DNA of 63,349 bases, the filler included, from Ministeria vibrans ATCC 50519 (Eukaryota; Protista; Filasterea), in NCBI GenBank assembly GCA_943704425.1. It is 5 parts of 5 records of this genome, joined end to end, with 100 filler letters (N's around TTAATTAATTAA, not from the genome) between each part and the next. Parts side by side here need not be neighbours in the genome. Positions count along the whole stretch, not along the records: positions 1 to 31,925 come from CALSCP010000939.1; 4 more parts are not named here. The stretch is one strand, 5' to 3'. Numbering within the stretch: the stretch's first letter is position 1; each line of letters opens with the position of its first letter. Position numbers and translations under genes: made by a program. Of this stretch, positions 1-63,349 are shown piece by piece. The notes under the pieces were generated by a model. The model ran no database searches, was not told the origin of the DNA, and was given only the letters and a program-made list of their open reading frames with translations.

Positions 1-43
<43 letters not shown>

Positions 44-49
44 AGGTTT

Positions 50-152
50 GTACCGCTTGTTGCAGCAGCGTTGACGTCTGTTCCACCCGAGATGAGTCGC
101 TCAATCAATCGAAGGTTTCCAGTGCGTGCAGCGGCATGCAGCTAAAGAAAGT

Positions 153-240
<88 letters not shown>

Positions 241-822
241 AGTGATAGAGAGAGAGAAAAACAAAGTGACAGAGAGAGAGAGAGAGAGAAACAAAGTGAT
301 AGAGAGAGAGAGAGAAACAAAGTGATAGAGAGAGAGAGAGAAAGAAACAAAGTGATAGAGGGAGAGAGAGAGAGAGGGTGGCGAGAGGACGAAAGAACGG
401 AGTGTCAGCTGAGCTCATCCGATTGTATCGCTCTCGTACCGGCACTTCGCCGTCGGCACTGCCGAGGTCTTTGAACTGTGCACCAGCATTGATCAGCTCC
501 AATGCAATTTCGTGGTTGTTCTTGCTGACAGCGTGGTAGAGCGGCGTGGCGTCGTCGTACATTTCATTCTGGAAACACCGCAAGTGCGAGAAAAAGCCGG
601 AATGAGATATTTCCTTGGAGGGGGGGAGGGGAGGGCAATAACAAGGCGCGTGGCGATGGGTGAAGAAGAAGGAGGTGGAGGAGGAGGAAGAGGAGAGCGA
701 GAGAGCGATCGTACAATGTCAAGCCCCTCGGAAACCAACGCAATGGCTTCTCTGGCCGCCTGAAGGTCGCCTGAGATCGCCGCCTTAGTGAGCTTCTTCA
801 GCGCTTTCTTCAGATTCACCAT
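50..822 (-). CDS. Ankyrin-repeat protein (5' part; runs off the window's left edge)
   Basis: Spliced exons MVNLKKALKKLTKAAISGDLQAAREAI / YDDATPLYHAVSKNNHEIALELINAGA / LIERLISGGTDVNAAAT match the ankyrin consensus (TPLH.A...G....V..LL..GADVN). Confidence 0.8.
230..360 (-). repeat. Cluster of the dispersed (CT)n-ATCACTTTGTTT element (representative locus)
   Basis: About five copies here; further clusters at ~9790-9880, 23385-23480, 38835-38925, 45440-46150 and 58945-59050. Confidence 0.85.
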
Positions 823-1152
823 TGAGCAAAAAATGTTGATCGTTGAAGAATCAGGTCAATTGTTTATTGTTGAATAGGTTTGTTTAGAATAGTCTACAAT
901 TACTCCTCACCCGCCCCCTCTTTGTGTCTTGGTCAACAATTGATGCGTACATTGTAGTGTTTATGTGTGTACATGTGTGTGTACTGAATACGTATAGAAT
1001 TTCGAGTATTTATTTTCGAGATTTTAGTTCAGAACGAGATGAATAATTCAATTGCCATCTCTTTAAAAACGACTCCTGTTGCGTACAATAATACAAATGA
1101 TTTCTATATTCCTCACGCACTCATCAAGTTACGTGCAAACTAATGACCATAC

Positions 1153-1279
1153 TCATATCATCGAGGCCTTTGCACGAGAAACGCGTTGAGCGTCACGCGA
1201 GACCACAAGCGATGTCATGACCGCACGAACTTGTCGAGCTGAGCGTGAGTCGCCCGTTGACGCAGTAGGCCTCCTCGCC

Positions 1280-1321
<42 letters not shown>

Positions 1322-1938
1322 AGAAGACGATGGCTTCGTTGTGAGTCGAGACACACATCGAGTGGATTTGGGTGCGAGGCGAGTTGACGTAGTTCGTCTG
1401 CTGCTCTGGCAATGCGCTGCGACGAAGAGACAGTCTCAAGAGCACGACGCGTCCGCTCACGACGCTCGCGCACCACACGTAGACGAACAAGCATATCCAT
1501 GGCAAACTGAGACGGACGGTTCTCTCGCTCCAGTCTCTTCTGCTGCTCCAGCCGTTGTCGTGTCTCGTCGTTGCCTTGCGCCACACGCGAAACCATCTTG
1601 TCAAATTGCGCCTGAATTTGTAGCCGTTCGATCAATTCAGAGGGCACAGTGGCATGTCGGCGGGTTATAGAGGACGTCCAGACATGGCGCTCGGGTGGTG
1701 CAAGTCGGTGTGCAGCCAGAGAAGACGAAAGACGCTCGCAGGTGCGACTCACAAACTCTTTCAACTCCCTGCTGGGAGTATCTGCCGCTTCAGCGACTGT
1801 TTTTCGTGCCTGAAGTCGGGCCAGCGTGGCTTCAACAAAGGCCCTGCACTGTGGTATCTCTGAGGCGAATTCAGAGGGAGTAGACGCGAGATCGTCGAGT
1901 TGCTCATTTTCGCCCCTTTCGCTACTCCTCGTTGCCAT
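1153..1938 (-). CDS. Hypothetical 261-aa single-exon protein, helical/coiled-coil with a poly-Thr tract
   Basis: ATG-initiated ORF with coding-like composition between AT-rich spacers; no family recognised. Confidence 0.6.
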
Positions 1939-2283
1939 TAATTAAGGTAAAAAGTCCCTTCTCCGTTATGTCGCTTTGCTTATACTCTATAAAAACTATA
2001 TAATGAATAATGAATGAATAATCAATAATCACTTTGCTTGATCCGTTGATCGGTTTCTTTAGTATTATATTTTTTTGAACTTTTTACTTTTGACTTGTGA
2101 CACATTTTCAAAAAAAAAATTCAAAAACAAACATGAGCTCAATTGACGAAACGCTGCCTCTCGATCTCGACGACGCGTACGTACAACCATAAAGCATCAC
2201 ATTCTAGTGTGTTTCTCGAGCGAGCAGTACACTCATGTGCCTCTATTCGCTCCTGTAGGACGGGCTTTCTGCACGACGCAACA

Positions 2284-5177
<2,894 letters not shown>

Positions 5178-5453
5178 AAAGATCCAATAATTATACTTTC
5201 GGCAATTCAATACTTTGACAATTCTTCGACAGACATTTTCAAACACCACAAAAAATCTTTCTTTTGAATCGAATAGAATACACAGCATTAACTTATCAAC
5301 CAGGTAAGAACGTGCACGTGGGAAAGCTAACGTGCAACCCATCGAAGATCATTAATCAACCACCAGTATTTTTTCCGACTGAATATTATTAAATTAATAT
5401 TGTACAACATTAAAATTGACACATCAACTTTCTGTTTTCAAGCGTTGCATTTT

Positions 5454-5755
5454 CAAGTACACGGAGTGCCATGTTAAGACTTAAGTACACGGAGTGCCAG
5501 TGAGTGTGCCAGTCCGTGTTGAGGGGGAAAATTTATGTCAAATAATAATTTTCGACCAGAACGATTTTGTTTTTGTCACCTCAGCTTTCTTTAATGTCAC
5601 TGCACTGTTGCAGCCCCCTCCCCATTCTCCCACAAGGATGATTCTGTGTTTTTCTACTTCTTTTGAGTAACGAAGAGCATGTTTACTCAAGATTCAACTT
5701 TCAGCATTTTTCAGCAATTCTCAGCAATTTTCAGCAATTTTCAGCAATTGTCAGC
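5454..5755. repeat. Short direct repeats: AAGTACACGGAGTGCCA x2 and ~6 tandem 10-mers TCAGCAATTT
   Basis: Read directly at ~5454-5500 and 5701-5755. Confidence 0.8.
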
Positions 5756-5977
5756 CAAAATATATTTGAGGGTACATTGTGACATAAGCGTACTCGTTTC
5801 TGCCCTGTCTATTTTTTTTTGCTGCACACTACAATAAAGAAGGCTACAATACCTTCTAAGTCGACTTGGCGTTGAGAGCTCTGCAATAATTTGAAATAAT
5901 CCTCAGTAAAATTCTCTTTATAATACGGAGTAGTCTGACTGAAGTTAGATTTTTCCACATCAGCCAAACTCCCACCA

Positions 5978-7199
5978 ATGGCAGGCTATGGAGTGGCGCA
6001 GAAGATGTGCACGCAAAAGTTTGGACTGGTTCAAAAAGACGCTAGCAATGAGGCGGCGAGAGAAGAGCTGGAATGGACTCTGCGACGCCCAATTGTCGAT
6101 GTGTCGAGTTTGCCCACAGAGCGAATTGTCGAAAAATGCCAAGCAGGCCACCACGTCTTGCACAGAGCGCTGAGCACAAACGTATCTCCACGTAGGAACA
6201 AAAAAGAGAGCAACTGCAGTCTGAGTGAGAGAATGAGAGTGCTCACGTTGTGATTTCTCCCCTTCTATTAATTTTTATATTGTGTCGATTTTCTATCATA
6301 ATTGTTCTTGTGTATCTGATGGAAATCTGGTGCCTATTGCATCAGTTGTCTGGTCGTCAGCCAACTTGTCTCCTCTTTTTTTCGACGCTCTTGTAGCTTA
6401 GAAAGTAATTATTCCTAATAACATTATTGTTATTATTGTTGTTGTTGTTATGAATTTGTTACTGATTATAATAATTTATTACTACTTAGGTCTCGCGATG
6501 GGAGCCTTCAATCACTTCAATGTGTCAAGTTCGTTGAAACTGAAAGACTACCTCGTAAATTTCCCCGGAAAGGACTTGGTGGTCGTGCAAGACTGCGAGA
6601 AGCTTTTTAGTGACATGTTCACAAAGCCGTCTCTGATTGAGCAGTTTCTTGGTCACGAGCTCAAGAGCCAACGCGCGCAATATCATGATGAAACCTTTGC
6701 CTATTTCTACCAACTGTTTTTCTACGAGCTACCTTCCGGTCCCTACGCAGAAGATCGCATTGTGCTCACGGTCGGCAGCTCGCCTGTGGTCGAAGGCAGA
6801 TACCAACAGGAACCGTCAATCTACCTCTCGTACTTCCCCAGAGCCAACAATCTGCAGACGGGGGTAACGTTGCCGCCTCCCATTGAGGACGCACCGCTAT
6901 TGAGCAAGAGCGTTGTCTTCATTTATGCTGAGTCTTGCCCAGCTGATCGTGAAGGACACACCGAGTACGAACACGACGAAATCGCAAAGTGGCTCGAGAA
7001 GCAGTGCAACGAGGTGTTTGGTAAAGAGACGCTCTGTGCGTACACCGAGTCTTCATGCACCCTGTTCTGGTGTGAATTGCCCGCTTTGTCAGAGAGATCG
7101 GGGCAAAGTGACGAGCAGGAGGCGGAGAGACTAGTGACCCACATTAACGAGAACGGACTCGAGCGCGTGTATGTTTGGGTGGGGAAACTCGGTAATTAA
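5978..7199 (+). CDS. Hypothetical protein (orphan), probably 2-3 exons, long last exon 6491-7199
   Basis: ORF 5978-6253 plus a 236-codon open exon after the TTAG acceptor at ~6490; globular-looking composition, no family recognised. Confidence 0.6.
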
Positions 7200-7587
7200 T
7201 ATTGGATTGTTTCCTTACTTAACTTGACTGACCAAGGCCATTTCGTTGTATTTTTTAGATTCGCAACTTACAAAAAAATTCCGCGGGGACACTGAATAAT
7301 TTAATAGATAGGAGGAGCAAAACAATATTAGTAAACAAGAAAAACGTCATTAAATTTTAATAATATAATATTTTATTATTATTGTAACTATTATTATTGC
7401 ACTACGTACCCACCTGCCAACAGGAGATGCTTTGAGCATCTGAGAGACAACAACCTGCATTGTTAATTATTGGAGACTTCTTTTTACATAAATCGGGATA
7501 ATTGATAATTGATGCAACCTCAAAGACTAGAACGAGGAAAAAAAAAAAAAAAAACAAACACAGTAAAACCAACTGTTTTTTTTTTGT

Positions 7588-8699
7588 TTATTGCATAGTG
7601 AGGACGACGCGGTACCGTGCCTGGCCCGACATCATACGGTCAAAGGCTGGTTTGACATCATCAAACTTGTACTTTTCGCAGTGAACGCGGATGGCGTTGT
7701 CGCGCATAAAGCGCATGGTGCGTTCGCAGTCGTGGTTGTCACCGGCCTGGCTACCAATGAGCCTGACGCCACGAATGATGAGGTGCACGACGCCAATAGT
7801 CACGTCCATGGTGCCACCCCCGACGCCAATCGCCACCAGTGTACCCCCTGGCGCAATCCCGTCGGCGAGCGGACCAATCGCCGGACAGCTGGGAGCCGTG
7901 GCCAGGATCGCGTTGGCGCCACCCATGGCTTGCAGGCGCGCCGTGACGTCCTCAGTCGCCGCGTCAATGTACTCCTCGGCACCCAGCTCCTTGGCGGCCG
8001 CCGCACAGTCGCCCATGGAGACGGCGACGACGCGGAAGCCCATTTTGCGCGCAAATTGAACGCCCAAGTGGCCCAGACCACCGAGGCCTTGGATAACAAC
8101 GAGGTCGCCGGGGCTCGCGTTGGAATTGCGCAGGCCATTAAAGACGGTGACGCCCGCACACATGGCCGGCGCAATTTCATCGAGTGCGAGACCGTCGGGA
8201 ACGCGCGCAATCAGCGAGGCCTTTACGCACGCGTACTCTGCGTACCCTCCATCCATCCTGCACCCATGTCCTTTGTGCTCTGGGCAGCTCATGTGCAGGC
8301 TTTGTACACACGCCCCGCACGACCCACACGCGTCGCCGTAAAAGGCCACACCGACACGATCGCCCTCCTTCCACTGGCTCACCCCGTCACCAACCGTGTG
8401 CACCGTCCCAGCAAACTCGTGTCCAGGCACCCGCGGCCACGTAATAAGGCCTGGCGGCACCTCTCCACTTGCGACCATGGCATCCCTGGAAAACATACAC
8501 ACAGTTCACACACAGTGTTCACACACCGTCTCACCCACACGGTGACACCCACACCATTTCCTTACGTGTGACACACTCCGCAGGCGGCAACACGAATGAC
8601 AACCTCGCCTGCTCCAGGAGTTGGAATGGGCCTTTCGGTCTTCACAAAGGGGTTCTCGCCACCGGGCGTCTCGACGACCCAACACTTGTATGTAGCCAT
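7588..8699 (-). CDS. Zinc-dependent medium-chain alcohol dehydrogenase (CAD-like/AdhP-type), 2 exons
   Basis: Catalytic Zn motifs ACGVCH|RD and PGHEFAG; structural Zn CGSCGAC...C; CAGVT; Rossmann GLGGLG; one intron at ~8488-8567. Confidence 0.95.
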
Positions 8700-9361
8700 A
8701 TTTGATGTTCACTTTCACTTTCTGTTCCGGCAAGACAAAGAAATACACGTTGATATCAGTGTATGTACACGCCGATGCAGTGAAAAACAGCGTCGTGGCA
8801 CGCGTACCCCCAGAACGTTGCCCATTCAATCGCTTTGCAATTGTAAACACTGTTTGTTGTTTGTTTGTTGATTTTTCTCCTCCAAAACGCTACTGTGCTA
8901 TTAACTGCCCTTCCCACTCACAAACACGCAGCGCAGTTGAGTGATGTAACCCGGCCTGGCGTCTTGAGGCGTGTGAGTACACACTGAGCCAGAAACCAAA
9001 CATTAACTCATCGCCTCGTACAAACAAGAAAGCGATCAAGTAACGCGCCAGTCGGCAGTCGCCACCCCAACCCAATGAACCCATTGCGCACAGACGCCAC
9101 AAGAATTCTCGTTTGAAACTTGAAAGCGGTTTTTATGGCAGATTCTTCTTCAGATAACTTAAACGCGCAAAAACCATTCCCTCTCAAGCCGATTGCTCTA
9201 ACAGGCAATAAAATAAATAACAGGTCTTAGAGAGCCCGTCTTACTGATAGTTTGCAGAAAATAAAACTGTTTTTCTTTTTACTTTTTAGTTTCTGAAAGC
9301 ATTGCTGATTAAATGCTGAAACTTAATAAATAATTCTTTTCTTCGTCACTCATCAGTCATC

Positions 9362-9735
9362 ATGTCGCACGCAAGCGAAGAGAACCTCAAGGCGGCCTTC
9401 CGGTCGTTCGACAAGGACGGCAGCGGCTCAATCGACGCCAGCGAACACACCGCAGTGCTCATCAAGGCCGGCCTCGACAAGGCCACTGCCGAGCAGATGA
9501 GCGCCGACTTCATGAAGGTTGCCGACAAGGACGGCGATGGCAAGGTCTGAGGGAGGGAGAGAAAAAAAAAAAAAGATTTTGTTTGTACTTCTTTCTTTGC
9601 GCCCCATCTACTGGTCGAACCGACGCTCCGTTGCCTGAAACAGCAAGCCTTTGTTGTATTATTGTAAACCCTCTTGCCGTATTGTCCGTATAGGTGACTA
9701 TGGAGGAGTTTCTGGCGGCATCGAAAAAAGCTTGA
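9362..9735 (+). CDS. Small two-EF-hand calcium-binding protein
   Basis: Loops DKDGSGSIDASE and DKDGDGK|VTMEE, the second split by an intron at ~9545-9692. Confidence 0.9.
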
Positions 9736-9878
9736 ACTTGTATCAACGAATACACAACAAAATAATCTGAACATCCCACTCACTCTCCTCTCTCTCTATC
9801 ACTTTGTTTCTCTCTCTCTATCACTTTGTTTCTCTCTCTCTCTATCACTTTGTTTCTTTCCTCTCTCTATCACTTTGC

Positions 9879-9961
<83 letters not shown>

Positions 9962-10110
9962 ACACACACACTTACTTACTCACTGATCCACTCACTCACA
10001 CACCACAAAGACGCACACACACACTGCATTGCTCTCTCTCTCTATCATTTTTTGACTCGGGTCTTCCTTCTCTTTTGTCGTTTCGTCGCAACAAAAATTA
10101 ATACTGTACT

Positions 10111-13100
10111 TTACACGGAAGAGTCATCGACAGCGCCACCAAAGCGGCGTCGACGGTTTAGAGGCGAAATCACACTGTCGCTGTCGACAGAGACATTGCG
10201 CGAGTGACGTCCCAACACAACAGAGCCACTGGTGACCTTGGCCTCCATGGCGGGCAGCACAGCCTGCTGTTCGGGCTGTGGCACTGCTGCTGGCTCCACT
10301 TTGCCTTGGATTGCCGAAATATGCTGCTCATACCCATCAGTGATCATCTACACAAAAACAAAAGAAAATAAAAACATGAGAAGGATGTTTTTTTTTTTTC
10401 GTACCTGAGCATTGGTCTTTGGGGCAAGTTTCTGCTTTGCACGATCCGACGCCCGACCAGCCACAAACACGCGAGTGGAGTCAATGCCCAGTTCCTCATA
10501 GTGCGCAATGTCCTTGCCGCTCCCATAGGCCGCAACATACTCAACGCCGGTCCGTTCACGCGTCTCACGCAACCACTGAGCCTATGACACACACACACAC
10601 AAGACAGTTATCAGTTACTCCCCCCTTTGCTTTCTCTTTTTATTTACCTTTTGCTTGGTCGGGTCCTTGGAGAGTGTCTCGCGCAGACTCACCACTCCAT
10701 TCGGGAAAGAGTGCTAATACACAAACCACAACGTCAATATCTTCGTCCCTCTCTCTATCAGTTTGTCACTTTCGCTCTTTCTATCACTTTCTCTCTCTCC
10801 TCTCTCATATTTTTCGTACCTTGTGCAGCCAATTGACAACCGACCTAAGCTGAATCTTTGGACGGCCACTAATGTAGATGATAAGATAGCCCAAATTGGC
10901 CCAAAACCGCGCAAGTTCAACAGAGCCCCGCTGCAATACCAAAAATAAAAAATAAAAAATAATAAGTACACACTCACTTTTGACTATTCTGCTTTGCAAC
11001 TGACTTGGATGCGAGGAGATGCGCCTGAAATAGACGCAGTTGCAGCAAAGGAGCCGTCAATGGCAAAGATGACGGCCTGGGAGTGCTCGGGAAGCACAAA
11101 GATGTTGCATGACGTGGTGGAGTGGTCGCCACGCACGACAAACTTGACGGGATAGACGCCCACGCCGAGGGTCACGTCATCGTCCGAGTTGATCGTGAGC
11201 TCAATGCGTCCGTGTGAGTTGGTCTTAGCCGTGCCCACGCGCAACCACTCGTCGTGCGGCGGTGCGCGACACACAAACACGACCACTTCCTCCCCCGACA
11301 GCGTCACATAGTCGAGTGCGCCGTACGAGAAGCGCCCGCTCAGCTGCACTGGCTCGCCCTGTCGCACCACCACGTCCGCCGCACGGTGGTTTGCGTAGAA
11401 GCCCTTGATCTTGAAGCGTGTGCGTGTGCGCAGCCACGCCATGCGCGGCTCGCGCATCGTAAATGGCACACTTGTGACAGCAAGTGACGCGTCCGGCGAA
11501 ATGTCGCCGTCGTGCTGAATCAGTTCGCGCACAATAAACGCCGCCACATCCGCCGACTCCCAGTAGCTTGCGTGTAGAATGTGCATCAGGGCGTACGATG
11601 GAAAGTTGTCGAGACCATCGGGACAGGCAACGTGAAAGTCAAGACGTCGCGGAATCGCATCGACACCCCACCAGCGCGCACGCACTCGCTCCAGGGCCTC
11701 CGACCGCACATCTTCATTGGTGGCACTACTACCGCCCCCTGCCGCAGTGGACACCGTCGACAGAATCGACACATTGCTGCCACTGTTGCTAGTGAAGGCG
11801 CCAGTTGTCGTCGCAGCGGGTGCACTGGTCGCGACTGTGTACAGCGACAGAGCAGTCGTGTCGGTGTCGGAGCGACCAAGCACCGCACACAGCCACTCCA
11901 CCACACGCGAGTGTTGTGCCGACATGGTGTGCGGAGGGCAGCCAAGAATGTCGGCAGCACGCGCAGAGTTGCCGTACGCAATGGCATTAGCCGACTGCTT
12001 GGTGGCGCACACAGCACCCTCGATGGAGACACCCTTGCACACGGTGTCGGCGCCATAAACAGCATACGAGAGGACGTCGGCATTCGGCATTGGGTCGTCC
12101 GTTGTTGTTGTCAGCGTCTCGTCAAGCGACAACGACGACTTGTTCTCGGACAGCAGCGGCTTGAGTGTCGTGTGCACACTGACTGGACCTGCAGCACTCG
12201 TCACGGCGTCGCCCAGTGTGAACATGTCGAGCGACACGAGTCGGTCAAGGACATGTGGCGACATGATGAGAAGGACAATCTGTTGGGCGGGAACGCTTTC
12301 GTCGCTCAGGTTGCCACTGCTGCCCTGTTGATGCTGCTGAGAGGCGCGCAACGTTCCGGGTGAGCCGGCCGCCGAGTTGGACAGTGTTGAGCGCCGTGTG
12401 CCCGGAGGGTGGTGATGGTGGTGCTGGTGGCTGTAAAAGGGCGACGAGGGAAGCGCATTGAAGGTGTCGTCGGGGAGTGCGTGCAGGGCGACGGCGAGAG
12501 GCGCAGACCAGTTGGCACTGCTGACCACACCGTGTCCAATGCGTGCCCACACGGAACCAACCGCGGCGGGGCGCTGTTGAAGCACGTTGGTGTGCACAAT
12601 GGTGGCAATCACAATGCCACAGGCACGCGACATGACATCTTGAGGCACCGAGGCACGCACGCCATTGATGAGAACGCTACGAATGATGGAGCCATCGACA
12701 AACTGGTCGGCGCACAGATCTGTGTCCGATACTGAGTCCATGGCAACGGCGCGTGGAGGTTGTCGCGCAAAGAGCTTCTCGTGGCGTTGCACCGCGTCCT
12801 CAAGTGTCTGCGGTGTCTGCAGTCCCAGTGGGAACTCTTGATAGCTGGGCACAACAGCCGGGTCAATCTTGCGAAAGGGAGCGCACAACAGCGGCTCAAT
12901 GCGACCCGCGAGCATGTCAGCACGCAACACCAGGTTGTAGAACTGGCTGCAGGCGGGCGGTGGCGGCACGCTGCCTGTCTCGTTTTGCAGACGGGCCATC
13001 ATGAGAGGGATGGGCGAGCCCAGCGTGAAGAGCAGGTGCACATCAAAGTCAAATGTGCTGTGTGCTTCGCGCATGGTCACAATGTCAAAGACGGCCATGC

Positions 13101-15172
13101 CCCCAACACTGTCACCGACAATGGAGACGCGGCCCGAAAAGCCCGGATGAGCCTGGAGCACACGCGCATAGGCAGCATTGCACTGGGAAACCACATGACG
13201 CACCATTTGACGGTACTCAAGACTCGACAGGGCAAACAGAGCGAGCGTGGAGGGAGCAATTTGCTCGGGGCGCGTGTGCATGAGCACCGAACGCAACTGG
13301 CGATGGACACCCTTGCCCAGCGACGGACACAACACCGACTCAAAGGCAAGACGTTTCCCCGACGCCCCATAGTGCAACCCCAACACAGCACGCGCCTGCT
13401 GCACCAGCGTCTCATGCTCCACCGCCACATCGTCCACGTCGCTCGTGTCCATGGCAAACGCAAGACACTCTCCGTGCACAATAATCACAATGTCTGTTGG
13501 TGCATACGTTGTAGACGCATGCGAGCGACTCGCAGGTCGTTCACACGCCGGATCTTCACCCTCTACGAACGACCAAAGCAAAAAAAAAAAAAAAAAAAAA
13601 AAAGAGAAATAAAAAGAAAAGAGCACGACACACATAATTGTTATGGTTTTTTCACGCGTCCTTTTGTTTCTCACCTGGCGCATCAAAAAACTCGTCATCG
13701 TCGTCGTCACTGTCGTCCTGGGCCTCTTCGGCAATCAGGGTGGCTTGACGGTCAAGCTCGCGTCGTTTGATGGACTCGCGACGCAGACGGGTTGCCGATT
13801 CGCCGTTTTCGACCTCGAGTGAGCGAAGACGATCAATGGCGACGGACGAGCGTCCTTCGGCAGCGGGCAGACTGATGACAGAGACAGAGAAGTCCTGTGG
13901 AGTGGTTGGAATTGACGTGGTAGCACTGGAGGACTGACCGTGGTGAACAGCAGAGGCGCTCAAAGTCAATGGGGAGGGCGGAGCACCCGCGTGTTTGGGC
14001 GCAATGGTAACGTGACGCGGTTGCTTGGGAGGCTCTTCGGCTTTGCCAAAGACGTGTGCGAGTGCTTGTGCTGTCTCCACTTCGTAGTTGCGAATGTCGC
14101 CAATGGTCATGCCGTGGTACTCGTCTTGCCAGGCCCACGCCTGGCGATGTGCGACGACCATGGTGTTGCGCAGACCGTGCGCGTCAATGAAGCGCTCAAG
14201 TTTCGTCTGGAAGCCCCAGTACTTGGCTTCGATACGGCACAACTTGTAGGCGCACATGATGGTGGGGTGCTCGTCGAGCCAGTTGGCCGTGAGCGGTCCG
14301 CGACCCGTCCGCGCCGACTGGAACAGCTTGGGGTCTTCGGCAGCGACGTACTTGCCCGAGGGCACCGCATCGTTGACAAGGTCCATGTACTCCACCTCGC
14401 GCTGCGCCAACTCGTCCGCACCCAAGTTGAAGACGTTCTCTTGCTCACCGCGATCGTCAAAGTACATCGTTTCGACGTCGAGCGAAAAGTTTTTCAGAAA
14501 GGCCGTTGTGAACTTGGTGCGAGTGTACGGATAGTCGTTCCATGCCTGTAAAGAGAAAGAGAGAGAAAGAGAGCGAGAGAGAGAGAGAGAGAGAGCCAGC
14601 AGGCTCGTCAGTCAAACTGCACATTGCAATCCCACAGCAACTGCTAGCGCGCCATTCGTGCGCACCGCAAAACGGTCTCAGATCGCACACAAAGTCCCTT
14701 TTTCGCTTGGCACAATTAAAAAAAAGAAAGAAAAAAAAAAAAAAAAAAACAAGCACTGACCTCTTCGGAAAGACTGAGGGCAGTTTTGGGCACAAGCTGC
14801 TTCACCCAGCCTGGAAGACGCTTGCCGATATGGTACGTCTTCTGCGTGTACTGTCCTTGGCCGGACGGGCCCGGACCATCTTCGTACGGCCGGTTAACGT
14901 GGATTTCAATGCCGCTGGGCACGACAAAGAGCAAGGAGAAGGTCAGTGCGATGTCATCGAGAGCATGGGGGGAAGGAAGCAATCAGAGGATTTTCGTCAA
15001 ATGCGAAAGATGACGTTATTATTTTTTTTTTATTTTGGTCTTATTCTGCCAAACCTTACCTGCCGGCGCCTTCGCTCTCATGGCGACTCTTCTTGGCAAT
15101 CATATACAGCTGGGCGATGCGGTACTCGTCCACCGTCATGGGCATATAGATGCGATACTCCTTGATCAACAT
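10111..15172 (-). CDS. PITPNM: Membrane-associated phosphatidylinositol transfer protein (Nir/RdgB-alpha): PITP, FFAT, DDHD and LNS2 domains
   Basis: N-terminus MLIKEYRIYMPMTVDEYRIAQLYMIAK; QSARTGRGPL...MCAYKLC; FFAT motif DDDDEFFDAP; GDSVGG; LFTLGSP; HASYWESADVAAF; LNS2 VIFAIDGSF and AAYGSGKD. Confidence 0.95.
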
Positions 15173-15406
15173 TGCACTGCTGTTCGCTCCCGCACGCAAT
15201 CGGTAGAGGGTTCACAGAGGCTGCAGCGAGCGAAGGTTGTGCGCAATGGGAAGGCCGAAGTATATAATTAATGTCAAGTGAACTCATTACTCACTGAACT
15301 GGAACTTCTTTCCTTACTGTCTCATTTTATCACAAAAGTCGCCAAATTTAAAAAATTTAGAAAAAAAAAACAATTGTTTCTTTTAGTACTGCTTTCTTTA
15401 CACTCT

Positions 15407-17961
15407 ATGGTATGGTTGACCGACAATATTCATCTGCAAAGTCCACTCCTCTAACAAACCTTCACATTTTCCAAAACCAAAAAAAAAAAAAACGAAAAAT
15501 AGCAATACTTCGAAACACCCACCACACCGGCGTCACAGACCAACGGGCGGCGGGACACAGTTGACCCATACGAGGTGGATACCCCCGTGTCATTCGCGCC
15601 CATCGCCAGTGTCGGACCAAAGGACAGTCGAGGTACGAAAATTCAAAAATACGCATTGTTCTTGTGTGTCGCGCTGTTTTGACAGTCCCTCGACCCTCCA
15701 CAGCCGTTTTGTCGGCGCTTCGAGCGCTTCAAGAGAAAATAAGGCGTCTTGAAGCCGAAAGGGCACAGTCGGAAGGCTCGTACAAAGCATTGGAGCGCGA
15801 AGTGACTCATTATCAGGTAATGCACTTAAGGTGGATCGTGTTGGAAAATTTGAAAAAAAAAAAACTCAAAACTGAATTTGCGCTATTTAGGAGCTGCTGG
15901 AGCGCGAACGGCTGCTGCAGTCACACATGGGCGAGAGCACTACCCGGGGTGGGCGTGCTGCAACGCAGTCGTCGTCGGACGAACGAGGGACAGTGGAAAG
16001 TGACACAGCCGGTAAGAGACGCACTAAAGGAGATTGGCGCGCGACTGAGATTGCGTCGTGTAGTCTCGGAGGATCTGCGCGCGGCCGAGGAACGATCGCG
16101 CCAGCTTGAACGAGAACTTGCCACTATTTCTGCTCGATTGGAAAACATGCGCATGGAAGATCGGTTAGGAGAAGTGCTTGAAGTGCAAAACCAACCTCTC
16201 ATGTTGTGTCGTAGTGCTGAGCGTGGAGCAGAGGGGAAAGGGGCGTACCGAGGTGGGAATGGCACAGGGCGATTTGCCACGAAAACAACAACCACCGTCC
16301 ATGCTGCCGTCGAAGAAGAGGAGAGGCACGAGATGATGCATCAGCATGGCTATGGCACGACACACGGAGGAGGAGAAGGCGGCGCGTGCGGCGGCGGGTG
16401 TCACCGCGGCGGTCTCTGTCTGTGCCACCACGCAACCCTCGTGTGCTGCGCTGCAGGCTGCGGAGCATGTCGTTGTAGCCACTCATTGCAAGTGGGATCG
16501 GGTGGGATGAACAGATGTGGCCAGGAACAGGGGCACCAACGCAATGGACAGGGGAAGGGACAGGGACAGCAGCGCGGTGCGCGAGTCGACTACGACAATT
16601 ACACGTACGACTACAAGAGTGAAGAACAATCGCGCCATCCGCCGTCGTCGGCGGGCGTTCGGTTTGCCGACACGCAACAGCAGCAGCAACAACAACGACA
16701 CGGGAGTGACCATGACGACGACAGCAACCACGAGGATGATGATGAGGGCCTTGAGCTGGGTGATAGTGGTGGTGAGGCGACAGAGTATGCAAGAGGAGGA
16801 CGTACGGGAGGGACATCACGCGGATCAGGGGCAGACGACATGCCATCGTGGGGGCATGGCGACGCAGAAGGGATGGGTGTGCGCCCTTCACGAAGCACTG
16901 CACGACCCGCAGGAGGAGCACCAGTGTACAATGGCAGTGGAGCAGGAGGACCGTTGACGGGTGGTCCACTTGACGACGATGCATATGGGTCGCACTTGGG
17001 TCATGATGGCCGACGAGTGCCCATGCCGCCCCCGCAACACGAGTTCTTTGTGGGCGGGCCTAGTGGTGTGCCTGTGGAGAGCACTGTAGTGCCACCCACG
17101 AAGAAGAAGATGAAGAAAGACAACTTGAAGAGGAAGGGTAAAAAACAGCAGAAGAAGATGGGCGGCGAGTCGTTTGAAAGTGCTCCTCCACCACCCGCCA
17201 CAGCCACAGCAGCAGGGCGTGGCGGATCGCGGGGCAGCGCAGCGCGGGGCAACGCAGCTTTGGCGTCGTTGGGACGCGCGACTGTGTCGAGTGCGGCGCG
17301 TGAGGAGGGCAAGACAAAGAAGAGGAAGAGCGGTGTGCAAAGGGAACAGTATGACTTTGAGCAGGAACTGCCGTTTGTCGTGGGACGCACGGGACGCTCG
17401 TACTCGGTCAGTGCCAATGTGCAGCAGGTGCTGGCACTACTCAAGCATCACGTGCCCTCGGCATGCGACATCTGTGATGCGCCCGGCGTGCAACGCCTGC
17501 TCGCCGATGCCGACGCTGAAACGCACGAGGAGTTGGGAGCTGTGCTTGCCCAGCTGCAGCGCGAGCGCGATCGCTTGGTCTATGAGCAACGCGAGTTGAT
17601 TGGCGCGCGTTCTTCGTCGCATGCGAGTGAGCCTGATCTGGAACGGGCCATTGAGCGACTCGGCGAGCGCATTAGGCGCAAGAAGGACCTCATTGCAACT
17701 CTGCGTCGCTACATGAAGGAACACGCGCAGCGCATGGGCAAGAGCCGCCCCACATCCACAGTATCAACAAGTGCTCATGTGCGTGTGCGTGTCGCAGAGC
17801 GCGCAGTGAGTGCACCGGCCAAACGCGCATCTCTTGCTAGCGCCATTGGGCCGCGCGGCAGTACACACCCGGGCGTGGACCGGACCAAGGTGTTGCGGGC
17901 ATTCCGTCTGCTCCAAGATGGCCTTGCTCAGGCACAGGTTCAGTGGGGCGGCGCTTATTGA
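15407..17961 (+). CDS. CEP57: CEP57/translokin-family centrosomal protein
   Basis: SR|AVLSALRALQEKIRRLEAER (Cep57 N-terminal coiled coil), LPFVVGRTGRSYSVSANVQQVLALLKHH (PINC-like motif) and EELGAVLAQLQRE (MT-binding domain). ATG|gtatgg micro-exon at 15407. Confidence 0.85.
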
Positions 17962-18084
17962 ACAAATTAAAAAAACCCCCCCGAGAGCGAGAGCGAGTGG
18001 TTGTTTGAGAGGTGAATGAAATGAACTTTCCAGTTTCAACTTTGACTAACTTTAATAAACTTTCAAAAAAATTCAAACTAAACG

Positions 18085-18896
18085 ATGCAGATCCTCGGTG
18101 AGGTGCTCTGGCCCGTCTTTATTGCCATTGCCTTTTCAATGAACGTTGTCTCGGTAGGCACGGCTGCGTGGCTCACAGGTTGGAATTGAAAAGGAAAAAG
18201 TTCACTTTCCTCATATCTCTCTCATCCTCTGTCGATTTCCTTGGCCCTCCTTGCCCACAGGTCAAGTAACCTATGTGCCTGGGATTTCGCTCATTTCCAC
18301 GCAAATCGGTCTTGCAAGACAAGTGATGATTTGAAAAAAATCTATTAAAAAACCCTTCCTCACCAAATGTGCATTTTTCGTCCATTTTTCAACAGTGCAT
18401 CGGCAGTGCGTGCTCAAGCACGACTGAGAATCTGGGTGTGCTTCCGTGGGCGGCGACGTTCTGGCTCATGGTGGCCGCTGTGGTCCTGCTGGGCGTGGGC
18501 AGCCTGACTGCGGCCGCCGCGTACTACGACTGGATTATGACCCGCCCCGCCCGCGTCCTGGTGTTTCTTGCCGGTATGCCCATTGCCGTGTCTTTCTCCT
18601 CCTTGCCCTCCTGGAGAAACAACAAAACAAAACAAAAAACAAAAAACTTGTTTGTAGAGTTGTGCGTTACACTGAGTGTCCTCTTGTATCCCATTGGCTT
18701 CTCAACGTACTTCAGCGGGGGCACTTACGCGACCACAGGCGCAGCAGCATATCAGCTTCCGTCCGCATGGGCGCTCGGCTACTCGTTCTACCTGGCTGCA
18801 GCCTCACTTGCTGTGCTACTCTTGGCGGAAATTGCACGAGTGGCTCTTCGAGAACGCTCAGAGAACGATGTTATTGACGCTCTTCTCTTCGACTAG
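18085..18896 (+). CDS. Claudin-superfamily tetraspan protein, MOSMO/ATTHOG- or LHFPL-like
   Basis: Four hydrophobic segments; YPIGF...GG...YQLPSAWALGYSFYL resembles MOSMO FPIGF..EVGGQPYKLP...VGSSYVL. Confidence 0.65.
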
Positions 18897-19197
18897 CACT
18901 GTCTCTGTATGTGTTGTGTGTTGGAGTTTTATCTCTCTATCACTTTGTTTCTTTCCCTCTTTTTCTCTCCTCTCTCTCTCTCTCATATGTATGTATGTAA
19001 TGGTTGTACGAAATGAATGAATGATATTTTAAAATTATTATCTTACAAATCAATAATATTCCTCTCCTTCTCTCTATCGCTTTGTTTCTTTCTCCCTCCT
19101 CTCTCTCTCCCTATCGCGGTGTTCTTCCCCCCCCCCCCTCTCCACACATACATGTAGATATATATAATTATATTATATATAATTATATATATACTCG

Positions 19198-20421
19198 CTA
19201 TCTCTTGGTGGAGAGTGGTCGCGAGGGAGTGTGCGAGGAAGCACGGGACATGGCGGTGGAGACGGCGGCATTGCAGACGCATTCGGCACAAACACGGACG
19301 GGGGAGTCAATGCGGACGGACGGGAGAAGAAGGCGAGTGGAGGAGCAAAGGGCACAGACAACCTTGCCGCACTGGCGACAGTGGTGACGACGGTTAAAGG
19401 TGCCGAAGCGACCTTGCTTGCAGACCATGCAGCGAGTGACGGCGCGGTCGGGAACCCATTCGCGACGGCTGGGAGGGGGCTGGCCGGCCAGGAGGGTGGG
19501 AGAGGCCGTGTGTGCGGTGGCCGAGTCGTGCGGGACACGAACGGACTGTTGTTGCTGTGAGTGTATGGGTGGCGCTGAGGTGGTTCGTCTTCTGGAAGAT
19601 AACGGAGCGTCCGGTGGGAGCGGTGGTGGTGCCCTGTGTCCGTTTAAGGGGGCTGCTGGAGTGGGAGAGGGCGAGGAGGAGGTGGAGGGGACTGGAGGTG
19701 CGGGGACAATGGTGTAGTCGGCTGTGTTGAAAGAGACGCGCCGTTTGGAGTCCATGCGACGTTTGAGTCGTGGTGAGAGGCTGCCGTGACTGATCGTTTC
19801 GGAGGCTGGTCGAGGCTTGAGTGCCGATGTTGGCGCTGCACTGGCCATGAAGTCGTCTCCAAGCGTCTTGGCGTACAGCTCTGGAAAGTGCGTTCGCAGA
19901 ATTCGCATCGTTCCAGTAGGTACCTCTTGCCCTCGCGTTAATGCCTGCAATACGAAGAAGCACGTAAATACACGAAGAGGAGGGGAGAGCGGAGCGGAAG
20001 GGAACGAGAGAGAGAGAGCAGACCAACCTGATCGCATTCCTGCACATCCTCGGCGATTTGACGGTACATGACTGCGCCGATAGAGCCTTCGCTGAACCAT
20101 TCGCGTGCTACAACGCGCGAAAAGGGTCAGTCTCGGAGGTGGAGAGAGAAAAGAGCAAAAATTCCAAAAACACATACACAGACTGAGCACGGCAGAAAGA
20201 AAGCGCGCTAAAGGAGTGTCCAAGGAGGGAATGGAGAATACAGCACTCGAGGGTGCAGCTGTGGGTGCGAGGAGTTGCGCATCAGCAGTTTTTGTGGTAT
20301 CAGACTCCGAAGACGACTCGCCAATCGCCACTGCAGACGGTTCGGAGGTCGCAGGAGTCTCTGAGATGGCCAACGATGCAAGTTGGTCTATCTCTGGAGA
20401 CTCAGGAGCGCTCAGGTTCAT
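19198..20421 (-). CDS. FYVE zinc-finger (PI3P-binding) protein
   Basis: WVPD...CMVC...F..FNRRHHCRQCGKVVCALCS...RVCAEC: the WxxD, RRHHCR and RVC signatures are all present. Confidence 0.9.
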   Translation of the reverse strand: MNLSAPESPEIDQLASLAISETPATSEPSAVAIGESSSESDTTKTADAQLLAPTAAPSSAVFSIPSLDTPLARFLSAVLSLCMCFWNFCSFLSPPPRLTLFARCSTRMVQRRLYRRSHVPSNRRGCAGMRSGWSALSLSFPSAPLSPPLRVFTCFFVLQALTRGQEVPTGTMRILRTHFPELYAKTLGDDFMASAAPTSALKPRPASETISHGSLSPRLKRRMDSKRRVSFNTADYTIVPAPPVPSTSSSPSPTPAAPLNGHRAPPPLPPDAPLSSRRRTTSAPPIHSQQQQSVRVPHDSATAHTASPTLLAGQPPPSRREWVPDRAVTRCMVCKQGRFGTFNRRHHCRQCGKVVCALCSSTRLLLPSVRIDSPVRVCAECVCNAAVSTAMSRASSHTPSRPLSTKR

Positions 20422-20542
20422 CAATATTTTGAAAAATAATAATTGGAAATTTTGGAATGACTCTTTATCTACTAATCAGCAATCTAAGAAACAAGATAAC
20501 CAAAATAAACTTGTTCATTCTTTCTCGCACGGATATGGGCGT

Positions 20543-21506
20543 ATGAGTGTAAGCGGTGTTTTACAAGCTTAGGGGTGTTTTACATCCACACTTGGTCGAT
20601 CCGTTGACTCACGATGTACGAGTAGGGCTTGACAGCGTCAGAGGCGGTCGCCATTTTTTGCGACTTTTTGGAAGTTGCCATTCACAGCATTTTGTATACG
20701 CGCCAGGTACGCTGGGCCGTTGAAGATGCCCCGGGGGAGTGGGGGGGGGGATGCTTATGTCGATGTGTGCACGCGTCTGTTACAGGTGTATCCCGGTGAC
20801 CTGTTTGTGGGGCGTGTCAAGGTACGTCGGGCGGTGGGGGGACACCCGCTGCCTTGGATTGCCTGACTCTGCTTCCGCCGCGTAGTACAAGGTGCCGGTC
20901 ATGATGGCACGGCATCCTGACTTGACAGGGTACATATCCGACGTGCTCCTGGGCTTGCGTCCGTGGCTGGAGCAACGAACGGCCGTCGAAAAGGTGTCGG
21001 TTGTGCTGCTTGACTTGGCGGGAACTGTGCTTGAGCGCTTTGTCTTTGAAGTGAGCGATCTCATTGCGCAGTTTCACACGGTCGCCGTGGACTCCGTTGA
21101 AGCGTCTCTGCGTGAGTATCTCATCAGGATAAACTCGGTGGCGCTGAGACCCATTGGAAAGGAGTAAGAGGGGTGTTTTTGGTGGTGTTACGTGTTGGGA
21201 ATCTTTTTGTTGACCCAAATTCGCAGGTGTACCTTTGTTGTATCCATGAGCGTTGCACCCGGTCAAGGTATGCAGCGAGCCATGGCTATAGAATCGGCAA
21301 CAGTAAGAAAAAAACGTAAACGCATCCACCTTCTTTCAGAACGGGCCGTTGCTCAGTCAGAGGCCTTCCCGTGGCTCCAGGGCGACCTCACTGCGCCCCC
21401 ATCTCACCCTAAGCACTCTGCTGATGTCATACTGCACCCCCTCAAAACGGCCCATACCGGCCTGTTTCATCTCTCGTTGTATATTGAACAAAATATGTCG
21501 CCCTGA
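20543..21506 (+). CDS. REV7: HORMA-domain protein REV7/MAD2L2 (Pol zeta subunit)
   Basis: FCDFLEVAIHSILYTRQ|VYPGDLF...YKVPVMMARHPDLTGYI...LERFVFEV matches REV7. Confidence 0.9.
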
Positions 21507-21793
21507 TAGTGAGTGGTGAGCGACAGGGACGTCTTGTCGAAAAGAAAACGGCAGGAATGCCAGTACTCTGTTTGTCTGTTTTTCAGTAGTTATGTATGCC
21601 TGCGCGTATAAACGTCTATCCAGTCAGTCAAATAAATAGAAGAAGAAAAGACATAAACAATAAAAATATCGCACTCCCTTCTCTCACTCTGATTTTATGG
21701 GAACGGCTCGACACTAAAGTGACTAAACTATAAAGTCTCAAGTCTTTCTTTTTACTCTTGTTCGGTTGGTACGGTTGCGTTGCCCAGAACACA

Positions 21794-24112
21794 ATGATGA
21801 AACTGGAGCAGAGTGACCCGACGTGGACGATCCGGCGGGTGTTCGCAAAGGGCTCGCCAGAGAGCAGTGCAACCGCAGACGGCGCGGGCCCGCCGCAGTC
21901 GCTGCCGAGTGTCTGGGAGAAGCGAGTCATGCTCGTTGTCTTCCTGCGTCACTTGGGCTGTCGTTTCTGCAAGCATGCACTTGCGGCTGTGAAGGTGTGA
22001 GTCGCTCGTTCGTGTTTCCCTGTCGCACTTACCGTCTCCTCCTCCTTCTCTTGCAGTCTATTTCGCCCCAGTTGCGTCGCCATGGCGTTGCCATTGCGTG
22101 TGTAACCCTTGCTGCTCCCGCACAGGCGCAGGCGTACATGGCAGACACTGATTTTGCCGATGAGATGTATGTTGATGAGAATCCTGATGGCCCCTCGAGC
22201 TATCGCCAGATGCGCCTGGTGCGCGACGAACGCCTCCTTGACAACGACAAGACTCCGAAATTGGCCGAGGAGATCCTGGCGGCAGGCTTCGAGGACGGCG
22301 GGTATGCGCGCGACGACGGTAATCCGTGGAATGGCGATGTGTTTCAGCTGGGCGGTGTCTTTGTGCTGGGCGAAGGAAACGCCTGTAGCTACGCCTACCG
22401 CTCGCAGTTTGCCGGCGACATGCCGCCTCCAGCCGAGTACGCGACGGCCGCACTCAATGCGTACATGGCGCAGAACCTCGACCCATACGACAGGACGACA
22501 CAGGTCGTCGACGATTTTGTCTTTCCCACTACCAATGCTTGGGTAATAGCATGAGAGAGAAAGAGGGGGGGGGGGGGGGGAGCGAACAAGGAGGGAGAAT
22601 GGGAGACAGGACAAACCGTACATCATAGTTACAAATCTAAAACTGTGTATTTCTTTCTCTTGCAGATGTCTCGCCTGCGCGCTGACAGTAAGGTTGCGCC
22701 GCCCTCGGTTGAGGTGGTGGAGGCACTGGTGGCAGAGAAGGGACGCAAACGAGCACTGTCGGTGCGAACAGTTACTGATGAGTCACATCAGTCGGTTGCG
22801 CCGCAGAAGAAGAAGGAGAGCGTTAGTAGCGATGCGGGGAGGGCGAAGCAGAAGAAGGCTGCTGCCGTTGAGAATGCTACAGATGATAATGGTGTCGTTG
22901 TTAGTAATGAGTATGATGGTGGAAGCGGGCGAGTGGCACTGGGGCTGACGGTTGCCGGTGCGGCGGTTGTTGCGCGCTATGTATTGACAGGACGTGGCAA
23001 GATTGGTGCGGCACTGCTTAGTGTTGCGGCTGTGGCATCCATTGTGCGACACCTCTATTCACGACGACGCGCTGGTAGTAACAGTGTTGCTACTCCGCGC
23101 GATTCGACTGCTGTATGTCCATTCAGTGGACAGACACTATACACTCCCAAGATGATTGACCAGCTGAGTGTGACGTCGGGCCGTTTGCAGTGCGACTGTG
23201 CGCCTGTCATTGCCAGTCTGCCTTTTGATCTCATTACAGGAGACATACCAGCAACACCAGCAACAACAGAGGCAGCACAAGAGGAAGGAGAAGAGGACCC
23301 AGAGGAGCCCACCGATGAAGAAGTGAGTTGTGTCTTATCTTGCCTGCCTTTTGCCTTTGATTTTTTTTTCTCTCTCCCTCTCTCACTTTGTCTCTATCAC
23401 TTTGATTTTTTTTTCTCTCTCTCCCTCTCTCACTTTGTCTCTATCACTTTGTCTCTATCACTTTGTCTCTATTGCTTTGTTTTGATCCCCCATTTCTCTC
23501 TCTCATGTGTTAGGTGTACCATGTCACCAACTGTTACATCCGAGAGTTCCTTGCCAAGCCCCATCCTCTGTTGGGTCGCTCTGGGCCCACTTGTCCCTTT
23601 GTACCGACCGCACTGCGCCTCGACAGTATCTACACTGCCGTTGTGCGCACTGGAGTGTGCCCACTTGAGGAGATGCGCGATAATGTCAAACGTGCCTCAT
23701 TAGCCTTTGTCGATCGGTATGCATAAAATACCAATCTATTCTTCCTCTCTTTTTTCTTTTTGTCTCCTTAGCTTCCGCGCTCTCCCTCCCACCGACGGCC
23801 GCAAGACCATGTACAAGGCCATTATCCTCGTGTTTCCCGACGTGCCTCTTGATGCTGCCCCACTCGTCATTGATCAGGCTCAGCTCGAGCTCAAGGCCCA
23901 TTTCACCAGCCTCGGCCTCATGATTGGTACACACACATCGTACTCTTTTCTTTCTCTCTCACATACACACACACCTCGTTTTTCTGTGCTCATTAGGTGA
24001 GTTTCATCTGTTCAACAATGCGTCGGGTCTGCACAACCCGACTTTCTTCCCTCTGCGCACTCCCTATCCGAGCATGGCAATGCGTAATATGGTTCCAAGG
24101 TAAAACTACACA

Positions 24113-24180
<68 letters not shown>

Positions 24181-24190
24181 NNNNNNNNNN

Positions 24191-24269
<79 letters not shown>

Positions 24270-24494
24270 CGCGCGGCGCTTATACACTGTTGTAGTCTCT
24301 ATCATACTGTTCCGACTTTGCTCTGACTCTTTCTCTCTCTTTACAGTGATATTGTGTTTATGGGCCCTGAGAGCTACTCAGTCGATCAACGCAAAACTTT
24401 CCTGAACAATTTTATCAGTCGCTTTGAGCAGTCGGGCGGAGGCGAAAAGGAGCTCAGTGTCGCGCGCGAACACCTCCTCAAACTCAGCTCTTGA
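21794..24494 (+). CDS. Fusion protein: PRXL2/AhpC-TSA_2 thioredoxin fold (CxxC) + hydrophobic hairpin + bacterial DUF6875-like domain; 7 exons
   Basis: VVFLRHLGCRFC and GDVFQLGGVFVLG...YAYRSQFAGD (PRXL2). The C-terminus reads FLAKPHPLLGRSGPTCPFVP...GLMIGEFH...GLHNPTFFPLRTPYP.MAMRNMVPSD. All splice junctions are phase-compatible. Confidence 0.8.
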
Positions 24495-24640
24495 CTATTT
24501 TAATAATAAAATAATTTATTTTTGAATACGTATTAATGACGGGTTGCTTTCTTTCTTTTGTGTGTGTATTTATTATTTTTTGTTTACATACAGCGAGGGA
24601 TAACAAGATATAGATGTGAGTATATGTGTGTAGGGACGTT

Positions 24641-25761
24641 TTAAGCACAGCAGTCGCTCTTTGGCGAAGCGGAAGGGGTCTCATCGAGACGCACTGACCT
24701 CTCCCCTTGTGCACTCGCTCTGCCACTCCCTGTTGCCGTTGCTGCCGCTCCTCTTCCCCCCCCTCCTCCTGTGGTGGTGGTCGTCGTCGTCGCCATACCT
24801 CCTACTGCTGCTGCTTGGATCTTGTCAATGAATCCTTCGCGTCCACTCAAACAGTCCATGCACAGTCGGTCAAACACCTCTTCCACTCCTAATCCCGTCT
24901 AACAAAAAAGAAGGAACACGCACACACACACATACAAATAAGAGTCATGTTTTCCCCCTCCTCCTTGTGCCAAGTTGCCTCTCCCCCTTTGTACCTTGGC
25001 ACTCGTCTCGACATACACAACAGCGCCGACGCTCGAGGCAAATGCCTGCACTTCTTCCTTGCTGACTGTGCGCGTCAGTTTCCCGCCGCTCTCCGACAGC
25101 AGGTCTGTTTTTCCCACAACCACCGCCAGACGACAGGTGGGCTCAACGCGCTTCACAAGCTCCGCGTAGTGCGTCAGCTTGGCAAACGTCTCCCTGTCCG
25201 TCGCGTCAAACATGAGAATCGCTCCATTTGCACCACGACAGTAAAATTCCCGAATGCTCTGGTACTTTTCCTCGCCCGCCGTATCCTGCAACCGCCACAC
25301 AAGAAAATGGTGAGACATCGCCCAAGCGCTGTTCAGGCCGGCGACACGAGCAACAGAGACAACACACAACACAAAAAAAGACGGACGGTAGAATCCCCTT
25401 GCCCCCCCGCCCTACCCATATTCCGACGTTGTACGTGTTCCAGATCTTCAGCACAAACGCCGCACCGATGGTCGCTTGCTACAAAGTGCGAAAACAGAAG
25501 CCGTAAGTGGCAGGAGAGGCGAAGGAGGCGAGTGGAAGAAGGAAAGTCGACCGTGACACCAACTCTTTTTTTTTTCTCTCTGTTTCTCTCACCTGGGGCT
25601 GAAAAACGCCATTGACGTAGCGTGACAAGAGACATGTCTTGCCCACATTGGAGTTGCCCAGGAAAATGAGCTTTGCATCGCTGCAGAAGAAGACAACAGC
25701 GGAAAGTGGGATGAGAGAACGTCCCTCGCTTGCTTTGCTGTTACACGCGTGACGGGGGCAT
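24641..25761 (-). CDS. RAB20: Rab-family GTPase, Rab20-like
   Basis: LGNSNVGKT, TIGAAFVLKIWNTYNVGIW|DTAGEE, YCRGA, ETSAK|TG and C-terminal CCA prenylation motif; the FxLKxWxxYNxxIW pattern is typical of Rab20. Confidence 0.75.
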
Positions 25762-26289
25762 CTCTACTTCTTTGTCCGGTGTGTGCGTATTCTGTGCTCA
25801 AAGAATTAATTGTAGCTAAATAAATTTATTGAAGTCTGAACTCTGAACTCTGAACTCTGAAGAAGAAGATTAGAAGAACAAGCCATTTTCAATTGATTGA
25901 TCATTGATTTGATGTGTCATGATAATAATAATTATTATTGAAGATTGTATTTTTTACAATCATGATTAATTACTTTATTATCATTATTAAAGTAGTTTAC
26001 GTATCTGATATGTGCACTGGATGGGTGCGTGAGCGAGTGTGTGCGTGTGAGAGTGCGTGAGTATGCATGTGTGTTTGTGTGTGTGTTTGTGTGTGAGTGT
26101 GTGTGCGAGTGTGGGTGTGAGAGGGAAAGTATGTGAGTTTACAACAATATCAATAGTCATAGCGCCACAGTTTATCGTTGGGCAGACCCAAATCGTCACC
26201 GTAGTTTGGTGAAATAGGTCCGAGCGATGAGTCATTCCTGTCAAAAGAGACGATGTTAGGGTCTCTCGAGCGTGTGTTTGGTTGGTGTC

Positions 26290-31925
<5,636 letters not shown>

Positions 31926-32025
31926 NNNNNNNNNNNNNNNNNNNNNNNNNNNNNNNNNNNNNNNNNNNNTTAATTAATTAANNNNNNNNNNNNNNNNNNN
32001 NNNNNNNNNNNNNNNNNNNNNNNNN
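31926..32025. other. Artificial assembly linker (N44-TTAATTAATTAA-N44)
   Basis: Identical 100-bp spacer carrying stop codons in all six frames; occurs four times in the window. Confidence 0.95.
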
Positions 32026-32712
32026 AAAAAGGAAAAAAAAAAAAAAAAAAAAACACATTCTGGGACGCTTACCGTTGCAATAGAGGGCGCTGTGTGCACG
32101 CGACAGATGCCATGCACCCTGTCGATGCCCGTGCCATGCAGTGCCACGGCGCGATTGCGCTCAGTGCGCGTGGAAGTGCGACCGCATGTGGACAAATAAA
32201 ATCGGAGGCAGGTGCGCCATGGGGCGCGCGAAACAGCAAGCAGGATCACGTTAACGTGTCCTGTATGCAGCTCAAAAAGACGATAAGATTTTCTTCATTC
32301 TTCATCATTGAAGTCTGAAAAAAAATTGAATTGATGAAAAATAAAATATCTGATCGTGTGTATTCGTTCAAAAATCAAAATAGGTCGGGATTTGTGTGGG
32401 TCCACTCCGGTCTGTCGGAGACCTCACTCTGCCTCTGTGCCCAGCCTCTCTGCCTGATTTACGGCTGATTGCCTTTCTGCCCTCTCGCCTCTCGGCTCTT
32501 GGCTGTTACCGCTGGAGTCTGGGAGTGACTGGAACTCTGCAGTGAGCACTCTGAATCACCTCTGAATGATCTTTGGAGTTTTGACTTTGGAGAGTAAACA
32601 ATCGTTTGTTCGCTTTTTAAGAACATATTCCAATAAGCACAGTAGCACACAGATACCAGTTTGCTGGCTTGCAGTTGTCCGGATTGAGTTTAGGCTCACT
32701 CTCTTATTGAAT

Positions 32713-33532
32713 ATGCCGCCGAAAAAGAAGTCAGTGAAAAAGAAGTCGCCCGTTGCAAAACGTACGCGCCTGAGTTCGCTTTTTGGCCCTCTCTGACTCT
32801 CTCACCTGCTTTGTGTTGTAGAGACGGCTGCTGATGTGGAAGCACTCAGCGCGCTGCTCACAATGCGCACCGAAGAGGTATCTCTTTCTATTGCCATGAC
32901 AACCATGATGTTAAACGACATTCCCCCTAGGCCCAACGCTATCGAAACGACCGCGACGACACGCGAGCGGAACTCACACAAACACAGCAGCATGTTCACA
33001 AGCAAGAGATAACGAAGCATGCCGTAGCGCTTGGTAATAATAATCAACCTCTCGAGAGTCCATTCTCACCTTTAATGTGTTTGTACGTACACCTTAGATA
33101 TGACACGACAGTACAAAATTATGCAAAGCGAGCTCAATGATCGCATTGCTGCGCTTGAAGAGAAGCTTCAGACGACCGAAGAGAATCTGGAAAGCAGTCG
33201 TCGCGAGTGTGCCAGCGTCAAAATGCAACGCGACGAGTTGGCCCGAACCTCTGAGGAGCGCATTCAACTCCTGACCGAACGTATCAAGGAAATGGAGTCT
33301 GTTCTCTATGTAAGCAAAACGGACTTATATAGACCTTCCATTGTGTTAATATGATCATATTATTGTGTTGACCGACGCCTTTAATTTGAATTTGTTCGAA
33401 TAGAGTGCCGTCGAGAAGATGACCCACAAAGTGAATGGTGTGCGCAGCAAGTGGGAAAGTCACAACGAAGTCATGAACATCAAGAATCGCGAACTACTCG
33501 GCGACTACGGTTTAGCCTACGTCGACTTTTGA
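32713..33532 (+). CDS. CCDC153: CCDC153/DRC12-like flagellar coiled-coil protein
   Basis: MPPKKK start, DMTRQYKIMQSEL..RI..LEE, C-terminal ..SKWE...LLGDYGL; size and pattern match CCDC153. Confidence 0.7.
32890..32903. promoter_or_regulatory. Candidate RFX X-box in intron 2 of CCDC153
   Basis: ATTGCCATGACAAC vs consensus GTTGCCATGGCAAC (12/14), inside a ciliary gene. Confidence 0.5.
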
Positions 33533-33679
33533 TGAGCGTGACCCCCCTTCGACAGTGTGTGCTCTTTCCACTACTGTCACCGGCGATACCAAAGGCCGAC
33601 AGCGCTACCATGACTACATTCGCATGAAATCATAATATTTTTTTTTTTTAATTTTGTTTTTAACAAAAGGCAAGAGTGT

Positions 33680-38178
<4,499 letters not shown>

Positions 38179-38376
38179 CCAATCAGACAAACACGTGTAT
38201 TAACGAAACAGAGGTCGGAATAGAAAGAAAAATTGTGTGTGTGAAATAGTATTTATTTTAATATTTCGAAGACGATTGAACTACTGAAATCGATATTATG
38301 CCGAGGCGTGTGATCACTCAATAGCTCCGATGATGTGCGTGTACGGTTAAGGGGGGGGCGGTGTATTGGATGGGAT

Positions 38377-38733
38377 TTACTTGACATAGGAGACATAGAA
38401 GTAGATGGCAGCGGCGATGAAGACGGGGACGAGTACGTTGAAGAAGCTACCCCCAGCCGGAGGCTTGCCGCTTGAGCCAGAGCTCGACGAACCCTTGGTC
38501 TTCTTCAAGGGCGCACCCTTAAGCTTGCCCACAAGGTAGTCCTGAGGAAGTAAGACAAAAACACACACATGAGCATCGAGAGAGAGAGAGAGCACAAGTC
38601 ACAATGACTGTATTCCTTTAACCTTGAGCATATTTCGCGCATCTGTCGAGTGTCCAATGTCCTCAAAGGCCTCTGATGCCTCCATTCCAGCGTGCTCAAT
38701 AATCACCTCCTCGCCACCAGGGTGCTGCGATGG

Positions 38734-38826
<93 letters not shown>

Positions 38827-39238
38827 GGAGAGAGAGAAACAATGTGATAGAGAGAAACAATGTGATAGAGAGAAACAATGTGATAGAGAGAAACAAAGTG
38901 ATAGAGAGAGAAACAAAGTGATAGATGCGTTACGATGGGCTCTTTGACTTGCTGCTCATTTGTCGCATTATACCTCGGGAAGAAACTTTGTTACGTCGTA
39001 CTGCAGAGGGGAGATGATAAGAAAGAGAGAGAAAGAGAGAGAGAGCCGGGAGAGTGCGGGTGAGTGGAGGCAAGGCACAAAGACAGCGCAGCCGAGTCGA
39101 AAATCACGTTCACGTGTAACGTGCACACTTGGGCCGATTGGCCCCGCGCCAGCCTTCAAAAGACGCTTGGCGCGTAGTCTCCAGACCAAATCGACACACA
39201 CAGTCCGTCACAGCGACATTTTCGAAGTGCAACGAGAT

Positions 39239-39274
<36 letters not shown>

Positions 39275-39385
39275 GTTTCTTCTTCTTACGACAAGTCCGT
39301 CAATGATCAACCAGATGTCCGTCTCCTTAGAGTGCTTCGCGACCTCCTCGGCCGTGTATTCTTTCAGTTCCTTCTTATCAGACAT
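38377..39385 (-). CDS. CYB5: Cytochrome b5, tail-anchored; 4 exons
   Basis: [17 protein letters not shown]|[25 protein letters not shown] and a C-terminal TM helix. Confidence 0.95.
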
Positions 39386-39699
39386 GTTAAGAGAGATGTT
39401 TTAGGAGCGTTCTTTTGTGGCAACTGAATATAAAACTGTTCTGTGGCTCTTTGGACTGGATTAAAAATAAAAAATGCTAATCCGCTGGCGAGAAACGAGA
39501 TTCGCTTCTTTCGTTGTGACTTGCAGCTCGCACTGGGGTTCGACGATTGCGCCAGCCGTGTGTATAATAATATAACTATATATTTTTTATATTTGTGGTA
39601 TATATATTTCATTCCTACTTACGATATAGAGTACAATTCTGAGCGTCGCCGGTCGAACGCGTTCCTTTCTTCTTTCGACGCTGGCGTTCACAGCGCGGC

Positions 39700-40263
39700 T
39701 CATCTCTTGAACAGAAACGCGACGGCGGCGACCAAGACGACAATGATGAAACTTTGCACTCTGTTGAGACGCTCCGACGAGACAAGCGACTGTTCAAGCT
39801 GGGCAACGTGCGTTTGCGACTCACGCAGTGCCCCAGAAAGGTGAGCGACGGCGGAGCGCGGTGGAATGGGCGAATCGGTCGAGAAATTGTCAAGATCGTC
39901 TTGGAAGTCGTCTGCCTGAAGCGATTCAACCCCCATTTCAAACGCTCCCGACTGTGTTCGCACTCGCCGGTTTCCCCTACGCGTGCCCCGTGCCGAGTCA
40001 ATGCCGTCGACCGTAAGCAGGTAGGGTGGCGTGTCCAGATTGGGCGCTTGCAAGGGCGTTCCCGCCTGATGAGGAGTGCTGTCGACCCACTGCTGCGTGC
40101 GCGAGGCATGCGACGGTCCCACAGGCGTCATGTCCGCCACTTTTAGTTCTTCGGGGACGACCATCTGATCTCGCATCGTCGACTGCGATGGCTGTCACCA
40201 GAAAAGTTCACCTTTGTTCATTTTCGTCTCTTCTTTCAATTTTAATCCTCATACCGACCACAT
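39700..40263 (-). CDS. Mitochondrial fission factor (MFF/Tango11)-like tail-anchored protein
   Basis: QMVVPEELKVA resembles MFF R1 RMRVPEKLKVA; LDTPPYLLTV resembles LKTPPRVLTL; short coiled coil, C-terminal TM and basic tail FKR. Confidence 0.7.
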
Positions 40264-40534
40264 AATGCAAAATAGAAAGAGACGACGCGCGAGTGTGATT
40301 TGAGAGTGTGTAGATTGTGGTGCAAACAGTAAAGAAACGAAAGCTGAAGATGAATTTTTCTGTCAAATTTGAAAAATGCAAAAACTGAGGATATTTAATC
40401 GTCTCGTCAGCAACACATCAATAAATCGAAAAAGAAAATCACGAATTTCTTCCAATACATTGAAGGCGTTGAAGAATGAAGATCGCCCCTCATTGGGAGA
40501 CGTAGCTCGGTTCGATCACTTCGTTTTGGTGATT

Positions 40535-40600
40535 TTTTTTGAGCGCGCGCAAAAATCGCGCCAACCGGCATTTGCGCGCTCACTTTTTTTCTTTCAAATC
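40535..40600. promoter_or_regulatory. E2F-like sites plus CHR-like TTTGAA upstream of MCM4
   Basis: GCGCGCAAA, CGCGCCAA and TTTGCGCGC within 70 bp of the MCM4 ATG; TTCAAA at ~40593. Confidence 0.55.
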
Positions 40601-40608
40601 CATTGACC

Positions 40609-43585
40609 ATGTCCTCCCCCGGCCGCAGTAGCAGTCGCAGTTCACGTCGCTCGGGTCGTGGGTCCTCCCGCGGGGCCGCCGCAAGCCTCGGGGCTCCCAG
40701 CTCGGCCGGCATCAGTCCAAGCAACTCACCGCCGCCTGCCCCTGCCTCCTTCCTCGCCTCTTCTCCCGGACTCGCTCGCTTCCGTGGCCTCGACCGATCT
40801 TCAGGTAAACCCATTGGCTGGGCGCCATCCTTCAAAGAGCGCCAAACAATGTGTACAACCGGCGTTTCTTGTTTTCCCCTTTTTTTTTTCGTTGTCGTCG
40901 ATATCCTCTCATTCTGCACTCTTTGGGCGATATGTCGCTTGCTCGTTGGCGTCAGTGTACTTTAATTGCTACCTCTATACCGCTACCGTTGATACCGGCT
41001 CAATTACTTGCCGCGTTTGCTCGATTTTCTACCTAGACGTGTTGTGATGAGAAAGATGTCTCGTTTTTCCTTTTCTTCCGTGTGTGTGTTTCAACTTCTC
41101 GTTGCTTTCCATCTTGACATGCAGATGCCGGCAGTGCGTCATCGATGTCGGGCCGTCGTCGTGGTGGCGGTGCCGGACTCCATAGCGACCCGGCCAACAT
41201 CTACATGGGCTCGCCTCTTGGCTACGGCACCCCCTCGGTGGCATCGACGCCGCGCTCAGCACGCCGGAGCGACATTGGCTCGCCTCGACAGCGCCAAATG
41301 TTCTCTACGGGACCTAGCGAGGAAGGGGTACGTGAAGCTAATACGCAAACATATGCACGACACACACACATACACACATACATACGCACACACTCACATA
41401 CAAACACATATATTTGTATTATAATTATTCTATATATTCACCACAAAGACACGCACACACACACACATAAAACGAAGTCATATTATTTACGAATTGTGTT
41501 GTTTGTGTTGTGTAGATGAGCGAAATTGGACCACCGACAAGTGATGGTGGAGTCGCACACAACACAGTCTTGTGGGGAACCACAATTAACTTGCAAGAGA
41601 TTATGGAGGCCTTTGAGGTGTTCATCAAATCGCTCAAGGACGAGGAGACGGGTCAGTCATACTTTGTGCCGTTCTTTGAAGAGGTAAAAAAAAAAAAAAG
41701 AATAATAACGTATCATGTCTGATATCTGCGATGCATTGTTTAGATTCACGCACTGGGTCGATTTTATCTGGATCTGGACTGCCAGCTGCTGCAGGCGTAC
41801 GACGCACAGCTGTACCGACACCTGGTGCGCTACCCAGGTGAAGTGGTCCTGGCCTTCGACGTCATTGCCAACACCATTTACGAGGAGCAGTACCATGCGC
41901 CCCCCGCCAGGCCCATTCAAGTGCGCACCTACAACATTGAGGTCACCAAGAACATGCGCACCCTCAACCCCGAAGACATCGACCAGCTCGTTTGTGTCAA
42001 GGGTATCATCATTCGCACCTCACCCGTCATTCCCGAGCTCAAAATCGGTACGCTTAACAAACATACTGCATACGATTCAAAATGCTCACTCAATTCTCTA
42101 CGGCATTCATAGGATTCTTCAAGTGCTCCCGATGCGAGTTCAGCGAAGAAGTCGAGGTGGACCACGGTAAGATTGCCGAGCCGACGATGTGCAAGGAGTG
42201 CAAGGCACAGCGCAGCATGGTCATTGTCCACAACCGTTGCAAGTTTGCCGACAAACAGGTCATCCGCATGCAGGAGACGCCCGGTACGTCGTTATGCCTC
42301 TTTCCATCTCTCTATCACTTTGTTTTGTTTTTGTTCTCTTTTCTCTTATTTTGTTTCTTTCTCTGACACACACCCTTCTCTCTCTCTCTCCATGCGTTTC
42401 TCTTACACTTGGTTTTCGTGCACAGAGGTTATTCCCGAGGGACAAACACCCCACTCGGTGACCATCAATGCCTATGACGATATGGTGGATTCGGTGCAGC
42501 CTGGCGATCGCGTCGATGTCACCGGCATCTACCGCGCTCAGTCGCTCAGAATCAACTCAAAGCACCGCACTCTTCGCTCCGTCTTTAAAGTACTCAAAAC
42601 TCCGTCACTCTCACGACAGCTATGCACTCACTCACGAACTCACGTACTGTTTAGGTGTACGTGGACGCTATCCACTTTAAGAAGACCAATAAGAAGCGCT
42701 CGTCGGGCGGTGACGGTGACGATATTGACCACCGGCAGTTCTCGAGCGAGCGCATCCGCCAGCTCAAGGATCTTGCCGACTCCCCCGACATCTACGACAA
42801 GCTCACCGCTGCCTTTGCGCCTTCCATCTGGGAACTTGACGATGTCAAACGCGGCCTTCTCGCACAGCTTTTTGGCGGCTCAAACAAAGACTTCAAGGCG
42901 TCCGGCCGCGGTTCCTTCCGGTGAGAGACCCTATACATGATGATACGAGAGCGACGACGTCTCTCACACACCACTGTACTACTTTTGTTTGTTTTGGTCT
43001 TGATAGTGGCGACATCAATATCCTCTTGTGCGGCGACCCAGGCACCTCCAAGTCACAGCTGCTGCAGCAAGTGCACAAACTGGCTCCGCGTGGCATCTAC
43101 ACGAGCGGCAAGGGCTCTTCGTCGGTCGGTCTTACTGCTTACATTACAAAGGACCCGGACACACGTCAGCTGGTTCTCGAAAGGTACGCGAATCTTACCA
43201 GCACTACATATTCATAATTATACGTCTTATTTTATTATGGTTCTTTGTGCGTAGTGGTGCTCTTGTGCTGAGCGATGGGGGCGTGTGCTGCATTGACGAG
43301 TTCGACAAGATGAACGAGAGCACACGGTCGGTGCTGCACGAAGCCATGGAGCAGCAGACGGTGTCCATTGCCAAGGCCGGCATTATTTGCACTCTGAACG
43401 CACGCACGTCCGTTCTTGCGGCTGCAAACCCCCGTGACTCTAAGTGGAACCCGAACCTCTCCGTCGTTGACAATATTCTTTTGCCCCCGACTCTTCTCTC
43501 TCGGTACAGTTCATGACGCATTCCCTATATATATATATATATATATATGATTCCACTGACTCGCTTTCTCCTCATTTGTCTGGCT

Positions 43586-43629
<44 letters not shown>

Positions 43630-44522
43630 TTTATTTTGTTACTCATCCTTTCTCTCTACTCTCTCAGATTCGATCTCATCTATCTGGTTCTTGACAAAGT
43701 TGATGAGGTGCGCGACAAACGTCTTGGTCGTCACATCTGCCGTCTCTACATGACTGGAAATGTTCAAGAGCAAGACGAGTCAATCATGGTACGAAAAAAA
43801 AAAACAAAAAAAAAACATGAAACGCTAAATTAATCATCATCCACCTTTGCTTTTTTCGAACATGTGAAGAGCGGCGAGATGCTGTCCGACTACATTGCGT
43901 ATGCACGAGCGCATGTGCGTCCCGAGATTGGAGATGAGGCTGCGCGCGACCTGATTCAGGGGTACATGGCCATGCGTAATGGGGGCGGCGACAAGCACAC
44001 AGTGACGGCAACGCCCCGTCAGCTCGAGTCGCTCATCCGTCTTTCCGAGGCGCACGCTCGCATGCGCTTCAGTGCTGAGGTGCAGCGCAAAGACGTCGCT
44101 GAGGCTCTTCGGCTCATCCGTGTTGCGCTGCAACAGGCCGCAACGGATCCGCTCACGGGCAAGGTTGATATCAACCTGCTCACGACAGGTCAGAGTGCCG
44201 CCGCACACAAAAACATTACGGCTCTCGCCGATGCCGTCCGAAAGGTCTTTTCACGCCATGCCAACAAAACCAAGTACACCTTTGATGACCTCGTTGATCT
44301 TGTGCGAAAAGATGCGCAGGTAATGCGGCAGAACAATAGACTCTTAGTTTGTCTCAAACAACACTTTTGCAGAAAATGGCCGTGTCCAATGAACTGTTTG
44401 GCAGCGCACTGGAGCAGTTGAGAGACCAACATGTCGTTGACTTGACGGGCGGCAGCTTTGATGCTCATGACAAGCATAGCTGGAAGGACGTGACCATTAC
44501 CGTCGTGAATGACGACGATTGA
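40609..44522 (+). CDS. MCM4: DNA replication licensing factor MCM4
   Basis: SP-rich N-terminus, LWGTTI, RYPGEV, Zn finger, [50 protein letters not shown]. Confidence 0.97.
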
Positions 44523-44787
44523 GTAAAAACCGATTTTTTTTGTTTGCGTTGATATTCATTCTTCCTTTGCTGTCTTGACGATCTCGCTACTCGTCCTAGA
44601 TAGTCAGACAAATCAACGTCGTCTTGAATAGTCAGTAGCAGTTCCGAAACACCCCATTCTAGTGGCGTCAATGCCCTCCTGCACATCAATGTTTCGCTTG
44701 GGAATGTTTGTTTTCTACTTTAGCAACGAGTAAAACCCATAATAATGATTAGTATTTTTATTTTTTTGTTATCAATACAGTCTGTCA

Positions 44788-46972
<2,185 letters not shown>

Positions 46973-47474
46973 TACAATGGGTTCTCAGAAACAATAATAA
47001 TATCATTCTTAATAATTCCAATTTCCAAAGAAAGAAACAAAGTTGTTAGAATAATAATAATAAAAATTACACTATTGTACTCAACGATAGTTTAACAGGA
47101 TCTCGTTTTCATAGAGAGTCGCTCTGCTCTGTCGGTCATTGTTACCCTTTTTCACCCAATGTGAATACAACTGCAACACACACACACACAAGAAGCAGAC
47201 AAATAGATGAGCAACAACATGTAAAGTAGAAAAGAAGGACGTACTTGAAAGGCACAGCGATCAATTTGCTTTCTGACGCGCATGTTGAGATAAAGAGAGT
47301 GACGCTGGACACGCAAAGGAGTAGGTGTAGGGAGAAGAAGACGAGCGGCGGCGGCCGTGGTGGTGGTGGAGGGCGGAGCAGCAGGGGGAGACTGGGGAGG
47401 AAATGCCAAGAGTGGTCTCGGTGCGTTCAGTGGCAATCACTCGCTCTACCTGTCGGGTGGTTCGTGGGCAATGT

Positions 47475-48835
47475 TCACGCCCGAGCAAGGAAGAGGGTGG
47501 ATGTGGTGGTGGGAGGCGCGGTGACGACAGTGCTCGCGATAGTGGCGGTGACGACGGTGGTGGCGGAAGAGACGGAAGAGACGGTGGAGGGGGTGGTGGT
47601 GGCAAACCATTCGTGACGAAGGGCATCCGTTGCCGACATGCGCTCGTGAGGTTTACGCTGGAGAAGGGCACGCACAAGTTCCTTGGCAGGCGTGCTAATG
47701 GCGTCCCAGTAGCGCGCGTCAAAGGGCACTTTGGCTCGTTCAATCATGCGCATCAACAGCGACCGAGAACTCGACCAAAATGGCGGAAACCCGACAAGAA
47801 GCGTGTAGAGCACAACGCCGGCGGCCCATGCATCCACAGCGGGCGCGGTGACGGCCGACGCATCCTCGGATGCCCCGCGAAAGTGCGCAATGGTCTCGGG
47901 CGGCATATACCCGGGTGTACCGCATGCCGTGGCGAACGGACTTCCGATTGCCGTGCTAATTCCAAAGTCGCTCAGCAGCACATGATCGACTCTACTCTCG
48001 CTCAGCAGAATATTCTATAGAGCATGTTTTAGGCGGTCTTTGTGCGCCATTTCTGCTTGGGTGTACCTCTGGTTTTATGTCACGATGGACGAATCCCTTT
48101 TTGTGGATGTACGAAAGACCTTCAAATACCTACAGAGTGAGCGAACGCAAAGATGAGGAGAGGAAAGAAACCAACAAGCATCGTGGCTCGGGTGCGCACC
48201 TGCCGCATCACTGCCTTAGCACGGTCTTCGGTGAAGAAGACGGAGCGTGTGAGCTCGTCAAAGAGCTCTCCGCCTGTGGCAAGTGGGAAGATCAAGTAGG
48301 TGGCCGAGGGTGTATCGATCACGTCGAGAAGCGAGATCACATTCGGATGGCTTCCAAGAGTGCGCAGTGTTCTGATCTCCGAGCGAACCTGTCAAGCGTC
48401 AGTGAGTGAGTGAGTGAGTGAGTGAGTGTGTCAGTCTCCTGTTCCTTCCTCTTTCTCTCTCTCCCTCTCGCTCACCCCCTCTCTCTCTTTCTCTCCCTCT
48501 TCCACACTAGCATTCCTACCTCCTCCAGAGACTCCTCCTTCAGCTTGGCCTTCTCAATCACTTTCGCAGCCAATTTCTCACCAGAATCCTTTTTTTTGGC
48601 AACGATCACAAAAGAATAAAAAAGAGAAAAAATCCAGCCTAATCTCCTCGAACCTTATGTACGCACAGGTAGACGACGCTCGCTAACCCATGGCCGAGCA
48701 CCTACGCAGTCGCACGAGGGCGTGAACATCCTTCATTTCTCCGCCTCCGCTCTCTACCTGTCTCTGGTCATAGCGGTCGTAGAAGTCCTCGTCCGTGCCC
48801 ACCGGAATGTTATCTACAATGCCTTCCGCGGCCAT
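47475..48835 (-). CDS. CAMK-group Ser/Thr kinase, phosphorylase-kinase-gamma-like
   Basis: FYDRYDQRQ|VLGHGLASVV, GGELFD, HRDIKPE|NILL, DFG, CGTPGYMPPE, PPFWSSSRSLLMRMI. Confidence 0.85.
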
Positions 48836-48951
48836 GGATGGCAGATTAGGGCGAAAAAGTTAAGAAAAAAAAATGTATTGATTGAAAATAAATTGATAAT
48901 ATTGTATTGATAATCAAATTACAGTCACTTTTTTAAGTCCTTTTCCTCACT

Positions 48952-49648
48952 ATGACGGAGGGCAACGACGACTTGTACCTCTCGGATGATGATGACTTGA
49001 TAGACGACAATGACAATTGGACGAAAATTGCGGGCCTGCGAGTCTTTCGAGGGATGTTGCAGCCGGAAGAGTGTGTGGCGTTTGCGCGAGAGTGTCGTCG
49101 GGCAATGGGCGAACTGAACCAAGCTATGCGCTTTGGATCTCAAGATTTCTCTGAACCCATATGTGATCTTGTGGGTATTGTATGCTCGCGAGCGGGCGAC
49201 GGCTTATTCCGCTCTCTTGCAGCACGACAACCGATGTTTGATCAACTGATTATGAATAAGGTTAAACGTATCGCACAACGGTGTGGTTCTCATCTTGTCT
49301 CTCACTCTACTGCAGTATGCAGTTGGCGAAAAGCTCAAGGCACACATTGATCTGTTGAAACGATTCGAAGACGGCATCTGCGGAGTGACACTTGAGGGTC
49401 GTGGTACAATGCGCTTTGCTCGCTCTAGTCACGACGACGTGTGTGTCGCCCTGCAGTCAGGCGATGTCATCTCAATGGAAGGTCAGGGCCCCCTCGACTT
49501 CCACCAAGTAATCGTACTTATTGCAGTCTGACATCTACTCATAGGAGATGCCCGCTACGAGTGGACGCACGCAATTGATCCTGTGCCTGTCGAGCGCATT
49601 TCCATCACCTTCCGACGAATGAAACCTCAAGCGTGGACCTCAGACTAA
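48952..49648 (+). CDS. AlkB-family 2OG-Fe(II) dioxygenase
   Basis: FDQLIMNK|Y..GE.LKAHID (HxD), DARYEWTHAI (distal His), RISITFR. Confidence 0.88.
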
Positions 49649-49867
49649 CCCCTTGCCAGTCATTGATAAGTATTATGTACTATTTGTATCTATAAAACGC
49701 CTTTTTTGTCTATAAAATAATAATATTTTCGTCTTGAGATAGCTCTTGGCCATGTATGATGTACAAAACGACGTAAAAAAGAAAAGACAAAAAAAACTCT
49801 TCTCACACCCGAAAAACGAACACACACACACACACACAAAGAAGGTCTCTCTACTTCTCTCCCTTCA

Positions 49868-53055
<3,188 letters not shown>

Positions 53056-53448
53056 AGTATTTCAGAAGGCGAAACAGCAAAAAAGAAGAGAGGTGTGAGA
53101 ACGACTGAGAGAGCTAAAAAAAAATGTAATCGGTTCATATCCAATTTCCTTCACAGCACACACACGCACTTGCAACGACAAAAAACACATAGACAATGCA
53201 ATCAGAGTGGACAGAGGGACGGCAGCGACGCAAATAAAAGTCGTCGTTGTGCCATACAGAACACATCAGAGAAAGAAAAAAAAAAAGAGAAAAAAAAGAA
53301 TTCGACATTGTCAAAAAGAGGCTGTAGGAAAGAGGCAGAGCTGAGCGCGGACGGGATGAGAACAACGCGATTGACGAATGGAAAGCAGAAATGGGGGCGA
53401 AGAGAGACGCAGAGCGACAGGAGAGACACTCACTCGCACACAAAAAAA

Positions 53449-53548
53449 NNNNNNNNNNNNNNNNNNNNNNNNNNNNNNNNNNNNNNNNNNNNTTAATTAA
53501 TTAANNNNNNNNNNNNNNNNNNNNNNNNNNNNNNNNNNNNNNNNNNNN
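53449..53548. other. Artificial assembly linker
   Basis: N44-TTAATTAATTAA-N44. Confidence 0.95.
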
Positions 53549-53666
<118 letters not shown>

Positions 53667-53691
53667 CACACTCTCTCTCTCTCTCTTCTAG

Positions 53692-54198
53692 TGTACCAAC
53701 CTGACCTTTCCTATTGACAACGTCGACGACTGGTGCGTACACGCGTGTCATACGTGTCTGTCCGCCTGAATTATGTTTGTTTCGCTCTTTTCAGCACTTG
53801 CGACACACTATTACCAATCGGCTCAAACTGTCGTGACTGTCCGTGCACCTATGAGTCGCGCAGCGTGCTCTTCATCAAGTTTGTCGTCTACGCCATGATA
53901 GCTATTATGAGTGCGCTGGCACTGCTCATCGTACTTCAGCCGCTCTTCAGATTTATTATCAGAGTAAGAGTATGATAATGAGTATTATTATACCATCTAA
54001 CGCTTTGATTGGCAGCGATACGACTTGCAAACTGCGCCAATTCCCGTGCGAAATTACGGTGCACCCTTTCACACATCGGTGGAAATCATCAAAGCGCTGT
54101 GGCGACGAGCGAAGTTGCGACGGAGGGCAGCACAAGGAACTCAGACACGCACGACGGACGCGCCGCTCTCCATCTACGCGGATACAGCAGACGACTGA
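53692..54198 (+). CDS. TMEM9-like single-pass membrane protein (3' part)
   Basis: CRDCPCTYESRSVLFIKF followed by a TM helix resembles TMEM9 CLRCECKYEERS..IKV; spliced to a last exon ending at 54198. Confidence 0.5.
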
Positions 54199-54315
54199 TG
54201 GGGGGATCGAGTCTGGCCCATTGGCCTGCTTCTCTCTGTTTGTATGTAGGATATCGTTTTAAAATCATTTGGTTGTGCGTGCATGTATGTTTATAGTTTA
54301 CATATGTGGTGTGGG

Positions 54316-55513
54316 TCAGGCAATTCTGGCGAGCACACGCGTGAGAAGTGTGCTTGCACGCACTTCCATCCGTACTGTTGCCATTGCGTCACCCCGAGTG
54401 GGTCCAATGTTGACAACTGTGAGAGAGAAAGGGCAACAGCCAGTGAAACGGGGTGACACGTAAACAAAAGAAAACACACAAAGGCGTACTTGCAACGGGT
54501 TTGGCGGAGGAATGAGCGTCGCGCACAAAGCGAAATGCACTCCACACCTGCAGGGAAGAGCCAATGACAAGCACTGCATCGGACTCGCGACACGCAGCCC
54601 ACGCCCGCTCAGCACGCAACTTCTACCGCCGCAGATGAGAATAGAGATATCAAAGAATGGGAACGTACCGGGACGGATTCGCCAAAGAACACGACGTCAG
54701 GTTTGAGGATACCTGAGACGCACTCGGGACAGGATGGAGGCACAAACTGTGTGTAGTCGGCAATGAGATCCACATCGCCGTCGGGTGTGACACCCACGTC
54801 GCTCACTGTCGCTTGCCAGTGAGCATTCTGCTCTTCCATGACCGTCTGAAGGGCGTTGCGATCCATCAAATGGTCGCACGACAGACAGCGGACGCGTCGG
54901 CTCATGCCGTGCAGCTCGGTGAGCGACACAGAGCCCGCGCGGTGGTGGAGTCCATCGACGTTTTGTGTAATGACATGGTGGATGTGTCCCAGCTTCTCGA
55001 GGTGTGCCACCGCCTCGTGTGCCTTGTTAGGGTGTGACGCAGCGTACTCGCGATGGCCGTAGAAGTTTCGCGCCCAAAACCGTTGGCGGGAGGGCAGTGA
55101 GTCGACAAATTGGCGGAATGTCGTGGGTGTGTGTCCCTTGGTGTACAATCCAATGCCGGGAGAGCGATAGTCGGGGATGTTGGACTCGGTAGAGATGCCT
55201 ACGCGCCGCAAAGGGGTCAGTCAGGCTCTGTTGTCGAGCAACGCCCCTCACCGGCTCCCGTCACGACCAACAGCGACCGAGACTGCGTGATAAACTTCTC
55301 AAGCTGCTCTACATGGCCCTCTGTCGTTCGCTCGCTTGCAGGCACCGTCGCGTACGCGTGGTTCGCCTCCGCATTCTCAATGACACGCTCGTCGACCAAA
55401 ATCGTCTGGTCCGGTCGGCGCAGCTTACTCGGCCAGCTCGATCCGGTATATCCCCGGCGAGTCACTTCAGTAGCCACCCACCGAGGGTGAGCTATTCTTG
55501 CAAAGCGCAGCAT
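54316..55513 (-). CDS. SIRT4: Class II sirtuin (SIRT4-like), probably mitochondrial
   Basis: TGAG|ISTESNIPDYRS, RQRFWARN, TQNVDGLH, ELHG, PDGDV, LKPDVVFFGE, IGSSLQV, NIGPTRGD; Arg-rich presequence. Confidence 0.93.
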
Positions 55514-55795
55514 TGGAAAATAAAAAATTAATCTCAAACTTGAAACTTTTTGTTTATAATTAATAAGACGTCTTGAAGTCTACGGCGGAAGTAACAGCTC
55601 TCGATTCTCTATTTATTTTCCTATTATTATTATTATTATTATAATAATAATAATTATTATGATTGTGTCTCAGTCAGTGTCTCAGTGAGTGAGTCGGTCT
55701 TCAATTTCTCATTTAGCTCTCTATCACTTTTTTTTTTCTCCTCTCGGCTCTCTCGCTCTTTTCTTTCTTTTTGAGTCTCTTGCGCCCTCTCTACT

Positions 55796-58640
55796 TCACC
55801 ACTCAGCGTGCTGCAGAAGTGCCACACTTGCTCCATCATCGTCCAGGCTCGTCTTGGAGCCAAGTATCGACGACGAACGGCGACGCATAACAGCAAACAC
55901 AGTGAAACAGATGATGGCAGCAACAACAATCACTGTCAGAGCAGACGCGGCCACACCAACCACAAAGTGGTCAGAACTCGCGCCGTGACTCTTAACAACA
56001 ACATTTCCTGCGCCCACAGGCGCGCCAGGCCGCACAAGCACTCCTGCCAGATGCGGCTCCTCCAGCTCCATCATGAGACTGTCCGACTCGACAAGCGTCG
56101 ACAGCCAGGGATAGGCGCTGTCCAGTGTCGCCGCTGTGCCATTCTGCGATCGAATAATCGCCAACAGTTGCTCGGCAAGACGAGTGCAGGTGCTCTGCTC
56201 TCGTCCATCCACTGCCACCGCCACACCACCCTCACCCGCCAAAAGCTGCAGTGACACAGCCGCAGTGCCATCTGACTCACGACGCACCACTGGCATCGAC
56301 ACACGCGCCGGGTCCACCCCAAGCACGCGCGCCACTTCGCCACGAATCGCCTTGGCCACGTGGCCTTCGCCGCCCTCGGGCACACTGCGTCGCATCACAA
56401 GACCCTTCACATGCACCAGTGCCGTCGTCAGATCCACGGGTTTGGTCACAAACTCCCACTCGACAAACTGCTCGGTGCTCATGGGATTGCCCACTGCGTC
56501 CTCCACCCCTTGCAGCTGCATCGTCACTCGCTTGCCAGCAACATCCTCCCACAGCACTCCGACTGCGTCCGCACCAAACTCAAACGAGAGTACACGTCCG
56601 TCACAGTTTACCTTGATTTGCTTCACACTCGACTTGAGCTGCAGTGTTGACAGCGGTGGAGTGATGCTCGACACAGTCGCCAGCACGCTGAATGTGTATG
56701 GCTGCGTGCACCGCAGTGGCTCGTCAAACGTCACTGAAATGTAGTCGCCGGGAGCGTACTCGCCATCGGCAGGCTCGGCAAACTTGCCAAACACCTCGGG
56801 CGCCTTGCGATCAAAGACACCAGGCAAAACCACCGAAAATTGTTCATTCATGCCCGGTGGAGGCGCATCCGTCGCCGCAGGCTTGCATTGCGTTCGTAGG
56901 CGCATGTCGTACTCTCCGTCCTGCAGCTTGGACACGTCCCAGTAGGCAGTCGCATAGCCCGACTCAGTCTCCACGTCGCCCAGAGACAATTCGTTGCCGG
57001 ACGCATCGCGACACAGCGACCACAGTGTCACGCCCTTGCGTCGGTACTGCACCTGCACCTTCTCGAGTCGCTCATCGTCTGTCCAACTGCCAATAATGTA
57101 CCCAGGATGGAACGCAAGCACGCGCACCTCATCCCTGTGCTCGCCCTGGAAGTCGCCCACTTCCTTGTTCGCAACGTCGACCGTGAAGCGCAAGTCGTCC
57201 TTGAGGTAACCCGCAAACGACACGGCCGGACACAGCTCCATAAAGGAGGTCTGCACCTCCAAGGTCGTCAACACAAACTCGTTCGGCTCGGGATTATACT
57301 CAAAACTTGCGTCCAGCTGGCTCTCCAAATGGAACTCCACCGGTTCGTACTCGTACTTGATGGGTCCACGACGCACCTCCATCACCACCGTCTTCGTGCC
57401 GGGCGACAAGTCAAAGCTGAGTGGGTGCGCAGCCAAGTTCGCGCCCTCCATCGTAATCTCAAGGCCGTCCACATTAGTGACCGTTTCCACCGACAGATCG
57501 ACGGTGAACGTCTCGCGGGTGGGCGAGTCGTTGGTCAGCGCCACCGTGTACACAGCGGTATCGGTGGGCATCAGCGGCGATAGCGGCCAGCTCATCAACT
57601 GCATGCGGTACTTCTCGCGTGCCTCCGTGTGCGGCTCATGCGGTCCGCGCGACTGCCCTCGCAGTGTCTGGTAGTACGCTGTGCCGTAGTGGGGGTCGCG
57701 GCACACAACAACAGAGAAGCTGTCGCCCACATCGGGATCGCCAAAGGTCGCCTCAACAGTCGCCGTTATCGTTTCCGTCGACATATCAATGGTGCCACTG
57801 TTCTCCACTGTCGACGAGCCCACCTCGACGCCAAAATCAACGTGAACGGGGCCAGGATGAATGAGAACATCGCCAGTTAACGAACCCCCTTCTTCGACAC
57901 TCAAGCCAGAATCGTAGGACCGTGTGTTCTCCTCCGTCGTCGCAACGGACACAGTGTAGGTGGAGCCGCCACCAGTAAAGATAATCGTTCCGTCATACTT
58001 GCCCGGCGACATACCATCAGGTTCACCAGACAAACTGCCACCAATCGAATGTGCCTGGCCGCGCAACTCGGATGGAGCCAGTGAGGCGAGTCCCTCTGTG
58101 TACGTTTGCAGCTTGTCGTCTGTCACTTGCTTGATGGTTGTCGCCGTGCTCAAGGGTTCGCATTGTGTCAACGCATTGTCACGGAGATCGTTGGAGCGCT
58201 TGATGATCTTGTTCCAGTTTGCAATGGCCTTGCCCGTCTCTTGCACATCCTTGGCGCGGTCTTCGCCCTCAAGTACAGCCTTGATTGCCGACGCTTTGAG
58301 AGTCTCAAGCACGGGTACCAGCCGCGAGGTGATGTCGTAGCCACTCACCCACGCCATAGCAAGGTTCTCGTCCTTGCTGCGCGACGCAGACACATCAAAT
58401 GTGATCAGAGAATGCTTCGTTGCACGACACGTCTCCTCGTTAAACACAATTAGCTCGGCCTCGCTGTACTTGAGATCCAGAGAAGGCACCAGGTATCGGT
58501 CGCTAGGGGAGCCAGCTGACGCGGGATCGTCGCTGGTCGTCATGGAGAAGGTGAACTCGAGGGCACTTGAGTCATCTCCTTCGCCAGGTGTATCTTCCCA
58601 CCACGTATGCGAGCCACCAGCAGTAAAGCCTACCAATCCA
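55796..58640 (-). CDS. Large type-I membrane surface protein, C-terminal part with bacterial Ig-like/Bacteroidetes-type beta domains; 5' end truncated by the gap
   Basis: Uninterrupted exon of ~2.8 kb; motifs TTSDDP, FGDPDVGDSFSV..CRDPHYGT.YYQT.RGQS.GPHE, LQDGEYDMR, GDYISVTFDEPL, GVEDAVGNPM; TM helix followed by RRR. Confidence 0.75.
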
Positions 58641-58681
58641 CTTTGTTCTAGAAAGGGAACAAGAAAAATTGAACAAAACAA

Positions 58682-58788
<107 letters not shown>

Positions 58789-58888
58789 NNNNNNNNNNNN
58801 NNNNNNNNNNNNNNNNNNNNNNNNNNNNNNNNTTAATTAATTAANNNNNNNNNNNNNNNNNNNNNNNNNNNNNNNNNNNNNNNNNNNN
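58789..58888. other. Artificial assembly linker
   Basis: N44-TTAATTAATTAA-N44. Confidence 0.95.
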
Positions 58889-58941
<53 letters not shown>

Positions 58942-59105
58942 GAGAGGGACAAAGTGATAGAGAGAGACGGACAAAGTGATAGAGAGAGAGGGACAAAGTG
59001 ATAGAGAGAAAGGGAGAAAGAACAAAGTGGGAGAAAGAACAAAGTGATAGAGTGAGTGTTGACTTGTGTTGTGTTTTGATGTGAGTGCGCTGAGTGTTTC
59101 CTTAC

Positions 59106-59460
59106 CAGCTCTGGCAGGTGACAAATCCGTCCGTCATGTCGGCGTAGCGTCGGTCGTACTTGATGTACGTGTCATACGGTCCAAACAACCAGAAGAGGTC
59201 ACCTCCTAAATGCGAAAAAAAAATCCTTCATTTTCCCTTTTTCTCTGTTTTACACTGTACCTTTCATGGAGCGAGGACGCAGCAGGACAAATGAAGCATC
59301 CCATAGACACACCTACATCGAACGGGTGAGAGGGAAACAGAAGCGTGGGCCAAACGGGAAAATGGGGAGAGAGTGTTATTATATTAGTTATTATTATTAT
59401 TACCAAGAAAGTCACAACGGACCACACGACGATCCAAGTTGAAAGAGAGCGGCTCGCCAT
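59106..59460 (-). CDS. 5' exons of an unidentified, probably secreted protein (truncated by the gap)
   Basis: MASRSLSTWIVVWSVVTFL signal-like exon plus short exons (GDLFWLFGPYDTYIKYDRRYADMTDGFVTCQSW) with GT-AG boundaries. Confidence 0.45.
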
Positions 59461-59905
59461 CCTAATCAGTTAGCAAGACGACAAAAACAAATAAATTTAT
59501 AAAAATACATACAAACAAATTCAAATTCTCAGGCAAAAGATGACTGTAACCAGCAACATATGAGTGCTATCAGCTATGACTTATTGACGTTAATGACTAT
59601 GGTCTATGTGTCGTGACGCCAATCGTAATAATCATTGTGTGATTCGATTTGTATTCTCTCTCTCTTTCAGACAATCGCTTTTATTTTTGGACTGGGAATA
59701 TGATACGAACTGTAGCGGACAGCGCAGGCGACTGAAATCACTGATACATACACACAGGCGGGCTGGGCGGGCCGGTGGGCGCTCATTCGCAACTACCTTC
59801 GTGTGTGGAGACAAAACAAAACGAACTTGAAAAGCAAAGCGTCTCATATCAGAATACAGTGGCATGATAATACAGGGTTCATATGCACGAGAGGGTGGGG
59901 AATGG

Positions 59906-60142
59906 CTACAAGTCGGAGTCATGCAGCGACGGGCTGGAGTCGAGGCGAGAAGTGAGTTTGAGCGGATCGTACGCCCGCCGCGCTTGCAGGCGGTCCAGCA
60001 GGCTCAGAACGACCACGACGACGCCGCCAATGGCGAGGATGGTGCTGAGGACGGCGGCGACGACCAGACCCGACGAATCGGCGTCCAGTGCGTCCGACGG
60101 AATCACCACCACTTGGGGTGTGGGCTGCGACAGGTCAGCCAT
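59906..60142 (-). CDS. Small single-pass membrane protein (orphan)
   Basis: MADLSQPTPQVVV...GLVVAAVLSTILAIGGVVVVVLSLL; a GC-rich island between AT-rich spacers. Confidence 0.5.
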   Translation of the reverse strand: MADLSQPTPQVVVIPSDALDADSSGLVVAAVLSTILAIGGVVVVVLSLLDRLQARRAYDPLKLTSRLDSSPSLHDSDL

Positions 60143-60437
60143 CGGGGGGAGACGGGAAGAGGCCGGGTCGACGGAGGAGCGTGACTGAAGCAATACTGCA
60201 ATGGAGTCAGAAGTAAACAAAAAAACTGTAAAATTATTAATTAATTTCAAGTTAAGATCCATTTGAAAGGAGCTGAACTGCAGAAGTCAGCCAAGTGTGT
60301 GTGAAGGCAGCTAAGCGTGTAAACAAACAAAACGAACGATTGGCATCTTAACTAATGATCATATTCCTTAACTAATGATCATATTCAAAAATCACAAAAA
60401 ACACAAAATGAAACAAAAAAGGGCTGAGTGTGCATTA

Positions 60438-61297
60438 TTATTTGGGGCTGATCGCCTTGAGGCCAATCGCAGCCTAAAAACAGAACAAACAAACGACAAT
60501 AGTTAAGAGGGTGTTTCTGTTTCTCTCTCGGGCAAAATGCAAAATAGTCTGACCTCCTCTCCCATCGCACTGATGACAGTGACCTGGAACTCCTCTCCAG
60601 CTTCGAACTTCTCCTACAAAAGCAAAAGAAAAAAAATACAGTAAGAGACAAGACAGACAGACAAAGAGGAGGAAGAGAGACGAAGAAAGAAAGAAAGTGA
60701 TAAAGAGAAAGACAAGAGCAAATTTGGGTGTTCTTTATATTGTCGTACCGTGATTTCCTTGCCCAGGTCGTTGTCGGGAACCTTAAGGTCCTCCTTGAGG
60801 TCACCCGATTCGCACAGCAGAGACATGAAGTCATCGTCAATGTTGATGAGCTGAATGAAACGCATCACAGGTCAGTTTGAGACTATCTTGATCTCTTTTC
60901 TCGATTACCGGGTAGTCGACACGGGTCACGTTGGGAACGTCCATGTTGTGTGTAGAGGGCCTGTGGGTGCAGATGGGCATGAGGGGGGGTGTGCAGGTGT
61001 GGTTGTTTTTGTGTGGACACGTACGAGAGATCTTCGAGCTTCTTGCCAGTGAAAATGTCAATGGCGATCAGATGCACCTTGGCGTGTCCGTGCTTGCCGG
61101 TCTTCGACGTGGACATGTCGACGATCTTGCAGGGGCGGCCCTTGATGCACACGTGGCCGTTCTTGCGCAGAGCAGAGCACTAGAGCGCCACAAAGAAGTC
61201 AGAAAAAAAGAAAAAGAAAGCGTTTTTTTTTCTTCACCTGCATAGGGTAGGTCTTCGACGAGCCAGCGTCGGCGGCGTTCGAGAAGTCGTCATCCAT
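60438..61297 (-). CDS. EIF5A: Eukaryotic translation initiation factor 5A
   Basis: TYPMQ|CSALRKNG, hypusination site [27 protein letters not shown]. Confidence 0.98.
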
Positions 61298-61385
61298 GGT
61301 GTATTCTGGCCGGGAGGGGTGGAGAATGGGCAGCGTGGCCGTTAGCAACGTGGTTGGCAGGAAGAAGAAGTGAACAGAAAAAAAA

Positions 61386-61485
61386 NNNNNNNNNNNNNNN
61401 NNNNNNNNNNNNNNNNNNNNNNNNNNNNNTTAATTAATTAANNNNNNNNNNNNNNNNNNNNNNNNNNNNNNNNNNNNNNNNNNNN
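61386..61485. other. Artificial assembly linker
   Basis: N44-TTAATTAATTAA-N44. Confidence 0.95.
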
Positions 61486-61541
<56 letters not shown>

Positions 61542-61573
61542 AGTGAGATACAGAAAATAAAGGCGAGACAGTC

Positions 61574-63288
61574 GTACGATGCACTGGTCTTGGGAGCAGC
61601 GACTTTTTTCAACTCAGGCGTAGAGACAGGTGCAGGAGGGGAAGTTGGAGCGGGCTCTGCTTTGGCAATCGCAGGTCCCTCTGTCTGCGCGACTGGCTTC
61701 TCTTCCTGTTGTTGTTTTCCTTTTCCTTCCTGCTTCGCCTCTTCTTCTTCTTCTTCTTCGTCGTCGTCCAGGCCCGAAAAAACAGCCGACGACGAGGCAA
61801 AGACGGGTTCCTCGTGCTTGGGCAGAACGACGGCCTCCGCTTTGGCAGGTTCCTTCGTCTCCACCTCTACCTCCTTTGCTGTCGTCGGTGACGTCTGCGC
61901 TACTTCAGAGGCCTTCTTCTCGGCAGCGCGCTGCGATAACTTGGACATTTTCTTGATGGGTGACGGACCAGCACCACTCACACTCGCATTGCCACTCTTG
62001 CTCGCCCCACCACCACCACTACCACCGCTGCCACCGCTCTTGCCCTGCTGTCCTCGCTTGCGCGGATCCAACGACACCTTGGCGACAACTCCATCGCCAC
62101 CGGCCAGCCAGTCGGCGCCGCTGAGAGCCGCCTCACCACCATTGGTGTCGGGGAACAGATCATCGTGGAAGTCAAGCATTGACTTGCGTGGCACATCCCA
62201 CGACACTGGCACAATGTTCTGGCGCGTCAGTTTGAGCAGACGCACGACTTCGCAGTTCATCACGTCCATTTTGCGCTTCGGTACGCGACACAGTCCCGTC
62301 TGTGGTGTGTCTCCAACGTGACTGGCCCCTAAAGTACACAGACGCAGCCAATGGGTCAGCACTCTTTTGCACATCATCATCATCATCACACTATCTCCCT
62401 CTATCTCTGTACCGTCAAAGAAGAACGGTTTTTCGGGTGCGTATTCAAGGTAGCGGATAGTCGAGTCGCCCTTGCCACCAATGAAGAGCATGTTGGTGTC
62501 GCGGTCAAACACGGGAATAAGACAGCCGGTGCTGCTGTCAAGCTGCACTGAGTGCAGTGGCTTGTCGAGTGAGCGCGCGTCCCACAGCGCGTACTCTCGC
62601 TCGCGCATGCGACCAAACCCAGTCGTCACAAACGACCCATGGTCCCCCAGCCACTGAACACGCGACGTCTTGGTGCCCTTGTGGCTCTCGGCCGTCGCTG
62701 CGAGTGCGTTGGAGCGCACGTCAAACAGGCGCACCTTCTTGTCCTTGCACGTCGTTACAAGTTCCCGTCCCGAGTTGCTCCAGTCCATGCAGAACACATT
62801 GTCACCGTGGTGACCCTCCAGACTCATCGAGACCGCACCTACTGACACGTCTGCCACATGAACCGATTTGCCCTCGGCGATGGCCAAAATCTACAAAGAG
62901 TGAGTTAGAGAGTTAGAGAGAGAGAATAAATAATAATAATAATAATAATAATTGAGAAGAACAACCCTGTCATCACAAACATCACTCTGTCTCACTCTCT
63001 CTCTCTCTTACGTGATCCGCTTGTGGGTGGAACTTAAGCCACTCAATACGCTTCGCAAAGGCATCAAAGGTCGCATGGGGTGCACTGAGCGAGTCGTCAA
63101 TGCCGCGGTCGGGGATGCGCCACAGCTTAACCGTCGTGTCGTTGGAGCCGCTGGCCAACAGTCCGTCGTGAAACGGCGAGAAGTCAAAGTCGCTGATGAA
63201 ATCCGTGTGGGCGCGGATCAGAGGCGCAACACGGCCCAGCTTGCTTGGCGTGTCGATCGGTAGAATCGCGATTGAGCCTGTGGGACCT
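61574..63288 (-). CDS. CORO7: Coronin-7 (POD-1)-like WD40 protein, N-terminal propeller and linker (partial)
   Basis: AHTDFISDFDFSPFHDGLLAS, TTGFGRMRERE, GKGDSTIRY, VPRKSMLDFHDDLFPDT, DWLAG...VSLDP. Confidence 0.85.
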
Positions 63289-63349
63289 GAGATAGAGAGA
63301 GAGAGAGAGACAGAGAGGAGACAAAAAAAAAAAAAAAAAGAAAAGAGGG

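Follow-up and report, generated by a model that had tools for sequence, protein, structure and literature searches.

A PRXL2-type redoxin joined to a predicted cytochrome P422 (DUF6875) domain in a spliced gene of Ministeria vibrans and in other eukaryotes

A seven-exon gene in the genome of Ministeria vibrans ATCC 50519 (assembly GCA_943704425.1) very probably encodes one polypeptide of about 650 aa, the C-terminal domain of which, judged by its sequence, belongs to the newly recognised cytochrome P422 family. The gene spans positions 21794-24494, on the + strand, of the window, by which we mean the whole 63,349 nt stretch of DNA analysed (five parts of this genome joined by filler, with positions 1 to 31,925 coming from CALSCP010000939.1). 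We regard it as probable that the product has four parts, namely a PRXL2-type redoxin, a hydrophobic hairpin, a Cys-bearing TPxxID...CDC extension and the P422 domain, and that it operates broadly along the lines of the working model set out in the Discussion.

DUF6875 was renamed cytochrome P422 in a December 2025 preprint, which describes a family of Cys-ligated heme proteins comprising Trp N1, C6 and C7 hydroxylases and C-S bond-forming enzymes, with the motifs RxGxVCP (containing the axial Cys), Dx2(Q/H)x3K, MxGxF and Rx(M/L)x3Dx2F (bioRxiv 10.64898/2025.12.11.692455). According to the same preprint, the bacterial stand-alone proteins carry b-type heme with a reduced-CO Soret band at about 422 nm, C-to-S mutants lose both heme and activity, and the characterised enzymes receive electrons through ferredoxin and ferredoxin reductase; in Mc170 the indole ring clamp and the anchor for the Trp carboxylate are made up of R and D of SBR1, Q and K of SBR2, and M and F of SBR3 (bioRxiv 10.64898/2025.12.11.692455). 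The 180-300 aa length filter applied there left out the fused members of the family (bioRxiv 10.64898/2025.12.11.692455).

RESULTS

The exons of the M. vibrans gene were searched singly, and two orthologs, P0009 and P0162 (locus L004), represented the whole protein in alignments, in the tree and in two structure predictions. The features of the gene are as follows, a slash within a motif or codon marking an exon junction.

Exon 1, 21794-21994, + strand: start codon, then the N-terminal portion of the PRXL2-type redoxin, with its CxxC (CRFC) at 21959-21970; aligns to P0009 residues 50-79 and scores 41 bits with a redoxin HMM built from orthologs.
Exon 2, 22057-22542, + strand: remainder of the redoxin domain, up to the conserved ...PTTNAW; Pfam AhpC-TSA_2 at 1.8e-10, and end-to-end BLASTP alignment to P0009 residues 81-222 at 40% identity.
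Intron 2, 22543-22665, + strand: GT...AG, 123 nt, in phase, with an in-frame TGA at 22552-22554 and a G17 run.
Exon 3, 22666-23322, + strand: disordered linker, hydrophobic hairpin (22930-23058), CP dipeptide (23116-23121), LYTPxxID...CDC module (23137-23199) and acidic tail; sub-features placed by hydropathy and ortholog alignment.
Exon 4, 23514-23716, + strand: start of the P422/DUF6875 domain (PF21780, 1.3e-11, profile positions 7-64), with the eukaryote-specific Cys at 23532-23534, RSGPTCP at 23577-23597 and the predicted axial Cys at 23592-23594.
Exon 5, 23772-23926, + strand: SBR2 (DQAQLELK) at 23872-23895, with SBR3 opening at 23920 (MIG); PF21780, 3.9e-08, profile positions 64-113.
Exon 6, 23997-24099, + strand: end of SBR3 (M-I-G/E-F, to 24004) and start of SBR1 (RNMVP) from 24083; PF21780, 2.5e-07, profile positions 115-147, and P0009 residues 567-599 at 73% identity.
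Intron 6, 24100-24346, + strand: (CA)n/(TA)n microsatellites and an assembly gap at 24181-24190.
Exon 7, 24347-24494, + strand: end of SBR1 (to 24359), C-terminal helices and stop codon; P0009 residues 601-648 at 38% identity.

The six introns (62, 123, 191, 55, 70 and 247 nt, from first to last) are all of the GT...AG type with pyrimidine-rich acceptors, and the coding total is 1953 nt with the stop included (650 codons). Seven exons spliced into one polypeptide had been proposed in an earlier, sequence-only reading of this DNA, and each of the junctions quoted there (NAW/MSR, DEE/VYH, MIG/EFH and VPS/DIV) was found again in the sequence, a Gly codon being split G/GT at the third and a Ser codon AG/T at the fourth. 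The frame changes between exons 1 and 2 and between exons 3 and 4, and splicing is therefore obligatory. For intron 1, a donor at 21997 (GTGAGT) was rejected, as it yields a stop codon; the donor at 21995 gives K/SISPQL, which matches the orthologs. The order of the exons is retained on the single ortholog P0009 (residues 50-79, 81-222, 450-496, 515-565, 567-599 and 601-648), and five of the six junctions are crossed without gaps on single proteins of other eukaryotes, the sixth, between exons 3 and 4, lying in an unconserved stretch. Since the exons are thus collinear on single eukaryotic proteins, uninterrupted ORFs among them, they most likely form one gene.

Two adjacent genes might instead be drawn at the junction between exons 2 and 3: the first, for a stand-alone PRXL2 redoxin, would stop at the TGA at 22552-22554, and the second, for a hairpin-P422 protein of about 421 aa, would start from the ATG at 22666. 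Exon 3 does open with ATG, the interval does hold an in-frame stop, each product would be self-contained, and intron retention or an internal start could yield both as minor isoforms. Unspliced, however, exon 2 reads through into VIA and then a stop, and a match to the orthologs appears only on splicing, when MSRLRADSKV is set against VKRIRADVRV of P0009; these residues are homologous to the ones immediately after the conserved AW of single-ORF orthologs, where the pattern is xx[RK][LIM]. The 123-nt interval is moreover a canonical GT...AG intron sharing its acceptor (...cttgcag) with intron 1, and fused single ORFs and complete transcripts are known from many taxa. Among entries that are long and have no CxxC, the case inspected (P0025, locus L010) is a gene-calling fragment of an intron-bearing fused gene. 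We consider the two-gene arrangement very unlikely. A stand-alone hairpin-P422 protein as a natural form was also discarded on this inspected case, the fragment lying behind an intron within the redoxin domain.

In a draft assembly of 2860 contigs, with a gap inside this very locus, the gene might also be suspected of being a pseudogene or an artefact created by that gap. The gap is nevertheless intronic: exon 6, the split Ser codon and exon 7 correspond to P0009 residues 567-599, 600 and 601-648, with zero residues missing, and the continuity of the coding frame is therefore independent of the gap. Splicing yields an uninterrupted frame in which the CxxC and every catalytic motif are preserved, and an identical 897-bp scaffold was independently recovered in an ENA metagenome, so that a non-functional or mis-assembled locus appears extremely improbable. 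A neighbouring ORF, of 916 aa, is of the DDHD/PITM type.

The assignment of the C-terminal domain to DUF6875, made in the sequence-only reading, was borne out by PF21780 matches to exons 4, 5 and 6 of 45.3, 34.0 and 31.4 bits (cut-off 24.5; the same in a six-frame search), which are collinear and abut one another along the profile. All four P422 motifs are present with the spacing of the family (RSGPTCP, DQAQLELK, M-I-G/E-F and R-N-M-V-P-S/D-I-V-F), SBR3 and SBR1 arising only after splicing. The R, G, C and P of the heme motif are invariant across 75 aligned sequences, and Thr in place of Val, as found here, is common in the eukaryotic clade. The substrate-binding residues of Mc170 are all kept in the M. 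vibrans protein and hardly vary across the fused clade. The guess that this is a heme-thiolate enzyme agrees with the family as now described, whereas the description of the enzyme as undescribed no longer applies, the domain being cytochrome P422. In PDB sequence searches, exon 4 drew nothing but spurious RecA repeats, and the ortholog profile matched PRXL2B and no P422 chain; a scan of bacterial and archaeal genome contigs with exon 4 alone gave no match. The heme motif, SBR1-3 and their spacing are shared with the bacterial enzymes Mc170, Ba855, Ss890, ThnD and ZigI (PMC13307353). However, the characterised P422 proteins are soluble, stand-alone enzymes of 180-300 aa from bacterial NRPS or Trp-metabolism clusters that work with ferredoxin and ferredoxin reductase, whereas the present protein comes from a eukaryotic gene with introns and measures about 650 aa, with a CxxC redoxin, a hairpin and a Cys-bearing extension ahead of the domain.

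That the N-terminal domain is of the PRXL2 type, as had been suggested, is supported by the match of exon 2 to AhpC-TSA_2 (PF13911; 41.6 bits against a cut-off of 27, and 43.4 bits in the genome search) and by a PDB search with the ortholog profile, in which the nearest solved structure was the PRXL2B prostamide/PGF synthase 9US9 (E 1e-14 over about 140 residues). The CRFC of the redoxin aligns with the CVVC of 9US9, at the same place, and the CxxC is kept without exception in all 17 fused orthologs. In common with the PRXL2 family, PRXL2B included, the domain has a thioredoxin fold, the first helix of which begins with a CxxC. PRXL2 proteins are stand-alone, whereas the redoxin here appears as the N-terminal module of a predicted heme enzyme. 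A Protein Atlas look-up of P0009 gave PRXL2 clusters only, all of them sub-threshold. The same genome also holds a separate AhpC-TSA_2 locus, on another contig (C801).

The two-helix hydrophobic hairpin noted behind the redoxin was recovered as two segments in exon 3, at residues 89-108 and 113-131 or thereabouts, with Kyte-Doolittle values (1.76 and 1.63) that barely exceed the usual transmembrane threshold. With such a hairpin inserted in a membrane, the two soluble domains would both face the same side. For the exon 3 linker, a word-index protein search (22555-23703, region 38-256) found no close relatives of 211-670 aa. The CP dipeptide of AVCPF, at 23116-23121, had been likened to a heme-regulatory motif; it occurs at the equivalent place in only about six to eight of 70 long relatives, and as a family-wide motif it was dropped, the predicted heme ligand being the Cys of RSGPTCP in exon 4. 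The TPxxID...CDC module aligns to the orthologs, is found in most of the same 70 relatives and is structured in the ortholog models (pLDDT 80-97).

The two Cys residues of CDC form a triad with a Cys located 15 residues before the heme motif, where the eukaryotic clade has CY and the bacterial enzymes have xW. This triad, newly described here, is confined to the eukaryotic clade. It has been lost as a whole in two of 17 orthologs, and across a larger set of relatives both of its parts are present in 59 and neither in 24, with 14 discordant cases.

A search for the same architecture in other taxa, which the sequence-only reading had put forward as a check, found the fusion in many protists. PF13911 and PF21780 occur together in nine of ten long matches; single ORFs of 679 and 715 aa lie on eukaryotic metagenome contigs, adjoining myosin and NMD3/WD40 genes; and complete transcriptome ORFs or annotated proteins carry the fusion in Pigoraptor, Syssomonas, Salpingoeca urceolata, Diaphanoeca, Savillea, Bolivina, Namystynia, Triparma, Tetraparma and Prymnesium. 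The holders (choanoflagellates, Pigoraptor, Syssomonas, a foraminiferan, a diplonemid, Parmales and a haptophyte) represent at least five eukaryotic supergroups, and the fusion is thus no peculiarity of the Ministeria lineage. A literature search found no paper describing a redoxin-P422 fusion.

It had been supposed that the domain was taken by this lineage from bacteria, perhaps actinobacteria, and then acquired introns and was fused to a host redoxin. The domain is indeed abundant in bacteria, with 523 genome loci that include NRPS/MbtH contexts, its occurrence among eukaryotes is patchy, and the identity of 35-45% between eukaryotic and bacterial DUF6875 domains is high for a very old split. 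In the tree, however, a branch with 99% SH-aLRT support divides the 41 fused sequences, without exception, from 27 stand-alone bacterial-type sequences, in a topology that, being unrooted and narrowly sampled for bacteria, establishes neither donor nor direction; the nearest bacterial groups sampled were Lysobacteraceae, Acidobacteriota and cyanobacteria, not actinobacteria. The fused side spans holozoans, the foraminiferan, the diplonemid, Parmales and the haptophyte, and the fusion therefore predates this lineage. Given its presence in at least five supergroups, a recent lineage-specific transfer is unsupported, and we think it improbable; the eukaryotic domain may nevertheless have come from bacteria at some earlier time.

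The model of an ortholog P422 domain (pLDDT 88.7) has four strands flanked by helices. Its top PDB match, and the sole one to cover most of the domain, was AglA (Foldseek probability 0.92), with a VIA Z of 7.5-8.1 over 148-167 residues and an rmsd of 4.1-4.5 A, a Z of about 8 being one that can also reflect a common arrangement; 9X39 (Mc170) was absent from the Foldseek matches. The earlier lead towards DcsA/YqcI-type enzymes therefore held in part: AglA, a YqcI/YcgG enzyme, is the best structural match, but PF08892 (YqcI/YcgG) matched neither the exons in the window nor any of 10 orthologs. Both YqcI/YcgG enzymes (AglA, DcsA; PMC12866846) and P422 are described as a 'sandwich' of helices and a four-stranded sheet with an N-proximal Cys thiolate, and both hydroxylate the side chain of a free amino acid. 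They differ in having no detectable sequence similarity and in their substrates (guanidine versus indole), and the Z score is borderline. This apparent fold match, new here, suggests a broader class of heme-thiolate amino-acid hydroxylases, distinct from the P450s, in which P422 and YqcI/YcgG might be united. The full-length ortholog model reached a pTM of 0.71 despite some 140 disordered residues.

DISCUSSION

Our current working hypothesis, in which heme binding, substrate and membrane topology of the fused protein are all predicted, is that the Cys of RSGPTCP ligates a b-type heme in the C-terminal domain, that this domain, like the characterised P422 enzymes of bacteria, would oxygenate L-tryptophan or a closely related indole-carboxylate, and that the tethered redoxin, possibly with the Cys triad, may work in the same reaction cycle. 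The clamp and anchor residues of Mc170 are kept and nearly invariant, and a Trp-like substrate is therefore favoured; an indole or Trp oxygenase seems to us, on this sequence evidence, somewhat the better bet.

Whether the redoxin and P422 domains are functionally coupled we hold to be evenly balanced. Coupling is hinted at by the invariance of the CxxC in all 17 orthologs, the joint loss of the triad in two of them, the structured extension and the pTM of 0.71, which is an indirect sign of domain docking. A PRXL2-like gene was not found near bacterial P422 genes in any of 80 loci with 10 kb flanks, even at E <= 10, and there is therefore no independent genomic sign of the partnership. The sequence-only reading had cast the redoxin as a module that could supply electrons to the enzyme domain or recycle its Cys. 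The redoxin might deliver thiol-derived reducing power to the heme domain or, resembling PRXL2B, might reduce a reactive N-hydroxy or peroxy product. PRXL2B reduces an endoperoxide, and a dithiol redoxin is a chemically odd one-electron donor. A specific thiol-driven mechanism is doubtful at best.

Another possibility is that the heme domain of the fused clade handles peroxides, acting as a peroxygenase or peroxide isomerase in partnership with an (endo)peroxide reductase akin to PRXL2B, and does not hydroxylate Trp with O2 and external electrons. The closest solved relative of the N-terminal domain, prostamide/PGF synthase, is an endoperoxide reductase, no ferredoxin-like module is fused, and the eukaryotic clade differs near the heme motif (CY for xW) and in its CxC extension; the arrangement would resemble other fusions of a peroxide-forming with a peroxide-converting enzyme. 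Retention of the indole-clamp and carboxylate-anchor residues argues instead for a Trp-like substrate, and we judge the peroxide reading unlikely, preferring that of an indole oxygenase.

It is tempting to speculate, as an extension of the oxygenase reading to which we would give a slighter chance still, that the fused enzymes are self-sufficient, ferredoxin-independent oxygenases in which the CxxC redoxin drives or resets the P422 cycle via the CxC...C triad. The triad would then be a disulfide relay or a small metal or Fe-S site packed against the heme domain, and hydroxy-tryptophan-derived metabolites would be made in choanoflagellates, filastereans, haptophytes and other protists. The likeness to the self-sufficient P450 fusions (P450BM3; P450-PDR/RhF) lies in the tethering of a heme-thiolate oxygenase to a redox module. 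However, those fusions have a flavin or Fe-S reductase as partner and a known electron path, whereas the partner here is a dithiol redoxin, and a flavin or ferredoxin domain was not detected.

All P422 enzymes known so far are small, soluble and bacterial; they depend on ferredoxin partners and carry out otherwise rare hydroxylations at indole N1, C6 and C7. The fusion is a conserved eukaryotic form, assigned by its sequence to this newly recognised family and predicted to be membrane-anchored. It provides a 'Rosetta stone' hint for PRXL2-type redoxins, few of which have an assigned substrate, and it poses the questions of whether a dithiol module can serve the needs of a heme-thiolate oxygenase or deal with the reactive product of that enzyme, and of which tryptophan-derived chemistry takes place through it in the unicellular relatives of animals and in several lineages of algae and protists.

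Exon structure of the fusion gene

The gene lies at 21794–24494 and was read from 21500–24800 as seven exons (E1–E7).

Exons of the redoxin–hairpin–P422 fusion gene
21794–21994, +, E1
22057–22542, +, E2
22666–23322, +, E3
23514–23716, +, E4
23772–23926, +, E5
23997–24099, +, E6
24347–24494, +, E7

The exon lengths add up to 1953 nt (650 codons). All six introns (55–247 nt each) have GT...AG boundaries with a pyrimidine-rich tract before the AG, and the G+C content of introns 2–6 is below that of the exons, intron 1 being the exception. As E1 and E2 are in different frames, and E3 and E4 likewise, splicing is required at both places; E2 and E3 share a frame, with an in-frame TGA (22552–22554) inside the intervening DNA. 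Repeats occur in introns 2, 3 and 6 (22557–22581, 23340–23480 and 24104–24262), comprising in intron 2 a run of 17 G residues, in intron 3 a ctctc/cactttgtctctatcactttg-type unit duplicated in tandem, and in intron 6 long microsatellites, (CA)n and (TA)n, that flank an assembly gap (24181–24190), which probably represents collapse within the repeat.

Searches were made one exon at a time, and database orthologs stood in for the whole protein in alignments, tree and folds. In Pfam, E2 matches AhpC-TSA_2 (PF13911, the PRXL2-type redoxin; 1.8e-10), while E4, E5 and E6 match profile positions 7–64, 64–113 and 115–147 of DUF6875 (PF21780), the family that the sequence-only reading had correctly named. 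The three DUF6875 matches are collinear and abutting, each above the curated cut-off, a pattern not to be expected from chance or from unspliced DNA. The assembly (29.7 Mb, 2860 contigs) has one copy of the domain.

One gene or two

With HMMER, 238 relatives of E4 were found among 1.84 billion representative proteins, many of them 540–715 aa long and matching at residues about 390–515, in agreement with the place of E4 in our model (residue 449). An N-terminal AhpC-TSA_2 and a C-terminal DUF6875 domain occur in nine of the ten long relatives scanned. Two of these are uninterrupted fused ORFs, of 679 and 715 aa, with myosin and NMD3/WD40 genes as neighbours on metagenome contigs of eukaryotic origin, and further fused relatives are complete ORFs of transcriptomes. 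On the 656-aa Pigoraptor chileana ortholog the exons fall in order (E1 50–79, E2 81–222, E4 450–496, E5 515–565, E6 567–599, E7 601–648), single residues separating blocks because introns split codons. At the E2/E3 junction orthologs run ...AW and then xx[RK][LIM] (VKRIRADVRV in Pigoraptor); the spliced window sequence is MSRLRADSKV, and translation into the intron would add VIA and end at a stop codon. Given this collinear mapping on single orthologs, the spliced E2/E3 match and the fused ORFs elsewhere, the redoxin, hairpin and P422 parts very probably belong to one gene, which supports the spliced fusion polypeptide proposed from the sequence. Minor separate products could arise through intron retention or an internal start. 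Database entries with hairpin and P422 parts and no redoxin were considered as a natural form and rejected as artefacts of prokaryote-style gene calling; at one locus, L010, the first half of the redoxin lies in an upstream ORF and an intron divides the domain.

The C-terminal domain as a cytochrome P422

DUF6875 has been renamed cytochrome P422, a family whose members bind b-heme through a Cys ligand, show their reduced-CO Soret band at 422 nm and receive electrons from ferredoxin plus ferredoxin reductase; four motifs are defined by the crystal structure of the bacterial member Mc170, namely RxGxVCP, the heme motif with the axial Cys, and the substrate-binding regions SBR2 Dx2(Q/H)x3K, SBR3 MxGxF and SBR1 Rx(M/L)x3Dx2F (bioRxiv 10.64898/2025.12.11.692455). 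Another member, ZigI, has been assigned a C7-hydroxylase role (JACS; PMC13307353). The window protein carries RSGPTCP, DQAQLELK, M-I-G/E-F and R-N-M-V-P-S/D-I-V-F (slashes mark exon junctions), spaced as in the family. Since SBR3 spans intron 5 and SBR1 the gap-bearing intron 6, both junctions are independently validated. The motif residues are invariant or nearly so among 49 fused relatives. On the simplest reading the C-terminal domain would work as a heme-thiolate oxygenase on a Trp-like substrate, and this predicted catalytic identity is well supported by sequence.

We modelled the C-terminal 325 aa of an intron-less ortholog, P0162 (L004:6364-7338, m5af29a41c1e1; corresponding to window 23137–24494), from a 75-sequence alignment (mean pLDDT 88.7, pTM 0.85). 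Foldseek against the PDB gave no match at E <= 0.001; its top five rows were all AglA (E 0.045, probability 0.92), to which VIA-align aligned 148–167 residues (Z 7.5–8.1, rmsd 4.1–4.5 Å, model residues 10–287), the rows thereafter being 55-residue helical hairpins. AglA, a YqcI/YcgG heme-thiolate arginine N-hydroxylase, is described as a helix 'sandwich' round a four-stranded sheet with a Cys44 thiolate (PMC12866846), and Mc170 is described in the same terms (bioRxiv 10.64898/2025.12.11.692455); an N-proximal Cys ligand is reported for both families. AglA is the best PDB match of the model. The P422 fold has been called unique (bioRxiv 10.64898/2025.12.11.692455), so a connection of the two families may have gone unnoticed. 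The match supports the earlier DcsA/YqcI lead as a structural resemblance, short of homology.

Features of the fused clade and its origin

The redoxin CxxC is invariant in aligned fused orthologs, and among solved structures the domain comes closest to PRXL2B, an endoperoxide reductase (9US9, E 1e-14, CxxC aligned). Two hydrophobic helices occupy the same position in most relatives; a hairpin formed by them would place both soluble domains on one side of a membrane. Most relatives also have a (L/Y)TPxx(I/V)D...CDC block about 70 residues before the heme motif, confidently structured in ortholog models (pLDDT 80–97). Its two CDC cysteines (window 23191–23199) and the Cys of NCY (23532–23534), 15 residues before the heme motif, form a triad present in full in the window protein; the third is 'CY' in the eukaryotic clade and 'xW' in bacterial P422. 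All three are absent together in 2 of 17 aligned orthologs, and by crude pattern match in a wider set 59 sequences have both features, 24 neither and 14 are discordant. This clade-specific triad could be a metal site or disulfide relay. The CP motif, likened earlier to a heme-regulatory motif, is confined to a subclade (about 6–8 of 70 relatives) and is not a feature of the family at large.

A profile built from 17 fused proteins retrieved 44 relatives; these and cluster look-ups gave the taxa below.

Taxa with the fused form
Choanoflagellates: Salpingoeca urceolata, Diaphanoeca, Savillea
Other unicellular holozoans: Pigoraptor, Syssomonas
Foraminiferan: Bolivina
Diplonemid: Namystynia
Parmales/bolidophytes: Triparma, Tetraparma
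Haptophyte: Prymnesium

Public names are only 'hypothetical protein', 'DUF6875 domain-containing protein' or 'peroxiredoxin', and we found no description of the fused form in the full-text literature on DUF6875, PF21780 or cytochrome P422, where only the P422 preprint and the ZigI paper turned up. The P422 network was limited to sequences of 180–300 aa, a filter that left the fused form out, and lists Rotifera as sole eukaryotes (bioRxiv 10.64898/2025.12.11.692455). Bacterial genomes yielded 523 relatives, mostly in Lysobacteraceae, Oxalobacteraceae, Acidobacteriota and cyanobacteria. In a quick-search maximum-likelihood tree of 119 domain sequences, unrooted and with a narrow bacterial sample, a branch with 99% SH-aLRT support splits 27 rows (26 stand-alone) from 92 that include all 41 fused ones; short rows adjoining these are likely fragments. 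The C-terminal phylogeny thus sets fused apart from stand-alone forms and, within an unrooted tree, makes the eukaryotic fused clade a single group. Judged from these sequences, the fusion is old relative to M. vibrans, and the first proposal, taken as a local acquisition, is not supported. Two members of the stand-alone group sit in bacterial NRPS/MbtH contexts. The stand-alone genes at L007, L008 and L009, on bacterial metagenome contigs, adjoin an MbtH-like gene with an FAD-dependent monooxygenase, or an NRPS A-PCP-TE gene, in agreement with the natural-product setting given in the P422 preprint.

The window protein shares only about 40–70% identity per exon with its best relative, from Pigoraptor. 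A 70-aa ORF on an 897-bp metagenome scaffold (L006; ENA ERZ23497376, SCHR19-1_SAMN09406036_METAG-scaffold_21990) is identical to E4, so the same or a very close organism has been sampled independently in the environment; no mention of these identifiers was found in the literature.

The redoxin as partner of the heme domain

Conservation of the fusion across supergroups and the invariant CxxC favour partnership. The full-length Pigoraptor model has about 140 disordered residues between domains, and its pTM of 0.71, above expectation for two independently placed domains, would point indirectly the same way. Evidence from bacteria is neutral or speaks against it. When 9541 ORFs from 80 bacterial P422 loci with 10-kb flanks were searched with an HMM of the fused N-terminal domain (positive control, window E2, 129 bits), there was no match even at E <= 10, so that the pairing has no independent backing from bacteria. 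Known P422 chemistry runs on one-electron donors. Two roles of the redoxin seem most plausible: it may reduce a reactive N-hydroxy/peroxy product by thiol chemistry or protect against uncoupling, or it may, unusually, use thiols to supply or reset the heme cycle, possibly via the Cys triad. The same genome encodes TDO (tryptophan 2,3-dioxygenase) and IDO (indoleamine 2,3-dioxygenase), each intron-split (G000:C879:19037-20182, G000:C957:47557-48851), and thus has oxidative Trp metabolism, and holds a second, apparently stand-alone AhpC-TSA_2 locus (G000:C801:14174-14506).

Genomic setting and significance

Neighbouring ORFs in the window
24899–25372, −
2143–3660
10984–13734
15664–17961
19198–20424
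27816–31541

Their content, which includes Ras, Cep57, centrosomin motif 1, DDHD/PITM and FYVE domains, marks the assembly as eukaryotic. They comprise a Ras-family GTPase exon, centrosomin motif 1, DDHD/PITM/Ysc84, Cep57, FYVE and an AAA_11 helicase; the 916-aa DDHD ORF had no word-index match at E <= 1e-10, an odd result given the domains it carries.

Overall, the sequence-only observation is confirmed and its interpretation upheld in part. It adds this gene to a eukaryotic variant, conserved and unstudied, of an enzyme family described only recently, and the point of interest is what the fusion means.
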